From Candidatus Yanofskybacteria bacterium CG10_big_fil_rev_8_21_14_0_10_36_16 (GTDB taxonomy: Bacteria > Patescibacteriota > Minisyncoccia > 2-02-FULL-40-12 > IGHO2-01-FULL-4-A): a DNA stretch of 64,000 nt. A program made the position numbers and the translations under genes. The DNA is taken from assembly GCA_002794035.1 (NCBI GenBank), contig PCXQ01000001.1:3256-67255 (forward strand), written 5' to 3'. Below the pieces are notes generated by a model, which was not told where the DNA came from, searched no databases, and saw nothing but the letters and a program-made list of their open reading frames with translations. This document shows, one piece after another, positions 1-64,000 of this stretch; position 1 is the first letter of the stretch, and the number at the start of each line of letters is the position of its first letter.

Positions 1-756
1 GTTTGAAATATTGGAATGAGCAACAATATTAGCATTTTGATCTACTATAAAAGTAATGCCTTCTTTACCTATTTTTATTTCTTCAATCCATTTTTGGAAT
101 TTACTCAGCTTTATTTGAAAGAGAAGTATGCCGGCAGGACTACCAAAAGAATTTTTTATAGGAAAAACAAAGGAGGCAACATTATAAGCTGGACTGGTTG
201 ATCTAGTATATATCTCAGAAAGATGGGGCTCCCAATCAGTTATGATATTACGATACCAATTTCTATGAATTAAGCTTGAGCCCAATATTCCGCTTTCAGG
301 GAAGGATGCTTTAGCTATTCCCTCAGTATCGGCAAGGCCTATCAATTCAATAGCTTCGTTGCTTTCTTGAATTGCGGGCGTTATTAATGAGGTTGCTTCT
401 TGCCATTTTCTTTCAATAACTAAATTTGTAATATCTCTGCGAGTAGAATAGTGGTTTCCTATAGTCTTAATTTTTTCTAATTGATTTCTTAGTACCTGAG
501 AAGCTAAAAGTGCTACTGTTTCATTTTTTGTAATAACAGCTGCACTTACGTTTATTCTGGAATGCTCATCTTCTGTGATTAATCCTCCTTCATCTTTTTC
601 TTTGTTAAGCAAAAAATAACTAATACCCACAGATGAAGCAGAAAGCAATATAAAAATTAAAACAGCAGACATTATTATCCCTGTTTTGCCTTTGGTTTTT
701 TCTGAATCGTTTGAGATTAGTGTAGAATTACTTTTTTGCTGACTCTGGTATTCCAT
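1..756 (-). CDS. Partial (C-terminus off window) membrane-anchored protein with a Cache-like extracytoplasmic domain
   Basis: ATG at 756-754 opens a frame that runs to the window edge (not in the ORF track). Translation starts MEYQSQQKSNST, then a TM helix IIMSAVLIFILLSASSVGISYFLL, then a long extracytoplasmic alpha/beta region. Confidence 0.4.
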   Translation of the reverse strand, partial: MEYQSQQKSNSTLISNDSEKTKGKTGIIMSAVLIFILLSASSVGISYFLLNKEKDEGGLITEDEHSRINVSAAVITKNETVALLASQVLRNQLEKIKTIGNHYSTRRDITNLVIERKWQEATSLITPAIQESNEAIELIGLADTEGIAKASFPESGILGSSLIHRNWYRNIITDWEPHLSEIYTRSTSPAYNVASFVFPIKNSFGSPAGILLFQIKLSKFQKWIEEIKIGKEGITFIVDQNANIVAHSNISN

Positions 757-892
757 TTAAATTTATTAATCTTTTACTAATCGACATTCCGACAATGCTT
801 TGTTTTTAAAGGGTTTGTCGGATGTTTTTACTTTAACATATTATTGCTTAAATACGTTATTAAATATTGTGGATATTAATAAAAAATGTTTA

Positions 893-2362
893 TTACAGTT
901 CATAACTATCTCCATCTTTTGGTACTACAGCATCAACTACTAGAATATCTTTTATTTTGCTTGCAAGAACTTCTGATACTTCTCTTTCCCCTTGAACCAC
1001 AAACACTTTTTTTAATCTATGTTCTCCTTCATCTTTATTTTGTTCATTTTGTCTTTGTGTTGTCTCATTAGAACAGCTTTCATCACTCTCAAGGTAGCTA
1101 TTTGCTGCTTTTACCCAGCGCAAAAGCCCTAGTTGGTCTGCATGTGCTGAATATCCTCCTATGGCCACAATGTTGCAGTTTACAGGGATTTCATTTCCAA
1201 AAATTCTTACAGAATTCGATTTTTTACCGACTTTTCTTTTGTCTTTTATTTCAAGAATTGCTCTGCCTAAGGTTCCTATTACCTGATATCCTACAAAAAG
1301 CATGGTTGATTTTGGATCGGGTAAGTATTTTCTTTCGTGGTGCAATATTCTTCCTCCAACACTCATTCCTGATCCTGCAATTATTATTTTGGGTGGAGGC
1401 ACTTCATTTATTGATTTTGATTCATTTACTGTTCTTGTCATCTTTAGTCCTGGGAAATGGAATATGTCATCTCCTGACTCAATAAGCTCTGATGCTTGTT
1501 TATTAAAGTTTTTCTGGTATTTTCTGTATACTTCTGTGATCTTTATTGCCAACGGGCTGTCAACAAATACAGGAATGCGGGGTATTCTTTTGTTTTCTAT
1601 TAATTCATTTAATTCAAAAAGAAGTTCTTGGGTTCTTTCAACTGCAAACGAGGGAATAATCAGTGCCCCGCCTTCCTTAACTGTATTTTCTACGGCGTCT
1701 TCTAGTTTCCCTTTCCTTAGCTCTCTGTCTTCGTGGACCCTATCACCATAAGCTGACTCTATAACCACATAATCAGCATTTCTGACTAATTCAGTAGGAT
1801 TTAAAAATGGTGTAGGCGGATTTCCTAGATCCCCTGAAAAATATATTCTTTTGTATTTCTCTCCTTCTTTCCACTTTATTTCAATTATAGATGACCCCAA
1901 AATATGTCCTGCGTCATGTAATTGTGCCTCGACATCTCCTTGTAAATCAACCTTTTCGTGGAAATCAAGACTTTGTACTAATTCAAGCATTCCTTTAATA
2001 TCTTTTCCTTCATAAAGAGGAGGATGTCCATCTTCTTTTGCTTCTCTTTCAATATGACTTAAGGAATCTGGCAAAGATGCAGTCATCAAGTCTTTTGCAG
2101 GGGTATTTGCATATATTTTACCTCTAAAGCCGTCTTTGTACAATTTGGGTAAGCGCCCCATATGATCTATGTGGCTGTGGGTTATGAAGACAAAATCTAC
2201 TTGGGAAGGATCATAAGAAAAATCTGCATAATTAAAATCTTCTGCGTATTTACTACCCTGGCTTAGACCGCAATCAATTACTATTTTTTGTCCGGAGTCA
2301 GTTTCAAGCAAATAATTAGCTCCAGTAACCTGACCAGCACCTCCGAAAAATGATAATTTCAT
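893..2362 (-). CDS. Metallo-beta-lactamase / beta-CASP ribonuclease (RNase J / CPSF-like)
   Basis: 489 aa. HSHIDH motif (HxHxDH) near the N-terminus; MBL fold followed by a beta-CASP-like region and C-terminal extension. Confidence 0.7.
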   Translation of the reverse strand: MKLSFFGGAGQVTGANYLLETDSGQKIVIDCGLSQGSKYAEDFNYADFSYDPSQVDFVFITHSHIDHMGRLPKLYKDGFRGKIYANTPAKDLMTASLPDSLSHIEREAKEDGHPPLYEGKDIKGMLELVQSLDFHEKVDLQGDVEAQLHDAGHILGSSIIEIKWKEGEKYKRIYFSGDLGNPPTPFLNPTELVRNADYVVIESAYGDRVHEDRELRKGKLEDAVENTVKEGGALIIPSFAVERTQELLFELNELIENKRIPRIPVFVDSPLAIKITEVYRKYQKNFNKQASELIESGDDIFHFPGLKMTRTVNESKSINEVPPPKIIIAGSGMSVGGRILHHERKYLPDPKSTMLFVGYQVIGTLGRAILEIKDKRKVGKKSNSVRIFGNEIPVNCNIVAIGGYSAHADQLGLLRWVKAANSYLESDESCSNETTQRQNEQNKDEGEHRLKKVFVVQGEREVSEVLASKIKDILVVDAVVPKDGDSYEL

Positions 2363-2413
2363 TTACAAATCATATCGACATAACCAATAAAACAAGGGTT
2401 TGTCGGAATATTA

Positions 2414-3259
2414 TTAAATTATTATGTAAAAAATTAAGTAACCTATTATACTTAAAGCAGCAATTGGTGGCAGTGCTGCCATTGGCCGTTTTTTATTTTG
2501 GTTCGTGAATATTAGATGTGTTAAGAAAAGCCCCGCAAGTGAAAATATTAATACAATCACTGATCCTGCAAGTGATGTTTTGGCTACAGATGATGTGAGT
2601 ATCAAGGGCATTACTATATCCCCTGAACCTAATATCATAAAATTATCTCCTGGAGTAACGTTGTTTAATCTTTCTGTGACAAGATTTAATTTTGATGGAA
2701 TTACAAAACCAAATATTGCTTTTGATTCAATCATTGCTTTTGCCATGCTAATCATGTGTTTTGTTTTGTAAACAGCTATTATGTCATAAATTGAAAGAAC
2801 AGCTAGTAAAATAACGGCGAACAAAGGCGTCACAGTAAGGCCAAATAAGGCTCCTATTCCTGCAATAGCGATTACCATTACTATATTTTGAATTATAACA
2901 TTATTCCTATATAAAAATAATCCTATTAATACCAAAGAGACAATGAGAGAGATGTAAGGGTTTAGAAATGATCCTAGGGATAGCTGTAAACCGCTAAAGA
3001 CAGCTAGTGTTAAAAATACTTTAAAAAAAATAGTTCCTGCTTTGCCGCCCTTTTTACTAAAAAATATAAAAAGAACTAATATGACTGCCAATATGATTAT
3101 GTCTAAAAGATTAAAGCTTAGCCCTTCAGACATGGCAACTGTTTCTTCTGGGGGTAATGCCAGTAGTTTTAATGTTACGGCTAATCCGAGGATTTGAGTG
3201 GCCAAGAAAGGTATTAATTCTTTTATGTATGAGCCAAGGTTTAGGTTTATATCCTTCAT
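2414..3259 (-). CDS. Presenilin / signal-peptide-peptidase-like intramembrane aspartyl protease (A22 / DUF1119-like)
   Basis: Polytopic membrane protein. YD motif (SIYDIIAVY) followed by GxGD (LGSGDIVMP) and a PAL-like AALPP near the C-terminus. Confidence 0.5.
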   Translation of the reverse strand: MKDINLNLGSYIKELIPFLATQILGLAVTLKLLALPPEETVAMSEGLSFNLLDIIILAVILVLFIFFSKKGGKAGTIFFKVFLTLAVFSGLQLSLGSFLNPYISLIVSLVLIGLFLYRNNVIIQNIVMVIAIAGIGALFGLTVTPLFAVILLAVLSIYDIIAVYKTKHMISMAKAMIESKAIFGFVIPSKLNLVTERLNNVTPGDNFMILGSGDIVMPLILTSSVAKTSLAGSVIVLIFSLAGLFLTHLIFTNQNKKRPMAALPPIAALSIIGYLIFYIII

Positions 3260-3322
3260 AAAGGTTAATAATTATTATTATATTTTAACAAATTTAGACA
3301 AATAAATTTAGCATTATAAGTT

Positions 3323-3760
3323 TTATAAGTCTCTTACAATTACTGTACCCCTCTCTAATTCATTATAAAAATTGTGATAACTAAATATTCCTGATTTTGA
3401 AAATCTATAAATGTATGATTCTCCAACCTTGACATCATTTATGCTATCGAGGCCAGAGAGTACTTCCTCGCCGTTATCGCCAATGTCTGAAATAACTCGT
3501 AATGATGTTAGTCCATCGTTTTGAAATTTAACAGTATCGCCTACTCGTATTCTTAGGTTGGTTGGGCTAAAAACTCCTGCCTTATAAAAAACAGAATAAA
3601 TCCTCGGTTTCCTGTTGTTTATTAAAGAGCCATTCGCAGTAACGTTAGTTGTTTGAAGTTGTGAAGTGGTTTCTCCAAAGTGAATTAATGCCAAAATAAA
3701 AACTGCCAGCACTAGCATTATTTCAAACCACATTAATCCATTATTGGATCTTTGTTCCAT
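3323..3760 (-). CDS. Membrane-anchored cupredoxin-like domain protein (no obvious Cu ligands)
   Basis: N-terminal TM helix; beta-rich domain with RIRVGDTVKFQNDG. No Cys present. Confidence 0.3.
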   Translation of the reverse strand: MEQRSNNGLMWFEIMLVLAVFILALIHFGETTSQLQTTNVTANGSLINNRKPRIYSVFYKAGVFSPTNLRIRVGDTVKFQNDGLTSLRVISDIGDNGEEVLSGLDSINDVKVGESYIYRFSKSGIFSYHNFYNELERGTVIVRDL

Positions 3761-3810
3761 GTAATTATTTTAACACCTACTGCCTGAGTAAGCAAAAAAA
3801 AGCCCCGATA

Positions 3811-4287
3811 TTAATATCGAGGAAGAACATTGTTTATGGTTTTGATCAGATCTACAACTGAATCAGAATGGGTTGTTATGATTTTTATAATGAAGCTGTT
3901 GCACTGTACAACCCGCAGGTCTTGATTAAATGATAGTTTTGGTTGTGTTCTTTTTTTTCTTTTTGCATCCCATCCATTTTCTGCATCACGTAAGAAATTT
4001 TTATCTCTGGTGACTATAAAAAATTTAGTTTTCGGAGTTATTAGTTTAGGAGGAGTATGGGTTAGTTTCCATATAAAATCTAGAATTACTTGAAAGTCAG
4101 ATAAGTGGAGAAAGCTAAGCTCACCGGAATGTCGAAAGATTAGTGGATTAGGAGATCTCAAACGATGGCGGCACATGTATTCTTTGTTGTTTCGGCAACT
4201 GTTCGTACATGGTTTGAGTCTAGATGCACATGCATCAAAATATAATACTAAATCATAAGGTTGCTTTTTCTTTCCCCTGTTCCTCAA
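3811..4287 (-). CDS. Hypothetical protein (weak NYN/YacP-like resemblance)
   Basis: 158 aa. LVLYFDA and FFIVTRDKNF segments recall NYN/YacP nucleases, but the N-terminal motif is missing. Confidence 0.25.
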   Translation of the reverse strand: MRNRGKKKQPYDLVLYFDACASRLKPCTNSCRNNKEYMCRHRLRSPNPLIFRHSGELSFLHLSDFQVILDFIWKLTHTPPKLITPKTKFFIVTRDKNFLRDAENGWDAKRKKRTQPKLSFNQDLRVVQCNSFIIKIITTHSDSVVDLIKTINNVLPRY

Positions 4288-4331
4288 GTATAATCTCCTT
4301 TTTAAAGATCTTTATTTCTGCTTTTATGTTA

Positions 4332-5570
4332 TCAATATTTAAGAAACTCTTCAACCACAGCCTTGTCAGACCACTGAATCTTCTTGTTATTTGATACTGC
4401 CATGGATGTTTCAGACCCTTTGCCTGTTATTATTACTGTATCGTCTTTTTTTGCTAGCGATAAAGCTTTTTTGATCGCATCTTGTCTGTTTATTATTAAA
4501 TTATAACCATTGTTCAAATTTGAAAAACCCGACACAATTTCTTGCAAAATTTCCTCAGGATTTTCATCGTAGGGATCCTCGTTTGTAAGTACGATTTCAT
4601 CACAATATTTTTCGGCAATGCGTCCAAAAGAGGATCTCTTCCATTTGTCTCTCCCTCCTCCTGCAGCTCCAAGTACACAAACAAGTTTAGAATTGTCCTT
4701 TTTGAGGGTCTGATAAACTTTTTCTAAACTGTCTGGTGTATGGGCGTAATCAACAACAACATCAAACGGTTGTCCCTTTTTTATGAATTCCATTCTACCG
4801 GGAACCTTTTCTATTTTTTCAAGTTCATTTTTCGCTTCTTTTGGGTTAATGCCATATGCTTTCGAGATGGCTAGTGCTGCCAGACCATTATAAATATTAA
4901 AATTGCCAACAAGTTTTAATTTGAGCTCAGTGTCTTTTTGATTGACATCTCCTTCTTGCATCCCGAAGGTTATTTTTTGGTCTGATTTAATTTCAATGAA
5001 GTCTTTAGATTGTTTGTCATCTATGTTTATTATATGTATAGCGTTTGTCTTAAAAAATAATTTTTGCTTTGCTTGCAAATAGTTTTCAAATGAGCCATGA
5101 CTCTCAATGTGTTCTTTGTGTATTCCTGTGAAAACAGCACAATTTACATTTATGCCTGCAAGACGATTTTGGGCCAGTCCCTCAGAAGTTGCTTCAAGTA
5201 TTACATATTTTGCTCCTGATTTTTTTGCATTATATAAAAATTTTTGCAACTTCATTCTGCCCGGCATCGTCATCTTTAGAGAGTTTGGCCATGTTTTATC
5301 CTTTATTTTAAAACCAAGTGATCCAATTGATGCGACGGGAATTCCAGCTTTTTCAAATATTCTTGTTGTCATATATACAACAGTTGACTTACCTTTTGTG
5401 CCGGTTACCGCTATTATTTTAAGGTTTTTTGAAGGAAATCCATAAAATATTCCTCCTAGTATAGATAAAAATCCATGGTAATATGGCTGAGTAAATTTAA
5501 ATATTGATCTAGGAATTAACTTACGTCCAATATCTAAAACCTTATTTAAGATATATAATTCTTTAAACAT
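4332..5570 (-). CDS. murE: Mur ligase family, UDP-N-acetylmuramoyl-tripeptide synthetase (MurE-like, short N-terminus)
   Basis: GTKGKST P-loop, LEATSEG, DYAHTPDSLEKV (MurE signature DYAHTPDAL). Confidence 0.6.
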   Translation of the reverse strand: MFKELYILNKVLDIGRKLIPRSIFKFTQPYYHGFLSILGGIFYGFPSKNLKIIAVTGTKGKSTVVYMTTRIFEKAGIPVASIGSLGFKIKDKTWPNSLKMTMPGRMKLQKFLYNAKKSGAKYVILEATSEGLAQNRLAGINVNCAVFTGIHKEHIESHGSFENYLQAKQKLFFKTNAIHIINIDDKQSKDFIEIKSDQKITFGMQEGDVNQKDTELKLKLVGNFNIYNGLAALAISKAYGINPKEAKNELEKIEKVPGRMEFIKKGQPFDVVVDYAHTPDSLEKVYQTLKKDNSKLVCVLGAAGGGRDKWKRSSFGRIAEKYCDEIVLTNEDPYDENPEEILQEIVSGFSNLNNGYNLIINRQDAIKKALSLAKKDDTVIITGKGSETSMAVSNNKKIQWSDKAVVEEFLKY

Positions 5571-5593
5571 GTTATATTAATGATTATTAATGT

Positions 5594-6514
5594 TTATAAT
5601 ACCTTCTTGCCTATAATATAAAGCCAGTACCACAGCTTATTTATAGGTAAATCAAAAGAACCAAAATACTCAATTTCACTACCTCCCCAACCTTTTTTAA
5701 ATCTTGTAACTCCGGGCCACTTTTTTTCATCAATCCCCCAAAAATCATAATGTTTTAATCCTGCTGATTTTAAAAATTTTATAATTTCCCAATGAAGCAC
5801 GAAGGGTGCCATGGCGGCTCTCATATTATAGTCAGATGCTCCATGAAGATAATAGCCGGTTTCTTTAAAAATTAATATTAAAGCAGAAGCTACAGGTTTT
5901 GAATTAAATTCAGCCGTAAAGATTTTGATTTGTATATCATCACTATTTTTAAAGTAGTCTATAAGCTTATGGTAGTAATTTTCAGAATGAGTGCTGAATT
6001 TGTCTTTAATAGATGTTTTTTTGAGAAGTTGCCAAAAAGTTTCTACATTATTATGTTGCTCTACTATTATAGAATGTTTTTTAGCAACGCGAATGTTGTA
6101 ACGAGTTTTAGAGTGCATTTCTGATAAAAGCTCATCTTCAGTTTTTTCTAAATTTAAAATCTGGGTCTTGTTGGGTTGAATTTGTTTTTTTGATTTTCTA
6201 AAACCTGATTCAATAAGTTTATCCGAAATTTTTTTAGACAATGGTTCTGCTTTTATGTAAATATATTTTTTTTCTTTTGAAATTTTTTTTAAATAAGATA
6301 CAAAATTTTCCGGAGAGAATTTGTCCTCATTGACAGCTAATGGTCCATGGGGTATATATAAATAATTTTTATTGACATATGGCATGTCGTGTTCTATTAT
6401 TTCAGCCCTAATTTCTCCCTCATGGTATTCAAAAACATTCCTGCCAATGTGCCTTTGGAATTCTAACCACGATTTTGATTGTAAAAATGACTCCATGTTT
6501 GAATTGAACATCAA
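5594..6514 (-). CDS. FemAB-family peptidoglycan interpeptide-bridge aminoacyl transferase
   Basis: 306 aa; TRFKKGWGG motif typical of FemX/FemAB. Sits directly downstream of murE. Confidence 0.55.
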   Translation of the reverse strand: MMFNSNMESFLQSKSWLEFQRHIGRNVFEYHEGEIRAEIIEHDMPYVNKNYLYIPHGPLAVNEDKFSPENFVSYLKKISKEKKYIYIKAEPLSKKISDKLIESGFRKSKKQIQPNKTQILNLEKTEDELLSEMHSKTRYNIRVAKKHSIIVEQHNNVETFWQLLKKTSIKDKFSTHSENYYHKLIDYFKNSDDIQIKIFTAEFNSKPVASALILIFKETGYYLHGASDYNMRAAMAPFVLHWEIIKFLKSAGLKHYDFWGIDEKKWPGVTRFKKGWGGSEIEYFGSFDLPINKLWYWLYIIGKKVL

Positions 6515-6642
6515 TAAATATTTATTCCTAAGTTATTTTTAATAGTCTAGTTAAAATATGTTAAATATGCACGTATTTCCTTACTAGAATATCTTATTAA
6601 ATAGATAAATTGACCCTAGACAGGGTCAATTTTGGGAGGTTT

Positions 6643-7227
6643 CTACTTCCCTAATATTTTGAGTGCATTAGTTATTTTTTCTTCTATAGTAGTGGCTTCT
6701 TTTGATGATTTTAGGGCTTCTATCGCTTGGTGTTGAGAATATCCTAGAGTCATTAAGGCATCGGCTGCCTCTCCTTCAAGAGCTAGGTTTCTCCCCGACT
6801 CATTGCTTGATTCACCAATTGTGATGACTTTATTTTTAAGTTCTAGAATTAGTCTTTGGGCAGTTTTGAGTCCAATGCTTGCTGTCTTGCTTAAGTATTT
6901 ATGGTCTCCTTGTATTATGCCTAGTTGAAGCGTGGCAAGATCAACAGAAGATAATATTGATTGGGCAGACTTTGGACCTATGCCAGAAACCGTGGTCAGC
7001 AGTTCAAAGAAATTTAACTCTTCGGGCGTGTTAAAACCATAAAGCTCAACGCTCCCGTCTCTAGGATTTAGTGTAAAGTGGGTGTAAAACTTGACTTTGT
7101 CTCCTATATTTGATAGAATATTTCTGTTTTTTTCAGATATGGCCACTCTGTAGCCTACTCCATTTACGTCAATTATTGCATATTTTTCCCCTAAAGATAT
7201 TAATTTTCCTTCAACATAACCAATCAT
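6643..7227 (-). CDS. ruvA: Holliday junction DNA helicase RuvA
   Basis: MIGYVEGKL...GVGYRV N-terminus; HhH motifs GIGPKSA. Confidence 0.9.
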   Translation of the reverse strand: MIGYVEGKLISLGEKYAIIDVNGVGYRVAISEKNRNILSNIGDKVKFYTHFTLNPRDGSVELYGFNTPEELNFFELLTTVSGIGPKSAQSILSSVDLATLQLGIIQGDHKYLSKTASIGLKTAQRLILELKNKVITIGESSNESGRNLALEGEAADALMTLGYSQHQAIEALKSSKEATTIEEKITNALKILGK

Positions 7228-7380
7228 GCTTTTATATTATCCCTTTTGGTTATATTTTTCAATCTATACAGAACTTACACGCTTGAGCATAAGCCCCCAA
7301 AATAAAGGGCTTATCTTGCTCAAGCCACAAGGGTTTGGCCAAACGCGTAAGCCTTACTATAATAATTTAACCTTAAATAA

Positions 7381-9423
7381 TTGTTTAAATTAAGCTCAAA
7401 ATTTAAGCCTACAGGCGACCAGCCCCAAGCAATAGATAGGCTGATACGAGGAATTAAAACAGGCGAAAAACACCAGACGCTTTTAGGCGTGACGGGTTCC
7501 GGCAAGACCTTTACTATTGCAAACGTAATCGCGAATGTTAAAAAGCCAACTCTTGTAATATCTCATAATAAGACCCTTGCAGCCCAGTTATATCAGGAGT
7601 TTAAAGAGTTTTTTCCGGAAAATGCCGTTCATTATTTTGTTAGTTACTATGATTATTATCAGCCAGAGGCCTATATTCCCCATTCAGACACGTATATTGA
7701 AAAAGATGCCAAAATAAACGAAGAAATAGACCGTCTTAGACATGCTTCAACCCAAGCTCTTATAAGTCGAGACGATGTTATTGTTGTGGCCTCGGTTTCT
7801 TGTATTTATAACCTTGGTTCTCCTGAAGATTATGATAATTTGTGTTTGGATGTTGTTGAGGGTCAAAAAGTAAGGCCGGGAGAAATTGCTGGGCATCTTG
7901 CCAGATTGCAATACGGATATGAACTTGAGCTTAAAAGAGGTACTTTCAGGAAATCAACAAAAGAAATAGAAGTAGCATCAGCTACCGGCGATAGGATTAC
8001 AAAAATAAAATTTAAGGGCAATGTTGTAGAAAAAATATCAGTTGCTGACAACGTTGAATTAGATGACATATTTTATAAAGATCCTAAGTTTGAGAAGGTT
8101 GTTGAAACAAAAATATTCCCTGCAAAGTATTGGATTGCCACAAATGACAAAACTGATTTGGCTATACAAAACATAAGGGCAGAACTGCAAAAACACATTA
8201 AAAAACTAGACAAGGAGGGGCTTTATGTAGAAGCAGAGCGTCTTAAATCAAGAACCGAATATGATATGGATATGATCAAAACCGCCGGTTATTGTCATGG
8301 AATTGAAAACTACTCAAGCCATCTTGATTTTAGAAAACCCGGAGAACCTCCATATACACTATTGAACTTTTTTTCCGCCAAAGGTGGATCCGCCTCCGGA
8401 GGAAAGACTAAGGGAGATTTTTTAACAATAATAGATGAATCTCACATGACTATTCCTCAAATAAGAGGTATGTATGGCGGGGATCATTCAAGGAAGACAA
8501 CATTGGTTAAGCATGGATTCCGCTTGCCTTCTGCCATTGATAATAGGCCTTTAAAGTTTGATGAGTTTGAAAAAAAAATTGATCAGAGAATATATGTATC
8601 TGCGACCCCTGGTCCCTATGAGCTTAAAAAAACAAAGAAAAGCAACGTTGTGGAGCAGTTTGTTAGACCCACAGGACTTCTTGATCCAGTTGTAGAAATT
8701 AAGCCAACAAAAAACCAGATCCCCCATTTAATATCTGAGATAAAGAAAAGAAACGATAATAACCAAAGAACTCTTGTCACAACCATTACAAAAAGGATGG
8801 CGGAAGACTTGTCAGAACATTTGGCGGACGAAGGCATAAAAGTAAATTATATTCATTCGGAGATCAAAACTTTAGATAGGCTTGAAATCATAAGGGATTT
8901 GCGTCTTGGCAGATACGATGTTGTTGTAGGGGTTAATTTGTTGAGAGAGGGTTTGGATTTGCCCGAGGTATCTCTTATCGCTATTCTTGATGCAGACAAA
9001 GAGGGCTTTTTAAGAAATGCGACAACCCTGGTTCAGACAATGGGCAGAGCAGCAAGGCATATTGAGGGAAGAATCATAATGTATGCTGACAAGATAACAA
9101 AATCTATGCAATTTGCTATTGATGAGACAGAAAGACGTAGAAAAATTCAAGAGACCCATAATAAAAAACACGGAATAACGCCAAAAACTATCATAAAGGA
9201 GATAGGTCAAAATTATTTGCCGGCAGGAAAAGGAAAAAAAGAAAAGATAAGCCGTTGGACTAGTTATGATCCTAAAGACGAAGAAGAACCAGAGAAAATG
9301 CTTCCTGAACAGCGTCTTGAATATCTTGAAAAAGAGATGAAGAATGCGGCTAAAAGACTACAATTTGAAAAGGCTATGATTATGCGTGAAGAGGTTTTAA
9401 GGTTAAGAAAAGAAGTTGGCTAG
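7381..9423 (+). CDS. uvrB: Excinuclease ABC subunit B
   Basis: TTG start right after an in-frame stop. FKLSSKFKPTGDQPQAI, GVTGSGKTF, full UvrB helicase motifs and the C-terminal UvrB/C interaction helix. Confidence 0.9.
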   Translation: MFKLSSKFKPTGDQPQAIDRLIRGIKTGEKHQTLLGVTGSGKTFTIANVIANVKKPTLVISHNKTLAAQLYQEFKEFFPENAVHYFVSYYDYYQPEAYIPHSDTYIEKDAKINEEIDRLRHASTQALISRDDVIVVASVSCIYNLGSPEDYDNLCLDVVEGQKVRPGEIAGHLARLQYGYELELKRGTFRKSTKEIEVASATGDRITKIKFKGNVVEKISVADNVELDDIFYKDPKFEKVVETKIFPAKYWIATNDKTDLAIQNIRAELQKHIKKLDKEGLYVEAERLKSRTEYDMDMIKTAGYCHGIENYSSHLDFRKPGEPPYTLLNFFSAKGGSASGGKTKGDFLTIIDESHMTIPQIRGMYGGDHSRKTTLVKHGFRLPSAIDNRPLKFDEFEKKIDQRIYVSATPGPYELKKTKKSNVVEQFVRPTGLLDPVVEIKPTKNQIPHLISEIKKRNDNNQRTLVTTITKRMAEDLSEHLADEGIKVNYIHSEIKTLDRLEIIRDLRLGRYDVVVGVNLLREGLDLPEVSLIAILDADKEGFLRNATTLVQTMGRAARHIEGRIIMYADKITKSMQFAIDETERRRKIQETHNKKHGITPKTIIKEIGQNYLPAGKGKKEKISRWTSYDPKDEEEPEKMLPEQRLEYLEKEMKNAAKRLQFEKAMIMREEVLRLRKEVG

Positions 9424-9444
9424 ATATAAACAATAAACAAAACA

Positions 9445-9480
9445 ATCCCCCGCAATTGCGGGGGGTTTGTGTTTTTTTTA
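9445..9480. terminator. Bidirectional intrinsic terminator
   Basis: CCCCCGCAATTGCGGGGGG hairpin followed by a T-run; between convergent uvrB and the dnaJ-cluster tail. Confidence 0.7.
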
Positions 9481-9720
9481 CTTTACTCTAATTAGAATAA
9501 TATCATCTGCTCTTTCAACTTCTCCAAGAATGGCGCTATTGCCTAGTTTTAATCTTAATCCTTCAACGGAATTTCCTCTGGATTCTTTGCAAGAAAAGCC
9601 ACAGCCTCTCTTTGTCTTTTTTTGGAGTACCCACATTTTAAGGTTTTCCTCGATTCCAACAGCAGCGTCTATTAAGTCGCCACAATGCCCTTGGTGTAAA
9701 ATTCCTGCATACATAAGCAC
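9478..9720 (-). CDS. Small Cys-containing protein (weak Nfu/NifU-like pattern)
   Basis: 80 aa; HCGD...GCGFSC spacing loosely resembles an Nfu C-terminal domain. An in-frame stop lies directly upstream. Confidence 0.25.
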   Translation of the reverse strand: MLMYAGILHQGHCGDLIDAAVGIEENLKMWVLQKKTKRGCGFSCKESRGNSVEGLRLKLGNSAILGEVERADDIILIRVK

Positions 9721-9797
9721 TCCTTATAAAAAATATTCGCGAAAGGTGCTTGTTGTATAATAATACAAAATTATGTTTTGGTCAATACTATTGTTGT

Positions 9798-10946
9798 TTA
9801 ATCTAATTCTTCCGCTAGTTCTTCCACCAATTTCTTTGCTTTTTTATTTAATTTATTGGGCATTTTTATATTTACTTTGACTATCTGGTCACCGGCTCTA
9901 TACCCTCCAAATCCTGATTGGCCATAAATTCCCAAACCTTTTAGGCGTATTTCTTGACCATCGTGGGTCCCAGGTTCTATTTTAATTTTTGATTTGCCAT
10001 CAATTGTAGGAACGGTAGTTTCTGTGCCAAGAAGAGCGTCCGTTAGTTTGAGTGGCATTTCGTATAGGATATCATTGCCTACGCGTTTAAAGTTTTCATC
10101 GGTGGTTGCATTAATGTGTAAATATAGATCTCCTGCTGAAGCACCTCTCAATCCTGCTTGGCCGGCACCTTTAACTGCCAATACTTCGCCGTTTTTGATA
10201 CCTGCAGGAATATTTATTTCCAAGACTTGTTTTTCTTTGTTTTTACCTGTGCCTTTGCAATGAGGACATTTTTCTTTTGGTATTTTGCCGCTACCCTGAC
10301 ATGCCTCGCATGCGGTGACTCTTATAAAGTTGCCAAAAAATGAGCCGGTAGATTCCTTTACTTGCCCTCTTCCTTTACATGTTGGACACTCATCCAAGGG
10401 CGTGCCTTTTTTGGCGCCCAACCCGTCACATTCTTTGCATGCTATATCTTTTTTTATTTCTATTTTTTTAAGTCCACCTCTTGCTATATCGTAAAAACTA
10501 ACCGATAGATTTACGTGAATATCTTCTCCTCGGCCTGCTTGTTGCCTGCTTCCTCTTTGACGAAATCCAAAAGCATCTCCGAACATGTCAAAGATATCAT
10601 CAAAATCAACATTTTGATATTGCCTGTCCTGAGACCCTCCGAAGGGTTGACCTCCCTGAGCGCCTCTGAAGAAATCGCTAAAATCGCCTTGTCTGAAGTC
10701 GAAACCGCCAAAACCTCCTCCACCCCCAGGTTGGCCTCCTTCGTTGAATGTAGAGCCAAATTTATCGTATTGGGAGCGTTTTTGAGGGTTAGACAAGACT
10801 TGATAGGCCTCATTTACCTCTTTGAACTTTTTTTCGTCTCCGCCCTTCTTGTCAGGATGATATTTGTGGGCCATTTTTCTGTATGCCTTCTTTATTTCAT
10901 CCTGAGAAGCGGACCTGTCTATGTCTAGTATTTTGTAGTAATCCAT
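9798..10946 (-). CDS. dnaJ: Chaperone DnaJ
   Basis: J domain HPD, G/F-rich region, four CxxCxGxG zinc-finger repeats. Confidence 0.9.
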
Positions 10947-11059
10947 GTTTTAAATTTCTAATTTCTCTCCCTACGGGAGATCTGCCGTAGGCATGATAAT
11001 TTTTAATTTCAAATACAATACGAAATTTTTAATTTTAAAATTTTGTTTTTTTATTATCT

Positions 11060-11182
11060 AAAAATCCAAAGTCCAAAACCCAAAGCCCAAACCAGTATTG
11101 AAATCCAAAACGTTATTATGCCTTTTGGATTTTGTTTATTTTTAGATTTGGTTGGGATTTTGGATTTTAGATTTTGGATTTT
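11060..11182. repeat. Imperfect long inverted repeat: (AAATCCAAA)n arm and (TTTGGATTT)n arm, upstream of dnaJ
   Basis: aaaatccaaagtccaaaacccaaagcccaaacc, about 50 nt spacer, then gatttggttgggattttggattttagattttggatttt. Confidence 0.6.
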
Positions 11183-11971
11183 CTAAAACTCTAACTGTTC
11201 TGCTTCAATTTGCACTATTTTGATTTTTGCTAGGCCGGTTCGTTTTGCCAGCCACACCCAAAACATGGTGATTGGTATTGTAAGCCACACGAATATAAAA
11301 CTCAATCCTTCAAGAACAAGAAATAAACCAAATGCTAAAATTGGAGGCATAAATTGGAAGTATGGCCCAACAAATTCTATGAACTGGTTTGTTACCTGCG
11401 TTATTAGTTGGTTTAGTGCCGATTCTCTTTCTTCTTCAGGCAACTCTCTTATTTCATCTCCCAAAAAAGTGCTTACAGTTCTTTCTATCACTTCATTTAC
11501 TGTGGGAGGAAGTTCTTTATTTGCTGCCTGGCTTTGTATTTTGGGGCTAAAGTAATATCCAAAAGATATCATAATAAAAAGAGGCATCATAACAATCGGC
11601 AACCCTCTTCTCATGATAAGGTGGGTATTTACTACATTTCTTTGTTCTTCCTCGTCTTTGATGATTTTGCCCGCATATAAATGGACCAAAAGGGATAACC
11701 CAACACCTATAAAGAAAAAGTAATTAAAGCCGAAAACTAAGAAAAATGGCAATACAACTGCAAGGGATATCCCTAGTCTTTCAAGGGACTTTCTCATTAA
11801 AAGAAAAGACATAGCTACTAGAGACGACAATACGAGGAGTCCCACTAGAGGTTGAATCCAAGCTTCAGCAACAGCAAAAAGAGATGAACCATAAAGCCAG
11901 GGTTTTGTAACAGCCCAAAACCAAGTAGATAGCGCAAGAATTATTATAAGTGTAATTGGTTTTTTATACAT
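11183..11971 (-). CDS. Polytopic membrane protein of unknown function, between dnaK and dnaJ
   Basis: 262 aa; about 6 TM segments and an acidic loop. Confidence 0.45.
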   Translation of the reverse strand: MYKKPITLIIILALSTWFWAVTKPWLYGSSLFAVAEAWIQPLVGLLVLSSLVAMSFLLMRKSLERLGISLAVVLPFFLVFGFNYFFFIGVGLSLLVHLYAGKIIKDEEEQRNVVNTHLIMRRGLPIVMMPLFIMISFGYYFSPKIQSQAANKELPPTVNEVIERTVSTFLGDEIRELPEEERESALNQLITQVTNQFIEFVGPYFQFMPPILAFGLFLVLEGLSFIFVWLTIPITMFWVWLAKRTGLAKIKIVQIEAEQLEF

Positions 11972-12111
11972 GCTTATATTTTAACACAATTTAATTTTTG
12001 CAGCTTCAACAATTACAACATTTTTATCAGCATCAGCGCCTTTATCGGTGAGTATGGTTTATAACATCCCAGCCCCGCCGAAGCAGAGCTGGGATGTTAG
12101 GGTTTTTTGTT

Positions 12112-14052
12112 TTATTCATTTTCTTGCCCTGGGTTTGTTTGTGGTGAGGAATCAGAATCTGTCGAAGGGTTTTCTTCTTTTGATGTTTTGGTTTCCTTAT
12201 TGCCTTCTGCCTCGCCATTTTTGGGCTCGGCATCTCCGGCACTTCCAGCACCTCCGGCATACATTGCTTGGCCTACTTTTTGAACTGATTGTGATAATTC
12301 TTCTGTAGTTTTTTTGATTTCATCTGTGTTATCGCTGTCCTTTGCTTTCTTTAGGGCCTCAATTTTTTCTTCAATTTCTTTTTTGTCTTCTTCTTTTAAT
12401 TTGTCGCCTGCGTCTTTAAGGGCTTTTTCAGACGAGTAAATCAAAGTTTCGGCCATATTTTTTGTTTCAACTGCTTCTTTTTTCTTTTTATCTTCCTCTG
12501 CGTGTTTTGCTGCTTCTTCTGTCATTCTTTTCTTTTCTTCATCAGTTAAACCTGATGAACCTTCAATCTTTATTGATTGTTCTTTGCCTGTGGCTTTGTC
12601 CTTTGCTTTTACGTTTAGTATTCCGTTGGCATCAATATCAAAGGATACTTCAATTTGAGGAACGCCACGAGGTGCTGGAGGAATACCGTCAAGAATAAAC
12701 CTACCTAAGGTTTTGTTATCAGCAGACATTGGTCGTTCACCTTGCAAGACGTGTATTTCAACAGACGGCTGATTGTCAGCGGCAGTTGAATAGGTTTGTG
12801 TTTTTGAAGTCGGCACAGTGGTGTTTTTCTCTATCATTCTTGTCATCACACCGCCCAATGTTTCAATACCAAGTGATAAAGGCGTAACATCAAGCAAAAG
12901 TACGTCTTTGACATCACCTTGCATAATTCCTCCTTGAATAGCTGCTCCCATTGCCACAACTTCATCAGGATTAATATCTTTGTGGGGCTCTTTGCCAAAA
13001 AGTTCTCTTACAGCACTAACTATTGCAGGCATTCTGGTTTGTCCCCCAACAAGTATCACTTCGTTAATATCTGATGGTTTAAATCCAGCGTCTTCAATTA
13101 CTTTATTGGTAATATCAATTGATTTTTTAATATGCCCCTCAACTAATGATTCAAGCTTTGCTCTTGTGAAATTAATGTTAAAATGCTTGGGTCCTGATGA
13201 ATCAGCAGTCAAGAAAGGTATATTGACGTCGCTTTGGTTTGTGGTTGATAGTTCGTGCTTGGCTTTTTCTGCAGCATCTTTTAAGCGCTGTAGAGCCATT
13301 TGGTCTTTTGAGACATCGATTCCTTGGTCTTTTTTAAATTCTTCAGCAAAATAATCAATTATGTGCTGATCAAAGTCATCTCCCCCAAGGTGAGTATCGC
13401 CTCCTGTTGATTTTACTTCTATTGTGTCTTCAGATACTTCAAGCACGGAAACGTCGAAAGTTCCTCCACCAAAGTCGTAAACAACTATTTTTTCATCTTT
13501 TTTCTTGTTAAAACCGTAAGCTAAAGCAGCGGCTGTTGGCTCGTTGATTACCCTTTTTACTTTAAGGCCTGCAATTTCGCCCGCATCTTTTGTGGCTTTT
13601 CTTTGAGAGTCGTCAAAGTATGCCGGTACAGTAATAATGGCTTCTTCTATTTTTTCACCTAGTTTGTCTTCGGCATCTGCTTTTAATTTTTGCAAAATCA
13701 TAGCTGATATTTCAGCAGGCTTGTAGTTTTTGTCAGCCATTTTTATTTCTACTGCACCATGAGAACCCTCATGGATGTCATAAGGTAATGTTTTCTTGTC
13801 ATGTTGGACTTCGGGGTCTGAAAATCTGCGTCCAATAAGGCGCTTGGCAGAAAATATAGTGTTAGTAGGATTTGTTACCGCCTGTCTTTTTGCTGTAATT
13901 CCTGCATAACGATCTCCGTTCTTACCTATGGCTACTATTGAAGGCGTTGTTCTCATGCCTTCCTTGTTTTCTAAAATTCTTGGCTGGCCTGCGTCTACTA
14001 TAGCCATGGCGCTGTTTGTTGTTCCTAGGTCTATTCCTAATATCTTGGGCAT
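12112..14052 (-). CDS. dnaK: Chaperone DnaK (Hsp70)
   Basis: [28 protein letters not shown]; C-terminus extended with a low-complexity tail. Confidence 0.95.
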
Positions 14053-14256
14053 ATGTTTTAAAAACTTCTTTATGTGGCGGACTAAATCCTTGTCCGCGAC
14101 GCAATTTCAGAAAGTTTTTTTGTTTAGTTTTTTGTTTAAGAAAGAGTCCCCTGCGGACGATGCTATACCATCCGCAGAAACTCTTTCCTTTGTTGACAAA
14201 TAATAGTTTTGGGGGTATTCTATAGTTAGTTATCCAAACAGAAGGAGTGTGCACCT

Positions 14257-14436
14257 ATGGGTTTAATGATCAATTCAGTGCTGGGTTCTTTTATTGCCGG
14301 CTATGCTTTTCATGGCTTGTTGGAAGCTATTTCTAGCACTGCCACTGCTTGGTATTCTATTGGTTTAATAATTGGTTTGTTTTATATGGTCATTAACATT
14401 TACTTATTTCATTGTCAGCAATTAAGTTTGGATTAA
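14257..14436 (+). CDS. Small hydrophobic protein (59 aa) with its own promoter and terminator
   Basis: TTGACA-17-TATTCT at 14193-14221; RBS AAGGAG at 14243; ATG at 14257; hairpin with T-run at about 14445-14478. Below the ORF-track length cut-off. Confidence 0.3.
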   Translation: MGLMINSVLGSFIAGYAFHGLLEAISSTATAWYSIGLIIGLFYMVINIYLFHCQQLSLD

Positions 14437-14534
14437 CTATTTAATGGCTCGGTCCGGCAATATAGCTGGCCCGGGTTTTTTTATTTACAGATTTTTTCCT
14501 TGTTATTGGTTACTAATTTTTAAAACCAAAGATT

Positions 14535-14963
14535 TTATTTAACTTCTACGTCTATTTTTTTAGGTTCCTTAACCTCTGCCTTTGGAACCACAATTTTTAA
14601 TACTCCATCTTCGTGAGTTGCCTTAACCTCGGTTTCCTTTATTCCTGCAGGTAGAGAAATTGCTCTTGAGAAGTGGCCTCTCCTAATCTCTTTTCGGTAA
14701 TAATTTTTGCCCTCTTTTTCCTCTTCTTGTTCTGATCCGCCTTCAATTCTCAATACCCCATCTTCTACAGAAATGTTTACTTTGTCTGCTTCTGATTTTG
14801 GGATTTGTAGTTCTACAACAATATTGTTGTCTTTTTCATAGACATCTATTGCCGGCGCCCAATGTCTTTTTACTGCCGGCCAGAAGTTGAGGGGCGTAAC
14901 ATCATCCCAGTCGTCAAACAATCTTTCCATTTCTTTGAAGGGATCATATTTTATGATGGACAT
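14535..14963 (-). CDS. Hsp20/alpha-crystallin small heat-shock protein
   Basis: Alpha-crystallin domain; PAIDVYE...GVL.I..P. Confidence 0.85.
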   Translation of the reverse strand: MSIIKYDPFKEMERLFDDWDDVTPLNFWPAVKRHWAPAIDVYEKDNNIVVELQIPKSEADKVNISVEDGVLRIEGGSEQEEEKEGKNYYRKEIRRGHFSRAISLPAGIKETEVKATHEDGVLKIVVPKAEVKEPKKIDVEVK

Positions 14964-15048
14964 AAATTATATACTCATCACATGTCTTCGATACCAACCA
15001 CGCTCAAGGTGTTTGATAGAAGCCAGATGATAAGTGTTATGTTTTAAG

Positions 15049-15175
15049 GTCAAAACTCAAAATTCAAAATCTCAACTAAACCCAAATATTTAAAATTCAA
15101 ATACAGGAAAGCTTAACTTTAGTTTTGGATTTAAATATTGGTTTGGATTTTGGGCTTTGGATTTAGGATTTTTTA
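15049..15175. repeat. Imperfect long inverted repeat (CAAA-rich arm / TTTG-rich arm) upstream of hsp20
   Basis: Same motif family as 11060-11182: caaaactcaaaattcaaaatc ... ggtttggattttgggctttggatttagg. Confidence 0.6.
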
Positions 15176-15209
15176 AAGATAATTTAATTAAGATAACTTT
15201 TTTTCTAAT

Positions 15210-15686
15210 CTACTTGCTTATTCTTACTTTTGCTGCCCTTATTATTTTTCCTCCTATTTCATATCCCGGCTGAACTTCTTCAACGACTGTGCCAGATTTT
15301 CCTCCTTCAGATTCGCCTATCGACTCATGTCTTAAGGGATCAAAATCTTCACCAATTGTTTCAATCTTTGTGACGCCATTTTTACTTAGAAAACTTATAA
15401 ATTTGCTTTTTATGTTTTCAAGACCTGTTACCCATTCACTGTTTTCATCCCGCACTTTCTCAGGCAAATGACTAAGGGCAATATCAAATTCATCTATAAA
15501 TGATACAAGCTGGATGACCAAGTCTTCGTTTGCAAACTTTATAGCTGATTCAATTCTGCTGGACTCTTCTTTTTTGTAATTTAAAAGGTCAGCTTGGGCT
15601 CTTTTCCAACCGCCAAGATATTCCCCAGCTTGTTTTTCGCATTCCTCAAGTTTTTTTTGGTTTTTTTGAATTTCCTTTTCAGACAT
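15210..15686 (-). CDS. grpE: Nucleotide exchange factor GrpE
   Basis: Coiled-coil N-terminus, RAQADLLNYKK, C-terminal beta domain. Confidence 0.9.
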   Translation of the reverse strand: MSEKEIQKNQKKLEECEKQAGEYLGGWKRAQADLLNYKKEESSRIESAIKFANEDLVIQLVSFIDEFDIALSHLPEKVRDENSEWVTGLENIKSKFISFLSKNGVTKIETIGEDFDPLRHESIGESEGGKSGTVVEEVQPGYEIGGKIIRAAKVRISK

Positions 15687-15692
15687 AATTTT

Positions 15693-16487
15693 TTATTCCA
15701 ACAGTAATGGTCTATTAGCTGTTAGGTTTAAATATTTTGTTGCAAATTTTACAAGGCCTAAGTTTCTTTCATAATCCATTCTCATAGGTCCTACTAGAGT
15801 TAGTGATCCTATATAGTTTTGTGGCAAGAGATATCTGCTAATAATCACTGTTTCCCCGGACATTTCCTCTAGAGGGTTTTCTTTTCCTATTAGAATTTTT
15901 ATATCTTTTCCAATATCCCCTGTCCCTACGCGTATGGTCGGTATTATGTTTTCTGAACCAAATATTTCTCCGGCCATTTTTTCAAAAATTTCGTCAAATT
16001 CATCAAAAAAACTTGTAATATTAAATATCCTGTCTATTTCTCTAAATTCGGGTAATGACATTAGTGCTGAAATTCCCGTTTTGTGAAATTCATTTTTTCC
16101 GATAATGCCAGTCATTATCATGTTGCCCGAAAGTCCCGAGAGAACTTTAGCTAACGCCTTATTTATATCGGATGGGTTGTTGAAATTTTTTTCTAGCTCT
16201 TCCTGAATTAATTCAGCTTCATTAATATCTATGCGTGGTGTGTTCTGTATTATATTATCTACAAAATATCTGAAGGCTTTGTGAGTGGGCACTCTGCCTG
16301 AAGATGTGTGGGGGTGTGTTAGATACCCAAGATCTTCAAGGTCATGCATATCTGCCCTAATAGTTGCGGAACTTACGCCAAGATTACCTCTGTTTTCAAG
16401 AAGCTTAGAACCTACAGGTTCAGCTGTTTGGGTGTATTCACGTATAATTGTTGACAATATTGCCTCTTGGCGTCCTGTTAAATCCAT
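15693..16487 (-). CDS. hrcA: Heat-inducible transcription repressor HrcA
   Basis: LTGRQEAIL...VGSKLL winged-helix N-terminus; overall HrcA architecture. Confidence 0.9.
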   Translation of the reverse strand: MDLTGRQEAILSTIIREYTQTAEPVGSKLLENRGNLGVSSATIRADMHDLEDLGYLTHPHTSSGRVPTHKAFRYFVDNIIQNTPRIDINEAELIQEELEKNFNNPSDINKALAKVLSGLSGNMIMTGIIGKNEFHKTGISALMSLPEFREIDRIFNITSFFDEFDEIFEKMAGEIFGSENIIPTIRVGTGDIGKDIKILIGKENPLEEMSGETVIISRYLLPQNYIGSLTLVGPMRMDYERNLGLVKFATKYLNLTANRPLLLE

Positions 16488-16689
16488 AAAAACAAATCAT
16501 CGCTTTCGCAGGAAGTCCCCTACACAAATGGGCTTATCCTGCTCAAGTCTAAGAAGGTTAGCTCAATTTCTTTGTTAGTCACTCCGGTACTCCCTCAACG
16601 TATTATATATATGCTTCGGTTCGTTCCTCGTGCCCGCCTCGAACTTGAGCAAACGATGATTTTTTTGTTATATTCCTATTATATTACTG

Positions 16690-16716
16690 TTAGCACTCTC
16701 AAGTCAAGAGTGCTAA
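16690..16716. promoter_or_regulatory. CIRCE operator (HrcA binding site)
   Basis: Perfect TTAGCACTC-N9-GAGTGCTAA, about 200 bp upstream of hrcA. Confidence 0.9.
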
Positions 16717-16794
16717 TTTCATTATATACAGACGTTAAAATAATGCAAGGGGTTTCATATAAATAAAAACCCCGCTGTTGCGAGGTTGCGTTGT

Positions 16795-17139
16795 TTAATA
16801 ACGGCCTATTGAGAATTCTTCTATATATTTCATTAAATAATCCGATGCTGTAATTTGTTTTGATCGAAGTTCTGGGCAAAATTCTTTTACTCTCCTATCT
16901 ATGTGTTCACATGTTGGTATTAATTTTTTAAGTTCTTCCTGAACTGAATAATTTTCATCGTCAGTACAAACATCGTCTATTCTTTCTTTCAAGTCAAAAT
17001 ATTCGAATACAACTTGCAGTTTTCTTTCCAAAACCCGAACTTCATTATACAAAAAGAATATTGCTAATATTCCGATTGCTATGATGATTCCGAGGCTCAT
17101 GATCACCTCCTTGTAGGTGTGCTTGTTTAAAATTAACAA
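16795..17139 (-). CDS. Hypothetical small membrane protein
   Basis: 114 aa; one N-terminal TM helix. Confidence 0.3.
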   Translation of the reverse strand: MLILNKHTYKEVIMSLGIIIAIGILAIFFLYNEVRVLERKLQVVFEYFDLKERIDDVCTDDENYSVQEELKKLIPTCEHIDRRVKEFCPELRSKQITASDYLMKYIEEFSIGRY

Positions 17140-17169
17140 AACGTTAATTAACTTGCAATAAAAAAGGGC

Positions 17170-17454
17170 TTATTGCCCTTTTGGATATACTTCTACAGGG
17201 TACCAATTCTTCCCTATAACAGGATGACATACCTTACAATCACAGCATTGATATAGATCCCTGGATAACTGATAGAATTGAATTGAACCACAGATACAGC
17301 CAAGCTTGTGTTCTTTAGGATGTCCTAATTCAGATTTCCATACCACATATACTTTTAAGGGCGAGGATACTTCGGTGTGGAAGCCTTTTACCATTTCTGG
17401 ATCGTCTAGTATGCGTTGCCATCCTTCATCTGGTTGTATTAGTGCAAAATTCAT
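17170..17454 (-). CDS. Hypothetical Cys-rich small protein
   Basis: 94 aa; CICG...CCDCKVCH cluster. Confidence 0.3.
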   Translation of the reverse strand: MNFALIQPDEGWQRILDDPEMVKGFHTEVSSPLKVYVVWKSELGHPKEHKLGCICGSIQFYQLSRDLYQCCDCKVCHPVIGKNWYPVEVYPKGQ

Positions 17455-17518
17455 TTTGTTATCCTTCTTGTTTTTATATGTACTGACTAAAAAGTATCAA
17501 AATGGTAAAATAATATCA

Positions 17519-18796
17519 ATGCATGACAAGTTTAAAAAATTCTGGAAGTCATTAGGTCCCGGATTAATTACGGGAGCATCAGATGATGATCCTTCGGGAA
17601 TCGCTACATATTCTATTGCAGGAGCAAAGTTCGGGCTGTCTGTTTTGTGGATGGCCATTTTTACGCTTCCGTTCATGATAACGATTCAGAGAATGGCGGG
17701 CCGAATTGGTCTTATTTCCGGCAAGGGCATAGCGGGTAATATGAAAAAACATTATCCACGTTTTGTCTTGGTGTCTGTGGCTTTGATGGCCGTTGCTCAA
17801 AATATAATAAATATAGGCGCAGATATTTCGGGCATGGCAGCCACCTTTGTGCTAACTGTTCCAATATCACCCCTGCTTTATTCTGTCATATTGGTTGCCG
17901 GTATCGTGCTTGCTTTGGTTTTTATCCCCTATTATAAATTAGCTTCATATTTAAAATGGGTTGCAATCGTTATGTTTTCATACGTTATGGCGGCATTTTT
18001 TGTTCAGCATGACTGGTCAGAGGTGTTTAAGAGAACTGTTATTCCAGAAATTCATTTTTCTAAAGATTACTTTCTTATGATTATAGCTATTTTGGGCACA
18101 ACTATTTCTCCCTATCTTTTCTTTTGGCAGGCATCTGAACAGGTAGAGGAAGAAAGAGTCCATGTAGATAAAAAGCTGTCTCCTAAGCATCAGCATCACA
18201 AGAGACACCCTTCAAACATAGTGGTTGGAAGAGAGATTAATGTTATGTATAAGGATATAAAGTCAGGAATGTTTTTCTCTAATTTAATAATGTTTTTTGT
18301 AATTGTTATGGCCGCGTCTACTTTATTTAATACAGGCCATTTTGAAGTTGAGACCATGGAACAGGTGGCATCAGTCTTAAAGCCTCTTGCTGGTCAATAT
18401 GCTAATATATTATTTTTGATAGGCATAACAGCGGCAGGTGTCTTAGCGATACCTGTTTTGGCAGGGTCAGCTGCATATGTAATGGCAGAAACATTTGGCT
18501 GGAAAGATGGCCTGAATCATAGGTTTGACAAGGCAAAAGCTTTTTATACGGTTATAGCTGGGTCAACTGTTTTGGGTTTATTGATTCCTGTTTTTGGTTT
18601 TGACCCCGTTAAAGCATTGTTCTATACTGCTATTTTGCATGGTATAACAGCGCCTTTTTTGATTTTTGCCATAATTCATATGGCAAATAACCCCAAAATT
18701 ATGGGTAAATATATAAATAGGCACAGATCTAATGTTGTGGGATATATTTTATTTTTAATTATGTCTGCTTCAACTATTTTGTTATTTTTCCTGTAG
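17519..18796 (+). CDS. NRAMP-family divalent metal transporter
   Basis: GPGLITGASDDDPSGIATYS motif, about 11 TM helices. Start moved to the internal ATG at 17519, because the track start at 17306 overlaps the convergent ORF. Confidence 0.6.
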   Translation: MHDKFKKFWKSLGPGLITGASDDDPSGIATYSIAGAKFGLSVLWMAIFTLPFMITIQRMAGRIGLISGKGIAGNMKKHYPRFVLVSVALMAVAQNIINIGADISGMAATFVLTVPISPLLYSVILVAGIVLALVFIPYYKLASYLKWVAIVMFSYVMAAFFVQHDWSEVFKRTVIPEIHFSKDYFLMIIAILGTTISPYLFFWQASEQVEEERVHVDKKLSPKHQHHKRHPSNIVVGREINVMYKDIKSGMFFSNLIMFFVIVMAASTLFNTGHFEVETMEQVASVLKPLAGQYANILFLIGITAAGVLAIPVLAGSAAYVMAETFGWKDGLNHRFDKAKAFYTVIAGSTVLGLLIPVFGFDPVKALFYTAILHGITAPFLIFAIIHMANNPKIMGKYINRHRSNVVGYILFLIMSASTILLFFL

Positions 18797-18808
18797 TTAT
18801 TTATAAAT

Positions 18809-20239
18809 TTGAAAATATTTAACACTCTTACAAAGAAAAAGGAATCATTTAATTTACCCGATAAAAAAGTTCGGATGTTTGTTTGTGGTCCTACAGTTTA
18901 TGACTACCCTCATATAGGACACGCCCGTACTTATATAATGTTTGACGTTGTTGCTAAGTATCTTCGCCACGAAGGGTACGATGTTTTTTATTTACAAAAT
19001 ATCACAGATATTGATGATAAAATAATTGCCAGAGCTAAGGAGCAAGGCAGAGAGATAAAAGAACTTACAGAAGAATTTGAAAAAATATATATGGAGGATA
19101 TGGTAGCCCTTGGTATTAATTCAGTTGATAAATACGCCAGAGCCACAGAGCACATATCAGAGATTGTTGCGCAAGTTAAAAAGTTAATAGACAAAGGTCA
19201 TGCGTATAAAATAGATCCTTCGGCAGAGCTCAGGACAAGCGGCCTCGCTTCTTCAGACGGGGCAGGCGGTTATTATTTTGATTTATCTACTTTTGAAGAT
19301 TATGGTAAATTATCAGGCAGAACGGCGGCACAAGCCGAGGATTCAGTGTCTAGAATAGATGAAAGCGTGGGTAAACGAAACAAGGGTGACTTCGTGTTAT
19401 GGAAACTGTCTAAGGAGGGCGAATCTGGTTGGGAATCAGAATTGGGTTACGGTAGACCCGGTTGGCATATTGAAGATACTGCAATAAGCGAGAAGTATCT
19501 AGGAGATCAATATGAAATTCATTGTGGCGCACAGGATTTGATGTTTCCTCATCATGAATCAGAAATAGCCCAACAGGAAGCGGCTTCAGGCAAAAAGCCC
19601 TTTGTTAAGTATTGGTTGCATTCAGGACTGCTAACTGTAGAAGGAAAGAAGATGTCAAAGTCTCTTGGTAATTTTGTGACCATAAGAGATATATTAGAAA
19701 AATATCCTGCCGAAGCAGTTAGGATGATGTTCTTGATGAGTAATTATCGATCCCCTGTTGATTATAGTGAACAAAATTTAAAACAGGCAGAGGCAGCAGT
19801 TCAAAGAATTTCCGAATTTGTAAATAGGCTTAATTTATCTAGCAGCCCAGGTGATAGTGGTTTAGATCGCATCATCTTAAATGATTCAAAAGAGCAGTTT
19901 GAAAAAGAAATGGACGATGATTTTAATACGCCGAAAGCTGTAGCTGTAATTTTTGATTTGATTAAGAAAATTAATCCAATGATTGACGAAGGCAAAATTA
20001 GCAAAGATGATGCAGAAATAACCTTAGGTATATTAAATGAATTTAACGATGTTTTAGGGGTGGTTCCTGCAGAATATTCTAGTGTTCCTGATGAAATTAA
20101 AAAGCTTGCAAAAGAGCGCGAAGAATTAAGAAAAGACAAAAAATTTGAGGAAGCAGACAAAGCTCGGGATGAATTAAAAGAAAAAGGATTTAAAGTAGAA
20201 GATACAGAATGGGGCCCTTTGATTAAAAAGATTAAATAA
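18809..20239 (+). CDS. cysS: Cysteinyl-tRNA synthetase
   Basis: CGPTVYDYPHIGHARTY (HIGH), KMSKSLGN (KMSKS), Zn-binding Cys. Confidence 0.9.
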   Translation: MKIFNTLTKKKESFNLPDKKVRMFVCGPTVYDYPHIGHARTYIMFDVVAKYLRHEGYDVFYLQNITDIDDKIIARAKEQGREIKELTEEFEKIYMEDMVALGINSVDKYARATEHISEIVAQVKKLIDKGHAYKIDPSAELRTSGLASSDGAGGYYFDLSTFEDYGKLSGRTAAQAEDSVSRIDESVGKRNKGDFVLWKLSKEGESGWESELGYGRPGWHIEDTAISEKYLGDQYEIHCGAQDLMFPHHESEIAQQEAASGKKPFVKYWLHSGLLTVEGKKMSKSLGNFVTIRDILEKYPAEAVRMMFLMSNYRSPVDYSEQNLKQAEAAVQRISEFVNRLNLSSSPGDSGLDRIILNDSKEQFEKEMDDDFNTPKAVAVIFDLIKKINPMIDEGKISKDDAEITLGILNEFNDVLGVVPAEYSSVPDEIKKLAKEREELRKDKKFEEADKARDELKEKGFKVEDTEWGPLIKKIK

Positions 20240-20289
20240 AAACCCCGTGCTTTTTATACAAAAAGTTCGGGGTGGGTGGATTCCGTAGT

Positions 20290-20526
20290 TTAAGGTTGTT
20301 TTTGTCTTTTAAGTAGTTTTTTTTCTAATTCCTGCAGATCATCTAAGGCCAATTCTAATTGTGGGAGTTCAAATTTTCTACCGCATTTGTTGCATTTATA
20401 ACCGTCACTGATGCCCGGTCCCATAACAAAGTCAAGCGGATTACTTGGCGGGGGTTGCACAACAAACACTTCCCAGATGTCACCGCCGCATTTACACTTT
20501 CCCCCATATTCTGGTTTCCTTGCCAT
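20290..20526 (-). CDS. Small zinc-ribbon protein
   Basis: RBS AGGAGGAGG then ATG (MARKPEYGGKCKCGG ... CNKCGRKF): two CxxC pairs. Confidence 0.4.
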   Translation of the reverse strand: MARKPEYGGKCKCGGDIWEVFVVQPPPSNPLDFVMGPGISDGYKCNKCGRKFELPQLELALDDLQELEKKLLKRQKQP

Positions 20527-20544
20527 AATCCTCCTCCTTTTCAA

Positions 20545-22317
20545 ATGTTAAACATCAAAGTACAACTAATAGCTATAATTATAATAACAGCTTCTGTTGC
20601 TTTGTCAATGGCGTCTGTTTGGAATGATTCGGTGATTGTTGATGAAGTGCCTCACATTGGCGCTGGTTACTCATATCTTAAAAAGCAGGATATGAGAATT
20701 AATCCCGAACATCCCCCCCTAGTTAAAGACTTAGCTGCAATTCCGCTTTTATTTCAAGACATAAACCAAGATGCTTTTAAAGATCCTTCTTGGGCGGAGG
20801 CTTTAAACGGTCAGTGGGTGTTTGGCCGTAATGTTATATTTGGCCAGGGCAATGATTCTCAAAAAATAACTCGTAGTGCAAAAATGCCGATGCTTGTGTT
20901 CTTTGTGCTGTCAGCTATTTTAGTGTTTCAATGGAGTCGTAAGCTTTATGGAGACAAAGCTGGTCTAATGGCTTTGTTTTTATTTTCTTTTTCAACAACT
21001 ATAATGGCTCATTCTCGCTTTGTTACGACAGATGTGGCAGCTATGTTCGGTATCGTTTCAGCTACTTACTTCTATGTTAAATGGCTTGAAGAACACTCTA
21101 ATAAAAATTTATGGATTGCAGGTCTTGTTTTGGGTGTTGCTTTAATTACAAAATTTTCAACTTTTCTACTCCTTCCCTTCTTTTTTATCTTAGCTTTTAT
21201 TTACGGAATTTTATCAACAAATAGGTTTCATACTACCTGCTACTTACTGCTTGTTACCATGGTGATAATTATTATTGCTTTTGTCTTTATCGTTTGGCCT
21301 GTATATTATTTCCACACAATAGGCTATCCAACTGAACGCCAATTGTCTGATACCGTAGAAAACCTAAGCACATATGGTAATCGTAATTTTGCCGATATCG
21401 TGATTTGGATGGCGGATAAACCAGTTTTGCGAGCTTTGGGCCAGTATGGGCTCGGTCTTTTAATGGTTGTCCAGCGTTCTGTTGGAGGCAATACTACGTT
21501 TTTCCTTGGCGAAACATCAAAATATGGCTGGTGGTATTACTTCCCTGTTGTTTATTTCATAAAGGAAACTTTGGCATGGTGGGGACTCGTAATTATGGCT
21601 GTAATTACATTTGTAATAACTAAAACTCTAAGGCCTAGAATCGGACTTAAGGATTTTTTAAAGTCCAACTTCACTCAATTTGCGATGTTTCTTTGGCTCG
21701 TTGTTTATTGGTATACAAGTATGGACAGTACTTTAAATATTGGGGTCAGGCACTTATTACCAGTTTATCCATTTACGATTATTTTGGTGTCAGGACAAAT
21801 AAGCCAAATTGCAGGCAGAATTAAGAGAGAGACACAAACTTTGATTTTTACTTCTAACTTATTGATTATGATTTTGTTTACTTGGTATTTTGTTGAGAAT
21901 ATTCGTGTTTATCCTTATTATCTCACATACTTCAATCAAGCAGTTGGTGGTCCCTTAAATGGATATAAATATGTCGTTGATTCTAATCTTGATTGGGGTC
22001 AGGATTTGAAGCGACTTTCAGATTGGATTGAAAAAAATAATATTAAAAAAATTGAGGTTGATTACTTTGGTTGGGCTGATCAATCATATTATCTTGGTGA
22101 TAAAGTTGTGTGGCTTTCGTCTGAAAAATATGGAGGATATGATGATTTTATCGCTAGAAATAAAACCGACGGCTGGATAGCTGTATCTGCCTCGTTTCTC
22201 CAAGGATCAGAGGGTCCAAAAGAAGAAGGTTTTAAACAGCCAAATTATTTGTGGCTTCATGAGCTTAAGCCAGTAACTGTTATAGGAAATTCAATTTTGA
22301 TATACAATATTAAATAA
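20545..22317 (+). CDS. Glycosyltransferase family 39 (PMT/ArnT-like, undecaprenyl-phosphate-dependent)
   Basis: N-terminal TM then DEVPHIGAGYSYL...RINPEHPPL motif, about 12 TM helices, large C-terminal periplasmic domain. Start chosen at ATG 20545; the track's longer upstream frame is antisense to the zinc-ribbon gene. Confidence 0.6.
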   Translation: MLNIKVQLIAIIIITASVALSMASVWNDSVIVDEVPHIGAGYSYLKKQDMRINPEHPPLVKDLAAIPLLFQDINQDAFKDPSWAEALNGQWVFGRNVIFGQGNDSQKITRSAKMPMLVFFVLSAILVFQWSRKLYGDKAGLMALFLFSFSTTIMAHSRFVTTDVAAMFGIVSATYFYVKWLEEHSNKNLWIAGLVLGVALITKFSTFLLLPFFFILAFIYGILSTNRFHTTCYLLLVTMVIIIIAFVFIVWPVYYFHTIGYPTERQLSDTVENLSTYGNRNFADIVIWMADKPVLRALGQYGLGLLMVVQRSVGGNTTFFLGETSKYGWWYYFPVVYFIKETLAWWGLVIMAVITFVITKTLRPRIGLKDFLKSNFTQFAMFLWLVVYWYTSMDSTLNIGVRHLLPVYPFTIILVSGQISQIAGRIKRETQTLIFTSNLLIMILFTWYFVENIRVYPYYLTYFNQAVGGPLNGYKYVVDSNLDWGQDLKRLSDWIEKNNIKKIEVDYFGWADQSYYLGDKVVWLSSEKYGGYDDFIARNKTDGWIAVSASFLQGSEGPKEEGFKQPNYLWLHELKPVTVIGNSILIYNIK

Positions 22318-22404
22318 ATCTATTTAATATTAGGCATATAAAAAACAACACTATGTGTTGTTTTTTGATAAATTCTGTAAAGATATTGTTACAATGGTCT
22401 GAAA

Positions 22405-22962
22405 CTAGGTTTTCATTAATTCATCTTCTTTCTTTTTTTCCATTTCTTCAATTTTTTTATTGTAGCTGTCTACCAATTCTTGCAAATCTTCTTTTGATTT
22501 GAACTTTTCATCTTCACCTATTTCCTTGTTTTTTTCTAACTTTTGTATTTCATTCCAAGCATCTTCCCTGATTCGTCTTATTTTGATTCGTGTTTCTTCA
22601 GTTTTATTTTTTAATACCTTAACAAATTCTTTGCGCCGTTCTTCTGTTAGGGGCGGAATGTTTAGGCGGATTGTTTGGCCGTCTACCGCAGGATTAAGGC
22701 CTAAATCGCTTTTAGATATGGCACCTCTTATGGCTTCAATTGCATTTGCATCCCATGGTTGAATCATTAATGTCCTAGGCTCAGGCGTTGTTATTGAAGC
22801 AAGCTCTTTTATGTGCATTTTTTGGCCATAAAAATCAACTTGTATATCTTCAACTAAAGACGGGGTTGCCCTTCCAGTCCTAACGGTGCCAACTTCTTTA
22901 TGATAGAAATCTACAGCAGATTCTAAGTTTTGTTTTGTTTTGGATAAAACTTCTTTTAACAT
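22405..22962 (-). CDS. frr: Ribosome recycling factor
   Basis: 185 aa with full RRF architecture. Confidence 0.9.
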   Translation of the reverse strand: MLKEVLSKTKQNLESAVDFYHKEVGTVRTGRATPSLVEDIQVDFYGQKMHIKELASITTPEPRTLMIQPWDANAIEAIRGAISKSDLGLNPAVDGQTIRLNIPPLTEERRKEFVKVLKNKTEETRIKIRRIREDAWNEIQKLEKNKEIGEDEKFKSKEDLQELVDSYNKKIEEMEKKKEDELMKT

Positions 22963-22971
22963 GTTTGTAAA

Positions 22972-23850
22972 TTATAGTGTTAATACAAAATTTTCCATTG
23001 CTAGTCTCTTATTATAATGTGGGTTTGAAATCGTGTAGTGTAATTTTAACAAATTCTTTGCCATTCTGACAACATCGGCTTTGCTTTTGCCGTCATTGTC
23101 TTGTGTTAACTTTGGTCTTAAATAAAGCATCCAGTATAGTATTGTTTTTTCAAGCTCGCCAGCTTTTGATTTATCGACGATATTGGCTACAAACAAAAAT
23201 CTTTCATGGATGTCAGATGATATTAGATCTGATAATTTTTGAACAGCTTTTTTGATATCCTTAAATGAATTTTCTTTTAAAATATTAAAAACCATGCCCG
23301 TTCGGCCATTTGAGAAATCAGATACAAATTTTATCTGTTCTTCAGATAATCCAGTATTGTTATCGTTTAATATCTTGCTGATTACTTGTGGTGAGTGAGC
23401 CGGGAAATAAAATTTTTGGCATCGTGAGAGAATCGTCGGCAATATGGTGTCTGTTTTGTGGCTTATTAATATCATAATTGCGTATGATGGCGGCTCTTCT
23501 ATTATTTTGAGGATTGAGTTTTGGGCCTCCTCTTGCATTTCATGTGCATTGTCTATAATTACGAATTTTAGTTTACCTCCAAATGGGCTTAATGAAAGGA
23601 ATTTCTTTGCCTCCCTTATTTTATCAATGGAAATAGTTTGTCCGCTGTCGGAATGAGAGCTGTCAATAAAAAGAAGATCGTGGGTTGCTGATCCCCCGCT
23701 TCGGGTTATGTGTTTGTTTGCCAACTCCAAGGCTAGTGTTTTTTTGCCTATCATTTCTTGGCCATGAAACAAAAAACTCCCTGAAGGATATTCGGATTTA
23801 AAATAATTATCCAGTATCTTTTTTTGGTTGTTGAATCCAAATATGGTCAC
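22972..23850 (-). CDS. holB: DNA polymerase III delta-prime subunit
   Basis: AAA+-like P-loop GQEMIGKKTLA, SRCQ motif (LSRCQKF). Confidence 0.75.
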   Translation of the reverse strand: MTIFGFNNQKKILDNYFKSEYPSGSFLFHGQEMIGKKTLALELANKHITRSGGSATHDLLFIDSSHSDSGQTISIDKIREAKKFLSLSPFGGKLKFVIIDNAHEMQEEAQNSILKIIEEPPSYAIMILISHKTDTILPTILSRCQKFYFPAHSPQVISKILNDNNTGLSEEQIKFVSDFSNGRTGMVFNILKENSFKDIKKAVQKLSDLISSDIHERFLFVANIVDKSKAGELEKTILYWMLYLRPKLTQDNDGKSKADVVRMAKNLLKLHYTISNPHYNKRLAMENFVLTL

Positions 23851-24026
23851 TACTTTAATACTTTAGCACTTAAATATTCCGATATAAACCCCACCCTTGG
23901 AAATCCACCATAGATCTAGATTAGCAAGTGAAACTGAATTTTCAAGTACAGGTTGAGTACTTTTCTGTTTTTTAATATTGTGGTATATTCACGAAGGTTA
24001 TTTTAAAATTTTTGTGAAGGCTAACA

Positions 24027-24362
24027 ATGTTCACAATGACTGAAAAAGCTGTGGGGGTAGCTTTAAAAGTAATGGCAGAACATTATGTAAATCAGAAATA
24101 TTTACGGATCGGTGTTGTTGGCGGAGGATGTTCAGGATTTCAGTATAGTATGAAATTTGAAGATAAAAAAATTCCTCTTGATAAGGAATATAAATTTAAA
24201 AGCGGACAAAAGGTATTAAAGGTGTTGATTGATTCAGCAAGCATGGTTTTTTTAGAAAATTGTGAAGTTGATTATGTTGAGACACTTGAAAGTTCAGGTT
24301 TTAAGTTTAATAACATAAACGTTAAATCTACTTGCGGATGCGGAAGCTCATTCAGTATATAA
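24027..24362 (+). CDS. HesB/IscA-family Fe-S cluster insertion protein
   Basis: GGGCSGFQY and C-terminal CGCGSSF motifs. Confidence 0.85.
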   Translation: MFTMTEKAVGVALKVMAEHYVNQKYLRIGVVGGGCSGFQYSMKFEDKKIPLDKEYKFKSGQKVLKVLIDSASMVFLENCEVDYVETLESSGFKFNNINVKSTCGCGSSFSI

Positions 24363-24432
24363 TATGCGCGACGTCCTGACACTGCTGTGGAATGGGCGGA
24401 AGCTCATTCAGTATATATTTTTTTTTTAATTT

Positions 24433-24470
24433 AAAACCCCTTGGGTAGTATCCAAGGGGTTTTGTGCTTT
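24433..24470. terminator. Bidirectional intrinsic terminator
   Basis: AAAACCCCTTGG-gtagtat-CCAAGGGGTTTT with T-run. Confidence 0.7.
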
Positions 24471-24481
24471 TGAGACAATAT

Positions 24482-24739
24482 TTAACTCATTGAAGGTGGT
24501 GTAGGACCTTGAGGAGAAGAATTGTTGTCATTCATTGATCCTTCGTCTGAAGAAGGTGTAGAGTCTTGAGGGGCTCCTCCCCCCATTGATTCCCCGCTTG
24601 ATGGAGGTTGCGTCATTGAAGACATGTCTGAAGATCCTGAGTCAGAATCTGAACTGCCGCCTCCTTTTTTGCTCTTTTTAAGCCAGAAATAAACTACTAT
24701 TAAAACGACCAACAGAACTAAACCAATTACAAGTTGCAT
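24482..24739 (-). CDS. Small membrane protein with Ser-rich low-complexity tail
   Basis: N-terminal TM helix, KKSKKGGG, SDS/SS-rich C-terminus. Confidence 0.35.
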   Translation of the reverse strand: MQLVIGLVLLVVLIVVYFWLKKSKKGGGSSDSDSGSSDMSSMTQPPSSGESMGGGAPQDSTPSSDEGSMNDNNSSPQGPTPPSMS

Positions 24740-24932
24740 AATTAAAAACTATAATCACACATAAGACCGGTATTTAAATAAATACACGGTTTATTAGTAA
24801 TTATAAGCCAAAAATCTAGTTATTAATTTAAAATTATAATTTAATATATGGCACTAAACCAAATATTAAATCCTTTTTAAGTATATCACTTTTTGTGGAT
24901 AATTTATCCACTTTTAACCTCATTTTTTATGG

Positions 24933-26060
24933 CTAAGCCATCGCAAGCAGTTTTTGGGCTATTATTTTTGCAGCTTCAGGCTTGGCGAAAGCTTTAATTC
25001 TAGATGCTAACTCTTCTTTCTTGCTTAAAACATTATCCACTGCGTTTATTAGCAGGTTTGTTGTTAGATTGTGTTCTTCTATTATAGTAGCTCCAAATTT
25101 AGATATTTCCATGGCATTTTTTAACTGGTGATTTGAGGGAGAATTCTTTATTGGTACAATTATTGCCGGTTTGCCTAAAAGAGCAATTTCAAAAAGGCTT
25201 CCTGCTCCTGCTCTGGAAACAACAATGTCTGATGCAGCATAAGCTAGTTTCATTTGGTCTGCATTAAAATACGGATAAAGGCGGTAATTACTTCTTACGC
25301 TTGGTGCATAAGTGTTTTCGCCTTCTTTAAGCATAAAATCAACCTGTTCCTGTACTTCTTTTGCCTTGTCTTGACCGCACTGGTGAATTATTTGATACTT
25401 GTAACTCATTTTTACTAGGGACAGCAATACTATCTTGTTTATTGCGCTTGCTCCCTGACTGCCACCCATAAAAAGTATTATGGGTTTTGAATTGTTTAAA
25501 CCAAATGATTTCATTGATCTTTCTTTATCCCCTTCTAGAAGATCTTTTCTAACAGGATTTCCAACAAGCTCTGTTCTTTTAGCCGGGAAATATCCATATG
25601 CTTCTTCAAATGACACAAATATTTTTTTAGCAAATTTAGCCGACCAAGTATTTACTTGTCCCGGTATCGAATCAGATTCGTGGATAACGACAGGAATAAA
25701 AAACAGCCGAGCAGCTAAAAGCGGGGGTACGGCATCATAAGCTCCTTTACTGAACACTATATCAGGCATGTATAGCCACATATAAAAAACAGATTGCAAA
25801 AATCCAAGAGGAAGTTTGATAAGGTCTAGAATGATTTTAATACCACGGTAACTTCTCAATTTACCGCTTAAAACTCTAAGAAAAGGAATTTTGTATTGTC
25901 TTGAAACTTCAGTAAGGTATCCTTTGTTATCGCCCATTAATATTAGTTCAATGTTTTGATTTTGGGACTCGCTTTCTTTTTGGAGTTCCTTAGCTACGGC
26001 AGCCAGAGGAAAAGCGTGTCCTCCGCTTGAGCCGCCAATTAAAAATATTCTTGTACTCAT
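24933..26060 (-). CDS. murG: Undecaprenyldiphospho-muramoylpentapeptide beta-N-acetylglucosaminyltransferase
   Basis: GGSSGGHAFPLAAVA N-terminus; GT28 C-terminal GAGSLFEIALLGKPAIIVP. Confidence 0.75.
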   Translation of the reverse strand: MSTRIFLIGGSSGGHAFPLAAVAKELQKESESQNQNIELILMGDNKGYLTEVSRQYKIPFLRVLSGKLRSYRGIKIILDLIKLPLGFLQSVFYMWLYMPDIVFSKGAYDAVPPLLAARLFFIPVVIHESDSIPGQVNTWSAKFAKKIFVSFEEAYGYFPAKRTELVGNPVRKDLLEGDKERSMKSFGLNNSKPIILFMGGSQGASAINKIVLLSLVKMSYKYQIIHQCGQDKAKEVQEQVDFMLKEGENTYAPSVRSNYRLYPYFNADQMKLAYAASDIVVSRAGAGSLFEIALLGKPAIIVPIKNSPSNHQLKNAMEISKFGATIIEEHNLTTNLLINAVDNVLSKKEELASRIKAFAKPEAAKIIAQKLLAMA

Positions 26061-26150
26061 GTTTTAAATTATACTATAAAAAGTAATTATAATTAAGCGC
26101 ATAATTGAAAATAACCAATAAAAGTGATAGAATACATCTAATATTTTAAG

Positions 26151-26232
26151 GGGCGAGTGATGAAATTGGCAAACATGCACGACTCAAAATCGTGTGCCGC
26201 AAGGCTTGAGGGTTCGAGTCCCTCCTCGCCCA
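26151..26232 (+). tRNA. tRNA-Leu (anticodon CAA)
   Basis: 7-bp acceptor GGGCGAG/CTCGCCC; anticodon stem CACGA/TCGTG with loop CTCAAAA; 13-nt variable arm; T-arm GAGGG-TTCGAGT-CCCTC. No encoded CCA. Confidence 0.8.
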
Positions 26233-26392
26233 CTTTTTATAGCTTATCATAGGGTGCTTAAAATAAATTCAGACAGAAATTAGAGAGCATATGTAGCGGG
26301 GTTAGCCATCGGTGATGGTAATTTGTTTAACCCAAATGGTAGAGCGACAAGATTGAGAATAATTTTAGTAATTTTTCGTATTTTTTAACAAT

Positions 26393-26424
26393 AAAACAGC
26401 CCCGCCACGGCGGGGCTGTTTTAT
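26393..26424. terminator. Bidirectional intrinsic terminator
   Basis: ACAGCCCCGCC-acg-GCGGGGCTGT followed by TTTTATT. Confidence 0.7.
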
Positions 26425-26438
26425 TGTTAAAAAAGTTT

Positions 26439-28874
26439 TTATTGAATAGAGTAAATATATTTTAGTACAGCATTAGCTACTCTTTCTAGACTTTGGGCAC
26501 TACATTTATCAAGCGTATCGCCTGTGGTATGAAATGGCGGATAGTTAAAATCAATTACTAAAAAGCTTGGTATGCCAGCATTGTTAAGCGGTGTGTGGTC
26601 GTCTCTTATTGTTTGTTCCACTTTATCACCAAAAGATTCATTACTTATGTTTTTCGCTATATTCCAAAAGAATTCTACTTGTTTTGGAGCGTTTTTAACT
26701 GATGATTCTTCTTTATATATTTTTAAGTTTTTATCGCATACCATATCAAGAACAAGTGCAGATGTTGGTTTGTTGTTTTTGTATGTACCATTTAAGTGTT
26801 CCGAAAAATATGTAGAGCCAAGGGGTACCCAGTTTCTGTAATTGCCGTTTTGTTTTATGTCCCCTTCCTCCCCATCAAAGAAAACTATATCAATACCAAT
26901 ACTCGGTATTTTGTTGTTATTGTTTAATATCCTTGCAATCTCTACAAGAACGGATACTCCTGAGGCTGAATCATTAGCTCCCGGTACCGGCTTGTCTTTA
27001 TGCATTAAGTCTAAATCGGCAAACTCTTTGCTGTCATAATGTGTTGCCAAGATAAGGCGTTTTTCTTTGTTTGGATAAAAACGGCCGATAATATTCATTA
27101 ATCCATAATTGTTTTTATCCTTATCTTCGTGGTTCCACGATTGTATTATTGTTTCGTGGGCCAGTTCTTTTATTTCAGCATTTAAAAAATCCTGGGTTTT
27201 TTTGTGGCCGGTAGATCCTATATAACGTGGCGCATAGCTTAGTTGTTGTTCTATTGTGGCCAGCATTTCGTCGCCATCGACTAGTTCGGGTTCATTAAAT
27301 GTTCGCTGTATGATGTCTGCTGTCATATAATCAACCGGGGCATAATTATCTGTAAGTATTGGATATAAATCTAAATTATATCTATCAAGGTTAATTAATT
27401 TATCCCCCATCGAACTGATTATGGGGTTTTTGTTTTGTAAAATTTGATTGGCACTTAGATCAATTTGCTTATCGCTGTTATGTCCTACAAAAATAATATT
27501 TTGTGAACCTGTTTTATTTGGGTTTTCGGTTGCAAAAAAGTAGCTGTTAGGAAAAACGCTTCTGAATGTTCTTATTTCCGAAAAAATAAGAGAAGGTTTT
27601 TGTCTTGATAAATTGCCAATCAAATTAGCTATAAATACGCCATTATCAGATAGTTTTTCTTTTGCTGTAATAAAAAATTCCTGCGTGGTGAAGTGAGCAG
27701 GAATGGAAAAAAGTGAATAATACACGTCGCTGAATATCAAGTCATATTTTTTATTAGAATCTCGCAGTAATCGCCGGCCATCCTCGGTGTAGTTATGAAA
27801 ATTGAGATTGTCTTTAAGATCGAAATATTGTTTAGCAAGATTGAAAAGCGATGGTTCTATTTCAGAAATATCAATTGTTGCATTTGGTAATTCTGCAGAA
27901 AGTGCTTTTGGTATAGAATATGCACCGCCTCCTATGACTAAGGCATTTTTGACTTCAGGATTGAATATTTTGTACAGAGAGTAGTATCTGGTGTAGTTAT
28001 ATACCAAATCAGTGGGGTCATTTGAATCAAGAAACATTGCCCCCGATAAACTTTTGTCCTGCTTGAAAACTCTTATTGGTCTTCCTCCGCTTAAGGTGTC
28101 AAAAATGGTTATATTTTCATATATGCCATCTTTGCTGTATAAAACATCTGCTTTAGTTTGGTTAATGATAAAAATGGTGGCCCCGGTTAAAGATATAACT
28201 GCAACAATAGATTTTATTATCCACTTTTTATTAATTCCTAAAAAAACAAGTGGTATAAAACCTAATAAAAATAGAGCTATTCCTGTGCCAATGAAAATAT
28301 AATCAATACCAAAATTTGGTATAAGAACAAATCCTGCAAGCAAGCTTCCCAGAATACTACCAAGTGTAGACCAAAAAAACACTTTGCCTGATATGCTGCC
28401 GATACCCTGTTCGGGCACTTGGACGCTTTGTAATTTTATTGCGTAAGGCGATAGCGTGCCCAACAGAAGAGCTGGTATAAGAAAAAGCAACAAAGAGGAA
28501 ATCAGAGGCCCAGTTATAAGAGAAAAATTGACGCTTAAAATCGGTAAAATTATAGCACCTATAAAATGTATAGTAATAACTAGCAAGCCACTGACAAGAA
28601 TTATTCCAAAAAACCACCTTAATACAGGATATTTGTCGGCAAATTTACCGCCTATGTAATATCCAATGCTTAAAGCTGCCAATATAACGCTTATAACACT
28701 TGATACGGTAAAAATAGTATTGCCATAATGAGGAGACAAAACACGTACAGCAACAACCTCAATGATTAATACGCAAGCTCCTGTAATAAAAACAGAAAGT
28801 GGGAGTAAATTTTGTTTTAGGAATTTATTCATGTATCTTGTTGTAATTGTAACAGGTTGCAAATATTTGCTCAA
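26439..28874 (-). CDS. Fusion protein: polytopic membrane domain + spermidine-synthase-like domain + C-terminal M28 zinc peptidase
   Basis: About 8 N-terminal TM helices. PABS-like fold (VIGGGAYSIP...DLIFSDV). M28 motifs (HYDS, ANDSASGV, FFDGEEGD, HTTGD). Confidence 0.55.
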   Translation of the reverse strand: MSKYLQPVTITTRYMNKFLKQNLLPLSVFITGACVLIIEVVAVRVLSPHYGNTIFTVSSVISVILAALSIGYYIGGKFADKYPVLRWFFGIILVSGLLVITIHFIGAIILPILSVNFSLITGPLISSLLLFLIPALLLGTLSPYAIKLQSVQVPEQGIGSISGKVFFWSTLGSILGSLLAGFVLIPNFGIDYIFIGTGIALFLLGFIPLVFLGINKKWIIKSIVAVISLTGATIFIINQTKADVLYSKDGIYENITIFDTLSGGRPIRVFKQDKSLSGAMFLDSNDPTDLVYNYTRYYSLYKIFNPEVKNALVIGGGAYSIPKALSAELPNATIDISEIEPSLFNLAKQYFDLKDNLNFHNYTEDGRRLLRDSNKKYDLIFSDVYYSLFSIPAHFTTQEFFITAKEKLSDNGVFIANLIGNLSRQKPSLIFSEIRTFRSVFPNSYFFATENPNKTGSQNIIFVGHNSDKQIDLSANQILQNKNPIISSMGDKLINLDRYNLDLYPILTDNYAPVDYMTADIIQRTFNEPELVDGDEMLATIEQQLSYAPRYIGSTGHKKTQDFLNAEIKELAHETIIQSWNHEDKDKNNYGLMNIIGRFYPNKEKRLILATHYDSKEFADLDLMHKDKPVPGANDSASGVSVLVEIARILNNNNKIPSIGIDIVFFDGEEGDIKQNGNYRNWVPLGSTYFSEHLNGTYKNNKPTSALVLDMVCDKNLKIYKEESSVKNAPKQVEFFWNIAKNISNESFGDKVEQTIRDDHTPLNNAGIPSFLVIDFNYPPFHTTGDTLDKCSAQSLERVANAVLKYIYSIQ

Positions 28875-28883
28875 TTTATTGAA

Positions 28884-28910
28884 TAAAAAACGGCCTGTTG
28901 GCCGTTTTTT
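28884..28910. terminator. Intrinsic terminator
   Basis: AAAAAACGGCC-tgtt-GGCCGTTTTTT. Confidence 0.6.
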
Positions 28911-28925
28911 GACAGTGGGTATATT

Positions 28926-29711
28926 TTAAGACAATAAGAATTTGATTAGTTTTTTAGTATCCTTTGTATCCTTAACTTTATAAGCAGGAACGGTGGTTTT
29001 AAGTACTGCGCTATCATTTCCTCCTTCAAACAATGCATCACCGACAAACAGCATGCTGTCATAAGGAATTTTTAGGGTTTTCTTTATTTGTTCAATGCCA
29101 TATTTTTTATCAATTCCCTCTCTTGTTACATCTATGGAGGTTAACCCACCTGCCTTAACTTCCATCTTGGGAAGTTCTTTTTGCAGCATTTTGATCATTT
29201 TCATCCTGGTTTTATTATTTTTTTTCTTCCAATCTTCTTTTGCTTTTACAGGAGCTTTTTGACCAACAGCGGAGAATGTAATTTGAGTTCCTCTGTCTTC
29301 TATTACTTTTCCGTATGCTTTTTTAGGATTTGAGTATCCCAGATCCTCAAATACTTTTTTAAATGCACTAAAAATCTTTTCTTTTTGATCCGGTGTAAAA
29401 TCATAAGAATAAATTTGCTTCCATTTGTTGCCTAAATAACGATAAAAAGTAGTTGAGGTTGTTGGGAATAAAAATAACTTTTCGAGTAATTTTTCGGGGG
29501 CTTTTAGCCTTGATACTAACTGATCACTGAACTGTTTATAGGTTCCTCCTCCAATAACCGCAACATGTTTAGATTCTAAAAGCTTTTTTAGTAATTCCGC
29601 CATTTCTTTATCTAGATTAGATTTGCTCACAGTCAGTGTGCCGTCTAAATCAAAAACAATCAAACTTTTATCTTTTGGTACCTCGCTTAGCTTTATAATT
29701 GGTTTTTTCAT
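28926..29711 (-). CDS. HAD-superfamily hydrolase (IIB-like)
   Basis: FDLDGTLT motif I; C-terminal GDALFEGGND motif. Confidence 0.6.
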   Translation of the reverse strand: MKKPIIKLSEVPKDKSLIVFDLDGTLTVSKSNLDKEMAELLKKLLESKHVAVIGGGTYKQFSDQLVSRLKAPEKLLEKLFLFPTTSTTFYRYLGNKWKQIYSYDFTPDQKEKIFSAFKKVFEDLGYSNPKKAYGKVIEDRGTQITFSAVGQKAPVKAKEDWKKKNNKTRMKMIKMLQKELPKMEVKAGGLTSIDVTREGIDKKYGIEQIKKTLKIPYDSMLFVGDALFEGGNDSAVLKTTVPAYKVKDTKDTKKLIKFLLS

Positions 29712-29773
29712 TTTATTTTTGCTATCTTTTTCTTAATGATATTAATTAATAATCTTTAAGAAAAAATAAGTTT

Positions 29774-31255
29774 ATGGATAAAAAAATAATAGATTTAAGC
29801 AAAATTAGAAATATTTACATGATAGGTATTAAGGGTACTGGAATGGCGCCTTTGGCGGTTAATCTTAAAAATATGGGCAAAATAATTACTGGCTCAGATA
29901 GCAGTCAGGTATTTTTTACAGATGAATTGCTTAAAAAACAAAAGATAAACATACTTTCCCCTTTTAAGGCCGGCAATATTCCTAGTGATGTAGATTTGGT
30001 AATTACCTCTACCGCATATGATAGCAAAAACCCGGAAATAAAAGAAGCTGAAACAAGAGGCCTTTCTGTTTTGGGATATCCCGAAGTTATTGGACTTCTA
30101 AGTAATTCAATGAAATCTGTGGCAGTGTGCGGAAGTCACGGAAAAACCACAACAACTGCTGTCCTTTCATATATATTATCAAGGTCAAACATCGGTGTTC
30201 TGCCAAATGTCGGTTCAATAGTTCCCCAACTTATCAATTACAAACCGGATTTCCCTTCAGGGCTTATTAATTTGGAAAAGTCCGAGGCAAAATCAAGCAT
30301 TGATACGAGGCGTACAGATGGTACGTCGAGTGTTAATGCGAAGATTTTAACGAAGGAATTCGTCAAACCCGAAGGGATTGGCTCAAAAGATCTTGCTTTA
30401 GCAGGTCATAATTTGAGCCAAGTTAATATGCCGTGGTTTGTGTTTGAGGCTGATGAATATCAAAACAAACTAAGGCATTATAGTGCCGACATTGTAATAC
30501 TCACTAATATTGATTATGACCACCCTGATTTTTTTAAGACGCTAAATGAGTATAAAAAGGTTTTTGTTGATTTTGTAAAAAGAATTCCCAAGGACGGACT
30601 TTTGATATATTGTTCGGATGATAAAGAGGCATCAAAGATTTCCATATACGCAAAATGTCCCAAAATTGCTTATAATTTAGAATTATTAGATTTAAGTAAG
30701 TGGGAAATAAAACTTGCGGGCCAGCATAATATTCTTAATACAATGGCAGCTATTTTGGCTGCCAAACATCTCGGTGTAGATGAGGATACAATTAAAAAAG
30801 CTGTGGCAAATTTTCAGGGTGTTAAACGCCGTCTTGAGTTTATAAAAAATACCCGCATAAACGGGCAGGACTGTGTTTTAATAGATGATTATGGCCACCA
30901 CCCTACTGAGATCAAGGCTTCAATAAAAGCCATTAAAGAAAAATATCCCAACAAAGTTTTGTGGACTGTTTTTCAACCGCATACTTTTAGCAGGACAAGC
31001 GCATTGTTTGATGATTTTGCAAAATCATTTAAAGAATCTGATAAGACAGTTGTTTTGGATATTTATACTTCTGCAAGAGAAAAAAGTGGTTCTATACATT
31101 CTCGAGACTTGGTTAAACAAATGAATAGTTCAAATGTTTTTTATAAAAAAGACATTCAGCAAACAGCTAAATTTTTAAAACAAAAAATAAATTCTCCCAG
31201 TGTCATAATGACAATAGGAGCAAGCAATGTCTGGGAATTGCATGAGTTGGTTTAG
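29774..31255 (+). CDS. murC: UDP-N-acetylmuramate--L-alanine ligase
   Basis: MIGIKGTGMAPLA, CGSHGKTTTTA, DDYGHHPTEI. Confidence 0.8.
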   Translation: MDKKIIDLSKIRNIYMIGIKGTGMAPLAVNLKNMGKIITGSDSSQVFFTDELLKKQKINILSPFKAGNIPSDVDLVITSTAYDSKNPEIKEAETRGLSVLGYPEVIGLLSNSMKSVAVCGSHGKTTTTAVLSYILSRSNIGVLPNVGSIVPQLINYKPDFPSGLINLEKSEAKSSIDTRRTDGTSSVNAKILTKEFVKPEGIGSKDLALAGHNLSQVNMPWFVFEADEYQNKLRHYSADIVILTNIDYDHPDFFKTLNEYKKVFVDFVKRIPKDGLLIYCSDDKEASKISIYAKCPKIAYNLELLDLSKWEIKLAGQHNILNTMAAILAAKHLGVDEDTIKKAVANFQGVKRRLEFIKNTRINGQDCVLIDDYGHHPTEIKASIKAIKEKYPNKVLWTVFQPHTFSRTSALFDDFAKSFKESDKTVVLDIYTSAREKSGSIHSRDLVKQMNSSNVFYKKDIQQTAKFLKQKINSPSVIMTIGASNVWELHELV

Positions 31256-31547
31256 TTAAAAATTAATAAGACTTTGTTTGTATTCTCATAGATTTCTGCT
31301 ACTATATTTCCATGCTTAGTATAGGTATGGTATGAACGCAATAGAACACAAGGAGGCCAAGTTTATTCCCTTCTCTTTTGTTATAAACCTGCCAAAACCG
31401 CGTTATGAGCGTATTATTGTAAACAGAGACCGGCAAGGTAGAATATTGAGATCAATGGCTCCCAAATAAAAGTTTGTAGCTCAAGAATTAAACTAACTGG
31501 GCTAAATTGAAAAATATGGTTCAGAAAATTTAATTCTTGTTTATATT

Positions 31548-31745
31548 ATGGAGACCTGTAACAGGTGTGACAAAGAATACCCCAAAGATTCAGAAAAGTG
31601 GCATCAAAGCACCGGTGGCATACAAACCGGTGGTGGCGATACGGATGAAAAAGGAGACTACACAGTGAAACCGGCAAAAATGTGCCACGAATGTTTTGAG
31701 AAACTACCAGAAGACCAAAAACATAGCTGGCCAGAAATAAACTAA
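31548..31745 (+). CDS. Hypothetical small Cys protein
   Basis: 65 aa; CNRC ... CHEC. Confidence 0.25.
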   Translation: METCNRCDKEYPKDSEKWHQSTGGIQTGGGDTDEKGDYTVKPAKMCHECFEKLPEDQKHSWPEIN

Positions 31746-31809
31746 CATGATTTAGGCAATATAAAATACTCCGGCAAGAGTATTTTATATTTTTATTATT
31801 TGAACTAGC

Positions 31810-32115
31810 TTACGCTATTCTGATTTCAAACTTCCTTCTGGTTGGAGCTAATGCCGCCCATCTCATGAAGGCAGTTTTTTGGAGCAAGGCATGGCTAGAA
31901 TTTAATGAATCAGATGTTTCTATCTCTACTACATATTCATAACCATTATGGGTTGCATAAACATCCGGTAGATGGCCATTAATTAGCGGCGGTTTGACAT
32001 TGCCCGGTAAATCTGACCAGACATTACTCCATCCGGCCGCAGTTATTTGTCTTGCCCAAGAAGCTACACCAGCATCGTGTTTTTGCTGATTAGCTTTCAA
32101 TCTTATATATGGCAA
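31810..32115 (-). CDS. Hypothetical protein
   Basis: 101 aa ORF; no recognisable motif. Confidence 0.3.
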   Translation of the reverse strand: MPYIRLKANQQKHDAGVASWARQITAAGWSNVWSDLPGNVKPPLINGHLPDVYATHNGYEYVVEIETSDSLNSSHALLQKTAFMRWAALAPTRRKFEIRIA

Positions 32116-32671
32116 TTTAAATTAAAAAGGGGTCTCTTGACTATAAATTTAATGGATGATAAGTTTCTGGGAACTGTTTATAACTTATTTTCATAATAAC
32201 TTATAAGTAGTTATAATTATTATTACTTACGTAAAAAGCTAAAAACTTTTGTAAAACATGCCTTTTGCCGAAGGCGTGTTTTATTTTCACATGGCTTCCA
32301 GACATTCTACTTATCGTCTTGAGCCCCCTCCCTTTCTTGGCCCTAATTTTAACAATTACTGCTTTGCAATTCTGCTTGCGATTTGGCCATTTTCACAAAC
32401 TGAAAAACAAAAAATCCTTTGGCCGAGACTTAAACGAGAACTGCAATAAGTTTCCTTATTGGTGTTCCCATCCAGATGGACATCTAGCTGGAACAACTAG
32501 TGCTCCCGCTAAAGTCCCTGCCAAAGGATTTCAAGGCTTTATTGTCTCGGCCGCTCTTTTAATGTCCGGCTGTCCAAACCGAACGAGCATTTTACTAATT
32601 ATTAAGTCTTAAACTAATTTCATTATAGGTTACCGTAAGATAGATTCAAGTAGCCCTTTTGTGGATAACGC

Positions 32672-33718
32672 TTATTTCTTTAACATTTTTTCAGCAAGCG
32701 CTTTTAGGGCTTCTTCGCCTTCTACGCCGCGGAGGCGGCCGGCAAGAAAGCCGAGTTTGTAATTTATATCATCGGCTATTAAACGCCAATTTGTGTCAGC
32801 TAAGGTTTTTTTGAGTAACCTGCGAAGATCATATACACTACTCCGATCTTGCCGACCGGGTTTATTATCCTGCAATGAAAAACCCACGGTTAAATCCCGC
32901 CCTGCTTCCGGCTTATCAAAATCAAGTTTAGAATACCCAGCTTTTTTAATAGCGGGGTTGAGGTGATTCTGTAGTTCTACAATGGTAAGTTTTTTAATTT
33001 TAGCAACAGCATCATAAATCTCCTTGTTCTCCTCGTGGTCTTTCATCCATTCCGCTATTTCTTTAAGGTTGGCAGTCCATGAAATGTAATCCGTACCCTC
33101 TTTGTCAGATATACAATATTTTCTTCTATTTGCCTCAAAGTTTGGATCAACCTCTTCTCTCTTGTCTAAATCCCAGGTATCAGTTTCTTTCTGGCCACAC
33201 CCCGGACAATTATAAGCTGTCGTTATGATATTACCCTTCCGGTTATGGACGGATGTTCTATTCGCATGGCACTTAGGACAAGGGTTTTTATATTCCCACT
33301 CTTGACCGTTTTCCCAGTAAGCACGTCGGCTATTACAGTTACTGCAGTCAAAGAAAAAGAGAACCCTGTCGTTTTTATCATTAATATCGGTATGTAAGTC
33401 TTTAGATTCTACTTGCATTAAATGGCTACAACTAAGGCAGCGGATTCCTTTCGGCTCAATGGCGTTATTAATCCTATCGTCTTTGTCCTGATCGCGTTCC
33501 ATCCATTTATGTATGGTTTCTGATTTATTTCTATATCGCTCTCCTTTTTTGAAATATAGGCCAATTTCTGTAAAAGCACCGGTTATTGAGCCGGCTTTTT
33601 TATACTTATCTCTTGAAGAGATATGATTCACAGAGTTAACCCATTCTTCGCATTCTTTAATGGTTAGGCGGTCATAAAGTTCGTGATAATAACTTTCGTC
33701 TTTTAGATACTTATACAT
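32672..33718 (-). CDS. Hypothetical four-CxxC zinc-ribbon protein, last gene of the defense-island operon
   Basis: 348 aa; CLSCSH, CSNC, CPKCH, CPGC pairs. The gene is 3 bp downstream of the NERD gene. Confidence 0.45.
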   Translation of the reverse strand: MYKYLKDESYYHELYDRLTIKECEEWVNSVNHISSRDKYKKAGSITGAFTEIGLYFKKGERYRNKSETIHKWMERDQDKDDRINNAIEPKGIRCLSCSHLMQVESKDLHTDINDKNDRVLFFFDCSNCNSRRAYWENGQEWEYKNPCPKCHANRTSVHNRKGNIITTAYNCPGCGQKETDTWDLDKREEVDPNFEANRRKYCISDKEGTDYISWTANLKEIAEWMKDHEENKEIYDAVAKIKKLTIVELQNHLNPAIKKAGYSKLDFDKPEAGRDLTVGFSLQDNKPGRQDRSSVYDLRRLLKKTLADTNWRLIADDINYKLGFLAGRLRGVEGEEALKALAEKMLKK

Positions 33719-33721
33719 TTA

Positions 33722-34366
33722 TTAAGAATCGTTTAATCTTTTGAGGCCCTTGGCGCTTTCAATATGTGACCTCCGGCTCTTTTTGTCCTTTATATCGGCG
33801 TTTTTGATAATGCTACAAATCTCGTCCCTTTCACTGTCAGACAATACCAAATCAGTATATTGTCTGATTTTTTCTACAGTATCCCTGCCATTACCGACTG
33901 TATCCGTACCAGTAATTTTAAGCTTATCCGCAGACGGGAAAATTATAAATGAATAAATGGGAGTATTTTGAAATCGCGGCTTTATTAGTGCCTCTATTGC
34001 TTTGGTGTGGGCGTAATTTTGCCTTAATGGATTATAGAATCTGCTCTTTCGTCTATAAATAACTTGGGTCCAGTATTGATCGCTGGCTTTACCGAAAATC
34101 CATCCAGAATAATCTTTCGTTTCAATGCAAAAAATTCCAAATCTTGAAACTATGATGTGATCAATTTGAGTTGTGCTTGTATTGCCGGTTGAAGGCAACA
34201 AAACGTCGCTTAGATTTATATACTGTTTAGGATCCAGCCCTGTCAGTTTTTTGTTTACAAATCTTTCGCCTAGCCAACCTTTCCATTGCGGAAACTTATA
34301 TTTAACCCACTGAACAATGAGATAAAGAAATCCAAACCAAATTAGTAAATATATAATGTTTTTCAA
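33722..34366 (-). CDS. NERD (nuclease-related domain) protein, membrane-anchored
   Basis: N-terminal TM helix, then IDHIIVSRFGIFCIETKDYSGWIFG (NERD core). Confidence 0.7.
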   Translation of the reverse strand: MKNIIYLLIWFGFLYLIVQWVKYKFPQWKGWLGERFVNKKLTGLDPKQYINLSDVLLPSTGNTSTTQIDHIIVSRFGIFCIETKDYSGWIFGKASDQYWTQVIYRRKSRFYNPLRQNYAHTKAIEALIKPRFQNTPIYSFIIFPSADKLKITGTDTVGNGRDTVEKIRQYTDLVLSDSERDEICSIIKNADIKDKKSRRSHIESAKGLKRLNDS

Positions 34367-34389
34367 TTTATAGTTATTGATGTATTTAG

Positions 34390-35724
34390 TTAGAAGGCAT
34401 GTCGCTCATTTTTTGTGATTTTTTGTAAAAACATTTTTTGTTGTTTTTTCTTTTGTAACCAACCCAACTTACACAAATCAGTTACTACTGACTGGGATAT
34501 TTTATATAGTTGTTTATCTAAATCAATCACCGTATTATCAACTTGTAATGCCAAATCATTCAAGCCCATTAATTTGATACCATTTAGTGTTCTAACGCGG
34601 GATAGAGCCACATAACCCATCCCGTAAGTAAATGACTTGCTAAGGTCAATTTCTGCAGCGTCTAAGCTCATCCCTTGGCTCTTGTGGACCGTAATAGCCC
34701 AAGCAAGCCGCAGGGGTACTTGGCTTATCTCCGCTTTTATAAGGTCATTTTCTTCAACGGTCCAACTTGTTGGCCGAGCTGCCACTTCTTTGCCTTTAAT
34801 TGTTTTGATAATAGGATAACTATCACCATCAAAATCAATTACTTTGCCCAATGTTCCATTAACATATCCTTTATCAAAATTGTTCTTTACAAACATTACT
34901 ACGGCATCCTTTTTTAAGGTAAGCTCTTCCGGAGCCAAGCAGCCTTTTTTCAATGATTCTACAAGATATTTTTCACCCCTGCATTGCATTTTATAAGTTT
35001 TTGGTTCGCTTTCAATTTTATTAAGTTCAAAGTTATTAATTGCATCCACATCAACATTATGAGTATAAAGTTTGGTAGGAGTTATATTAGTAACGGCCGG
35101 TTTGTTAAACCGGCTTGTTAAAAGACCAAGTGATGTGTCAGATGTTTTGCCAGCTCTTATATCATTTAACACATTAAGAAAATTAAGATCTTGTTGCCGG
35201 TATTGTTCTGTCAGATAGCAAATCTTTATATTCATGTTCTCCCAAGCTTTAGATGTGTGTATAAAACTATCATCTTCACCATTTTTTGATACTGGCGGTA
35301 ATTGAAAAAAGTCTCCGGATAAAATTACCTGCAAACCGCCAAATGGCAAATCATTTTTCTTAAACGCTTTGCAAACCTTATCTACCATGTCTAATCGGAA
35401 TGAGTGAAGCATTGAAACCTCGTCTATTATTAAAACTTTTGTTTTTAGGAATCTTGCTCGGAAGTTAATATTTTTAAGTAACTTTGATAAATGATCATCG
35501 GTAATCTCGTTTTGTATTCCTAATCCCGCCCAAGAGTGTATTGTCCGGCCATTCATATGAGTTGCGGCAATGCCGGTTGAGGCGGTTATACCAACGCCAA
35601 TATTTTTCCCTTTCAGAAAGTTGATATACTTGTTTAATAAAAAAGTTTTCCCGCTTCCAGCGGGACCAGTTAGATACACATTATGTCCAAGTTTTAATAT
35701 ATCTAAAGCTTCCTGTTGGGTCAT
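34390..35724 (-). CDS. PIF1/RecD-family SF1 DNA helicase
   Basis: GPAGSGKTF Walker A, DEVSM, GDFFQLPPV, C-terminal RecD/Pif1-like SH3 region. Confidence 0.75.
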   Translation of the reverse strand: MTQQEALDILKLGHNVYLTGPAGSGKTFLLNKYINFLKGKNIGVGITASTGIAATHMNGRTIHSWAGLGIQNEITDDHLSKLLKNINFRARFLKTKVLIIDEVSMLHSFRLDMVDKVCKAFKKNDLPFGGLQVILSGDFFQLPPVSKNGEDDSFIHTSKAWENMNIKICYLTEQYRQQDLNFLNVLNDIRAGKTSDTSLGLLTSRFNKPAVTNITPTKLYTHNVDVDAINNFELNKIESEPKTYKMQCRGEKYLVESLKKGCLAPEELTLKKDAVVMFVKNNFDKGYVNGTLGKVIDFDGDSYPIIKTIKGKEVAARPTSWTVEENDLIKAEISQVPLRLAWAITVHKSQGMSLDAAEIDLSKSFTYGMGYVALSRVRTLNGIKLMGLNDLALQVDNTVIDLDKQLYKISQSVVTDLCKLGWLQKKKQQKMFLQKITKNERHAF

Positions 35725-35743
35725 AAATTAAAAACTTAAAAAC

Positions 35744-37531
35744 TTAAAAACTTTGATAATACTCCCTTATCATATTAGCCATTAATTTTTGTCTTTCTTC
35801 CAGAAATTTTTGATAATCAGTAACTTCCATATCTAACACACTTACTGGTATGGCATTTTCTTTCAAGTTGTTTTCAAGCTCATTCTTGTCTTTAATGCCA
35901 CTGTATTTGAAAACCCCATTTTCAAGATGTTCCAATATTTCAGTAAAGTATTGTTTGGGTGATTTTGCTCCGATTTTGATATTAATTTCACTTTGTGTGT
36001 AGGCAAAATTGGCTATTTGGTTGTAATCTCTCTGTTTTAGCTTGTTGCTTTCAAGATATTTTTTGGGAAATATATGGTGTATATCTCCACGATGTATAAT
36101 CATATCTCGTACTTTTATATCAGTGGAAAGAAAACCTCTTTTTCCTAATTTTACTTGTGCTGCCCAAAAAAGTTTTAAGTACGGACTGGATATACTAGAT
36201 TTAACTAAATCGCGCACCAGACCTTCTGACCAGAATGTATCTGATAATTCAGCCCTCTCTATTCCTTCAAGATATTTTTCAGCACGCTGCTCAACGATGT
36301 TTCTTATATCTGTATCAAATTGGCTTTCGGGAGACCCAGAGTATCTTCCTATTAGCAGCGACATTATGAGCCACTTGCTAACTATACGCTCTATTTCAGA
36401 ATCATTGTATTCTTGTGATCTCAATTTGAGATATAAAATATAAGCAAAGTTTAAAGCATTTTTTGAACGAATTAACCCGCTTACTTCAAACCCCGCTGCC
36501 TTAACTATCATAGAAAAGCGTTCATAATGAGTTTTGTTTACAAAATCTAATACGCCGTTTTTTAATTTATTATAAGAATCCTCAACGATGGCTTCTTCGT
36601 AAGCCCTTGTTTCAAAGTTTCTACCAGATAGTAAACTTACCAAATCCCTCAACCTTCCGCGATTAAACTCTTTAGTAAAGCCAACCCTAATAATATCGGT
36701 ATAATCTGGTTGATAAATGTCATCCTGCAAGTTTTTGGCCCAAAGTATTTTTTGATAATATTCTGTATTAGTAAAGTCATCACTGGCGGATTTAATATTT
36801 TCAATAAACTCCGGATGTCGCAGAGTATGCGCAAAGTAATCTATTGCTTTTCTTAGATTTATCCCAAAATCTCCAAATGCTGCGATTCGTGACATTGCAA
36901 AGTCGGCCTGACTTAACACAACCCCCTCGGAGTTAATCCTGATAAATATTTCAGTAACCGTTTCTATATCAAGATTTTCTTTTAACTCTATAAATCCGAG
37001 CTGCTTATCTTTGATAGAATAAAGCTTGTCAATGTTGTTTTGAATGGTTTGTAAGTCTGCTTTTGGATTTCTTTTTTTGTATTCGTCTACAAGCGCAAAA
37101 ATACCTCCCTCATTTTTCAAAAACTCCGAAATATCACCAATCCAATTAACATCTTTTTCAATCGCGGGTGTTAATGTTTCAAACTTTTCCTCAATGGGAT
37201 TGAAGGCAATCCTGATTCTCATTTTTCTATATTCCTTGTCTAAAACTTCTTCTCCGAGAATGGCTGCTCTTAGTGCCGTAATTCGCTGCTGTCCGTCTAT
37301 AACAATTTTTTTACCGGATGATAAACTGCCATCTTTTAGACGAATAGATGGGTTACGCCATACAATTATGTAGCCAACAGGAAAGCCTTTATAGATAGAA
37401 TCCATCAAATCCCTCACTTTAATTGAACTCCACACAAAGGGTCGTTGAATCTCTGGTATAGCAATTTCATTGGACTGAACCCAGCTTAAAATGTCTTTAA
37501 TAAAATATTGATTTATAATGTATTGTTGCAT
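35744..37531 (-). CDS. GmrSD-family Type IV restriction endonuclease (DUF262 + DUF1524)
   Basis: N-terminal IPEIQRPFVW and IDGQQRITAL (DGQQR, DUF262); C-terminal IHHIFPKKY His-Me finger (DUF1524). Start set at the MQQYI ATG, 4 bp after the res stop. Confidence 0.8.
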   Translation of the reverse strand: MQQYIINQYFIKDILSWVQSNEIAIPEIQRPFVWSSIKVRDLMDSIYKGFPVGYIIVWRNPSIRLKDGSLSSGKKIVIDGQQRITALRAAILGEEVLDKEYRKMRIRIAFNPIEEKFETLTPAIEKDVNWIGDISEFLKNEGGIFALVDEYKKRNPKADLQTIQNNIDKLYSIKDKQLGFIELKENLDIETVTEIFIRINSEGVVLSQADFAMSRIAAFGDFGINLRKAIDYFAHTLRHPEFIENIKSASDDFTNTEYYQKILWAKNLQDDIYQPDYTDIIRVGFTKEFNRGRLRDLVSLLSGRNFETRAYEEAIVEDSYNKLKNGVLDFVNKTHYERFSMIVKAAGFEVSGLIRSKNALNFAYILYLKLRSQEYNDSEIERIVSKWLIMSLLIGRYSGSPESQFDTDIRNIVEQRAEKYLEGIERAELSDTFWSEGLVRDLVKSSISSPYLKLFWAAQVKLGKRGFLSTDIKVRDMIIHRGDIHHIFPKKYLESNKLKQRDYNQIANFAYTQSEINIKIGAKSPKQYFTEILEHLENGVFKYSGIKDKNELENNLKENAIPVSVLDMEVTDYQKFLEERQKLMANMIREYYQSF

Positions 37532-37535
37532 AAAT

Positions 37536-40217
37536 CTATTTTTCCCAAAGTCGGGCCGCTTCATCAAAGCTTTTCGGCTTCTGTGATAGCTTATCCCAAT
37601 CTTCTTGTTTAATATAAAGCATTTTGTATTTAACGTCGTTCTGAATACTATTAACATCTTTTATCCATTGTTCCAAGCGTTTTATTTTCTCAACATCGTC
37701 TAAGTCTTCGCGGCCTTTGGTTTCTATGATGTACACTTCTTTTTCTGAAACCTTTACGAAAAAGTCCGGGTAGTAATTTGAAATATCACCACTGGCATTT
37801 CGGTAATCAATCCTAAAATTAACTGCGAAGTAGTTTTTAGCATAAGAAATTATATCTTCCACTCCATCAAGAAAACCGGCAAACTCAAGTTCAAAATGCC
37901 CATCTCCAACTATTTTATTAAATGCGCTTTTCTTCGGTACAAGATATGCTTGATCCTTCACGACAAATGGTCGGCTCTTACTAATCTTAATATAATTTTG
38001 GATCTCGGCCTCGCCCTTATCTACCACGGTCAATTCGTTTATCTTCTTCTTAAATGTTTCTGTTACTGTTTTGCTGGCTTCAAGCTCTGACAAATTACGC
38101 AAAGCATTAAGATCGTCCAACTGTATTTTTTTATCAAAAAGGTTGTTTTCAATAAACTCTTTTACTTGGCCGTATAGAATATCATAACCGCTAAATAACC
38201 GAAGCTCTTTCATAATAACATTGGTAAAATACCCTATAACACTTTGGTAATCTGGTATGAAATTACTATCTAACTCTGTCTTGTGAGTTATATCACCGCT
38301 GGTAATATCCCTGAATATAATTTCGCGCTTTTCTTCTTCTGAAAACTCCTTTAATTTAACTTTCTTGTGACCAAATGTTGAAACATCAAGGTCTGAAAGG
38401 TTTTTATATTCCCGATAAATACGCGGTGTAAGAATGGGTATTTGAATATCTAACCTCGGTATATCTTTTTTGGTGTTTTCATTATCAACCTCAACAACCA
38501 AAGGAGCTTTAGGTTCTGTGCCTTCTCCCATTTTTCTGTGCTCAAGCTCAACACCTTCACTTTTAATAGATTCCACAAAATCCATAAAAGCATCTGTGCC
38601 CACTACACTAACTAATTCCGGCACTTCTTCGTTGCGATACATTCGTCTTAACCCTCTTCCAAGTGTTTGTTCTGGCAATATGTTGCTCTTTGAAGAATAA
38701 GGCCGCAATCCAACAATGGTTGTAACATTACGGACATCCCAACCTTCTTTAAGCATTAACACGGAAACTATGGCCTTATAAGGATTATCAAAATTATCAA
38801 TCTTGTTTGCTGCTTCCCGCAGCTTTTTTAATTCCTCCTCATTTTTCCCAGTTGCGCTTTCGGATATTTCACCGTTATTTTTTGTATGAATTACTAATAC
38901 AGAGTTTTTAAACTCCGGATAAGTATTTTCAAGATATTCAGCAACTTCATCACCGTTCTTAGTATCGTCGGTCATTAAAAACAAAACTGCTTTTTTGCCC
39001 AGTTTTATATGTTCATCATAAACCTTTTTCCACTCCAAATAACCGAGATGGACATAGTCCTTGTATTTCTCACTGAACTTTGAACTTTTATGCTCTTGTA
39101 GCTTGGCTCGGCTTGCAGAATCGGGCAGGACCGGACGCTTTACTACGTTTTGGTGAATGGCTTCAACCAATGGGTAATCGCTTATTGTTTGAACAAATAT
39201 AGCTCCGTTATTATGTCTTGGGGTAGCTGTTACATCAATTTGTAAAGATAATTCTTTGCCTTTCATCTTGAGACGATTGTGTATATCTTCTATGGACTTA
39301 AACCACGCTAAACGGCCATCGTGGATATGGTGCGCTTCATCATTTAGTACAACCAGCTCATCTATATCTCTAACTATTACCCCAAGATCAACTTTTGATT
39401 CATTTGTTGCGCCAACTGGTTTTTCGCCAAGAAAATATCGGGCCGTGTTTTCATCTTCAAAACTCGCAGCACTGCTATTACTCTCATAAACCCGATGAAT
39501 GTTAGTTAGAAAAATGTTTCCAGTTTTTTTAACTACACCTATTTCGTCTTGAATATGCAAAGTTAATTGAAAATCATCCCGCCAATTTTGGCCTGCAAAA
39601 CCATTATCCGGAAGTACCGGGTCTTCAAAAAATATCTTTAAGCCGTCAAAATCAGACCTGATACGGTCTAAAACAATAATGTTGGGGGTGATAACCAAAA
39701 AGTTTCGGGCTAATTTTGAATCCTCTTCATAAAGTTTATGAAAGAAGCTCCAAGCAAGAAGTAAACTTAACACCTTTGTCTTGCCGCTTCCGGTTGCCAT
39801 TTTTATTACGAAACGTAACCAGGATTCTTCAAACATTCCTGCTGAAACTGCTCCGGAACTATCAAATCTTATAAGGTCGTATTTATCTTTTACTTTTGCT
39901 ACTTCGTGGAGATAAATGGTTGTTTCTACTGCTTCTCTCTGTCCAAAATAGTATTGAAAAAGAAAGGTCTCTCCATCTGTATTTTCTCTTGGGTGGTCTA
40001 TTTTAAACCACCATTTAAGTAACGCTTTACTTGTTTCACTTGCCCCTTCATAATCAGCATCTCGCCATTCTTTGACCTTCCTACGAAGTTGATCCACTAA
40101 AGGCGGTAAAAGCCGAGCATAGCCCTGTTCTCTTAATGTCTCGTCTGCCGGAAACCACCGGAGGTCCGGGTTTAAAATCTCGTGAGGTGATTGTGGAAAC
40201 TTAGGGTGTAGTGCCAT
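37536..40217 (-). CDS. res: Type III restriction-modification Res subunit (SF2 helicase-nuclease)
   Basis: MATGSGKTKV Walker A, NDEAHH DEAH box, C-terminal endonuclease region; downstream of mod. Confidence 0.8.
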   Translation of the reverse strand: MALHPKFPQSPHEILNPDLRWFPADETLREQGYARLLPPLVDQLRRKVKEWRDADYEGASETSKALLKWWFKIDHPRENTDGETFLFQYYFGQREAVETTIYLHEVAKVKDKYDLIRFDSSGAVSAGMFEESWLRFVIKMATGSGKTKVLSLLLAWSFFHKLYEEDSKLARNFLVITPNIIVLDRIRSDFDGLKIFFEDPVLPDNGFAGQNWRDDFQLTLHIQDEIGVVKKTGNIFLTNIHRVYESNSSAASFEDENTARYFLGEKPVGATNESKVDLGVIVRDIDELVVLNDEAHHIHDGRLAWFKSIEDIHNRLKMKGKELSLQIDVTATPRHNNGAIFVQTISDYPLVEAIHQNVVKRPVLPDSASRAKLQEHKSSKFSEKYKDYVHLGYLEWKKVYDEHIKLGKKAVLFLMTDDTKNGDEVAEYLENTYPEFKNSVLVIHTKNNGEISESATGKNEEELKKLREAANKIDNFDNPYKAIVSVLMLKEGWDVRNVTTIVGLRPYSSKSNILPEQTLGRGLRRMYRNEEVPELVSVVGTDAFMDFVESIKSEGVELEHRKMGEGTEPKAPLVVEVDNENTKKDIPRLDIQIPILTPRIYREYKNLSDLDVSTFGHKKVKLKEFSEEEKREIIFRDITSGDITHKTELDSNFIPDYQSVIGYFTNVIMKELRLFSGYDILYGQVKEFIENNLFDKKIQLDDLNALRNLSELEASKTVTETFKKKINELTVVDKGEAEIQNYIKISKSRPFVVKDQAYLVPKKSAFNKIVGDGHFELEFAGFLDGVEDIISYAKNYFAVNFRIDYRNASGDISNYYPDFFVKVSEKEVYIIETKGREDLDDVEKIKRLEQWIKDVNSIQNDVKYKMLYIKQEDWDKLSQKPKSFDEAARLWEK

Positions 40218-40218
40218 A

Positions 40219-40614
40219 TTAGGTCAATCTGTAGATATATGCGTCTTTAATAAAAATACCGTTAATGATGTTTGATTTAAATCTAATACCTGCTTTTGAC
40301 TGTTTTGATGTTTTTATCATTGTTCTCAAAAGTTTCAGAAAGTCATTATCGTGATGAAGTATTGTTATATTTGAAAGTCCGATGTCTTTTACTGTTTTTT
40401 CTTCCCCGAATTGATTGATGAAATCATTATAATTTTGCCGCGTATTTTTAATACGGTCATATTTTTTTGATGAAATTAATAATCTCCAAGCATCTGACTC
40501 GGGAACAAGTATCCAAAGAAAAACCGTTGGATTTATTTTTTGTTTATCCATCAAATCTAATAAGGTTTTTCCACTTTCAATTTTTGGTTCTTCTACCATA
40601 ATTTTTTTATCCAA
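40219..40614 (-). CDS. Hypothetical protein, partner of the HEPN protein (possible toxin/antitoxin component)
   Basis: 131 aa. Overlaps the HEPN gene by 22 bp and ends 1 bp before res. No clear MNT GS-x-D-x-D motif. Confidence 0.4.
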   Translation of the reverse strand: MDKKIMVEEPKIESGKTLLDLMDKQKINPTVFLWILVPESDAWRLLISSKKYDRIKNTRQNYNDFINQFGEEKTVKDIGLSNITILHHDNDFLKLLRTMIKTSKQSKAGIRFKSNIINGIFIKDAYIYRLT

Positions 40615-41030
40615 ACTAAAATACCCTTACGCCTATCTTTTATTGAGTTGATTAAAGCTTCTGCGTCAGTTTTCTTGCATATTCCATATCTGCTTTCTTC
40701 GGTCCAATCTTTAACCGTGCTCCAATTTGACTCAAAGCCCTTATCTTTGCCTGCTCTCTTATCAAAGGCCCACTTGATACCACTTACACTCAATAAGTCG
40801 TTTAAATCGTGACTATAGAGTTTCTGATAAACACTCTTTTTTGGAGGGAAGCTCTTTTCTTTGACATTTTTGCAATAGCAAGCCTTGAGGGCAAGTTCAA
40901 CGGCATAACCTGCTAAATAGTAAGCACCACTATACTCCTTATTATTAAAAAGGGTTATCGCTTCTCTGATGCGCCTCAATGCTAACTTTTTAAAATCACC
41001 GTATTCTGGATTGTCCCAAAATAAAGCCAT
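40593..41030 (-). CDS. HEPN-domain protein
   Basis: AYYLAGYAVELALKA helix and YSHDLNDLL motif typical of HEPN. Confidence 0.55.
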   Translation of the reverse strand: MALFWDNPEYGDFKKLALRRIREAITLFNNKEYSGAYYLAGYAVELALKACYCKNVKEKSFPPKKSVYQKLYSHDLNDLLSVSGIKWAFDKRAGKDKGFESNWSTVKDWTEESRYGICKKTDAEALINSIKDRRKGILVWIKKLW

Positions 41031-41033
41031 ACT

Positions 41034-43283
41034 TTATATACTAATCTCAATTATTTTCATTGTATCGTTACCGAAAATATCTACGACCTTTATGGCAATT
41101 TTACGTCTGCCTTTTGGTAATTCTTTATAAGCGGTTATAAACTCAAGGTTTCTGTCCTTTTTGGTTCTAAATGATTGCCATTCGTTTTCAAAAATGTAAT
41201 CGCCGGTCCATTGTTCTTCAATTTCTTCCTTTTCGTTTTTTATAGCCACAACTTCTTTTTTGCTTTCAAAGTTAAAGTCAACGGACCAGTAATCAATCCA
41301 ATCACTCCATTTTTCAGTCAAAACATCCCTTGTAACTACACCCTCTTTGTCTTTTGAGATTTTAATAATTTTACCATTTTCTACTACAAGCTTTTTGCTG
41401 CCGTTTTTGAGGCTTTCTTCTACCTCTTTAATTGAATCTTGATTATAAAAAACTGAAAAATCAGTTAACTCAATGGCCAATGAGTTCTTTTTTATATGAG
41501 GCTTAACTTCAATGTAAGATACGTCGTGAAAAACAACTTGGTTTTTTTCTACAGCCCGTTTGTCAAATACATCTCGTGGAATATATTTAAGGGCCAAATC
41601 AACACCTTGATTTTTGGCATCTTCTTGTATTCTCGGAAATAATCCCATTTCAAACTCAAAAGCCAATATGTCTACTTTAGTTATTTTCTTTTCAACTGCT
41701 TCTTTAATTACTTCTTCAACAAATAACCGAGTAACTGGCAAGTTAATTGGGCCAACAGATACTAATCTTGCAGATTTTTTACCGAAAAAGGTTTTGAAAT
41801 TATTAATTGGTTCTGCTTTGTATGCTGACAGGATTAAAGAAACAAAATCTTTTTCTTTCTGTGCGATTTGTTTTTGCTTTTGCTCGTCCCGAAGATTGGG
41901 GTTTATACCAACGTAATGCTGCCTTTCATATTTACCAAGATTTAATACTTCAAATGCCCGATAATCTTTCCCAGTCTTTTTAAGTTCTCGTTGCACTCCA
42001 ATCATTCTCTTGCGTGTTGTGTGAATTGAGAACTTACCCAAGTCAGAACCAATCCATTTGCGGCTTAGTTTTTCAGCTGCAGCAAGGGTGGTACCAGAAC
42101 CGACAAAGAAGTCGGCAACAAGATCGTCCTCGTTTGAAGAGGCCTTTATTATGCGCTCAAGTAAGGACTCTGGTTTTTGGGTTGGATAATTATTACGTTC
42201 TTTAGCCATTGGATTAACTGGATTTATATCTAGCCAAATATCTTCAGAAACATTTCCTTTAGTATCTTCGTAAAACCTTTTTACATATGGTAACCCACTT
42301 TCAGAAAAAACAATAAGTCCCCGTTTCATTCCTTCATCTATTCTTTCTTGAGACCATATCCAGTGTTTGCCTGCCGGTGGATACAGCAACTTTTCACCGA
42401 ATTTTTTTGCTTCACCTTGTCCCTTTTGAGTAAAATCAGCCAAAGAATATCTTTTTCCCGTTTGCTCATCGGTGTACCTGTAATGAGTTTTTAATAATTT
42501 TTCCGATTTCGGTAAAAATTGAGTATTAAAAATAGTCTTCTCTTTATCTTTTGAATAAAAGAAGACTGTATCATGTACGTTTGGATAAGTTTTTGACTGT
42601 GGCTTAGCCGATGTCAGTTTTTGCCAAATAATTTCATTTTTAAAATTATTAGTTCCAAATATCTCATCTAATACCAACCTCATGTAGCTGTTAACCCTCC
42701 AATCACAATGTACATAAATACTCCCGTTTGCGGCCAACAAATCTCGCATCAGTGAAAGTCGCTCGTAAATCATAGAGATAAAACTATCTGCTCCCTTGCC
42801 CCAAGTATCCCGATATGCTAATTCCTCTAATACTGTTGGTTGTTTCTTAAACTCTTCGCCCCCAACCTCAATATCCATAGAAAAATCTGCCCCAACATCA
42901 AAAGGCGGATCAATGTAGATAAGTTTAATGCCCCCATTAGCTTCAATTTCTTCTCGTAGGGGTCCATTTTTTAAGCTTGATAGGATTAGTTTGTTGTCAC
43001 CCCAAATAAGTTTATTAGTCCAGCCCTTGATTTGGCGGCCGCGCTGGTCAAAATCAAACAACACCTGCTGGCGCTTTACTTCCTTCTCACTTCTCGGCTC
43101 ATCAACCTGTTCAATAACCTGAAATGGCAAGATAACATTGGTGACTTCATTTGTCTTGCCGTTCCAGACAAGCTCAACCTCTCGTTTGTCCTCAAACAAA
43201 AGAAACCGGTACTTATCGGGAAGAGGTTTACCGGCTTCAATAAACTTTATAGCATCGCGTTTTTCATTGTCAGTTAGATCCAT
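41034..43283 (-). CDS. mod: Type III restriction-modification Mod subunit (beta-class N6/N4 DNA methyltransferase)
   Basis: DPPF (motif IV) precedes FFVGSGTTLAAA (motif I). 749 aa with a large target-recognition region. Confidence 0.8.
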   Translation of the reverse strand: MDLTDNEKRDAIKFIEAGKPLPDKYRFLLFEDKREVELVWNGKTNEVTNVILPFQVIEQVDEPRSEKEVKRQQVLFDFDQRGRQIKGWTNKLIWGDNKLILSSLKNGPLREEIEANGGIKLIYIDPPFDVGADFSMDIEVGGEEFKKQPTVLEELAYRDTWGKGADSFISMIYERLSLMRDLLAANGSIYVHCDWRVNSYMRLVLDEIFGTNNFKNEIIWQKLTSAKPQSKTYPNVHDTVFFYSKDKEKTIFNTQFLPKSEKLLKTHYRYTDEQTGKRYSLADFTQKGQGEAKKFGEKLLYPPAGKHWIWSQERIDEGMKRGLIVFSESGLPYVKRFYEDTKGNVSEDIWLDINPVNPMAKERNNYPTQKPESLLERIIKASSNEDDLVADFFVGSGTTLAAAEKLSRKWIGSDLGKFSIHTTRKRMIGVQRELKKTGKDYRAFEVLNLGKYERQHYVGINPNLRDEQKQKQIAQKEKDFVSLILSAYKAEPINNFKTFFGKKSARLVSVGPINLPVTRLFVEEVIKEAVEKKITKVDILAFEFEMGLFPRIQEDAKNQGVDLALKYIPRDVFDKRAVEKNQVVFHDVSYIEVKPHIKKNSLAIELTDFSVFYNQDSIKEVEESLKNGSKKLVVENGKIIKISKDKEGVVTRDVLTEKWSDWIDYWSVDFNFESKKEVVAIKNEKEEIEEQWTGDYIFENEWQSFRTKKDRNLEFITAYKELPKGRRKIAIKVVDIFGNDTMKIIEISI

Positions 43284-43371
43284 GGGCCATAGTAAGATAA
43301 CTTTTACTTAAAGGGTATCACTTTTGTGCTGTTTTTTAAAGGTCTGAAAAAGAGCGTTGAGGGCGTTGACA

Positions 43372-43785
43372 CTAAACGAGAAATTGAGCGACAAACCAGA
43401 TGCCGGCAGTAATTAAAAACCATATCAACTGATTGGCTTCCCTAAAATCTCCGGAGCGGTAGTAGCGGCCAACTTGGGTTACGGTAAATATCGCGGCAGT
43501 CATCGGGATAAAGTTAAATGGAATATCAAATCTAAAGGACACGAGATAATATACGATTATTAAAGCTACCGCTTCGGAAAAACCCGAAAAGCGTGATTTT
43601 AAAATATCGCTATGTTTATCTAACAACCCTTTGAATGGGGCATAAATGAACATAGCAATAATTGGACTAATGGCTGCGATATAAAACAATGAGAATAAGG
43701 CCCATAAGAATGGCAAAAATATAAAAGAAGAAATAATAACTATACCCCATAGCAGTAAACTAATTTTTGATTTTATTACATCCAT
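43372..43785 (-). CDS. Hypothetical 4-TM membrane protein
   Basis: Start taken at MDVIKSK. The track's upstream extension is encoded by the hairpin cluster. Confidence 0.35.
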   Translation of the reverse strand: MDVIKSKISLLLWGIVIISSFIFLPFLWALFSLFYIAAISPIIAMFIYAPFKGLLDKHSDILKSRFSGFSEAVALIIVYYLVSFRFDIPFNFIPMTAAIFTVTQVGRYYRSGDFREANQLIWFLITAGIWFVAQFLV

Positions 43786-44012
43786 AAAATTACAAAACCC
43801 GCCGCTAGGCGATGGATTTCTCCACCTGTTACCCTTTCGGGTAACAACCACTGCTGGTGCTCCTAAACGACGGGTTTAGTACCCAGCAGTGGTTTTTACG
43901 TCATACCTCAAATGTTGACATTTTGAGGGTTAGGCAATTTTTAGTTGTTAGACCAATATTATCACAAAACCTTGAAAATCTCCATAATTTTCGTTTTACT
44001 TAAATTAATACT

Positions 44013-44768
44013 ATGGCCTTAATTAACGACAAACAATTTAAACAATTTTTAGAACTCCTAATAAATAAGGTTGAATTAAGAAACGATATTCATTTGGGAA
44101 TACAATACCGTGAATTAATCCAAATATTTTTAGATGATAACGCTATCAAAGATTATTTGCGCTATTCTGAAAATAAGAAGTTGTTAAAATTAATAGGCAT
44201 ATCTAAATATAAAGAAAAGGAAGATCCTTACCCTGATGATTATTATATAAACGAGATAACGCCTAACAATGATTTTATAGGCCCGAAAAGATATTATGCC
44301 GTAAAGAGGTATATACGGTATAATTTCTACCCAAAGGACAACTTTATACTTGATGTGTCTGATAAAAAAATTAAAGGTTTTTATAAGCAGTATCAAAAAG
44401 AAGGTCCGGGGCAAGACCCAAAACGGCTAATTTCCAAAAATAAAAGTGCTTATTTTTATAAATCAAAACAAATAGTTTTTGACAGTGAAGAAACTGACTA
44501 CTTCAGAGTATTTGATGTCCTTTACGAAAATAGTGGGCAAGACAACTTTTTGTCATATGAAAATATAGATAAAGAAATGGTCCGAAGGGGCTCGCCAAAA
44601 CTTATAGATGATCAACAAAAAATTAAACGTATTCATAATGCAGTTAAGAACTTATTTTTATATTCTCGTTGCGGAAGTGAAAAGCTAAAAAATACTACGC
44701 CCAATAAAACTGAACTAATAAAAAAGGTTAGAGGGAGAGGGTGTGTTTTCAATAACCCTCTAATTTAA
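44013..44768 (+). CDS. Hypothetical protein (first gene of the plus-strand element module)
   Basis: 251 aa; Lys/Tyr-rich; no motif recognised. Confidence 0.35.
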   Translation: MALINDKQFKQFLELLINKVELRNDIHLGIQYRELIQIFLDDNAIKDYLRYSENKKLLKLIGISKYKEKEDPYPDDYYINEITPNNDFIGPKRYYAVKRYIRYNFYPKDNFILDVSDKKIKGFYKQYQKEGPGQDPKRLISKNKSAYFYKSKQIVFDSEETDYFRVFDVLYENSGQDNFLSYENIDKEMVRRGSPKLIDDQQKIKRIHNAVKNLFLYSRCGSEKLKNTTPNKTELIKKVRGRGCVFNNPLI

Positions 44769-44792
44769 TAAGTTATCTCTCAATTTCTTGTG

Positions 44793-44820
44793 GACAGCCA
44801 AATATCGGCTGTCTTTTTTT
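44793..44820. terminator. Intrinsic terminator
   Basis: GACAGCC-aaatatc-GGCTGTC followed by T8. Confidence 0.7.
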
Positions 44821-44899
44821 CTTTTTTTACTTGGTTTTAGCGGCCAAAGAGATAAACGGAGAAATTAAAAGATATTAAATATTGATTCAAAATTAAATT

Positions 44900-45526
44900 A
44901 TGCAACCAATAATTAAAACTTTTACTGAACCGGATTGGGATTATCTGTTTTGGACTTGGGATTTAGAAAAACAATGGCAGGAGTCATTGCCAAGGCCAAC
45001 TGAACGAGAGTTGTTAGGTATTTTCCCGGAAGCAAAAAAGATATTGCCGGCATTATTAAGGGACTGGCAACAAAGAAAAAGTGAATTAACCAAAGAACTG
45101 GCTCGGAAATTAAAAATAGTAAAACTTGGCGCGGATAGCGACAGCGAAAGATTTTTCTGGACTGAATGGCTGAAAACAAAATATTTAGGAGAAATTACTG
45201 AAATCGTTAATGACATTAAAAAGTTCAAGAGAATGATGGCTATATCAAACAACCGGGGCCGAGCCTTACGAAGCGAAGAGTCATTGCAAAAGGCTTTAGC
45301 TGTGCCAATAGCATCGGCTATCCGAATTAAACTAAGAAAATTGGGTAATAAACTTGTTGGGCTGTGTCCCCTACATAACGAGAGTAACCCATCATTTTAT
45401 ATCTATACCGATACTAATTCCTTTTATTGCTACGGATGTGGCAAGGGTGGAAATGTAATCAACTTGGTTAGATTTCTACACGATTACACATTCCCAGAAG
45501 CAATAAAGTATTTAACTAATTTATAA
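44900..45526 (+). CDS. CHC2 zinc-finger (DnaG-primase-type) protein
   Basis: C-terminal CPLHNESNPSFYIYTDTNSFYCYGCGKGGNVINLV matches the primase CHC2 Zn-binding module. Confidence 0.6.
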   Translation: MQPIIKTFTEPDWDYLFWTWDLEKQWQESLPRPTERELLGIFPEAKKILPALLRDWQQRKSELTKELARKLKIVKLGADSDSERFFWTEWLKTKYLGEITEIVNDIKKFKRMMAISNNRGRALRSEESLQKALAVPIASAIRIKLRKLGNKLVGLCPLHNESNPSFYIYTDTNSFYCYGCGKGGNVINLVRFLHDYTFPEAIKYLTNL

Positions 45527-45609
45527 CTTTTGTTTCTTGTTCGGGCTCTTGGCAAAGGCCATAGTAAGCTCCGGCCAGGAGCTCAAACAAGAAACGCGGA
45601 GCTTACTTT

Positions 45610-47154
45610 ATGTCAAACAACCAAAACAATGAAAAACAAAATAAGGAAGGGCGGAAACCACAAGCAACCAAAATCGTAGAATTGGTCAGTGAAAGCAACA
45701 TAACCCTATTCCATAACGAGTTAAAACAGCCCTATGCCTATATTGAAATAAATAACCATAGCGAAATATGGCCCTGTGAAAGCAGGCAATTTAAGGACTG
45801 GCTGGGACACATATTTTGGAATAACGAAGGAAAATCTGCCTATCCTAATGCGATAAACGGTGCGCTATCAACATTAAGAGCCAAGGCGCTTTACGAAGGA
45901 CAGAAGTATAAACTAAACAACCGAGTAGCAATCAAAGACGGTGCAATTTGGTATGACCTTTCTAACAATAACTGGGAAGCGGTCCGTATAAGCAAAAATG
46001 GATGGCGAATCATAGGCAACCCTCCTATCATATTTCAGCGCTTTTCTCATCAGCAAGAACAATTAACCCCGGTACCAGAAGGAAATATAAAGGATGTCTT
46101 ATCGCTAATCAATGTAAAAAAAGAACACCAACTGCTTTTATTGGTTTACTTAGTATCCTGTTTTATTCCGGACTTTCCCCATCCGATATTGGTGGTTCAC
46201 GGGCCTCAAGGCTCATCAAAATCAATGCTATCCAAAGTTCTTAAAAGCTTAGTTGATCCATCTGTATTAGAAACTTGCGACTTCCCTGCAAGTAAAGCGG
46301 AACTGGCTCAAATACTATCCCACCATCACTATGTTGTCTTTGATAATCTCTCGTACCTATCAGATTCAAATTCCGACATTCTATGCCGTGCTGTTACCGG
46401 AGGAGGATTTTCAAAACGGGAACTCTACACGAACGACGAAGACGTAATACACCTATTTAAGCGTTGCATAAACCTCAACGGCATAAATCCGGTGGCAACA
46501 AAACCAGACCTGCTAGAACGAAGCATATTACTGGAATTAGAAAGGATACCCAATGAAAAAAGGAAAAAAGAGACAGATATTTTGCAGCAATTTGAAACCA
46601 AGAGACCAGAAATATTAGGGGCAATCCTAAACACAGTTGCCAAAGCAATGGAGATTAAAGAATCAATAAAAGTAACTGGATTGCCGCGGATGGCGGATTT
46701 TACAGAGTGGGGTTGCGCTATCGCTGAAGCAATAGGACATCCAAAAGAAGAGTTTTTATCTTCTTATTTTGAAAACATAAAGTCGCAAAATGACCAGGTT
46801 ATTTATGATAGCCCTGTTTGCAGTACTCTTTTGAGCTTAATGAAGGAGCGAGAGCAATGGAATGGAACAGCAACGCAACTTTTATCTGAGTTAATTGAAG
46901 AGGCGGAAAGGTTAAATATCAACACAAAAGAAAAAGGCTGGCCCAAATCAGCAGCGTCATTAAGCGGTAAATTAAATAACTATAAAACCAATCTTGAAGA
47001 AGCCGGTATAAAAATAAATCGTTTTGATGAAAACAGGCAAAGACAATTATCTATCAGCAATGATTCTGCTATTGAGAGCCAGGCCGGCAACGGATTAGCC
47101 GAAGAAGACGATAGAGACGCTGCAACGCTCTCAACGCTCTTTCCCGAGCATTAA
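45610..47154 (+). CDS. P-loop NTPase replication protein (phage/plasmid primase-associated SF3-helicase-like)
   Basis: VVHGPQGSSKS Walker A; hhhhDN Walker-B-like VVFDNL. Sits next to the CHC2 primase finger gene. Confidence 0.5.
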   Translation: MSNNQNNEKQNKEGRKPQATKIVELVSESNITLFHNELKQPYAYIEINNHSEIWPCESRQFKDWLGHIFWNNEGKSAYPNAINGALSTLRAKALYEGQKYKLNNRVAIKDGAIWYDLSNNNWEAVRISKNGWRIIGNPPIIFQRFSHQQEQLTPVPEGNIKDVLSLINVKKEHQLLLLVYLVSCFIPDFPHPILVVHGPQGSSKSMLSKVLKSLVDPSVLETCDFPASKAELAQILSHHHYVVFDNLSYLSDSNSDILCRAVTGGGFSKRELYTNDEDVIHLFKRCINLNGINPVATKPDLLERSILLELERIPNEKRKKETDILQQFETKRPEILGAILNTVAKAMEIKESIKVTGLPRMADFTEWGCAIAEAIGHPKEEFLSSYFENIKSQNDQVIYDSPVCSTLLSLMKEREQWNGTATQLLSELIEEAERLNINTKEKGWPKSAASLSGKLNNYKTNLEEAGIKINRFDENRQRQLSISNDSAIESQAGNGLAEEDDRDAATLSTLFPEH

Positions 47155-47186
47155 TAAAACAAGGGGTACTACCCATAACTTAAGTT

Positions 47187-47558
47187 ATGCAGTGTAAATA
47201 CATAAAAAATAATAAAAAACAGTGCGGAGCAAACGCAATGCTCAAAAACAGTTATTGCTTTTATCATAATCCGGATGTCAAAAAAGCAGATAAAAAAGAG
47301 GCTCAATCAAGAGGTGGTAAGGGCAATAAAAGTAGAGTTAGTGAAACTCTTCCGCCAATAACTTTCAAGAAGTCCCGAAACGTCGTCGGATTGCTTGAGG
47401 AAACTATTAATTTGGTTAGGGCAGGAAAAATGGAAATACGAGTTGCTAACTGCATAGGATACTTGTCGGGCCACATCATCAAGGCAATTGAGGTTTCAGA
47501 GCTTACGCAACGCCTACAGGAAGTTGAGAAAAAAATAGAAATAAAATGGCAGGAATAA
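47187..47558 (+). CDS. Hypothetical protein with N-terminal Cys cluster
   Basis: CKYIKNNKKQCG...CFYH. Confidence 0.3.
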   Translation: MQCKYIKNNKKQCGANAMLKNSYCFYHNPDVKKADKKEAQSRGGKGNKSRVSETLPPITFKKSRNVVGLLEETINLVRAGKMEIRVANCIGYLSGHIIKAIEVSELTQRLQEVEKKIEIKWQE

Positions 47559-47836
47559 CTTTATCTACAATAAAAAGATTAGAGAAAAAAGCCGAAGAAT
47601 TAAGGGCGGCAAATCCAATAGTGGACCGGGTCATAACTGTTCCTTGGCCTTTAGAGATTTATAGCGAAGAGGGAGAAAGATTTATCCAAGAGGAAATTGA
47701 GCGGCGAAATCAAATTAGGAAAGAATCCGGTATTTATTCCGAAGGTCCTTTCTACGTGATTATGCCGGGTAGAATGCCTCAATGGGTGGCCGAAGAAGAA
47801 TGGAGGAAACAAGAAGAGGCAGAGAAACTTAAATAA
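47546..47836 (+). CDS. Hypothetical protein
   Basis: 96 aa, overlaps the previous gene by 13 bp; charged and helical. Confidence 0.3.
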   Translation: MAGITLSTIKRLEKKAEELRAANPIVDRVITVPWPLEIYSEEGERFIQEEIERRNQIRKESGIYSEGPFYVIMPGRMPQWVAEEEWRKQEEAEKLK

Positions 47837-47864
47837 TTTCCAATTTTAAGTTATAATGAGTAAA

Positions 47865-47959
47865 CTACACAAAAACCCAAATAGTAGTCAAGACCTTGAA
47901 CATAACGAGGGGCAACGAGGGTTTTTGTGTAGTAACAAAACTTCTTGTCGTTGCCCCTC
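47865..47959 (+). promoter_or_regulatory. Two overlapping alternative hairpins upstream of the serine recombinase gene
   Basis: Hairpin A has a 14-bp perfect stem: CTACACAAAAACCC (47865-47878) pairs with GGGTTTTTGTGTAG (47919-47932). Hairpin B has a 12-bp stem: GAGGGGCAACGA (47907-47918) pairs with TCGTTGCCCCTC (47948-47959) and is followed by TTTGTGCT. A's 3' arm sits inside B's loop. Confidence 0.45.
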
Positions 47960-48058
47960 TTTGTGCTATAAGGCGTCCTCTGTTTTAGATCCCAAGTCAT
48001 TAGAACAAGCATATTTTAGAATTTTTGACTGGGTTTTAGAAAACAAGGACAGTAAATT

Positions 48059-49702
48059 ATGGAAAAAACAAAAAGATTAGCTGCTCTATATGGTAGAGTA
48101 AGCACATCAAACCAAGAGGACCAGAAAACAATTGAGAACCAAGTTGATGCTCTTAATGAGTTAGCGAACAAAAATGATTTTACCATTGTTCAAGAATATA
48201 AAGATGATGGTTGGTCCGGAGATATTTTAGCCAGACCGGCCCTTGATCAGCTAAGGCAAGATGCAAAAAGTAAAATATGGGATACTTTGTTAATTTACGA
48301 TCCGGATAGGTTGGCCCGAAGATACTCATACCAGGAGTTGATTATGGACGAGTTAAAAGAGGCCGGGGTTGAAGTGATATTTATTACTGTATCTGCACCA
48401 AAAAATCCTGAAGATAAGATTTTGCATGGAGTTCGGGGGTTATTTGCAGAATATGAGAGGGTACGGATTACAGAACGTTTTCGTTTAGGAAAGCTCCGCA
48501 AGGTAAAAAACGGCCATGTATTAACAACGGAAGCCCCTTATGGCTATAACTACATAAGAGGAGACAGAGAAAGGCAAATACACGGTTATTATAAAATTAA
48601 CCCCGAGGAAGCAGAGGTTGTAAAAAAGATTTTTCAGTGGATTGGGGATGAAAAACTAAATATCAGAGCTGTTGTAAGAAAATTAAAAGAAGTAGGAATT
48701 AAACCAAGAAAAGCCAAAAGAGGTGTTTGGGCTACGAGCACAATATCAACAATGCTAAAAAACGGGGCTTATATTGGAGAGGCACATTGGGGTAGTTCGT
48801 ATGCAGTAGTACCCGAAAATCCAATCAAAAAAGAGAAGTATAAAAAAATGAAAAAAAGTAGCCGGAGAATAAAACCGAAAGAAGATTGGATAGCATCTAA
48901 AATACCTGTACCTGCCATAATAACCAAGGAGCTGTTTGCAAAGGTACAAAAACAACTAAAAACAAATTCCTCTCTATGTCCAAGAAATAAAAAATATACA
49001 TATCTACTAGGCGGCAAAATACATTGTGTATGCGGTAAAACCAGAAGTGGAGTAGGCCCACAGCGCGGTAAGCATCTATACTATCGCTGTAATGACAGGA
49101 TTTATAGCTTTCCTATACCTCCTACCTGTAAAGAACAAGCCATCAATGCAAGGATAGCTGATGAATTAGTTTGGAATAAAATAGCAAATCTTATGAGTTC
49201 ACCGGAATTGTTAAAAAACCAAGCAGAAAAATGGTCTGATTCTCGCAAGGTGGGGGCAAGATCTCATATTGGCGATATAGAAACAACAGAAAAGGAAATA
49301 TTAAAGTTAAAAGCACAGGAGGATCGCTATAATAAAGCATATGGTGCCGGGGTGTTTGATATAAACCAATTAAAAGAGTATGTTGCTCCGGTAAGAGAAC
49401 GAATAGAATTGTTAAAATCCCAAATAGTCAAAATCAAACAGGAAGAAAACCAGTCGCAAGACAATGCCCTCCCCTCGCTAGATGAAATCCGGTCATTTAC
49501 GAAAGTAACAAGAAATGCTTTATTTAACTTGAATTTTGAAATGAAAAGAGCCACAATTTTAAATGTTATAGATAAAATTATCGGTACACAAAAACAATTG
49601 AAGGTGTATGGTCAAGTGCCGATAACACAAAATTATGTCACATACAAAACTAGCTATCGGTATAGTCGGGTTGCCCAATGTTGGAAAATCAACATTATTT
49701 AA
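48059..49702 (+). CDS. Large serine recombinase (integrase)
   Basis: LAALYGRVSTSNQ catalytic Ser, resolvase fold, recombinase domain, CxxC zinc ribbon (CVCGK...CNDR), coiled-coil. The 3' end overlaps ychF by 68 bp. Confidence 0.85.
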   Translation: MEKTKRLAALYGRVSTSNQEDQKTIENQVDALNELANKNDFTIVQEYKDDGWSGDILARPALDQLRQDAKSKIWDTLLIYDPDRLARRYSYQELIMDELKEAGVEVIFITVSAPKNPEDKILHGVRGLFAEYERVRITERFRLGKLRKVKNGHVLTTEAPYGYNYIRGDRERQIHGYYKINPEEAEVVKKIFQWIGDEKLNIRAVVRKLKEVGIKPRKAKRGVWATSTISTMLKNGAYIGEAHWGSSYAVVPENPIKKEKYKKMKKSSRRIKPKEDWIASKIPVPAIITKELFAKVQKQLKTNSSLCPRNKKYTYLLGGKIHCVCGKTRSGVGPQRGKHLYYRCNDRIYSFPIPPTCKEQAINARIADELVWNKIANLMSSPELLKNQAEKWSDSRKVGARSHIGDIETTEKEILKLKAQEDRYNKAYGAGVFDINQLKEYVAPVRERIELLKSQIVKIKQEENQSQDNALPSLDEIRSFTKVTRNALFNLNFEMKRATILNVIDKIIGTQKQLKVYGQVPITQNYVTYKTSYRYSRVAQCWKINII

Positions 49703-50783
49703 TGCCCTGACTAAAAAACAAGTAGATATTTCTAATTATGCTTTTACAACGATCGACCCAAATGTCGGGGTTGTTGGGGTACCTGATGAAAGATTAGATA
49801 AATTGGCCAAGATGTCTAATTCCGAGAAAATTACCCCTACGGCCATTGAATTTATTGATATCGCAGGTCTTATTAAGGGCGCAGCAGAAGGAGAAGGGTT
49901 GGGTAATAAGTTTTTAGCTAATATTCGTGAAGTAGATGCCATTGCTCACGTAGTAAGGGTTTTTCCCGCCGGAGGCGGGTCCGCTCATGGCGGAGAAATA
50001 CAGCATGTGCACAAAAATATTGATCCGGTAAATGATATTGAAATAATCAATCTGGAATTAATAATGGCTGATTTGCAGACTATTGAAAGAAGATTAAGGG
50101 AGACAAAAGGCAATGACCCTGCCAAGACTTTTGAAAAAGAGGTGTTAAACAAACTTAAAGAAAATTTAGAAAAAGAAATTCTTGCAATAAACATTTTATT
50201 TACTGAAAAAGAACAAGAAATTGTTCGTGGGTTACATCTTTTAACCAACAAAAAAGTTATATATGCCTTTAATGTGGCAGAACAACAGTTGAAAGACAAT
50301 TGGCAGCCTAACAAAGAATTGCTTGATGTTATAAAAAACAATGAATTTGTTGTTGTCTCAAATACGTTTGAACAATTGCTATCTGAATCAGACCCTGAAG
50401 AAAAAAAGGTTTATCTTGAAGAACTAGGTTTAAAATATAGCGGTTTAGATCAGCTTATAAAAAAAGGATACAAGGCTCTTGGTTTAATTACATTTTTGAC
50501 AACTGGTCCTAAAGAAACACGTGCTTGGACAGCTCATGAGGGTGATTCTATCCCCCGTGCGTCATCTGCTATCCATACTGATTTTGAAGAAAAATTTATT
50601 AAAGCCGATGTGATAAATTGGCAAACACTTTTAGATGTAGCGGTCCATTCGGCGGATTCGGGTTCCTCATCACAAGCAGGCTCAGGCCAAGCTTGGTCTA
50701 AAGCAAAAGAGCTTGGCAAGATGAGAACAGTTGGTAAAGATTACATAATTCAAGAAGGTGATGTAGTCGAGATTAAAATTTGA
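49635..50783 (+). CDS. ychF: Ribosome-binding ATPase YchF
   Basis: GIVGLPNVGKSTLFNALT G1 motif; TGS-like C-terminus with a short insertion. Confidence 0.85.
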   Translation: MSHTKLAIGIVGLPNVGKSTLFNALTKKQVDISNYAFTTIDPNVGVVGVPDERLDKLAKMSNSEKITPTAIEFIDIAGLIKGAAEGEGLGNKFLANIREVDAIAHVVRVFPAGGGSAHGGEIQHVHKNIDPVNDIEIINLELIMADLQTIERRLRETKGNDPAKTFEKEVLNKLKENLEKEILAINILFTEKEQEIVRGLHLLTNKKVIYAFNVAEQQLKDNWQPNKELLDVIKNNEFVVVSNTFEQLLSESDPEEKKVYLEELGLKYSGLDQLIKKGYKALGLITFLTTGPKETRAWTAHEGDSIPRASSAIHTDFEEKFIKADVINWQTLLDVAVHSADSGSSSQAGSGQAWSKAKELGKMRTVGKDYIIQEGDVVEIKI

Positions 50784-50914
50784 TCTTGACTACATCACTG
50801 TAAGAAGGCCGAACATTTTCTTGGTTTTTTGTAGAAAATGTGAAGGTGTCGAAATAATTCAATTATTTCGACAGATGTTGTTGAAATTAAAATATAGAAT
50901 AAACAGTAGTTTTT

Positions 50915-50945
50915 AAAAACCCCGCCAAGGCGGGGTTTTTGATTT
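50915..50945. terminator. Bidirectional intrinsic terminator
   Basis: AAAAACCCCGCC-aa-GGCGGGGTTTTT. Confidence 0.75.
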
Positions 50946-50970
50946 TATTTAAGATTTGAACTCTTTATAA

Positions 50971-51513
50971 TTATAATTCATTACAGTAATTTTTTGTATT
51001 GCAGGAACCGGTTAAGTCCTGGAATTGCTTACATTTATCACCGTCTTTAGAAAACAGTTGGCAAAAACCTAAATAGTTTCCTTGATTATCAAAATGATAT
51101 ACTCCACCTTCAGATATGGGGCTTTCTACAACTTTCCAAATTGGGCTGCCATCTACTTCAACACAAAAAAATGCACTTTGCGATCCTCCTTGAAACAAAT
51201 GTGTTATGTTGTTTTGGTCCTTGAATTCATGTTCTCCCGATCGAGTGCACAATGTTTTAACAATTAAAGGCATTTTGTCGCCGACAATTTGTTGGCTGGT
51301 GCTTGCAGAAGTTTTATCTAGATGCCATCCAAAAGGTGTGTTTAGTGGCCAGATATTTTCGAGAAAAGCAAAAGCAAGCCAAGCAATAACAAAACCAGAA
51401 AGCAACAATAAAAATGATTCTAGTTTTGCACGTTGAACCTGCTCAAAACTATATCCGTCTTGAGGGAGGTTAGCAGAGGAAGAGCTTTCTTTTTGAGGAT
51501 TTTGATTATCCAC
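50971..51513 (-). CDS. Hypothetical membrane-anchored Cys-containing protein
   Basis: 180 aa, one TM helix, 6 Cys in the extracytoplasmic part. Confidence 0.35.
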   Translation of the reverse strand: MDNQNPQKESSSSANLPQDGYSFEQVQRAKLESFLLLLSGFVIAWLAFAFLENIWPLNTPFGWHLDKTSASTSQQIVGDKMPLIVKTLCTRSGEHEFKDQNNITHLFQGGSQSAFFCVEVDGSPIWKVVESPISEGGVYHFDNQGNYLGFCQLFSKDGDKCKQFQDLTGSCNTKNYCNEL

Positions 51514-51864
51514 TTTATAAATGGCTAAAACACTTTAACAAAAGTGTGCATTAAATTAAAATAACCACTTGTGTTAAAGCGTTAGATTACTAATTAAAGT
51601 GTCAAAGTATCTTTTATACGAAAGGTGAGGCAAATGGCCACAGGTTGTTTATGTATGCGAATGCTACGTATGCGATCGCAAAACTGGTCAACATGAGCAT
51701 AAAAAACTCTGTTTTTATTCTCTTCGTGTTGTTTTGGGATTGGACCATGTAATTATTACTCAATATATTTGCATGATGCAAAATAAATAAAGAGCAGATT
51801 AGGAACTTTTTATTACTACTAATATTATATCACTAATATTTCAAAATATTATAAACAGTTATTA

Positions 51865-51896
51865 AAAAACCCGCTAAGGCGGGGTTTTTAATTTTA
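51865..51896. terminator. Intrinsic terminator (same family)
   Basis: AAAAAACCCGCT-aa-GGCGGGGTTTTTAATTTT. Confidence 0.7.
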
Positions 51897-52496
51897 TATT
51901 TTTAATTCTTGTGCTTTCCTAAATAATTCATTTGCTGCTTCCCAATTTAAATTCTTAAAGAAGTTGTCTATATAAGTTTTTCTATCAGAACCAGTATCCA
52001 TGAAGTATGAGTGTTCGTATACATCGCAGGTTATTATTGGTATTGCCCCCCATATTCCCCCATGGTTGTGGGCGTCACAGTTGAATACTCTAAGCTCGCC
52101 AACATTAGCGTCCCAAGCAAGAATTGTCCAACCTCGGGCTGCCATAGCACAGGCAGTAAAGTACTTTTGAAACTGTTCAACTGACCCATATTTAGCAGAA
52201 ATTGCTTCAGCTAGCTCCCCCGTTGACTTGCCATCGCCTCCCAAAATATCAAAATATTTTTCATGAAGGTAAACTCCGTTATTTGCAAAACTCTCGCCAT
52301 TTTTTAGAGAGCGCAGTTCGCTATAAGTTTGATTTCCTTCAGGGTTATCACTTTTGGCAATATCTGTCAGACGTTCTTTTATAGAATTGCTTTTATCAAC
52401 ATAGCCTTTGTATAGTTTGCCGTGGTGAGTTTCTATTGTTTTTGAGGAGATACCTTCTAGCTCTTTATCAAAAGGCAGTGGTTTGTGATTGTACAT
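51894..52496 (-). CDS. Fe/Mn superoxide dismutase
   Basis: HHGKLYKGY, DVYEHSYF (DVWEHAYY motif). Confidence 0.85.
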   Translation of the reverse strand: MYNHKPLPFDKELEGISSKTIETHHGKLYKGYVDKSNSIKERLTDIAKSDNPEGNQTYSELRSLKNGESFANNGVYLHEKYFDILGGDGKSTGELAEAISAKYGSVEQFQKYFTACAMAARGWTILAWDANVGELRVFNCDAHNHGGIWGAIPIITCDVYEHSYFMDTGSDRKTYIDNFFKNLNWEAANELFRKAQELKI

Positions 52497-52565
52497 GCTA
52501 ATTTGTCCAAGGGTATATCGATTGGGTAACTGTCTGTTCCCGTTCGTTTTATTGCGCTCGGACAG

Positions 52566-52805
52566 TTAGTTGGTTATGCCGAGGGCTTTATTTACTCTTT
52601 CTTTATCAAATCCTACTATAACTTTGTCATCTATAACTATTACGGGTACGGCCATTGAACCGCTTTTTTCTACCATTTCTTGCCTTTTTTGTGCATCTGA
52701 AACAACATCATATGCTTCATATGCAATATTTTTTTCATTGAAATATTCTTTTGCCATTTTGCAAAAATGACATGTAGGGGTGGTGTAAATTTGAACCTTA
52801 GCCAT
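52566..52805 (-). CDS. Glutaredoxin / NrdH-like redoxin
   Basis: 79 aa, CHFC active site (TTPTCHFCK). Confidence 0.75.
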   Translation of the reverse strand: MAKVQIYTTPTCHFCKMAKEYFNEKNIAYEAYDVVSDAQKRQEMVEKSGSMAVPVIVIDDKVIVGFDKERVNKALGITN

Positions 52806-52979
52806 AATAAAATATTAGCCAACGAATTTTGTGTATATACTACAAGCTTAGTATAAACTTGCAATTCGTGGACATTAATTAAGTTTATTAATTATATCAC
52901 AGCTATCCTATTGTTGCCAAAAAGCAGTAAATGGGCAATAATACATCAATGTTCCTTAACACATATAGGTGGTATACAA

Positions 52980-53891
52980 ATGAAGACAAAGCTTGGTTTA
53001 TTGATTATATTAATTTGTTTTTTTAAAAATACTGTTTGGGCTATGACTGAAAGCGAAAGAGATAATAAAATAGATGAATTTGTGGTTCATTTTGGTAACA
53101 GTGAAGCTGAACTTGCCCTTGAGATAGCTGAAGATCTTTCCGCATCTTTTCCTGAAGATCCTTATTTTAATATTTTAAAATCAAGGGCTATAGGCCAACT
53201 GATTAAAAATAAGATTTTAGAGGGATACAAACTTAAGAACATAAGAAATGGTCCATATTTCCAAGAATTAAGTACAAGATTTTATGCGGAAATAGATAGT
53301 GGATTAAAAAAGTTAGAAGGAGACAATAGCGTAAAAGGCAAATATCTGAGAGGGGTTTTGTTGGGATCCAAAGGAACTTTTGTTCAAATATTTATTGCTG
53401 AATTTAATATATTATCTCCTATTAAATCGCGTAATAATTATCAGGCAGCAGATAAGCTTGGCGCTAATGGCTTGGAGTTAATAATGGAAGCCCTTGAGGA
53501 AGATCCTTCGCTTTGTCCTGCTAAGTTTGTGATAGCAAAGACAAAATATGAGATGTCCAAACTAGGTTTTGTTGAGAGAACAATAATAAGCAATTCTAAC
53601 TCCTTGACCTTTAAACTTCTAGGAAGAAATTTTGATGTAGGAGAGGCTTGGGATTGGATAAACCAAACTTATTGGTGTGCCTCCCCGTATTATTACCAGA
53701 AAGAAATTAATTGGGATAAAATATTTGTTTATAAAGAAATGACGATGGATTACTGTATTAATGGCAATTTAGACAAAGATGGCCATAAAAGGCTGTTAGA
53801 GATACTAGATGTGCTTTGCAATAAGTTTCCCAAGAATAACCAAATAAGGAAAGAGAAAAATATTGTTGAATTTCATCTTGATAGATTTTAA
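52980..53891 (+). CDS. Hypothetical secreted protein
   Basis: RBS AGGTGG then ATG at 52980; signal peptide MKTKLGLLIILICFF. Confidence 0.4.
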   Translation: MKTKLGLLIILICFFKNTVWAMTESERDNKIDEFVVHFGNSEAELALEIAEDLSASFPEDPYFNILKSRAIGQLIKNKILEGYKLKNIRNGPYFQELSTRFYAEIDSGLKKLEGDNSVKGKYLRGVLLGSKGTFVQIFIAEFNILSPIKSRNNYQAADKLGANGLELIMEALEEDPSLCPAKFVIAKTKYEMSKLGFVERTIISNSNSLTFKLLGRNFDVGEAWDWINQTYWCASPYYYQKEINWDKIFVYKEMTMDYCINGNLDKDGHKRLLEILDVLCNKFPKNNQIRKEKNIVEFHLDRF

Positions 53892-53974
53892 AATGTTAAA
53901 CCCGTCAAGGACACATTGGCGGGTTTTTGTTATAATTATATTTATTTTAGTGGTTTTTTATTAATGTAAAAATT

Positions 53975-54382
53975 ATGGGTTGGATAATTAAAATCGTTGC
54001 TTTTGTTGCCGTGGTTTCTTTAACTAGTGGTTTTGTTATAACTAAAGTTCCTGATCTAAAGCAAAAAGTGGTTGAATATATAAACCCAGCAGAAAAAGAA
54101 AGACGTATATTGGGAGAACTGGACCAGGTGCTTGAAGATTTGGAAGATACAGCAATGCAAGTAAGCGATTTTGACAGCCCTGAAGAGGTTCGGGAAAAAA
54201 TTTCTAAGGCGGCAGAACTTATAAACAAGGCTCAAGATTTAAGATTGCAGGCTCAGGAAGCAAATGATAAGGATCAAGGTCTTGTAAGATCCGGAATGAC
54301 TCGAATTATTGATTCCTTTACTAGCAAGACAATTCCTGAAATTACAGATGAGTTGAAAGCCGAGATATGCAAAGAGCAGTAG
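53975..54382 (+). CDS. Hypothetical membrane-anchored coiled-coil protein
   Basis: N-terminal TM helix, acidic helical remainder. Confidence 0.35.
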   Translation: MGWIIKIVAFVAVVSLTSGFVITKVPDLKQKVVEYINPAEKERRILGELDQVLEDLEDTAMQVSDFDSPEEVREKISKAAELINKAQDLRLQAQEANDKDQGLVRSGMTRIIDSFTSKTIPEITDELKAEICKEQ

Positions 54383-54464
54383 TAAGTAGCATGTAGCAAG
54401 TATTATGCAAAAAAATCTAGATTTTAATCTAGATTTTTTATTCTTGCTACTGACTACTGGCTAC

Positions 54465-54540
54465 TAAAACAATAGTGGTGGGATTTTTGAGTCTACTAAA
54501 AATATTATAAGTCCGATTATCGCGCCAACGGCCGATATCA
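54465..54540. repeat. Direct repeat copy 1 (76 bp, duplicate of the mraY 3' end)
   Basis: Identical in sequence to 54688-54763. Confidence 0.9.
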
Positions 54541-54687
54541 ACACAAAAGTCGCGGGCCCCTCCCTCGCTGGCTAGGGATCCACTCCCGCTCCTTGAAACC
54601 TTGCGGTTTCAATACTTCCACTATGGGGAAACACCCAGTTTCCCCAGCCCCCCTTCTGATTTCGGATGATATCAGTTTTTTGTTGAT
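54541..54687. other. 147-bp GC-rich structured insert between the repeat copies
   Basis: Minus-strand reading contains GGGGAAAC-UGGGU-GUUUCCCC and UUGAAACC-GCAA-GGUUUCAA (GNRA loop) hairpins closed by GGCUGG / CCAGC. Confidence 0.5.
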
Positions 54688-55760
54688 TAAAACAATAGTG
54701 GTGGGATTTTTGAGTCTACTAAAAATATTATAAGTCCGATTATCGCGCCAACGGCCGATATCATCCAAAATCTCATGGTGATTTGGGTTTCATGCCAGCC
54801 CTTGGCCTCGAAATGGTGGTGTATGGGAGTAGATAGGAAAATCTTTTTGCCTCGTAATTTTTTTGAGGTTATTTGAACTATCACAGATAAAGATTCACCA
54901 ACAAACACTAGGGCTATAATTGGTAAAAGCAAAGCGGTATTGGTTAGCATGGCAATAATACCCAGAACAACCCCCAAAGACATTGACCCCGTGTCGCCCA
55001 TAAAAAATTTGGCAGGATAAATATTGAACCACAAAAATGCTACAAGAGCTCCCATGATGGATGCTATAAACACAACGAGATCCATCCTTTCTTGAACAAA
55101 AGCTATTGCGCCATAAGCGGCAAACATGGTTAAGAAGGTTCCACCAGCAAGTCCATCAAGGCCATCAGTTTCATTTGCTGAAAATGCAGTCGCTACGATA
55201 ATAAATATAAAGAATGGAATGTACCACCACCCTATTGCCATGTCTCCTGCAAAAGGTATGTTTATTGAATTAAAGTCCAATTTAAAGAAGAACCACCATG
55301 CACCTCCTGTAGCAACAAGGAGGTAAAGACCTATTCTGTGGCGCATTTTAAGGCCTCCTCCGTTAGGTCCTATTCGAAATACTCCAAAAAGATCATCTGC
55401 CAACCCAAACATTGCAGCAACAAAAAGAGCGCCTAATGGCAACAGTGTCTGTGCACGAGATAGAAAATTCCAATCAGACCAAGTTCCGTTGTAAAGGCTG
55501 GCAAAAAAAGAAAAACCAAGAGTTACGATTATTACAGTTGCCCAAACTACTACCCCGCCCATAGTGGGTGTTCCTTCTTTTTTTTTGTGCAGTTTATTAA
55601 AAATGGGTGCCGAATCGCTTCCTTTTAATTGCTTGCCAAGATTGTTTTTTTGGATAACTTTATTCCATGCGGGTGTTAATATTATTGCAATAAAAAAAGA
55701 TAGTGTCGCCACCACGAAAACTCTGACAACGTTAAAAACAGTAAATGTTTCGCCTATCAA
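54687..55760 (-). CDS. mraY: Phospho-N-acetylmuramoyl-pentapeptide transferase
   Basis: GTPTMGG motif, 10-TM architecture, conserved Asp-rich loops. Confidence 0.85.
   Translation of the reverse strand: MIGETFTVFNVVRVFVVATLSFFIAIILTPAWNKVIQKNNLGKQLKGSDSAPIFNKLHKKKEGTPTMGGVVVWATVIIVTLGFSFFASLYNGTWSDWNFLSRAQTLLPLGALFVAAMFGLADDLFGVFRIGPNGGGLKMRHRIGLYLLVATGGAWWFFFKLDFNSINIPFAGDMAIGWWYIPFFIFIIVATAFSANETDGLDGLAGGTFLTMFAAYGAIAFVQERMDLVVFIASIMGALVAFLWFNIYPAKFFMGDTGSMSLGVVLGIIAMLTNTALLLPIIALVFVGESLSVIVQITSKKLRGKKIFLSTPIHHHFEAKGWHETQITMRFWMISAVGAIIGLIIFLVDSKIPPLLF
54688..54763. repeat. Direct repeat copy 2 (last 25 codons of mraY)
   Basis: Begins immediately after the mraY stop triplet at 54687-54689. 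Confidence 0.9.
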
Positions 55761-55847
55761 TTAAGAAATATCTATACAAAAATAAAAATTTATACAAATA
55801 TACCGGTTTCAGTCTATATATTTGTAACAGATTTGTAATTTCGTAGA

Positions 55848-56831
55848 TTAATTATCCCACTTGTGAGCTGCTTTGCCCCATTCAATTAACTTCTCTGTTT
55901 CTCCGAATCTGTCATTGCTTCCAAGAACTATACTTAATAAAGTGTTTCCAGAGTGCCTTACCAACAAAAGCATTGATTCCCCCGCTCCATCAGTAAACCC
56001 AGTTTTGCCTCCGATTATGTTTTCTATTTTGGCAAGCAATTTATTCGTGTTGGTTAAGGGATGAATTATCAAACCATCAGTTGATTTAACTTCTGCAGAC
56101 TCAGTAAGTGTTGTTTTCCATATAGTATCATACCTTTCTGAATATTTCACTAGTTTTATTAGATCTGAAACCGTTGAGAACCCTTCGTCGTTTAAACCTG
56201 CTGGGTCTAAAAATCGAGTATCTATCATTCCAAGATCAAGGGCTTTCTTGTTCATTTCTAGCACAAAATCAATACTTTTTTTGTTAAGCATATCAGCAAG
56301 CGCCAGAGCCGAGTCATTTGAAGATTTAATCAATAACATTTTGAATAAATTTTCGGCACTTATTTCCTCGCCTTTATAAAGGTCAGCACCATTACCATCA
56401 ACATTTGTGTCTTCTGCTTTTATGGTTGTTGTTTCATCCAAGTTTAGGTGTTCCAACACTATAATCGCAGTCATTATTTTTGTTATGGAGGCTATCGGTA
56501 AGTGTTGTCCGATGTTTTTTTGAAATAAAAATTTGCCTGTATTAATATCATAAAGAGCTGCTGCTTTGGCGTTAATTTCGGGCAAAGGTATGTTAAAATC
56601 TCTTATTGGATAATAATTGGGTTCAGATGATGAAGTCAAATAAGTCGATGTTTCAGAAGGTGTGTTAGGGGCTATGCTTGTTTTGTTAGTATCTGCCGTT
56701 GTGTCAATTTCTTCTGCTATCGATGCTTTTAATCCTGTTTCCAATTGACTATTGTCATCCCAAATTAAAAAAACGGCCAGTCCCGTTAGTAATACCACAA
56801 GAGTTGTAAGAAATATTATGCGTTCAGGCAT
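55848..56831 (-). CDS. D-alanyl-D-alanine carboxypeptidase (S11, PBP5-like)
   Basis: Signal anchor; SITK (SxxK), SSND (SxN), KTG. Confidence 0.75.
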   Translation of the reverse strand: MPERIIFLTTLVVLLTGLAVFLIWDDNSQLETGLKASIAEEIDTTADTNKTSIAPNTPSETSTYLTSSSEPNYYPIRDFNIPLPEINAKAAALYDINTGKFLFQKNIGQHLPIASITKIMTAIIVLEHLNLDETTTIKAEDTNVDGNGADLYKGEEISAENLFKMLLIKSSNDSALALADMLNKKSIDFVLEMNKKALDLGMIDTRFLDPAGLNDEGFSTVSDLIKLVKYSERYDTIWKTTLTESAEVKSTDGLIIHPLTNTNKLLAKIENIIGGKTGFTDGAGESMLLLVRHSGNTLLSIVLGSNDRFGETEKLIEWGKAAHKWDN

Positions 56832-56891
56832 TAATAAAATATCAAAATTTTAGATTTGTTGAGATTCTTATAAACAATTATTGTTTTATGT

Positions 56892-58307
56892 CTATTTTTT
56901 TTTAGACACTTGCAGATGCAATTCTTTTAATTGTTCTGATGTTAAGTCGCTTGGTGCGTCCATCATAAGGTCTCGGCCATCTCCGGTTTTGGTAAAAGCT
57001 ATGACTTCTCTAATGTTTGGTTCATTGGTAAAAATTGATATTAACCTATCAAAACCCCAAGCTATACCACCGTGGGGTGGAGCACCATATTCAAATGCTT
57101 CAAGCATGTGTCCGAAATTTTTAGATGCGGTATCAGCATCAAGGCCTATTATTTCAAAAACTTTTCTTAATATTTCAGGTTTGTGGCTTCTAATGCTTCC
57201 TCCCCCAATCTCAAGTCCGTTTAGAACAATGTCGTATTGGCTTGTGAGTATTTCGCCTATTTTTTCTTTTTTAAGTAGCCAATTCGTATGTGCTTTATTT
57301 GGCATTGAAAACGGATTATGAGTAAAAGTCCATTTCTTTTCCCCGCCAGAGTCGGGTCCGCCTTCGGCGGAAAAAAATGGGAAATCAATTACCCAACAAA
57401 AAGCCAAAAGATTTGGGTCTTCTTTGTCTTTGCGCAAATCAGGTCTGTCTGAATTATACTTTTCCATAGCTTCTTTATATGATATGCGCGGGAAAGGAAT
57501 CTCTTGAATTTTTTTGTCTGGTAGAAGATTTTTTACTATTTCAATTAACAGTTCCTCATTGACTTGCATAACATCTTCGCGTTCGACAAAAGACATTTCC
57601 ATGTCCATTTGGGTGAATTCGGGTTGTCTGTCCCCTCTGGTATCTTCGTCCCTGAAACATCTTGCCATTTGAAAATATTTTTCAATACCGGCGACCATTA
57701 AAAGTTGTTTATATTGCTGGGGTGCTTGGGGCAGAGCGTAAAATTTTCCTTCATGAACACGAGAAGGCACAACATAGTCTCGTGCTCCCTCCGGTGTAGA
57801 TTTTGATATTATCGGTGTTTCTACTTCTATAAAACCTTTCTCCGTTAGCCAATTTCTTATAAATTGACTGGTCTTGTGTCTTAATTGTAAATTTTTTCTC
57901 ATTCTTTCACGGCGTAAATCAAGATAGCGGTATTTCATTCTGTTTTCTTCTCCGATTTCTTTGCCATCAGAATCAATTTCAAAAGGCGGGGTTTTTGATT
58001 CGGAAAGTACTTCAAGCTCAATTGGTTTAAGTTCAACTTTGCCTGTTTCAATTTCTGGATTTACCATTTTTTCAGGCCTTTCAGTCATTTTGCCTTTTAT
58101 TTTGATAACCCATTCTGGTCTTAATTTCTCTGCTTTTTTATGGAGTTCCTCATCCTTGGGCGTAAAAACAACCTGAAGCAAACCGCTTCGGTCTCTAAGA
58201 TCAATAAAAATTAGTTTGCCGTGATCCCTTCTGGTGTGGACCCAGCCAGCAACCTCAACTTCTTTGTCTATGTTTTGGATTGTGTCCAATATAGAAATAC
58301 GTGTCAT
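56892..58307 (-). CDS. aspS: Aspartyl-tRNA synthetase, bacterial-type motifs but no GAD insertion domain
   Basis: OB-fold N-terminus; FRDEDTRGDRQPEFTQMD motif 2; SDRPDLR then, about 12 residues later, FCWVIDFPFF (GAD absent); motif 3 GGIAWGFDRL. Confidence 0.85.
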   Translation of the reverse strand: MTRISILDTIQNIDKEVEVAGWVHTRRDHGKLIFIDLRDRSGLLQVVFTPKDEELHKKAEKLRPEWVIKIKGKMTERPEKMVNPEIETGKVELKPIELEVLSESKTPPFEIDSDGKEIGEENRMKYRYLDLRRERMRKNLQLRHKTSQFIRNWLTEKGFIEVETPIISKSTPEGARDYVVPSRVHEGKFYALPQAPQQYKQLLMVAGIEKYFQMARCFRDEDTRGDRQPEFTQMDMEMSFVEREDVMQVNEELLIEIVKNLLPDKKIQEIPFPRISYKEAMEKYNSDRPDLRKDKEDPNLLAFCWVIDFPFFSAEGGPDSGGEKKWTFTHNPFSMPNKAHTNWLLKKEKIGEILTSQYDIVLNGLEIGGGSIRSHKPEILRKVFEIIGLDADTASKNFGHMLEAFEYGAPPHGGIAWGFDRLISIFTNEPNIREVIAFTKTGDGRDLMMDAPSDLTSEQLKELHLQVSKKK

Positions 58308-58418
58308 AAACTTAATTTTAATACAATATTACACACAAATCAAAATCCCGCACTTCTTGACTTAATTAGACAATACATGCAGGATTTTTTAAATATTACA
58401 CTAAGTTTTAAAAAATTT

Positions 58419-58859
58419 TTAAATGAGGTTTAATAATTGTGTCGGGCTATCTTTTAAATACATGCCCCTTATCTCCTTCTTTATTTTGTCTCTTAATTGT
58501 TTGGGCAACTCATTTTTAAACTGGTTGATAATCTCGGGTGCACAAAATAGATATATTTCGTTTATGGCTCCTTTTTTGTCTACTTCTAATATATAGCTAG
58601 CTGCTTTTTTTATAAACTCTTTATGTATCTTTTCTTTTGGTATTTCGCGGGAAGAACCGCTTGAAATAATCCCAGCAGTTTTTGATCTAATTTCTGAAAA
58701 CCCTTCGTTATCTGAATATTTGGGAGTTATTACTTCTATCTTATTTACTTCCTCTATTAAACCATTCTCTGCTAAATAAAAAATGCCGCTTTGATTGCCG
58801 AAAACAGCTAATAGTGTTGGGTTATTTTTAAATTGTTGAAATTGTTTTGGAATTTGCAT
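58419..58859 (-). CDS. Hypothetical protein
   Basis: 146 aa; no motif recognised. Confidence 0.3.
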   Translation of the reverse strand: MQIPKQFQQFKNNPTLLAVFGNQSGIFYLAENGLIEEVNKIEVITPKYSDNEGFSEIRSKTAGIISSGSSREIPKEKIHKEFIKKAASYILEVDKKGAINEIYLFCAPEIINQFKNELPKQLRDKIKKEIRGMYLKDSPTQLLNLI

Positions 58860-58880
58860 TATATAAATTTTAAATTAATT

Positions 58881-59246
58881 TTAAAAACTATAGTCTGGTG
58901 CTACTATTGGTGCGGGTGTAATTATGGGTTTTGGTGTGACGCTTTCATCTTTGAGGGGGTCTGTCCCTGCTTTTATTTCTTCCCCATCAAGAAATCCATC
59001 ACCATCGCTGTCAGGATTAAATGGGTCTGTATTATAATTAGATTCTTCAAAATCAGCAATGCCGTCAAAATCAGAATCTTTTGCTAGGGGGTTGTTGATA
59101 TTAGTCGTAGGGGTTTTGTTTAAGTTTAAATTGGTATTTGTGGCTTTATTGATTGTGTTATTGCTGGGTTTTTGTACTGCATCTGATACAAACAAAATAG
59201 CTACAAAAATGATCCCAGCCGATATTGTTATTAATATCCCCTTCAT
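58881..59246 (-). CDS. Secreted protein with thrombospondin-type-3-like Ca-binding repeats
   Basis: Signal anchor; DSDFDGIADFEE, DPFNPDSDGDGFLDGEE (DxDxDG). Confidence 0.45.
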   Translation of the reverse strand: MKGILITISAGIIFVAILFVSDAVQKPSNNTINKATNTNLNLNKTPTTNINNPLAKDSDFDGIADFEESNYNTDPFNPDSDGDGFLDGEEIKAGTDPLKDESVTPKPIITPAPIVAPDYSF

Positions 59247-59340
59247 GTAATAAATATGCCAAAAATTAAGCTAAATTTCAAGTCACTCTAAATATTTATT
59301 ATGTTCTTATAACATTAAATTATGGTTAAGAAAAAGTAAT

Positions 59341-59640
59341 GGCCCCGCACTTCTTGGTGCGGGGCACGGGGTTGGAGGTTGGGGTCGCCTAGTGAAGGCG
59401 GCCGGCGTGAATGGGTTCAAACCGGATCGGATGAGCCCACAGAGATTCGATCGCGACGCTCCCAAGAGCTCGCGCCTCCTCGGACGAGATTGCCAGAAGC
59501 CCCAAGGGAACCTCCGGAAAAGACTGTTCCTCCTCCTCTGGAGTTCTTCGGCCTCGCCGTTTCTCGTTTCCCCTGACCTTGCGAGGCCAGGAGACATCAT
59601 CTCTCTGCATCTTCTGCATGGGAAATCCTCCTACTATTTA
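59341..59640. other. About 300-bp GC-rich island (candidate structured RNA or foreign fragment)
   Basis: Sharp GC jump; ORFs in four frames overlap one another. Begins with the perfect hairpin CCCCGCAC-ttcttg-GTGCGGGG. An RBS-like AGGAGGA then ATG lies on the minus strand. Confidence 0.3.
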
Positions 59641-59739
59641 AGTGTAGCATAATTAAAATGGCTTGTCAAATATTAAAAAATGTGGTATTTTAAAATAATT
59701 AAAAAACCAGCCTCTTTTTAAAAAGCTGGTTTTTATCGA

Positions 59740-60108
59740 TTATTCCCATATATTTTCTAATTCTGCCAATATCTCATCAGGAATAGGTATTGCTTTGCCC
59801 ACAGGACTTATGCCGGGGTATCTCCATGCAGATATTATTGTTTTTTTATTTGTTAATGGTATTTCATTTTGTATTTTTCGTTTTAAATTTTTATTTTCCT
59901 GATACATTACCCAAATTTCCTGAGGAGTTTTGCTTGTAGCTTTTTGCATAACCGCCGTGGTCCCAGTCGCTACCCCCTCTTCAGTGCGATGAGGATGTCT
60001 TACCACTCTTTTTATTAAGCTTTCTGATATACCATAATAAACCATCTTGTCTTTAACATGGTTGGTCCACTTATATTTTTCGTTGTCTTTAGGTAATTTA
60101 AATTGCAT
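59740..60108 (-). CDS. Hypothetical protein
   Basis: 122 aa. Confidence 0.3.
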   Translation of the reverse strand: MQFKLPKDNEKYKWTNHVKDKMVYYGISESLIKRVVRHPHRTEEGVATGTTAVMQKATSKTPQEIWVMYQENKNLKRKIQNEIPLTNKKTIISAWRYPGISPVGKAIPIPDEILAELENIWE

Positions 60109-60180
60109 GTTGTTGGGGTCTTTAATAGTAAATAGATAAATATAGATTAAATGATTTTGTTGTTTTCGTAAACTTAATAA

Positions 60181-60208
60181 TTAAAAACCCCGCCTAGGCG
60201 GGGTTTTT
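60181..60208. terminator. Intrinsic terminator (same family)
   Basis: AAAAACCCCGCC-ta-GGCGGGGTTTTT. Confidence 0.75.
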
Positions 60209-60210
60209 GT

Positions 60211-60699
60211 TCAATCACAATACTCATATGAAAGATTATTATATTCTTCAGTGGTGTAAAGATAAATACCGTCTTTATGCCACAAAACAAAATTCGATAT
60301 GCCCGAATCAAGAGCCAGCTTACTGCAAATTGTGCAATATGGTTTGCCTGATCTTAATATGTTGCCGTTATTATCAATCCTGACAAAAAAGATGGTAGAG
60401 TTTCTAAGCGCTTTCTGTGAATGGCTGTTTATAGCTTCAAATATTGCTCTTTGTTCGGCATGCATACAGCACGTTTTGTCGGTTACCTTTTTATGCAACT
60501 TTGTTTTATCGCAAGAACATCTGCGTTGCGAATCAATATTCCCCGGAGGAGAATTATATCCTTGTCCTATAACTATGCCGCATTTTACAATTACGCTCCC
60601 GCATTTTGATCGCGAGCACGTTGATTTAGTAGCCACACTAGCGGCAGCTTCAAACCATTTTTTTAATGGCATTTCTTCTTCTTTGCTTAGTTTTTTCAT
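60211..60699 (-). CDS. Deoxycytidylate (dCMP) deaminase, ComEB-like
   Basis: CMHAEQRAI (HAE) and YCTICSK (PCxxC) zinc ligands. Confidence 0.75.
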   Translation of the reverse strand: MKKLSKEEEMPLKKWFEAAASVATKSTCSRSKCGSVIVKCGIVIGQGYNSPPGNIDSQRRCSCDKTKLHKKVTDKTCCMHAEQRAIFEAINSHSQKALRNSTIFFVRIDNNGNILRSGKPYCTICSKLALDSGISNFVLWHKDGIYLYTTEEYNNLSYEYCD

Positions 60700-60779
60700 T
60701 TCACACCTCTTGTTGATTTTAAAAAAGCTGGAATTATATTGCCATAAATAATAATAAATTTAAAGTAATTCAAATTAAT

Positions 60780-60835
60780 CCCCACACTCATGCATGAGTG
60801 TGGGGATTAAAAACCCCGCCTAGGCGGGGTTTTTA
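60780..60835. terminator. Tandem hairpins: 26-nt perfect palindrome plus family terminator
   Basis: CCCCACACTCATGCATGAGTGTGGGG, then AAAAACCCCGCC-ta-GGCGGGGTTTTT (identical to 60181-60208). Confidence 0.7.
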
Positions 60836-60853
60836 ATGATTTTATTTTAAGGA

Positions 60854-61885
60854 TTAAGGAGTGAAATATATAATCTTTCCATTTTCATAAACATGAAGGT
60901 CATTGGTTTCCTCTGAAACGGTAAAGACCGTTGTGCCTTTAAAGACATAAGATGCGCTTATTGCAGATAGGTGTCGTGTGTGGACTTTGTGCTGGAAGCC
61001 GAATTGGTCAGATAAATCTTTGAATTTGCCCGGGCTTACTTTATTGGCGACTGTTCTGGGGCGCATACCTTCCACCATAACCCCGGAATGTAAAATGTCT
61101 CCGCGCTCATCTATCAATATAGCGCCATCAAAATTTATGGTGGTTTCAATGTCGTGCCCTTTTGTTTTTTTATGTCCGAGATCTAATATACTAATTTTAT
61201 TTTTATCAAAAATATCTTGTTCGCTATCGGATATGTCTGTGTAATTGTTCCATTTATTTTTCCACCCTAAAATAATAAACAGGCCGAAATTTTTCTTACG
61301 ATTCGTGAGATCTATTATAAAATCAATCAATTTCATTTTAAAGTCATAAGGAAGTTTGGTTTTTGACTCTTTTAATGTTTTTGAACTTTCTGATAATTTT
61401 TTTACGGTTTGTGTTTTGATTGGGTTTTTTTTGCTACTGCCCATTATTTTGCCGTATCTATCAAGGAGCCATGAGCTTGATTGTATTTTACCGCCTGCTC
61501 CGGCATTGAATACCATTTTGCATCCTATCTCATTGCATACTTGGACTTCTGGGATGTTGTTTTTAAATCGGTCTCCCCCATTTACAAATATATCAGGCTT
61601 AATTGTTGCAAGCTCACTACACACACTCATGTCTTTAGGATTTTTTTTGTGCTTTGATAGGACAACCTCATCTACGCAGTTTATCGCTTCTATCATTTCG
61701 CGTCTTTCATTTTGGGGCATAAAAACAAAGCCCTTCTTTTTTTTGAGCCAGTTATCGTTATTTAAAATAACAACAAGCTTGTCGCCGAGTTTTTTTGCTG
61801 ATCGGAATAACCTTACGTGACCTATGTGTAGAGGGTCAAAACCCCCGCTGACTGTTACTACTTTTTTATTGCTTGATTTTTTCAT
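60854..61885 (-). CDS. Fusion protein: HIGH-motif nucleotidyl/cytidylyltransferase-like N-domain + diadenylate cyclase (DAC/DisA_N) C-domain
   Basis: N-terminal TVSGGFDPLHIGHV (cytidylyltransferase-like HxGH). C-terminal DGAILIDERGD, HTRHLSAI, TVFTVSEETNDLHVYENG (DGA, RHR-like and VSEETG motifs of c-di-AMP synthases). Confidence 0.55.
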   Translation of the reverse strand: MKKSSNKKVVTVSGGFDPLHIGHVRLFRSAKKLGDKLVVILNNDNWLKKKKGFVFMPQNERREMIEAINCVDEVVLSKHKKNPKDMSVCSELATIKPDIFVNGGDRFKNNIPEVQVCNEIGCKMVFNAGAGGKIQSSSWLLDRYGKIMGSSKKNPIKTQTVKKLSESSKTLKESKTKLPYDFKMKLIDFIIDLTNRKKNFGLFIILGWKNKWNNYTDISDSEQDIFDKNKISILDLGHKKTKGHDIETTINFDGAILIDERGDILHSGVMVEGMRPRTVANKVSPGKFKDLSDQFGFQHKVHTRHLSAISASYVFKGTTVFTVSEETNDLHVYENGKIIYFTP

Positions 61886-62358
61886 TGATTATTCTTAATA
61901 ATTTTTTGTCTTAGTGGTTCCAATCTTGAACCTATACTAATTGCCAGTGCTATCATAACTAGGTTTTTAATTATGTATTGTCCTTCAAGAGTTGGTGTCA
62001 TAAATTGTTGCCATGTAAATTTCGGTAGAAATATCAGTGGCATAAATGTGGTACCCATGTGCAATACTAATATGAATATTGCTATTCTTGTAAGTTTAGG
62101 AATTAAAAACATTACGCCTATTACCATTTCTAGGTATCCAAAAAACGCTATAAATGAAGACGGTTCAAGGAACGGTAGGGTTTTCATTTGAAGTTCTTGA
62201 ACCAAGGGATTTGCCGGGCTTGTGCTTATAACTTTTAGCAATCCGAACCAGAAAAAAATTATGCCAATAGATATCCGTGAAAGCCAAGGATTTATCTTTC
62301 TGATAAATTTCAAAATTTTTAGATCCGCATTGATTATGAAGTTGTTATACATATGCAT
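61882..62358 (-). CDS. DoxX-like small membrane protein
   Basis: 158 aa, 4 TM helices. Confidence 0.35.
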   Translation of the reverse strand: MHMYNNFIINADLKILKFIRKINPWLSRISIGIIFFWFGLLKVISTSPANPLVQELQMKTLPFLEPSSFIAFFGYLEMVIGVMFLIPKLTRIAIFILVLHMGTTFMPLIFLPKFTWQQFMTPTLEGQYIIKNLVMIALAISIGSRLEPLRQKIIKNNQ

Positions 62359-62469
62359 TTAATATATCATAAATAGTAAGAAATATTTAAGTAAAATGTA
62401 TATTGACTTAAACCAAAGTACTTATTATTCTGTTTAGTATAGTTATTTAAAAAATAATAAGGAGAATAT

Positions 62470-62685
62470 ATGACATTGAAACTTGCAGAAAATGGATGTA
62501 TTCAAAAATTCCTACTTTCACAGCCAGAAAGTGGAATGGGTTATCAAGAGATAAAACTTAAGTTAAGGGATGGGCGTGAAATTCCAAATCTTGTTGTAGT
62601 GAACGCAGAGTTAATTGAAATTCCAGATGAATATGGAAATGTAATGGAAGACGACATTCAAGCTGTTTATTTTAAAATTGTTTAA
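62470..62685 (+). CDS. Hypothetical small protein
   Basis: RBS AAGGAG, then 6 nt, then ATG. Confidence 0.4.
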   Translation: MTLKLAENGCIQKFLLSQPESGMGYQEIKLKLRDGREIPNLVVVNAELIEIPDEYGNVMEDDIQAVYFKIV

Positions 62686-62708
62686 TCGGGAAATTCAAGG
62701 AACAGGCA

Positions 62709-62960
62709 ATGTCTAGAACAACTTCACAAGATCGAATGAATCAACTTCTTATAAAGCATTACCAAGGTCTTATGACAACAAGTGAACGTTTTGAGCTTCA
62801 TCGGTTATTGAAAGAAAAGTATGCATACGGGGTGCAAATGCTCGAGTATCGTTGTCCTAAATGTAACACACCATTAACCTTTTCTTGGGCTGATGGCCCA
62901 GCTTGTATGTGGTTTACCGGTGGTTGTGGGTGGACTCCTCACCGTGAAGATTTAGTTTAA
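62709..62960 (+). CDS. Hypothetical zinc-ribbon protein
   Basis: CPKC...CGW Cys pairs; RBS AAGGAAC. Confidence 0.4.
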   Translation: MSRTTSQDRMNQLLIKHYQGLMTTSERFELHRLLKEKYAYGVQMLEYRCPKCNTPLTFSWADGPACMWFTGGCGWTPHREDLV

Positions 62961-62984
62961 ACCCCGCTTTCGCGGGGTTTTAAT
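62959..62984. terminator. Intrinsic terminator (same family)
   Basis: AAACCCCGC-tttc-GCGGGGTTTT. Confidence 0.75.
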
Positions 62985-63052
62985 TTGCCATAATAATTAT
63001 TGCTCTCATGCTCCATGACACTTTGGGTTTTTATTCACTGTCACACATGATA

Positions 63053-63337
63053 TTAAGATTCTAATCGTGAAAGGATATCTAACATTTCCTGCGAAATTGG
63101 CCTTTGTCGTTCCCGCGTTTCAATTGTTTCCGCTGGAGTTTTTGCGTCCGTCTCCTTAGACGATTCTGATAATAGATATTCAGCGGTTCCTTGAAGTTGT
63201 TCTGTGATTTCTGGATTGTCTTGAACCAACTTTTTTAATTCAACTATTCTTTCTGCGACTTCTCTTAACAATTGATTTCCTTTTTGATATTCAGGCGACG
63301 GCTCTCTTGTATAATCTTTTTCAAATTCTTCTGACAT
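63053..63337 (-). CDS. Hypothetical acidic helical protein
   Basis: 94 aa. Confidence 0.3.
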   Translation of the reverse strand: MSEEFEKDYTREPSPEYQKGNQLLREVAERIVELKKLVQDNPEITEQLQGTAEYLLSESSKETDAKTPAETIETRERQRPISQEMLDILSRLES

Positions 63338-63369
63338 AAATTTGTATTTTAATTTATTGTTTATTTAAT

Positions 63370-63595
63370 TTCGACCTTCTCTCAAGGTATCACTTTTCCG
63401 CAAGAATTTCTATTCCTGCGTCATGTGGCACTTTTTATCCATTCGACTCCTCCTCGACAAGCTCGGAGCCGCTCAGGATAAACGTTGTCTCGGTCTAACG
63501 CTCGTGACAACGTTTATATCCCAGTACCAGAACCTGCGGTTCGGTACGGGACTGCACTCGCTAAATGTAGCTATATAAAATTTCAGCTCGCTTGT
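63370..63595. ncRNA. Candidate structured ncRNA of unknown class, downstream of secA
   Basis: GC-rich with no ORF of 60 aa or more. Perfect 12-bp hairpin ATAAACGTTGTC-tcggtctaacgctcg-TGACAACGTTTAT, plus CCCAGTACC...GGTACGGG and further stems. Confidence 0.3.
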
Positions 63596-63598
63596 TTT

Positions 63599-64000
63599 TT
63601 ATCCTTTATGATGAGGAGCATTTATCATTCCGCACTTTTTCCATTTATATAGTTGTCCTGTATTAGGATTGGTTGCTCCGCATGGACAGGGATCGTTTCG
63701 GCCTACCTTTTGAGTATTTTTGATCGGTTTAGAATTGTTTTGGTTTTGGTTGTTTGGATTTTGAGTTTGGGGTTTTGGATTTTCAAAAATGTTTGCTCTC
63801 CCTTCCTTTGTCTCTTGTCTCTGGGGTTTTTTTAATATTGTTACCTTAAATATTGTATTTGCGACTTGAGTACTTATTGTTTGTTGTAATTCTTTAAACA
63901 ATCTTTGCCCTTCAACTTTATACTCAACCAGAGGATCTTTTTGGCCATAAGCACGAAGGCGAACAGAATCACGAAGCTGTTCCATTGTTTCAATGTGATC
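63599..64000 (-). CDS. secA: Preprotein translocase SecA, C-terminal part (N-terminus off window)
   Basis: LRAYGQKDPLVEYK wing/helical region and C-terminal zinc finger DPCPCGA...KKCG. The frame continues to the window edge. Confidence 0.8.
   Translation of the reverse strand, partial: DHIETMEQLRDSVRLRAYGQKDPLVEYKVEGQRLFKELQQTISTQVANTIFKVTILKKPQRQETKEGRANIFENPKPQTQNPNNQNQNNSKPIKNTQKVGRNDPCPCGATNPNTGQLYKWKKCGMINAPHHKG

Follow-up and report, generated by a model that had tools for sequence, protein, structure and literature searches.

The locus described here raises the question of what a diadenylate cyclase (DAC) domain, the domain type that makes c-di-AMP, is doing in one reading frame with a nucleotidyltransferase, and whether both halves of such a protein would still be enzymes. 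Many bacteria and archaea cannot do without c-di-AMP, which controls potassium/osmolyte balance and cell-wall homeostasis. The gene lies in the 64-kb stretch of DNA that was analyzed as a whole (hereafter, the window):

60854..61885, minus strand: open reading frame (ORF) of the two-module protein, 343 aa, stop codon included, from the ORF list and the sequence

The ORF begins with ATG and contains zero internal stops, exactly as the preliminary description had it, and its product is identical (100%) to COV29_00335, a hypothetical protein of a Candidatus Yanofskybacteria MAG. This one gene encodes a sugar-phosphate-type nucleotidyltransferase together with a divergent DAC. No transmembrane (TM) segment was found in the protein (maximum Kyte-Doolittle 19-residue mean, 1.0), and a Pfam scan of its full length returned CTP_transf_like, DAC, and a weak FAD_syn match, with nothing else. 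Both domains are already placed on the protein in the public precomputed Pfam annotation. A full-length AlphaFold model had a pLDDT of 87 and a whole-chain pTM of 0.57, and a low-confidence segment joins the two modules:

61421..61480, minus strand: inter-domain linker (residues ~136-155; pLDDT 48-61)

Since the linker is poorly modeled and the whole-chain pTM is only 0.57, the model does not fix the orientation of the domains relative to one another.

The N-terminal module and its signatures were located as follows:

61442..61867, minus strand: HIGH-signature nucleotidyltransferase domain, HldE-domain-II/TagD-like (residues ~7-148; PF01467)
61817..61846, minus strand: GGFDPLHIGH nucleotide-binding signature (residues 14-23, with H20 and H23)
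61469..61483, minus strand: QSSSW, putative counterpart of the ISTT-type motif (residues 135-139)

A cytidylyltransferase-like domain with an FDPLHIGH motif had been proposed for the N-terminal 130 aa; the fold and the motif were borne out, but the extent was too short, the domain ending at ~148 and including QSSSW. In the HMM search that had been suggested as a check, the domain passed the CTP_transf_like nucleotidyltransferase profile (PF01467) with 58.8 bits (E = 8.5e-16; cut-off 21), and it likewise exceeded TIGR00125 (58.3 bits; cut-off 27.7). Its best NCBIfam match was TIGR02199, rfaE_dom_II, at 81.5 bits where the equivalog cut-off is 181.5, and TIGR01518, TagD, gave 55.7 bits where the equivalog cut-off is 165.4; indeed, the domain did not reach the equivalog cut-off of any named enzyme. 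Since it falls below the cut-offs for both HldE domain II and TagD, it is kin of both and assignable to neither. Sequence matches in the PDB were ECT (3elb), 3glv, and TagD (1coz), and Foldseek returned HldC (5xf2; E = 1.8e-8), 3glv and TagD 1coz (these likewise at E ~1e-8), ECT, and CCT. The N-domain is thus closest to HldE domain II/HldC and TagD. By structural alignment it is 26-32% identical to enzymes of the HldE-II/TagD type, which use ATP or CTP to activate sugar- or polyol-phosphates destined for glycoconjugates of the cell envelope. With HldE-II/HldC, TagD, 3glv, ECT, and CCT it has in common the fold, HxGH, a (K/R)KKG-type loop, and a C-terminal SS(S/T), whereas all of these lack the DAC domain that is fused on in the window protein. 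An NMN/NaMN adenylyltransferase, considered by analogy with NadM-Nudix, was rejected: the NadD, NadR, and NMNAT models gave 12-23 bits vs. 81.5 for rfaE_dom_II.

Among 50 homologues, G22 and H23 of the signature are invariant and G14, G15, D17, P18, and H20 are conserved in at least 90%, and the HxGH pattern is present as H20-I-G-H23. Other invariant residues of the domain are N42-D44, W46, K50, K51, E60, R61, S137, and S138. The two serines belong to QSSSW, in which W139 is conserved in at least 90% of the homologues; this stretch aligns to the "LNSSS" region of 3glv, and we take it to be the equivalent of the ISTT-type C-terminal motif.

The second half of the protein was assigned to the following segment:

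60857..61420, minus strand: C-terminal "mini-DAC" module (residues 156-343), comprising an extra helix and a DAC core (~178-343)

Results of the DisA_N/DAC HMM check were divided, since the isolated C-module scored 29.1 bits against Pfam DAC (PF02457), above the gathering cut-off of 27, while the full protein scored 26.2, below it. The same model matched 53 of 77 clade relatives at E <= 0.01 (best E, 4.3e-11). The AlphaFold model of the C-module (pLDDT 90; pTM 0.88) has the mixed alpha/beta DAC fold, and the best 50 PDB matches found for it by Foldseek were all DisA, CdaA, CdaM/DacM, or CdaS (E from 1.7e-6 to 1.5e-4), with TM-scores of 0.39-0.59 and an rmsd of 4-7 Å that indicate moderate similarity. 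A profile built from the family only was too weak against the PDB (E = 1.3), and the wider clade profile and the fold search were needed; the clade profile matched 14 distinct CdaA/CdaS sequences (E from 1e-5 to 0.02), aligned on TRHx-A...SEETG. These results support the earlier assignment of the C-terminal half to the DAC fold, and the module appears from its sequence to be a divergent member. Since it is divergent (a borderline Pfam score, RHL, and a ~20-aa insertion), the label "c-di-AMP synthase" is one that we infer rather than a finding.

The segments on which this assignment depends are, in the order of the protein:

61121..61129, minus strand: DGA (D253-G254-A255), within FDGAIL (residues 252-257)
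60995..61072, minus strand: clade-specific DGA-to-RH segment (residues 272-297, EGMRPRTVANKVSPGKFKDLSDQFGF), which holds a ~20-aa insertion relative to CdaA
60968..60976, minus strand: RHL (R304-H305-L306), a variant of RHR; TRHL is residues 303-306, nt 60968-60979
60908..60916, minus strand: SEE (S324-E325-E326) of VSEETN (residues 323-328, nt 60902-60919)

All motifs that the preliminary description had named (FDPLHIGH, DGA, TRHL, and VSEETN) were therefore located, and they are backed by Pfam, AlphaFold, and Foldseek. DGA is invariant in the 50 homologues and in a 120-sequence alignment, its D is retained in at least 90% across the wider clade, and it aligns to the HDGA of CdaA. S324-E325-E326 is also invariant in the 50 homologues and aligns to the VVSEETG of CdaA, the trailing Gly of SEETG being replaced by N, D, or S; VSEETN is the counterpart of the canonical VSEETG, whose Glu is a putative metal ligand, from the CdaA and DisA structures. 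The RHR motif, in contrast, is not present in its usual form. R304, H305, and L306, aligned to the TRHR of CdaA, are invariant in the family; members of the wider clade have L, I, T, M, Y, or F as the last residue of the motif, never R. DGA and RHR are common to all DACs studied so far (PMC4568413), and the mutagenesis of RHR in the literature consists of triple RHR-to-AAA mutants only (PMC3328451, PMC4568413). The spacing of the motifs differs as well, with 51 residues from D253 to R304 vs. 32 in Bacillus subtilis CdaA (D171 to R203; PMC8573169). Within the inserted segment, E272, G273, P276, P285, G286, F288, D290, S292, Q294, and F297 are invariant in the 50 homologues, and basic residues occur at R275/R277 (consensus EGLRP[KR]). 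D253, G254, A255, R304, H305, S324, E325, and E326 are all invariant, as one would expect if they formed an active site and not a degenerate sensor.

The fusion is kept in >100 full-length homologues (56-67% identity), which are metagenome/MAG sequences of several sources, as well as in the window and 21 reference genomes. All fused forms fall into one Parcubacteria clade, mainly Yanofskybacteria, and the pairing was found only there. As a stand-alone protein of ~190-235 aa, the mini-DAC module occurs in DPANN Woesearchaeota and in 26 further genomes of Parcubacteria, and in a sister lineage (P0131/P0227) it is fused to a NUDIX domain, a match that was confirmed. Judged by eye from its sequence, this NUDIX partner resembles Ap4A hydrolase. 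The stand-alone modules and P0131/P0227 belong to the same divergent clade, with RH[L/I/T...], the insertion, DGA, and SEE, but they have another N-terminal partner or none, and all are annotated "hypothetical proteins." In two Yanofskybacteria (L033 and L040) the halves are adjacent separate genes in different frames, which divide at the position of the window protein's inter-domain linker; their free N-domain is a 146-aa protein with 65% identity to that of the window protein. The preliminary description had named separate genes as grounds for doubt, and the window's halves do form one widely kept ORF, although the split form exists in some relatives. The fused forms are monophyletic and nested among the stand-alone forms, and identity of the C-module is equal (53-63%) in fused and unfused proteins. 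The fusion is derived and arose once, and the order was stand-alone, then adjacent, then fused. The N-domain is dispensable for the mini-DAC module, being absent as a fusion partner in the 26 related genomes; the adjacent split genes and the monophyletic, nested fusion were counted in favor of a functional link between the modules.

The surroundings of the gene include two further features:

60775..60837, strand unassigned: two overlapping GC-rich hairpins, likely intrinsic terminator(s), 17 nt 3' of the stop codon
61882..62358, minus strand: 158-aa membrane ORF 5' of the gene, from the ORF list, whose stop overlaps the gene's start (ATGA)

The hairpins likely end the transcription unit; a terminator scan gave four sites vs. 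1.2 expected, and sub-threshold Rfam matches at 60.73-60.85 kb were terminator hairpins only. The membrane ORF scored 22.6 bits against Pfam DoxX, under the cut-off of 23.6, and in a neighborhood clustering of 53 reference-genome loci, three metagenome loci, and the window, it formed a singleton cluster that lies beside the gene in no other fetched locus, so that its link to the gene is positional only. Conserved neighbors represent housekeeping synteny only (hpf, secA, M16 peptidase, PDDEXK-like, RNase H-like, and SecDF-like), and no envelope-sugar pathway gene is conserved beside the gene. In four loci a MutT/MTH1-like NUDIX adjoins it. Neither a c-di-AMP phosphodiesterase nor an RCK_C/PstA-type receptor was found in the window or among the conserved neighbors in that clustering, and the 64-kb window holds no second DAC or nucleotidyltransferase paralogue. 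No ydaO riboswitch was detected in the window or among the conserved neighbors, and no other cis-RNA near the gene; a tRNA and a LOOT RNA occur elsewhere in the window. An anti-phage/CBASS role was rejected, there being no PADLOC match for the protein or its neighbors and no defense genes beside it. The sole PADLOC match nearby was a weak dCTPase, on the deaminase. Also rejected was an internal promoter for a product consisting of the C-module only, since the only Met that could serve as its start is upstream of the promoter-like site at 61342-61314 (minus strand); promoter-like sites in the region were at chance level (11 vs. 8.1 expected).

Known DACs combine the domain with three TM segments (CdaA), a linker and HhH (DisA, as DAC-linker-HhH), YojJ (CdaS), or a PK_C-like domain (DacZ) (PMC4568413, PMC10249747). 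It is true of these four synthases, as had been claimed, that none has an N-terminal partner like the one here, and the window protein in turn lacks the class-defining partners, namely the three TM segments of CdaA, the one TM segment of CdaM, the linker and HhH of DisA, YojJ of CdaS, and the PK_C-like domain of DacZ/CdaZ. The best structural match of the C-module was DisA of Mycobacterium tuberculosis (9y4s; E = 1.7e-6, 159 columns, 20% identity); DisA, however, carries its DAC at the N terminus, ahead of a DNA-binding HhH domain, and assembles into octamers, and these features are absent from the window protein. CdaS (2fb5), which is sporulation-specific in Bacillus, was matched to the C-module by Foldseek (TMq 0.51 over 163 columns). 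It is soluble and has a short helical stretch ahead of its DAC core, a layout like that of residues 156-343 and of the ~190-aa relatives. Its N-terminal region controls oligomerization and activity (PMC4568413). Unlike CdaS, the window protein has no YojJ Pfam match, RHL in place of RHR, the ~20-aa DGA-RH insertion, and a further enzyme domain ahead of the helix. The core motifs of CdaA/DacA (DGA, TRH, and SEE) align with those of the window protein (TMt 0.5-0.59), and GlmM keeps CdaA from forming its active head-to-head dimer (PMC8573169). CdaA-GlmM thus links c-di-AMP synthesis physically to an enzyme that makes cell-envelope precursors, and by analogy the window protein would do so too. Unlike CdaA-GlmM, the window protein is TM-free, its coupling would be by covalent fusion and not by a complex, and its partner is a nucleotidyltransferase whereas that of CdaA is phosphoglucosamine mutase (GlmM).

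Because hardly any variation is seen in the catalytic motifs of either half, these data are best read as pointing to a bifunctional or coupled enzyme. From the sequence we would give an even chance to a soluble two-enzyme fusion, in which a divergent diadenylate cyclase is joined to, and perhaps gated by, an active nucleotidyltransferase. The C-module would most likely bind ATP and a divalent metal via DGA, (T)RH, and SEE, as other DACs do, and a head-to-head pair of C-modules would condense two ATP to c-di-AMP, the presumed product. The N-domain has not lost its catalytic motifs and so probably remains an enzyme, with a presumed activity and substrate. Nucleotidyltransferases of its family are typically dimers, from which we infer that it may set or gate the pairing of the DAC modules. 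Regulation through oligomerization of this kind could make messenger synthesis depend on whether an envelope-precursor enzyme has substrate or nucleotide bound, much as GlmM controls CdaA and YojJ controls CdaS. In Yanofskybacteria, the gene for this normally stand-alone module first came to adjoin, and then fused once with, a gene for an HldE-domain-II/TagD-like nucleotidyltransferase.

Three other interpretations of the protein, and one of the gene, have to be weighed against the two-enzyme fusion. The DAC-like module could be catalytically dead and could sense ATP, c-di-AMP, or a related nucleotide, thereby regulating the fused nucleotidyltransferase, much as degenerate GGDEF and EAL domains serve as receptors. 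The degenerate RHR (RHL in the family and RH[LITMYF] across the clade), the borderline Pfam DAC score, the failure to find c-di-AMP machinery in the window or among conserved neighbors, and the fact that the module was fused twice to nucleotide-metabolizing enzymes (nucleotidyltransferase here and NUDIX in P0131/P0227) would all suit such a sensor. However, the residues expected to perform the chemistry (D253 and E325/E326) and to bind nucleotide (G254, A255, R304, H305, and S324) are invariant, the module stands alone, with no fused output to regulate, in Woesearchaeota and 26 genomes of Parcubacteria, and its identity is the same whether fused or not. We consider a dead sensor unlikely.

The mini-DAC might instead be active with other chemistry, the change of R to L and the conserved insertion reshaping the phosphate pocket such that it makes linear pppApA/pApA-type products or a mixed or other cyclic dinucleotide, uses ADP, or mainly hydrolyzes ATP/ADP. 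Known DACs do use ADP, have side activities as ATPases/ADPases, and form pppApA as an intermediate (PMC3328451, PMC4568413), and the clade-wide loss of the third Arg, the highly conserved, clade-specific insertion with its basic R275/R277, and the Ap4A hydrolase-like appearance of the sister lineage's NUDIX partner are in keeping with this. The motifs that contact adenine and ribose nevertheless align with those of canonical DACs, and from a DAC fold that has DGA, RH, and SEE one would most simply expect c-di-AMP, which makes other chemistry quite improbable in our view.

It is also conceivable, if rather more doubtful, that the N-domain is a non-catalytic scaffold, i.e., an exapted nucleotide-binding or dimerization domain, and the protein a DAC with a sensory N-terminal domain. 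The N-terminal regions of known DACs are regulatory (PMC4568413), the N-domain lies far under the equivalog cut-offs (HldE-II, 81.5 vs. 181.5; TagD, 55.7 vs. 165.4), and envelope-sugar pathway genes are not conserved beside the gene. Against this, HxGH is kept, K50/K51, R61, and the SS motif are invariant despite overall identity of 55-67%, and the domain occurs free-standing in L033 and L040, as expected of an enzyme. Finally, the adjacent ORFs in different frames of L033 and L040 might suggest that a sequencing or assembly frameshift merged neighboring genes in the MAG, but this is effectively refuted, because a single ORF recurs in >100 independent metagenome/MAG sequences, 21 reference genomes, and the window, the linker region aligns with no disruption of frame, and the fused forms are one clade.

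Beyond the two-enzyme fusion, we tentatively raise a wider possibility that is somewhat unlikely as a whole, namely that the RHL mini-DAC clade is an unrecognized nucleotide-messenger synthase of lineages with ultra-small cells (Parcubacteria/DPANN), with a rebuilt phosphate pocket, and that the Yanofskybacteria fusion, through an active envelope-precursor nucleotidyltransferase, reads precursor flux. The product would be c-di-AMP or a related dinucleotide, and the fusion would be a one-polypeptide version of the CdaA-GlmM circuit. In a 2023 classification, Galperin reportedly divided DACs into 22 families. Our full-text literature search, which did not extend to this 22-family classification, found nothing relevant on the domain pair or on c-di-AMP in CPR/Patescibacteria/Parcubacteria. 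Since a survey of gut genomes found Patescibacteria without DAC genes (PMC12901056), c-di-AMP signaling is not established in the phylum.

Whether the module is active or not, the window protein is an incremental addition to DAC architectures that are already very diverse. An inactive module would be informative too, as a degenerate DAC domain serving as a sensor, of which we know of no earlier example. If the clade is active, c-di-AMP signaling would extend to Parcubacteria and DPANN, the "invariant" RHR motif would not be obligatory, and the Yanofskybacteria protein would represent a natural case in which a messenger cyclase is permanently linked to an enzyme of metabolism.

The region 60854-61885 (-) was found to be one unbroken 343-aa open reading frame (ORF) starting at ATG, and its product is 100% identical to 'hypothetical protein COV29_00335' from a Candidatus Yanofskybacteria metagenome-assembled genome (MAG), which assigns the window to a Patescibacteria (CPR) genome of 36% G+C. 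No transmembrane segment was found in this protein. All motifs quoted in the preliminary description (FDPLHIGH, DGA, TRHL, VSEETN) were recovered on translation, which placed them as follows:

residues 14-23, GGFDPLHIGH
residues 252-257, FDGAIL
residues 303-306, TRHL
residues 323-328, VSEETN

Modeled alone, residues 156-343 (the C-module) gave a pLDDT of 90.0 and a pTM of 0.88, and the best 50 Foldseek matches in the PDB were all (50/50) diadenylate cyclase (DAC) domains (E 1.7e-6 to 1.5e-4; TM 0.39-0.59; 15-20% identity), namely DisA of M. tuberculosis, M. smegmatis, and T. maritima, CdaA of Listeria, Bacillus, Staphylococcus, Streptococcus, and Enterococcus, CdaM/DacM of Mycoplasma, and CdaS of B. 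cereus. A family-only profile had barely any reach into the PDB (CdaA 8ofg, E=1.3), and a wider-clade profile picked out 14 different PDB entries by sequence, all CdaA/CdaS diadenylate cyclases (E 1.2e-5 to 0.02), aligning 'DGAiLi' with 'HDGAVIV' and '...GtRHlsAi..S......tlSEEtG.i..f..G' with '...GTRHRAAIGLS....FVVSEETGGIS'. Since the model is confident and the clade-profile and all-DAC Foldseek matches point the same way, the predicted DAC fold is secure, bearing out the earlier assignment. The Pfam DAC score (cut-off 27) was borderline, at 29.1 bits for the C-module scanned alone and, slightly below the cut-off, 26.2 bits for the full protein (residues 247-338, profile positions 49-119); the module is clearly a divergent DAC domain.

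In 50 homologues, DGA (253-255) and S324-E325-E326 are invariant. Throughout the family R304, H305, and L306 do not vary, such that RHL replaces the canonical RHR; in the wider clade L, I, T, M, Y or F takes the third place, and R in no member. DGA and RHR are stated to be common to all DACs studied (PMC4568413), and published mutagenesis always changed RHR en bloc to AAA (PMC3328451, PMC13022847, PMC4568413). The D253-to-R304 spacing is 51 residues versus 32 in B. subtilis CdaA (D171GA...R203HR; PMC8573169), with an insertion of ~20 aa between DGA and RH relative to the latter; residues E272, G273, P276, P285, G286, F288, D290, S292, Q294, and F297 of this region are invariant in the 50 homologues. 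The C-module has the fold, DGA, and SEE of the DAC superfamily without a strict RHR and with a borderline Pfam score; from sequence and model we class it as a divergent member of the superfamily and only a putative one of the enzyme class. Catalysis can be argued for because the acidic and nucleotide-contacting residues are kept, while loss of the third Arg of RHR calls for caution. As a soluble divergent diadenylate cyclase, the module would convert two ATP to c-di-AMP, the product we infer. The same Arg loss would suit a catalytically dead, nucleotide-sensing DAC-like domain, which the retained residues argue against and which we consider unlikely; an active module with another product or chemistry seems somewhat less likely still. 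A sigma-70-like site inside the gene, where the DAC core begins (TTTAAA-17-TATAAT, 10/12 of consensus; 61342-61314, -), can probably be put down to chance in AT-rich DNA, the count of promoter-like sequences in the region being close to shuffle expectation.

The N-terminal domain proposed earlier as a nucleotidyltransferase was matched by Pfam CTP_transf_like at residues 14-109 (E=8.5e-16; 58.8 bits, cut-off 21). The top NCBIfam model was rfaE_dom_II (HldE domain II, heptose-1-phosphate adenylyltransferase; 81.5 bits), with the generic cyt_tran_rel domain next (58.3) and TagD third (55.7), and no named-enzyme NCBIfam model came near its equivalog cut-off, all being far below. NadD, NadR, and NMNAT were rejected as identities, their models reaching just 12-23 bits. 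PDB sequence matches were ECT (3elb), the Thermoplasma 3glv protein, and TagD (1coz), and in an AlphaFold model of the whole protein (mean pLDDT 87.1) the domain superposed by Foldseek on HldC (5xf2, E 1.8e-8), 3glv, and TagD. Among 50 homologues of only 55-67% overall identity, H20/G22/H23 (HxGH), N42-N43-D44, W46, K50, K51, E60, R61, S137, and S138 were invariant or nearly so, which at the sequence level is the pattern of a working enzyme; the domain probably acts as a nucleotidyltransferase on a sugar or polyol phosphate.

As a whole, the protein is best read as a soluble divergent diadenylate cyclase joined to a nucleotidyltransferase, with the N-domain gating the DAC pair, a reading to which we give an even chance. 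Gating is suggested because small HIGH nucleotidyltransferases (TagD, CCT, HldC) are typically dimers. It is suggested also because, in CdaS and CdaA-GlmM, N-terminal regions or partner enzymes govern DAC oligomerization (PMC4568413, PMC8573169). DACs need two modules head-to-head to form c-di-AMP from two ATP (PMC8573169), and the C-module would need the same pairing; by analogy, the N-domain would position or gate this pair depending on its own ligand state, thereby coupling messenger synthesis to envelope-precursor metabolism. CdaA-GlmM would be the nearest parallel to such coupling. A scaffold-only N-domain, compatible with this reading and set against the conservation of a working enzyme, is marginally less probable than the alternative-product reading.

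The one-gene fusion described earlier recurred widely. Of 1250 homologue matches, the best 120 were all full-length (323-381 aa, 56-67% identity, 95-100% coverage) and came from NCBI, JGI, ENA, and Logan assemblies. In a scan of 185,579 species, one genome each, 53 genomes carried a homologue, essentially all Parcubacteria/Paceibacteria (named as Yanofskybacteria, Azambacteria, Wolfebacteria, Uhrbacteria, 'Paceibacterota' or mis-labeled MAGs). ORF analysis classified 49 of the 53 loci: 21, plus the window, have the fused gene (318-388 aa); 26 have a stand-alone C-module, its ORF of ~185-235 aa beginning around query residue 160 and no N-domain lying within 10 kb of it, though a few of these loci are cut by contig ends; and 2, both Yanofskybacteria, are split into adjacent separate genes, the N-domain ORF ending '...SSSWLVSDRSKK' and the C-module ORF having its own ATG ('MEKKIFELIE...'):

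locus L033, 9556-10519, natural split, two ORFs in different frames
locus L040, 3218-4223, natural split, two ORFs in different frames

The preliminary description named separate genes as refuting the fusion; the halves are one gene in the window and separate genes in these two relatives. An assembly artifact is scarcely credible, since the full-length form recurs across all of these assembly sources and 21 loci. C-module identity to the query is 53-63%, equal in fused and unfused forms. In a neighbor-joining tree (no bootstrap), fused forms make one clade inside a grade of stand-alone forms, and split forms fall in its sister group. The parsimonious history runs from a stand-alone module of this compact clade (mini-DAC), through adjacency to a nucleotidyltransferase gene, to a single fusion.

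An exhaustive C-module HMM search of 1.84 billion representative proteins gave only 107 matches at E<=1e-3, most of 180-260 aa with a short helical N-terminus and a DAC-like core. Pfam DAC also matched 53 of the 77 members scanned, and named members were 'hypothetical proteins' of Candidatus Woesearchaeota (DPANN archaea). In the lineage of proteins P0131 and P0227, the same RHL-type module is fused to a NUDIX hydrolase domain (335-362 aa). From these matches, the Woesearchaeota members, and the NUDIX and nucleotidyltransferase fusions, mini-DAC is a small CPR/DPANN family joined at least twice to nucleotide-metabolizing enzymes. NUDIX genes were located as follows:

L057, 6001-7089, NUDIX-mini-DAC fusion (P0227; also P0131), Ap4A-hydrolase-like by eye
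L011, 6282-6737, adjoining MutT-type NUDIX
L013, 9019-9492, adjoining MutT-type NUDIX
L028, 9036-9494, adjoining MutT-type NUDIX
L015, 5708-6172, adjoining MutT-type NUDIX

The L057 fusion neighbors peptidoglycan hydrolases and an ECF sigma factor. The MutT-type gene (~152 aa) directly adjoins the fused gene in its four loci, and its product bears a striking by-eye resemblance to human MTH1/NUDT1.

The start codon of the window gene shares bases with the stop codon of a 158-aa membrane ORF on its upstream side (weak DoxX match), which adjoins it in the window genome only among the fetched loci compared, and two GC-rich hairpins lie 3' of its stop codon. SecA lies upstream; downstream come a gene resembling dCMP deaminase and one for a conserved hypothetical protein of 122 aa. 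In related loci, hpf-secA precedes the gene, and M16 peptidase, PDDEXK-like, and RNase-H-like genes follow it. The neighborhood is housekeeping synteny. Neither the window nor the conserved neighbors showed a c-di-AMP phosphodiesterase, receptor or ydaO riboswitch; the gene and its neighbors gave no defense-system signal, and neither domain has a paralog elsewhere in the 64-kb window. The ~122-aa protein ('KYxWTNHVKxKMVYYGISESLIKR...') had no Pfam or PADLOC match; its gene immediately follows mini-DAC in four loci of the stand-alone or split type, and in the window it lies one gene farther away:

window, 59740-60108 (-), ~122-aa protein
L006, 554-925, ~122-aa protein
L033, 10544-11068, ~122-aa protein
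L037, 10353-10733, ~122-aa protein
L040, 4242-4616, ~122-aa protein

Other features of the window were:

59335-59640 (-), candidate unclassified structured RNA
43811-43936 (-), LOOT RNA (RF03000)
58419-58859 (-), 146-aa protein
~32.6-49.7 kb, defense/mobile-element-type families

The first, a ~300-nt patch between protein genes (59% G+C versus 36% for the genome), ends with a strong hairpin and T-run, folds more stably than 100 of 100 shuffles (z = -3.1), and matched nothing in Rfam even at E <= 0.1, nor, by blastn, in the 57 fetched loci; ORFs called in it give odd translations rich in Arg/Pro/Gly. LOOT RNA scored 86.2 bits (gathering score 46.4) over the full model and partly overlaps a called 159-aa ORF (43372-43851). 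The 146-aa protein matched Host_attach (PF10116; 29.3 bits, above cut-off) and bacterial eRF1-like baeRF families 12 and 10. The last region, by a pooled scan of window ORFs that placed families by stretch rather than per ORF, held a cluster of ResIII (x2), N6_N4 DNA methylase, GmrSD_N, NERD, a PIF1-like helicase, and a serine recombinase (Resolvase; 547-aa ORF 48059-49702, beginning '...YGRVSTSNQ').

No CTP_transf_like-DAC pair was found in the accessible literature, outside which lies the Galperin 2023 DAC census, reportedly definitive, with 22 families. Nor was c-di-AMP in CPR, Patescibacteria or Parcubacteria found in that literature, and a gut-genome survey recorded 0 DAC-encoding Patescibacteria (PMC12901056). 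CdaS is nearest to the mini-DAC layout, both having a helical N-terminus and a DAC, but mini-DAC has no YojJ match. The preliminary description stated that known c-di-AMP synthases lack such an N-terminal partner, and the window protein fits into no DAC class studied by experiment (CdaA, CdaM, DisA, CdaS, DacZ); its newness is tempered by precomputed Pfam annotations that already place both domains on it. The architecture is real, conserved, testable, and somewhat unexpected in an under-studied phylum, but its activity is putative and it merely lengthens an extensive series of domain combinations known for DAC.
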